In this document: positions 1 through 5,536 of the stretch, one piece after another
How the letters are laid out: every line of letters begins with the position of its first letter
How positions within the stretch are numbered: position 1 is the first letter of the stretch
NCBI GenBank assembly: GCA_020697515.1
Contig: JAIXNB010000034.1
Location: 1-5,536, forward strand
Direction: 5' to 3'
Origin: Nanobdellota archaeon
Lineage (GTDB): Archaea > Nanobdellota > Nanobdellia > Nanobdellales > Nanobdellaceae
Length of the DNA stretch: 5,536 bases
Program-made: the position numbers and the translations under genes
Notes under the pieces: model-generated
Told to the model about the DNA's origin: nothing
What the model saw: only the letters and a program-made list of their open reading frames with translations
The model's database searches: none

Positions 1-38
1 GCCCTCATAATTACCTATAGTACGCAAAGGTACTTAAA

Positions 39-335
39 ATGTATGGTGGTGTTATATATATGTGCATTGAAATTAAATTGAAAAAGGAGATTTATGACAT
101 ATTGTTGGAAAGATATAAGACACAAGAGAAGGTGGAAAAAGTCGTGAACCATCTCCTACTTGAAATTATAAAGGGAAACTTTGTACCTAAATCAGAAGTA
201 GAGAAACTTAGGAACAACTTTGAGAGGAGATATAAAAAACTAAAAAAGGAGTTAGATACTTTAAAGTCTGAGTTAATACTCTATCTACACTACTCTCGTT
301 CTGATCGTTCAGAATATCCTTTGTTTTCATCCTGA
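39..335 (+). CDS. Small hypothetical protein (98 aa), possibly a ribbon-helix-helix-like N-terminus plus a C-terminal coiled coil
   Basis: ATG at 39 and TGA at 333-335; a second in-frame Met lies at 60. The N-terminal pattern IEIKLKKEIYDILLERYK..VEKVVNHLLLEIIKG fits a short strand-helix-helix (CopG/Arc-like). SEVEKLRNNFERRYKKLKKELDTLKSEL looks like a heptad coiled coil. I recognise no family, and the fold assignment is inference only. Confidence 0.5.
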   Translation: MYGGVIYMCIEIKLKKEIYDILLERYKTQEKVEKVVNHLLLEIIKGNFVPKSEVEKLRNNFERRYKKLKKELDTLKSELILYLHYSRSDRSEYPLFSS

Positions 336-490
336 CTCCTCCCTACCCTGAAGAGCGGGACCTTCAGTTCTGACCTCCTCCTCGCCCTAAAGGGCGAGGG
401 TTCCCCGCAGGGGAACCACCATCGCACCCGTCTCACGACGGGGTCATCGGCTCGGTTGGTGTCACCGGGCCGGGCCAGACGACCCTCTAT
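336..490. ncRNA. Candidate structured RNA of unassigned family: a 66% GC island of five consecutive hairpins
   Basis: I counted 102 G+C in 155 nt (66%), against 24/95 (25%) in the adjacent spacer. Hairpins: 348-353/362-367 (6 bp); 380-387/392-399 (8 perfect bp, loop TAAA); 400-406/410-416 (7-8 bp, GGTTCCCC/GGGGAACC); 427-432/437-442 (6 bp, loop UCAC on + and GUGA on -); 448-455/465-472 (8 bp), extended by 441-447/479-485. Strand evidence conflicts, as described in the findings. Confidence 0.5.
378..404. repeat. Copy A of a 27-nt hairpin-containing repeat (CTCCTCGCCCTAAAGGGCGAGGGTTCC)
   Basis: It is 23/27 identical to 585-611 in direct orientation. The core CCTCGCCC-TAAA-GGGCGAGG is a perfect palindrome. 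Confidence 0.7.
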
Positions 491-510
491 ACCTATTTTA
501 CATCACAAAA

Positions 511-518
511 TATAAATA
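511..518. promoter_or_regulatory. TATA-like box TATAAATA (TATTTATA on the minus strand) in the AT-rich spacer
   Basis: On the minus strand it is preceded by the purine-rich CCAAAAAG (BRE-like). It would place a start site near 488-490, exactly at the edge of the GC island. On the plus strand it would place a start near 541, just before the ATG at 545. TATA-like strings are common in DNA this AT-rich, so this evidence is weak. Confidence 0.3.
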
Positions 519-538
519 CTTTTTGGTTATCGGTAGAG

Positions 539-546
539 ATTTAAAT
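539..546 (+). promoter_or_regulatory. TATA-like box ATTTAAAT
   Basis: It would place a plus-strand start near 568-570, about 10 nt upstream of the 5' arm of the 580-590/728-738 helix. The support is weak and comes from spacing only. Confidence 0.25.
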
Positions 547-584
547 GCTTCAATCAATATTGCAAGAAAAGGAAAAGAAATTTA

Positions 585-611
585 CTCCCCGCTCTAAAGG
601 GCGAGGCTTCA
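585..611. repeat. Copy B of the 27-nt repeat (CTCCCCGCTCTAAAGGGCGAGGCTTCA), a degenerate hairpin
   Basis: It is 23/27 identical to 378-404. Its stem 587-594/599-606 carries one C-A mismatch and one wobble. It is followed directly by a second hairpin, 607-612/623-628 (CTTCAT/ATGAAG), which mirrors the two-hairpin arrangement of copy A. Confidence 0.65.
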
Positions 612-670
612 TGGTTGTGAGGATGAAGAAGTTTAGATATTGTAAAATTTAATAAGGATTAAGGGATGTT

Positions 671-725
671 TCCGTCGAGGAAGGAAGTAATAGGGATATA
701 GCTCGACGGATAATGAGTCCGTCGG
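671..725. promoter_or_regulatory. Three-part direct-inverted-direct motif TCCGTCGAG / CTCGACGGA / TCCGTCGG that can form two mutually exclusive hairpins
   Basis: 671-679 pairs with 702-710 (9 bp, 22-nt loop). The same 703-710 segment pairs with 718-725 (8 bp including one wobble, 7-nt loop TAATGAG). CGACGGA-N7-TCCGTCG is also a perfect 7-bp DNA palindrome. Confidence 0.4.
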
Positions 726-845
726 TGGGGGAGTGAATCCCAGAACCTCTGTATGAAGTCATAACCGTAAAAGGAGATAGAATGGAGGAAGCTCTGTCCT
801 TGGGGTGGAGGGGCTCATACCCTTCGTTCGCAACATTAGCTAAAA

Positions 846-853
846 ATATTAAA
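846..853 (+). promoter_or_regulatory. Probable proS TATA box (ATATTAAA)
   Basis: Its centre lies about 27 nt upstream of A877, which fits a leaderless proS mRNA. There is no Shine-Dalgarno-like GGAGG/GGTGA in 860-876. Confidence 0.4.
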
Positions 854-876
854 GGATATAATTTCGCCCTATTAAG

Positions 877-2517
877 ATGCAGAAAGAAAACAACTTTTCA
901 GAGTGGTATAATGAAGTAATAAGAAAAGCTGACATAATAGATGACAGATATCCTATAAAAGGAATGCCGGTTTATAAACCCTATGGATACAAAATAGTTT
1001 TAGGGATTTTAAGAATGCTTGAGGGTTTACTAGAGGAGGAAGAGTTTGAACCTATATGGTTTCCCATTTTAATTCCCTGTGAAATATTTAGTAAAGAATC
1101 TAAACATATAAAGGGTTTTGAAGAGGAGGTTTTCTGGGTTTTGGAAGGCGATCAAAAAAGGTTGATCCTTAGACCTACCTCAGAAACTGAAATGTACTAT
1201 ATGTATTCACTATGGATACAATCATACCAAGATCTGCCTATAAAATACTTCATGACGAATACTGTGTACCGATATGAGACTAAAGCAACAAAACCTCTTA
1301 TTCGTGGTAGAGAAATCCTGTGGAATGAAGCACATACTGCCCACAGGACTAAGGAGGAAGCTAAAAAGATGATAAAAAAATCCATAGATATTTATTTAAA
1401 GTTGTTCTGGGAGATTTGTTCTATTCCTCATATATGGATCATTCGACCCCAATGGGATAAATTTGCTGGAGCAGATTATACCATAGCCGCAGATACAGTT
1501 TTACCTGATGGCAGATTTTTGCAAATAGGAACTACCCATATGTTAGGGCAGAATTTTGCAAAAGCTTTTGAAATAAAATTCATGGATAAGCATCCGTATA
1601 TAAAAGTGGATGATTGTGTCTATGAAGCTGTTAGCAAAGATATGAATATAAAAATTAGATTTAAGGTACAGGATTCCTCCATAGAATATGAGATTTTTGA
1701 TCTTGAGAAGAGTTCAATTATAAGAAATGGGGAGTACAGGTTGGATAACAAAGATATTTTTATGGTTTTTGATGAAATTGTGGTTAAGGAACTAGGGAAG
1801 AACTTTTTAGAAAATCTTGACAGATATAAATATGTATGGCAAACTTCTTTTGGAGTATCTATGAGGTTTGCGGCTGCAGTAATAGCCATTCATGGAGATA
1901 ATAAGGGACTTATCTTACCATTTAGTATAGCACCGATCCAAATAGTGATAGTTCCAATATACTATGAGAACTCTCAGAGAGATTTAGTTCTAGAATATTC
2001 TAGAAAAGTATATGAATCATTGAAAACTGAGTATAGAGTTTATTTAGATGATAGGGAGGATAAAACTCCTGGATGGAAGTTTAACTATTGGGAATTCAAA
2101 GGAGTTCCATTCAGGATAGAAATTGGTCCTAGAGATATAGAGAAAAAGCGAGTTGTTGTTGCGATGAGACAAAGAGATTCTAAGGCTAAAAAAATTGTAG
2201 TAGAATTGGATAACATAAATAGTACTATAAAGCAACTAGTAGATGATTATGATAAATATATAAAAGAAGAAGCAAAAAAATATTTTGAAGAAAAGATTAT
2301 TCGAGTAGGATCATACAAAGACTTAAAAAGAGCTATATCTAAACTCAAAGTCGTAAAAGCTCCATTTTGTATGGAAGAAGGGTGTGCTAGAAAATTGAAA
2401 GAGGAATTACACGTGGAGGTTAGGGGTACAGACCTAGAACCTGAGGAAGCAGAAGGAAGATGTGTATATTGCAACAAACCTGCGAAGTATTGGGTGTATA
2501 TAGGTAAGAGTTACTGA
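877..2517 (+). CDS. proS: Prolyl-tRNA synthetase, archaeal/eukaryote-like class IIa type, with an atypical internal insertion
   Basis: ATG 877 is the first in-frame start after the TAA at 859-861. The N-terminus NFSEWYNEV..RYPIKG..Y.PYG matches archaeal ProRS as I recall it. Other matches: LRPTSET; motif 2 YRYETKATKPLIRGREILWNEAHTAH; motif 3 GVSMRFAAAVIAIHGD; the anticodon-binding domain (ILPFSIAPIQIVIVPI..KFNYWEFKGVPFRIEIGPRD); and a C-terminal Cys4 domain (C498, C503, C529, C532) ending in the conserved terminal Tyr. Confidence 0.97.
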   Translation: MQKENNFSEWYNEVIRKADIIDDRYPIKGMPVYKPYGYKIVLGILRMLEGLLEEEEFEPIWFPILIPCEIFSKESKHIKGFEEEVFWVLEGDQKRLILRPTSETEMYYMYSLWIQSYQDLPIKYFMTNTVYRYETKATKPLIRGREILWNEAHTAHRTKEEAKKMIKKSIDIYLKLFWEICSIPHIWIIRPQWDKFAGADYTIAADTVLPDGRFLQIGTTHMLGQNFAKAFEIKFMDKHPYIKVDDCVYEAVSKDMNIKIRFKVQDSSIEYEIFDLEKSSIIRNGEYRLDNKDIFMVFDEIVVKELGKNFLENLDRYKYVWQTSFGVSMRFAAAVIAIHGDNKGLILPFSIAPIQIVIVPIYYENSQRDLVLEYSRKVYESLKTEYRVYLDDREDKTPGWKFNYWEFKGVPFRIEIGPRDIEKKRVVVAMRQRDSKAKKIVVELDNINSTIKQLVDDYDKYIKEEAKKYFEEKIIRVGSYKDLKRAISKLKVVKAPFCMEEGCARKLKEELHVEVRGTDLEPEEAEGRCVYCNKPAKYWVYIGKSY

Positions 2518-2915
2518 TCTTGTTTTTGCATCTTAAGATATAGTAGGGACATACAAACAAAGAGAACAGCTAATGATAACATATATAGAGGATCTAACTT
2601 TTCTACTTCCACCAATATAATTTTTCTTAATACTGCAACCAAGGCAGCTTCTACTAACGCATTTAGGTAAACATCGGGATTCGCAACGTATATATATACT
2701 GTTCTCAGAAGCTCTATCAAAACGAATACTAATAGAATGTCTCCGAGCATGTTTTTAACATTAATTGGTTCAAACCTTTCTAGAGGGTTTGCATAGAGTA
2801 AATTAAAAATATAGTACACCAGTTTGAACAAAATCATAAAAACTAGCAGAGATAGTATTACTGCAACTGTTATCTTAAAAATGTATATTATTTTCTTTCC
2901 AAGATCCATTAGCAA
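2511..2915 (-). CDS. Small integral membrane protein, PsiE-like (four predicted TM helices)
   Basis: There are four hydrophobic segments. LIELLRTVYIY and EAALVAVLRKIILVE resemble the FEFIALIVKYF and GITAIVRLIIVD segments of the PsiE family as I recall them. The 2915 start in the ORF track is a TTG (plus strand CAA at 2913-2915). A canonical ATG sits two codons downstream at 2909-2907 (MDLGKK..) and is the more likely start. The stop is TAA at 2513-2511. Confidence 0.7.
   Translation of the reverse strand: MLMDLGKKIIYIFKITVAVILSLLVFMILFKLVYYIFNLLYANPLERFEPINVKNMLGDILLVFVLIELLRTVYIYVANPDVYLNALVEAALVAVLRKIILVEVEKLDPLYMLSLAVLFVCMSLLYLKMQKQDQ
2523..2527 (+). terminator. T5 tract 6 nt after the proS stop (candidate archaeal oligo-T terminator)
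   Basis: The sequence reads TGATCTTGTTTTTGC. Archaeal RNA polymerase terminates at oligo-T tracts. The tract lies inside the 3' end of the convergent membrane-protein gene. Confidence 0.35.
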
Positions 2916-2947
2916 ATTTAATCTTATCCTTTAAATATCTTTGTATT
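2910..2947. promoter_or_regulatory. Compact 38-bp divergent promoter region with two back-to-back TATA-like boxes
   Basis: AATTTAAT (2915-2922) lies about 26-29 nt upstream of ATG 2948. TATTTAAA on the minus strand (2937-2930) lies about 25-27 nt upstream of ATG 2909. Both genes would be leaderless or nearly so. Confidence 0.35.
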
Positions 2948-3166
2948 ATGGGTGTTCTCTTAATAGTAAAATGTCCAAAATGCGGAAGGCTTCAAATTTT
3001 CTTGCCAGTTACAAAGGACTATAGAAAATGGAGAAAAAAATGTGTATATTGTGGATATTCATTCACTATAAATCCCAAATCAAAGCATAGCAACTCTATT
3101 ATAGTTATGGTGACTACAAATCCAAGAAAAGCTCAGGATTTTATTAAAAAGTATCAGAAAATATAA
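2948..3166 (+). CDS. Small zinc-ribbon protein, DUF1922-like
   Basis: It has CPKC..(19 aa)..CVYC. The layout LLIVKCPKCGR....KKCVYCGYSF.....I......A.DFIKKYQ resembles the archaeal MTH1184/DUF1922 family as I recall it (IIFRCDCGR...RKCVCGRTV...EEASELVRKLQ). Confidence 0.7.
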   Translation: MGVLLIVKCPKCGRLQIFLPVTKDYRKWRKKCVYCGYSFTINPKSKHSNSIIVMVTTNPRKAQDFIKKYQKI

Positions 3167-3171
3167 CTATA

Positions 3172-4305
3172 TTATTTTTTGTATAACTTATTAATTATAC
3201 TCTGTATTACTTTTATATTATCACTTTTAACTAAGCTTCTATCTACATATACTCTTAATTGATACATGTCTCTTTCGGCTTTTAGTATGTTCCTTAATAG
3301 AGAGGATAGTTCTACCAACTTCTTAGATTCTCCATCTATCAAAACTTTTATGTTAGTGTGCCACTTCCTTTTTTTATTAGACATGGGCCACAAATACACG
3401 AAATTGGAGTTTAAAGCGGTACGAAGATCCTCTAATAATTCATTATACTTCTTAAAATCATAATTTTGAATAGTGTCTAACTTTATAGTGAATACTAATT
3501 TCGGCAAATCTCTATTTTCTAGTTTTTTATGGTAGGTGTCGTTTTTTGATCTAAGAATAGAGATTAATTGACAGTCATCCATACTATATATTTCTTCTGG
3601 AGAGAACTCATCCAGAAGATTCTTTATACTCTCCTGTAATAACAAAGATGAAGCGATCACAGTTTTATGTAAATAGACTGTCCTATACATAATCAACCTG
3701 CTAGCTAATATGGATTCTGTAATGGGTATTGCTTTTTCTTTGAGAGCGATGGTATTTTTATTTTTATCTACAATAAAATTGTAAATTAAGTAGAAAATAT
3801 TATTTATTCCACTAAAATTTCCAGTAAAGTATGCATCTCTTTGTAGGTAATCCAATCTGTCTGCATCTAGATCTCCTGCCACTATACCAACACCCCTCCC
3901 AGAAATCTCTTTTATAATCTCTCTATATCTGACCCCAATATCGCTCAACAAATCTTTTAGACATTTTATTTTCTTTATAGATAGATCTTCATGTTTAACT
4001 CCTGTAAAGTTTTTTAATACCTCTTCTGATAAATGAGAAAAAGGTCCGTGACCTATATCGTGCAAAAGTCCTGCAGCAATATAGAGACTTTTATCTAGTT
4101 CTAGATTTTCAGCAATCATACCGGCCAAATAGGCAACACCAAGAGAGTGTTCGAACCTTGTATGATTGGCAGAAGGATATACTAGATATGCTGTCCCTAA
4201 TTGCCTAATCCTTCTTAATCTCTGTAAATATGGGTTATCAATAAGTGATTTGAAATATTCTGGAAAAGTCACGATGTTATATAAAGGATCTGCTATCTTT
4301 ATCAT
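3172..4305 (-). CDS. HD-domain metal-dependent phosphohydrolase, dNTP triphosphohydrolase-like (SAMHD1/EF1143-type, COG1078-like)
   Basis: Matching segments are DPLYNIVTFP....IDNPYLQRLRRIRQLGTAYLVYPSANHTRFEHSLGVAYLA, LLHDIGHGPFSH and DLDADRLDYLQRDAYFTG. Together these give the H..HD..D metal-binding signature of this family. Confidence 0.92.
   Translation of the reverse strand: MIKIADPLYNIVTFPEYFKSLIDNPYLQRLRRIRQLGTAYLVYPSANHTRFEHSLGVAYLAGMIAENLELDKSLYIAAGLLHDIGHGPFSHLSEEVLKNFTGVKHEDLSIKKIKCLKDLLSDIGVRYREIIKEISGRGVGIVAGDLDADRLDYLQRDAYFTGNFSGINNIFYLIYNFIVDKNKNTIALKEKAIPITESILASRLIMYRTVYLHKTVIASSLLLQESIKNLLDEFSPEEIYSMDDCQLISILRSKNDTYHKKLENRDLPKLVFTIKLDTIQNYDFKKYNELLEDLRTALNSNFVYLWPMSNKKRKWHTNIKVLIDGESKKLVELSSLLRNILKAERDMYQLRVYVDRSLVKSDNIKVIQSIINKLYKK
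3175..3180 (+). terminator. T6 tract 9 nt after the zinc-ribbon gene stop (candidate oligo-T terminator)
   Basis: The sequence reads TAACTATATTATTTTTTG. The tract lies inside the last codons of the convergent HD gene. The reciprocal minus-strand T5 (plus-strand AAAAA at 3146-3150) lies inside the zinc-ribbon gene and could terminate the fen-HD transcript. Confidence 0.35.
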
Positions 4306-5342
4306 TTGAAAAATGACAGTATAGACTTTTGAGTTCCGGCTTTTATGGCTTTTTTTAACTCTTCAACAGCTCTCTTAACTCTGTCTGGATTAAAATTATG
4401 TCGATCCACTAATATTCTAAATATCTTTTCCTCGTCTGGTTCTCTCCATTTAACATCATCAATCTCTACGATGGGCGGGTTCTTAAAAAAATCAAGAATA
4501 TCTTTCCAATTTATATCCGGATAGTACTTTTCCCAATTGACATATTTAAACAATTTCTCAGGGTCTTTTGCCTCTTTCACTAGTTGATATGCTGTTTTCA
4601 ACCCTATCCCGGGAATTCCTTCAGGATTATAATCGGTCCCTATTAAAAGAGCTAGCCATATTAGTTTCTCGTGAGATAATTTTAGATAATTCAAGATCTC
4701 TTTTAGTTCTATTATCTCTGGTCTTATTTCTACTTCTCTCCCTCTTATTTTTCGTTTTCCAGTGATTGCTAAATTTCTAGCAATTCTAGGGGATCCAAAC
4801 AATAATGAATCATAATCCTGGGATCCAGTATAATCTGCTAACCCCACCTTAACTAAGTATGCAGCCTGAGCCTCTCCTTCGGAAGGCGCCTGTATCCATG
4901 GTATCCCCATTGCATCTAGAAGTTCTTTAGCTTCCATTATCATATCTGGTGTCAACCTAGCGGTACCTTGTGCATATTTTTTTAAATCAGTCAGTATACC
5001 CATCTCTAAAGCTTTCTTATACTTATCTTCCATTTTTTTCTTAATTTCTTCTCTTAATTCTATTTCCTTTTTCTTAAATCCAGGGTATTTTCCATCAAAA
5101 ACATAAATAGGCCTTACATTATACTCTAATAAATTCTTTGTACGATAAAATAACCCAGAGAGATGGGAGGTTATCCTACCTTTCGAATCCATCAGAGGGG
5201 TTCCATCAGGTTGCCTTATTGCGGTTAAAAATTGGTATAGTGTGTTAAATGCGTCTAGCGCTATTCTTTTCCCCATGAAGAATCTTAAGTCTACTTCTTT
5301 AATGACTGGTTTGATTAGTTCACGTAACTCAGCAAGACCCAT
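4302..5342 (-). CDS. fen: Flap endonuclease 1 (FEN-1)
   Basis: XPG-N region (DAFNTLYQFLTAIRQPDGTPLMDSKGRITSHLSGLFYRT, VFDG), XPG-I region (PSEGEAQAAY, SQDYDSLLFG), helix-3-turn-helix (GTDYNPEGIPGIGLKTA), and a C-terminal PCNA-interacting PIP box QKSILSFF. It is very similar to the Pyrococcus and Sulfolobus FEN-1 sequences as I recall them. Confidence 0.97.
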   Translation of the reverse strand: MGLAELRELIKPVIKEVDLRFFMGKRIALDAFNTLYQFLTAIRQPDGTPLMDSKGRITSHLSGLFYRTKNLLEYNVRPIYVFDGKYPGFKKKEIELREEIKKKMEDKYKKALEMGILTDLKKYAQGTARLTPDMIMEAKELLDAMGIPWIQAPSEGEAQAAYLVKVGLADYTGSQDYDSLLFGSPRIARNLAITGKRKIRGREVEIRPEIIELKEILNYLKLSHEKLIWLALLIGTDYNPEGIPGIGLKTAYQLVKEAKDPEKLFKYVNWEKYYPDINWKDILDFFKNPPIVEIDDVKWREPDEEKIFRILVDRHNFNPDRVKRAVEELKKAIKAGTQKSILSFFK

Positions 5343-5364
5343 ACACTACTAGGTTAAAATAAAG

Positions 5365-5372
5365 ATTTAAAG
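5365..5372. promoter_or_regulatory. Palindromic TATA-like core ATTTAAAG/CTTTAAAT shared by divergent fen and the downstream ORF
   Basis: Its centre (about 5368.5) is 26.5 nt from the fen ATG (5342) and 27.5 nt from ATG 5396. A second TTTAAATA at 5381-5388 is less well placed for either start. Confidence 0.35.
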
Positions 5373-5395
5373 AGGAGTACTTTAAATAAACTAGA

Positions 5396-5536
5396 ATGGT
5401 GTTCAATATCTTTAAGAGAAAAAAGAAAAAGGAGGAAGATAAGGAAAAAAAGAATGATGTTGTAGGAACGTGTGTTGTGTACAATCAACCTGTAAGAAAA
5501 ATAGAAGATTATAGAATATTACATTTTCAGGGTCAA
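5396..5536 (+). CDS. Partial ORF (N-terminal 47 codons, continues beyond the window), hypothetical
   Basis: ATG 5396 opens a frame that stays open to the window end: MVFNIFKRKKKKEEDKEKKNDVVGTCVVYNQPVRKIEDYRILHFQGQ. It is absent from the supplied track, presumably because it is short or partial. I recognise no family. Confidence 0.4.
   Translation, partial: MVFNIFKRKKKKEEDKEKKNDVVGTCVVYNQPVRKIEDYRILHFQGQ

What the first reader, a model, noticed from the sequence alone, without database searches (positions are those of the whole stretch)
336..490. A 66% GC, hairpin-dense island in AT-rich DNA: an unassigned structured RNA starting right after the ORF1 stop
I counted 102/155 G+C here, against 24/95 in the next 95 nt. 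In AT-rich thermophilic archaea, GC-rich islands are the classic footprint of structural RNA genes; GC-content screens found novel RNAs this way in Methanocaldococcus and Pyrococcus. The island consists almost entirely of five back-to-back hairpins (348-367, 380-399, 400-416, 427-442, 441-485), several with perfect 6-8 bp stems. I looked for and did not find a T-loop (GTTCRAATC) or cloverleaf, 5S similarity, RNase P CR-I (GGAAAGUCC on either strand), the SRP helix-8 signature (GGAA...AGCA), a C/D pair at sensible spacing, or an H/ACA pocket plus ACA. The strand is unresolved. Evidence for minus: a GNRA loop (GUGA at 436-433); the outer helix 441-448/478-485 has a G-U on minus but an A-C mismatch on plus; and a BRE/TATA-like CCAAAAAG-TATTTATA (526-511) would start transcription at about 488-490, the exact island edge. 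Evidence for plus: U452-G468 is a wobble only on plus; and T-tracts at 496-499 and 520-524 could terminate an ORF1 transcript, making this a highly structured 3' UTR.
Basis: partly seen in the sequence, partly recalled or inferred. Interest (0 to 1): 0.7.

Follow-up and report, generated by a model that had tools for sequence, protein, structure and literature searches.

The report
HgcC RNA in a mini-transposon
The GC-rich island is a new copy of the long-known archaeal HgcC RNA, sitting at the right end of a small degraded IS200/IS605 transposon, where it most likely acts as the guide RNA (ωRNA) for the transposon nuclease TnpB.

Summary
In detail: G+C is 102/155 at 336-490 against 24/95 in the next 95 nt. 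The RNA is not unassigned. Rfam places 357-487 (minus strand) in HgcC (RF00062) at 88.9 bits (threshold 50), E=6e-20.

On the minus strand, a conserved BRE/TATA box (526-511) precedes a 120-nt scaffold (489-370). Covariation supports three of its helices. Similarity to about 120 archaeal loci always stops at ...GGTCAG (370).

The RNA is the right end of a 247-nt IS200/IS605-type element (616→370):
- TCAC target site, then the left-end hairpin (606-587).
- A 22-codon tnpB remnant on the opposite strand.
- The promoter, then HgcC.

A sister assembly (L126) still carries the tnpB. In 8 of 8 loci of that TnpB clade, which includes P. furiosus PF1918, HgcC lies head-to-head with tnpB. The hairpin-1 loop (CUGRCC) is complementary to the terminal GGUCAG. 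This matches the position of the guide-adjacent pseudoknot in the ISDra2 ωRNA.

Best reading (inferred, not shown): HgcC is a separately promoted ωRNA, here orphaned in a Nanoarchaeota-like host. It is a new member of a known family, and the possible interest lies at family level.

The parts
370..489 (-). HgcC RNA scaffold (about 120 nt). It runs from the GAGGG start to the invariant ...GGAGGAGGUCAG end, which is also the right end (RE) of the transposon.
   Evidence: The Rfam RF00062 hit covers 357-487 (-) at 88.9 bits, E=5.7e-20, full model 1-130. Blastn similarity to about 120 loci always ends at 369/370. In the 12-copy alignment, conservation ends at GGTCAG.
511..526 (-). Archaeal promoter of HgcC: BRE CCAAAAAG (526-519) plus TATA TATTTATA (518-511). 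The predicted start is near 487-489. The same TATA may also serve the divergent tnpB in the full-length element (inference).
   Evidence: A CGAAA-nn-TTTTTAT-like box lies at about the same distance upstream of the RNA in most of 12 copies from unrelated contexts (weak or absent in L104 and L133). In L126 the tnpB ATG (532 or 541) lies 14-23 nt beyond the TATA on the other strand.
467..485 (-). Hairpin H1 (GGGUCG / CGGCCC) with loop U-CUGGCC. Loop bases 478-473 form the candidate 5' strand of a pseudoknot.
   Evidence: Three H1 positions change on both sides while staying paired; the innermost pair splits GC:CG 6:6. The only difference between the window and L126 across 528 nt (position 472) turns C-G into U·G.
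370..375 (-). Terminal GGUCAG. It is the candidate 3' strand of the pseudoknot (positions -6 to -1 relative to the flank). Its last four bases, TCAG, are the right-end cleavage site (CR).
   Evidence: It is complementary to the H1 loop CUGRCC in 71 of 72 cells, but both sides are invariant. ISDra2 pairs -6..-2 with -102..-106. In IS608, CR lies 10 nt 3' of the hairpin foot.
427..442 (-). Hairpin H3 (CCCGUC-GUGA-GACGGG). It is the dispensable middle module.
   Evidence: It is in the Rfam consensus. The module is missing in 5 of 12 natural copies (L059, L085, L104, L130b, L133) and reduced in L129 and L131.
400..418 (-). Hairpin H4 (GGUUCCCC-UGC-GGGGAACC). Its 3' end, GAAC, occupies the position of the IS608 right guide tetranucleotide (GR).
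   Evidence: All 81 cells scored in H4 are paired, and two positions carry compensatory changes. GR=GAAC with CR=TCAG parallels GAAT/TCAA in IS608.
380..399 (-). Hairpin H5 (CCUCGCCC-UUUA-GGGCGAGG). This is the subterminal right-end hairpin (IPR) of the transposon.
   Evidence: Three positions carry compensatory changes. The same hairpin plus tail sits at the 3' end of tnpB genes in 39 of 121 loci.
350..369 (-). The flank just past the right end (AACUGAAGGUCCCGCUCUUC). This is the guide position if HgcC is an ωRNA. Its length and 3' end are unknown.
   Evidence: The flanks of all 12 copies are unrelated. There is no run of five or more T on this strand before about 250-233.
337..366 (-). A degenerate second right-end-like module (CCCGCUC-UUCA-GGGUAGGG-AGGAGUCAG) in the flank.
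   Evidence: It is repeat family D1, copy 339-364, 62% identical to 378-403, and can be read directly in the sequence. Its significance is weak and it was not followed up.
581..616 (-). Left end (LE) of the element, with hairpin CCUCGCCC-UUUA-GAGCGGGG (606-587). GAAG in front of the hairpin occupies the left guide position (GL).
   Evidence: It has 1 mismatch in 22 to the left-end consensus taken from canonical elements. The near-identical assembly L001 diverges from the window exactly at 616/617.
617..620 (-). TCAC (GTGA on the plus strand). This is the target and cleavage tetranucleotide (CL) and the predicted TAM. It is flanking DNA and is shared with L001.
   Evidence: TCAC precedes the left end in all ten copies examined. 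It lies 19 nt from the hairpin foot in six relatives but only 10 nt in the window. IS608 has TTAC at 19 nt.
529..594 (+). Remnant of the last 22 codons of an inverted tnpB (GRDLNASINIARKGKEIYSPL*), including the RuvC-III Asp motif. The deletion joint is at 528|529.
   Evidence: L126 is 99.8% identical to window 1-528 and then continues into a TnpB N-terminus that is 77% identical to L032 TnpB. Read by eye, window 529-560 is close to L032 ATCGATAGGGATTTAAATGCTGCAATAAATAT. On its own, tblastn gives only E=0.3-4.

Best explanation
**What is shown.**
- Window 370-489 (minus strand) is a copy of the known archaeal HgcC RNA (Rfam RF00062). A BRE/TATA promoter lies at 526-511.
- The RNA forms the right end of a 247-nt, tnpB-deleted derivative of an IS200/IS605-family insertion sequence (616→370 on the minus strand). 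In order, the element has: the TCAC target site, the left-end hairpin, a 22-codon tnpB remnant on the opposite strand, the promoter, the HgcC scaffold, and the right end ...TCAG.
- In this element lineage the tnpB gene is inverted relative to the transposon ends. HgcC therefore cannot be cut out of the tnpB mRNA 3' end, as in canonical elements, and it carries its own promoter.

**What is inferred.**
- HgcC is the ωRNA-type guide RNA of this TnpB clade.
- The scaffold folds into H1, H4 and H5, with an optional middle hairpin. The H1 loop pairs with the terminal GGUCAG to form a pseudoknot next to the guide.
- Transcription runs across the right-end boundary, so the 3' flank (369→about 350) becomes the guide.
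- TnpB would have to be supplied in trans, because this copy has lost its gene. It would cut DNA that carries TCAC followed by the guide match, which is the vacated donor site. That would favour retention of the element by homing.
- In this copy the RNA gene looks intact, but the left end is 9 nt shorter than in relatives. The copy may be an orphan that is still transcribed.
For: **Family membership.** The Rfam hit scores 88.9 bits against a threshold of 50, E=5.7e-20, on the minus strand over the full model.

**Promoter.** A BRE/TATA-like box lies at about the same distance upstream in most of 12 copies (weak or absent in L104 and L133).

**Structure.** Compensatory changes occur in H1 (3 positions), H4 (2) and H5 (3).

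**Sharp element boundary.** Similarity to about 120 loci ends at 369/370, and the flanks are unrelated.

**IS200/IS605 anatomy on the HgcC strand.**
- The left-end hairpin at 606-587 has 1 mismatch in 22 to the left-end consensus.
- TCAC precedes the left end in all ten copies examined, 19 nt from the hairpin in six relatives.
- The right end stops 10 nt after its hairpin, in TCAG. IS608 has the same 19 nt / 10 nt geometry.
- The guide/cleavage pairs are GAAG/TCAC and GAAC/TCAG. They differ by one complementary base each and parallel GAAT/TCAA in IS608.

**Link to tnpB.**
- L126, from the same population, is 99.8% identical to window 1-528 and carries the tnpB N-terminus head-to-head with HgcC.
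- HgcC at or above the Rfam threshold (54-111 bits) lies on the opposite strand just upstream of tnpB in 8 of 8 loci of this clade, at 45-100% TnpB identity. The clade includes P. kukulkanii and P. furiosus PF1918.
- The RuvC residues D/E/D are intact in the clade.
- In five of these loci (L128-L131, L133) the next host gene starts 4-16 nt after the tnpB stop, which leaves no room for a 3' ωRNA.

**Guide-RNA-like features.**
- The same right-end module lies at the 3' end of tnpB in 39 of 121 loci. Six of six tested upstream ORFs are OrfB_IS605 and/or Cas12f1-like TNB proteins.
- HgcC and the haloarchaeal tnpB sotRNA model sot0042 both hit those 3' ends.
- The pseudoknot candidate pairs -109..-104 with -1..-6 and abuts H1. 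ISDra2 pairs -106..-102 with -2..-6, stacked on stem 1, a feature described as conserved in Cas12 guide RNAs.

**Expression in other species.** HgcC RNAs are seen by dRNA-seq in T. kodakarensis, three of them from start sites inside transposase genes. The P. furiosus HgcC is reported as antisense to a transposase gene.

**Insertion status.** L001 and the 83%-ProRS relative L135 both have 23S rRNA next to ProRS. The window's left part is therefore an insertion, with its junction exactly at TCAC|left end.
Against: - No binding, cleavage or RNA data exist for HgcC with TnpB.
- Both pseudoknot strands are invariant, so there is no covariation. GGTCAG is in any case constrained as the DNA cleavage site for TnpA.
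- Canonical same-strand tnpB copies lack the H1/CUGRCC feature (0 of 33). They also fall below the Rfam HgcC threshold. Clear homology to established ωRNA positions is therefore limited to the terminal module of about 45 nt, which TnpA also needs.
- The window and its 17.8-kb sister scaffold encode no intact TnpB.
- The flank that would be the guide does not match the sequence after TCAC in the empty-site allele L001. I aligned these by eye and counted about 8 of 20 matches. The simple homing picture is therefore not demonstrated at this locus.
- The window's left end has TCAC at 10 nt instead of 19 nt.
- There is no oligo-T terminator near the guide.
- The three assemblies disagree at 528/529 and 616/617. 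An assembly join across repeats cannot be excluded.
Confidence: 0.6

Rival explanations
1. Transposon-end relic. The conserved sequence exists only because TnpA needs the right-end DNA hairpin and cleavage site. Any RNA is an incidental by-product, and this copy is decaying junk.
For: H5 plus the tail is the part shared with all other tnpB elements. GGTCAG, GAAC and the hairpin are explained by IS608-type DNA rules. The tnpB gene is deleted and the left end is shortened.
Against: A dedicated BRE/TATA-like box is found at about the same distance in most of the 12 copies. H1 and H4 covary although they are not TnpA-binding elements. The scaffold is 68% GC in a 34% GC window. Solo copies in three phyla retain 75-89% identity over the full 120 nt. 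HgcC transcripts are detected in other species.
Confidence: 0.15
2. Domesticated or regulatory small RNA. HgcC acts on host or transposon gene expression without guiding a nuclease. It could act as an antisense RNA reading into the ORF1 3' end, as a regulator of tnpB through the shared promoter, or through its GGAGG-rich tail.
For: The transcript would run antisense into ORF1 (39-335), because no terminator precedes it. Overexpression of a related sotRNA and of a PATE-derived RNA improved growth of H. salinarum. Many copies have no tnpB nearby (28 of 121). The tail GAGGAGGU resembles a Shine-Dalgarno sequence (direct reading of the sequence).
Against: HgcC does not overlap the tnpB mRNA; the two are head-to-head about 50 nt apart. 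Targets would differ at every copy because the flanks are unrelated. Co-occurrence with one TnpB clade is strict.
Confidence: 0.15
3. Plus-strand reading. The island is a highly structured 3' UTR or terminator region of ORF1.
For: It starts right after the ORF1 stop codon. The plus-strand fold has z=-2.99. T-tracts lie at 496-499 and 520-524.
Against: The covariance model matches the minus strand only. Homologues lie in unrelated contexts without ORF1. The promoter-like box is on the minus strand. G-U pairs in H1 and H5 exist only on the minus strand.
Confidence: 0.03
4. A novel, unassigned structured RNA family.
For: That is correct as far as it goes.
Against: There is a full-length hit to RF00062 at 88.9 bits.
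Confidence: 0.01

Closest known systems
HgcC family RNA (Rfam RF00062; found in the Klein, Misulovin and Eddy 2002 GC-content screen of M. jannaschii and Pyrococcus)
   Same: The model matches over its full length at 88.9 bits. The helices H1, H3, H4 and H5 are the same, as are the conserved linker GAUGACACCAACCG and the tail GAGGAGGUCAG. It is a GC-rich island in an AT-rich thermophilic archaeon.
   Different: Nothing essential differs. The H1 loop has CUGGCC instead of CUGACC, which gives one G·U in the pseudoknot candidate. The host is a Nanoarchaeota-like DPANN lineage. The function of the family is described as unknown or unresolved in the literature I could reach.
TnpB ωRNA / reRNA (ISDra2 paradigm) and the haloarchaeal sotRNAs (Rfam sot0042)
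   Same: It is encoded at the transposon right end and reads outward. The scaffold ends exactly at the element boundary and is followed by copy-specific flank. A candidate pseudoknot joins the last 6 nt of the scaffold to a site about 105 nt upstream, next to the first stem. It co-occurs strictly with one tnpB clade. sot0042 gives a weak hit on the same strand (18 bits).
   Different: It does not overlap the tnpB 3' end and lies on the opposite strand from tnpB. It has its own BRE/TATA promoter. No biochemical evidence exists. In the window, tnpB is deleted.
IS200/IS605-family elements (IS608 paradigm) and their tnpB-less derivatives (PATEs)
   Same: Both subterminal hairpins lie on one strand. 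The target tetranucleotide (TCAC) sits outside the left end, 19 nt from the hairpin in relatives. The right end stops 10 nt after its hairpin (TCAG). The guide/cleavage tetranucleotide logic holds (GAAG/TCAC, GAAC/TCAG). There are no terminal inverted repeats. The miniature left-end-plus-right-end form resembles a PATE.
   Different: The tnpB gene is inverted relative to the ends. In three relatives (L128, L129, L131) its stop codon TGA is the complement of the TCA in the TCAC target. No tnpA is present. The window's left end is 9 nt shorter. The window is not a simple insertion relative to the empty-site allele.
TldR and other orphan or repurposed ωRNA systems
   Same: It is a guide-like RNA that can stand alone without an adjacent nuclease gene.
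   Different: There is no evidence of a nuclease-dead partner or of a host promoter target. The associated TnpB clade keeps the D/E/D residues.

Membership tests
HgcC (Rfam RF00062) | Covariance-model score at or above the curated gathering threshold (50 bits) over the full model | tested here: met
   88.9 bits, E=5.7e-20, model positions 1-130 of 130, window 357-487 minus strand.
HgcC (Rfam RF00062) | Consensus helices present and maintained by compensatory change | tested here: met
   In 12 copies, H1 has 3, H4 has 2 and H5 has 3 positions with both-sided changes that keep the pair. RNAalifold also recovers H4 and H5.
HgcC (Rfam RF00062) | Expressed as a discrete small RNA | not testable with these tools
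   Only a conserved promoter and published expression in other species are available.
TnpB ωRNA | Encoded at the transposon right end; the scaffold ends at the element boundary and is followed by a non-conserved guide | tested here: met
   Similarity to about 120 loci stops at 369/370. GGTCAG is invariant and the flanks are unrelated. The right-end geometry matches IS608.
TnpB ωRNA | Overlaps the 3' end of tnpB on the same strand | tested here: not met
   In this lineage tnpB is on the opposite strand, head-to-head. In the window only 22 codons remain. Membership in the canonical sense therefore fails. The claim that it works like an ωRNA is inference.
TnpB ωRNA | Pseudoknot formed by the guide-proximal scaffold nucleotides, stacking on stem 1 | tested here: inconclusive
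   CUGRCC and GGUCAG are complementary in 71 of 72 cells, and their positions (-109..-104 with -1..-6) parallel ISDra2. Both strands are invariant, so there is no covariation. The feature is absent from canonical copies.
TnpB ωRNA | Co-occurrence with a catalytically competent TnpB | tested here: met
   At family level, 8 of 8 loci of the clade carry HgcC and D/E/D are conserved. There is no intact tnpB in the window or in L001, but L126 has it at the same locus.
TnpB ωRNA | Binds TnpB and directs TAM- and guide-dependent DNA cleavage | not testable with these tools
   This needs biochemistry or genetics.
IS200/IS605 element (miniature, PATE-like) | Similar subterminal hairpins at both ends on the same strand, with no terminal inverted repeats | tested here: met
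   Hairpins at 606-587 and 399-380 (minus strand) are 88% identical direct repeats and match the left-end and right-end consensus.
IS200/IS605 element (miniature, PATE-like) | Cleavage-site geometry: CL outside the element 19 nt 5' of the left hairpin, CR inside the element 10 nt 3' of the right hairpin | tested here: inconclusive
   The right end fits: 10 nt ending in TCAG. At the left end, TCAC is at 19 nt in L128, L129, L131, L133, L043 and L085, but at only 10 nt in the window.
IS200/IS605 element (miniature, PATE-like) | Guide tetranucleotide 5' of each hairpin foot matching its cleavage tetranucleotide | tested here: met
   GL GAAG with CL TCAC and GR GAAC with CR TCAG. The single differences are complementary. 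IS608 has GR GAAT with CR TCAA.
IS200/IS605 element (miniature, PATE-like) | Insertion 3' of the target tetranucleotide; an empty site exists | tested here: inconclusive
   L001, and synteny in L135, show the ancestral 23S-ProRS junction. The window diverges exactly after TCAC. The other junction was not recovered, and the right-end flank differs from the L001 sequence.
IS200/IS605 element (miniature, PATE-like) | Y1 (HUH) TnpA transposase in cis or in trans | not tested
   No tnpA was seen in the window or in L001, and the genome is not available.
tRNA / 5S / SRP / RNase P / C/D or H/ACA sRNA | Match to the corresponding covariance model | tested here: not met
   ARAGORN finds nothing. No such Rfam hit occurs in 300-620, even at E up to 10.

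The most novel reading that the evidence does not exclude
The whole HgcC family, an orphan RNA since 2002, is the dedicated guide RNA of a distinct TnpB clade that includes P. furiosus PF1918. In that clade the nuclease gene is inverted inside the IS200/IS605 element. The ωRNA has therefore become a free-standing gene with its own promoter, placed back-to-back with tnpB around one TATA box. It survives as promoter-plus-RNA mini-elements after tnpB is lost. This would be a natural case of a TnpB guide RNA uncoupled from the nuclease mRNA. It would also give a compact thermophilic ωRNA scaffold of about 85-120 nt with a predicted TCAC TAM. I found no paper in the accessible library that states this.
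Probability: 0.5. Interest if true: 0.65.

Novelty: new member of a known kind. Interest (0 to 1): 0.42.

Why it matters
**For the scan.** The result is mostly deflationary. The "unassigned RNA" is a textbook Rfam family that a single cmscan identifies.

**At family level.**
- The work ties HgcC to a specific TnpB clade and to exact IS200/IS605 end anatomy: the TCAC target, the 19 nt / 10 nt geometry and matched guide/cleavage tetranucleotides.
- It proposes a concrete, testable function for an RNA described as "function unknown" for two decades.
- If correct, it gives TnpB researchers a naturally separate, promoter-driven, short thermostable ωRNA with a predicted TAM.
- It would also explain why HgcC genes appear as solitary GC islands in AT-rich hyperthermophile genomes, including inside horizontally acquired regions.

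**For DPANN genomes.** It shows such an element present in some, and absent from other, near-identical assemblies of a Nanoarchaeota-like archaeon.

Tried and rejected
- **tRNA/tmRNA scan.** Nothing found.
- **Other Rfam hits in the window.** All are far below threshold and were treated as chance: CRISPR-DR30, miRNAs, snR36 and IS009.
- **Rfam at gathering threshold on 8 tnpB loci.** No HgcC was called. Relaxed thresholds were needed.
- **tblastn of 14 TnpB proteins against the window.** Only weak hits came back (E of 0.3 or worse). The second half of that call was unusable because the database file held all loci; it was redone. The tnpB remnant became convincing only through L126 and L032.
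- **Same-strand tnpB upstream of HgcC in the window.** None exists.
- **H1/CUGRCC motif in canonical tnpB 3' ends.** Absent in 0 of 33, against a 0.6% background. I therefore dropped the claim that the whole scaffold is homologous to canonical ωRNAs.
- **Empty-site test.**
  - ProRS relatives in JGI metagenomes were too distant (43-51% identity) and have a tRNA upstream instead.
  - L001 matches only on the left-end side.
  - L136 and L137 (61% ProRS) have different synteny and no similarity.
- **MAFFT register errors in H1.** These made miss H1. I rebuilt a spliced, anchored alignment by script (two searches were script errors).
- **Klein et al. 2002 (PMC124278).** Not held in the library.
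- **Region 650-860 as a second RNA.** Fold z-scores are -1.75 and -0.89 and there is no Rfam hit, so it was not pursued.
- **Minus-strand ORFs 290-436 and 208-330.** Judged spurious: they are short and overlap the RNA or ORF1.
Full report
**1. The observation**

The island is real. A 100-nt sliding window gives 0.63-0.65 here against flanks of about 0.30.

Three of the five reported hairpins are real conserved helices: 380-399, 400-416/418 and 427-442. The proposed long helix 441-448/478-485 is not supported. The conserved helix there is a local hairpin, 467-472/480-485. The hairpin at 348-367 lies outside the conserved RNA.

Folding energy is only modestly better than shuffles on either strand, with z = -2.05 on minus and -2.99 on plus. 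Thermodynamics alone therefore decides neither function nor strand.

**2. Identity**

A covariance-model scan of the window against Rfam 15 places 357-487, minus strand, in RF00062 (HgcC family RNA). The score is 88.9 bits against a gathering score of 50, E=5.7e-20, over the full model. There is no tRNA, and no other family comes close.

The minus-strand arguments were correct. The BRE/TATA proposed at 526-511 (CCAAAAAG-TATTTATA) has a CGAAA-nn-TTTTTAT-like counterpart at about the same distance upstream of the RNA start in most of 12 HgcC copies, although the surrounding DNA is otherwise unrelated. The box is weak or absent in L104 and L133.

**3. What HgcC is attached to**

The literature gave the lead.
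- A 2015 study of sense-overlapping transcripts at the 3' end of IS1341-type tnpB genes noted a shared tetraloop motif in HgcC.
- In T. kodakarensis, three of five HgcC RNAs start inside transposase genes. The P. furiosus HgcC is reported as antisense to one.

I scanned one genome per prokaryotic species with a degenerate pattern for the HgcC 3' module (GGNNCCNNCGNNNTTNANNNCGNNGAGGAGGTCAG).
Almost all are archaeal and span Thermococci, Archaeoglobi, Thermoprotei, Nitrososphaeria, Marsarchaeota and others. Many genomes have several copies.
- Of 121 hits, 39 have TnpB-coding DNA on the same strand running into the module, which is the canonical ωRNA position.
- 28 have no tnpB within 1.5 kb or more, and 51 have too little sequence to tell.
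- Six of six tested upstream ORFs carry OrfB_IS605 and/or the Cas12f1-like TNB domain.
- Blastn of the window against all loci shows that similarity always stops at window 369/370, the end of GGTCAG. That is a sharp element boundary.

**4. Anatomy of the window element**

Three near-identical assemblies disagree around the island.
- L001 (17.8 kb) equals the window only from 617 onward, at 99.9%. To its left lie the promoter and 5' end of a 23S rRNA gene.
- L126 equals window 1-528, at 99.8%. It then continues with a plus-strand ORF that is the N-terminal half of a TnpB. That ORF is 77% identical over 215 residues to the 392-aa TnpB of locus L032, whose TNB domain scores E=1e-23.
- Window 529-594 (+) encodes GRDLNASINIARKGKEIYSPL*, the RuvC-III end of the same protein. 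Compare L032 ...DRDLNAAINITIKG.

The window therefore holds a copy whose tnpB has been deleted internally, with the joint at 528|529.

On the minus strand, 613-585 reads GAAGC-CTCGCCC-TTTA-GAGCGGGGA. This has one mismatch in 22 to the left-end hairpin consensus I derived from canonical elements, where it lies 70-100 nt upstream of tnpB on the tnpB strand.

Read on the HgcC strand, the element has these parts in order:
- TCAC (620-617), which is flanking DNA.
- The left end (616 to about 581).
- The inverted tnpB remnant.
- BRE/TATA (526-511).
- The HgcC scaffold (489-370), ending at the right end.

**5. It follows IS200/IS605 rules**

In IS608, left-end cleavage is 3' of TTAC, 19 nt 5' of the left hairpin foot. 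Right-end cleavage is at TCAA, 10 nt 3' of the right hairpin foot. The guide tetranucleotides just 5' of each hairpin (GL AAAG, GR GAAT) recognise the cleavage sites.

In the HgcC elements:
- TCAC precedes the left end in all ten copies examined. It lies exactly 19 nt from the hairpin foot in L128, L129, L131, L133, L043 and L085.
- The right end stops 10 nt after its hairpin, in TCAG.
- The tetranucleotides before the hairpins are GAAG on the left (with TCAC) and GAAC on the right (with TCAG). The single G/C difference is complementary to the single C/G difference between the cleavage sites. This parallels GAAT/TCAA in IS608.

This geometry holds only when the HgcC strand is taken as the top strand. 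It follows that tnpB is inverted relative to the ends in this lineage. In L128, L129 and L131 the tnpB stop codon TGA is the complement of the TCA in the TCAC target.

The window's own left end is atypical. TCAC is only 10 nt from the hairpin, and the outer stem seen in relatives is missing.

**6. A clade-wide architecture**

Homologues of the L032 TnpB include P. furiosus PF1918 and proteins from P. kukulkanii and Thermococcus. I fetched the context for seven of them.
- Every locus with upstream sequence has an HgcC hit at or above the Rfam threshold (54-111 bits). It lies on the opposite strand, with its 5' end roughly 50-80 nt from the tnpB start.
- These loci are L129, L130, L131, L132, L133, L104 and L126 plus L032, which makes 8 of 8 across 45-100% protein identity.
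- In five of the fetched loci (L128-L131, L133) the next host gene begins 4-16 nt after the tnpB stop, so there is no room for a 3' ωRNA.
- The more distant L134 (40% identity) has no HgcC.

The solo Archaeoglobaceae copies L043 and L085 have the left-end hairpin fused 78 nt upstream of HgcC, directly onto the promoter. L104 has the same left end 1147 nt upstream, with the inverted tnpB in between. Promoter-plus-HgcC mini-elements like the window's are therefore recurrent deletion derivatives.

The clade keeps the RuvC residues D (GVDFG), E (IVIEKL) and D (DRDLNAA). The canonical same-strand TnpBs that share the same transposon ends are only 21-29% identical to it. L082, L075 and L051 belong to the lineage with the glutamate moved next to the zinc finger.

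**7. RNA structure**

In 12 full-length copies, conservation covers the promoter box, then GAGGG...GGTCAG, and the flanks are unrelated.

MAFFT mis-registered hairpin 1, so I anchored and spliced the copies by script.
- H1 has three positions with both-sided changes. At the innermost pair, GC and CG split 6:6.
- H4 has two such positions and H5 has three.
- The middle hairpin is absent in five natural copies, so it is dispensable.

RNAalifold exposed a complementarity that the Rfam consensus structure shown does not pair. The H1 loop CUGRCC pairs with the terminal GGUCAG in 71 of 72 cells. Together with H1 this forms an H-type pseudoknot. In window numbering, -109..-104 pairs with -1..-6, immediately before the flank.

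In the ISDra2 TnpB-ωRNA structure, -6..-2 pairs with -102..-106 to form a pseudoknot that stacks on stem 1. The authors describe this pseudoknot as conserved among Cas12 guide RNAs. The positional match is close.

There are two caveats. Both strands are invariant, so there is no covariation. GGTCAG is also constrained at the DNA level as the cleavage site. In addition, canonical same-strand copies lack the H1/CUGRCC feature, 0 of 33 against a background of 0.6%. Secure homology to canonical ωRNA regions is therefore limited to the terminal module of about 45 nt, which TnpA also needs.

**8. Mechanism**

Shown:
- An HgcC gene with a promoter, lying at the right end of a miniature IS200/IS605 element.
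- Strict linkage of this RNA family to one TnpB clade.

Inferred:
- HgcC is that clade's ωRNA.
- Because tnpB is inverted, the RNA cannot be processed from the tnpB mRNA, so it has its own promoter.
- Transcription crosses the right end, so the flank (369→about 350, AACUGAAGGUCCCGCUCUUC) becomes the guide.
- TnpB, supplied here only in trans, would cut TCAC-adjacent DNA that matches the guide. This is the homing and retention role described for bacterial TnpB (background in the abstract of PMC10690162, listed).

Against a simple version at this locus: the sequence following TCAC in the empty-site allele L001 does not match the window's right-end flank. I aligned these by eye and counted about 8 of 20 matches.

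Rivals:
- An inert transposon-end relic (0.15).
- A regulatory or domesticated small RNA (0.15).
- A plus-strand 3' UTR of ORF1 (0.03).

**9. Host and insertion status**

The closest named ProRS relatives, at about 55% identity, are Nanopusillaceae, Candidatus Nanoclepta and other Nanoarchaeota. The host is therefore a thermophilic DPANN archaeon.

L135, a relative with 83% identical ProRS, has the 23S rRNA 5' end directly upstream of ProRS, as L001 does. The 23S-ProRS arrangement is therefore ancestral. Window 1-616 is inserted DNA whose junction falls exactly at TCAC|left end.

The other junction was not recovered. Both the window and L126 start at the same base, which suggests a branch in the assembly graph there. 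A chimeric join across repeat copies cannot be excluded.

**10. Verdict**

The finding is a new copy of a known RNA family inside a known kind of mobile element.

What may be new, within the literature I could reach, is the family-level reading. On that reading, HgcC is a free-standing, promoter-driven ωRNA of an inverted-tnpB clade. This rests on inference and needs the experiments listed under next steps.

Noticed in passing
window 1-616 versus L001 9284-9442 and L126 529-1491: Three near-identical assemblies differ exactly at element landmarks. L001 replaces window 1-616 with the 23S rRNA promoter. L126 replaces window 529 onward with a full tnpB. The window and L126 contigs both start at the same base, 38 nt upstream of ORF1. 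The left junction of the inserted DNA was not found, so either the insert is larger than the IS or one contig is chimeric.
   Followed up: partly
window 337-366 (minus strand): A degenerate second right-end-like module (hairpin CCCGCUC-UUCA-GGGUAGGG plus AGGAGUCAG) starts 4 nt past the HgcC right end (its own end lies 33 nt beyond it). Its terminal CTGA overlaps the ORF1 stop codon (333-335). It may be a relic of an older insertion.
   Followed up: no
window 326-336 and 617-627: An 11-nt inverted repeat with one mismatch (TTCATCCTGAC / GTGAGGATGAA) brackets the whole HgcC element plus the old right-end remnant. Each arm includes a cleavage-site-like tetranucleotide (TCAG or TCAC). It could be chance; the repeat finder lists ten other inverted pairs of 10-20 nt in the same 1 kb.
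   Followed up: no
window 655-830: A second, moderately GC-rich stretch (0.44-0.50) lies upstream of ProRS. It has a perfect 9-bp hairpin (672-680/703-711) with a 22-nt loop. It has no Rfam hit, and fold z-scores are -1.75 and -0.89. It is shared with L001 but absent from the 83%-ProRS relative L135.
   Followed up: partly
window 39-335 (+), ORF1: A 98-aa lysine- and glutamate-rich protein with no Pfam family (best E=0.003). It was found only in the window and L126, on the inserted side of the junction. It may be cargo or part of a larger mobile segment.
   Followed up: partly
window 877-2517 (+), ProRS: The prolyl-tRNA synthetase is 546 aa. Only Nanoarchaeota-like homologues (540-590 aa) align over its full length. 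Typical archaeal ProRS proteins (about 480 aa) give a best local alignment covering about 44% of it. This suggests a lineage-specific insertion.
   Followed up: no
L012 547-599: A C/D-box sRNA (Rfam sR46, 70.9 bits) sits exactly at the 5' start of a canonical Thermococcus tnpB ORF.
   Followed up: no
L085 2648-2836: A short-form solo HgcC in an Archaeoglobaceae MAG is followed within about 20 nt of its right end by a tRNA gene. The guide position would therefore read into the tRNA.
   Followed up: no
L082, L075, L051 versus L032 and P0008-P0037 (alignment A3): Two TnpB lineages that are only 21-26% identical share nearly identical left-end and right-end hairpins and the GAGGAGGTCAG terminus. 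One has the classical RuvC-II glutamate and the other has it moved next to the zinc finger. This suggests both depend on the same TnpA family in trans.
   Followed up: partly
L130 75-206 and 1354-1450: One 4-kb stretch carries two HgcC copies. One is a long form standing alone between host genes. The other is a short form head-to-head with tnpB. Their terminal hairpins have the same sequence (CUUCCCGC/GCGGGAAG), which differs from the consensus by compensatory changes.
   Followed up: no
L001 14508-14751 (just beyond the window's right edge): An archaeal RNase P RNA scores 86.1 bits, barely above its threshold of 84, on the minus strand downstream of the FEN-1 gene.
   Followed up: no
L126 1230-1491: The end of this contig is a perfect inverted duplication, picked up as spurious plant miRNA hits on both strands. 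This is a typical assembler artefact, so the tnpB sequence in L126 is reliable only to about position 1330.
   Followed up: no
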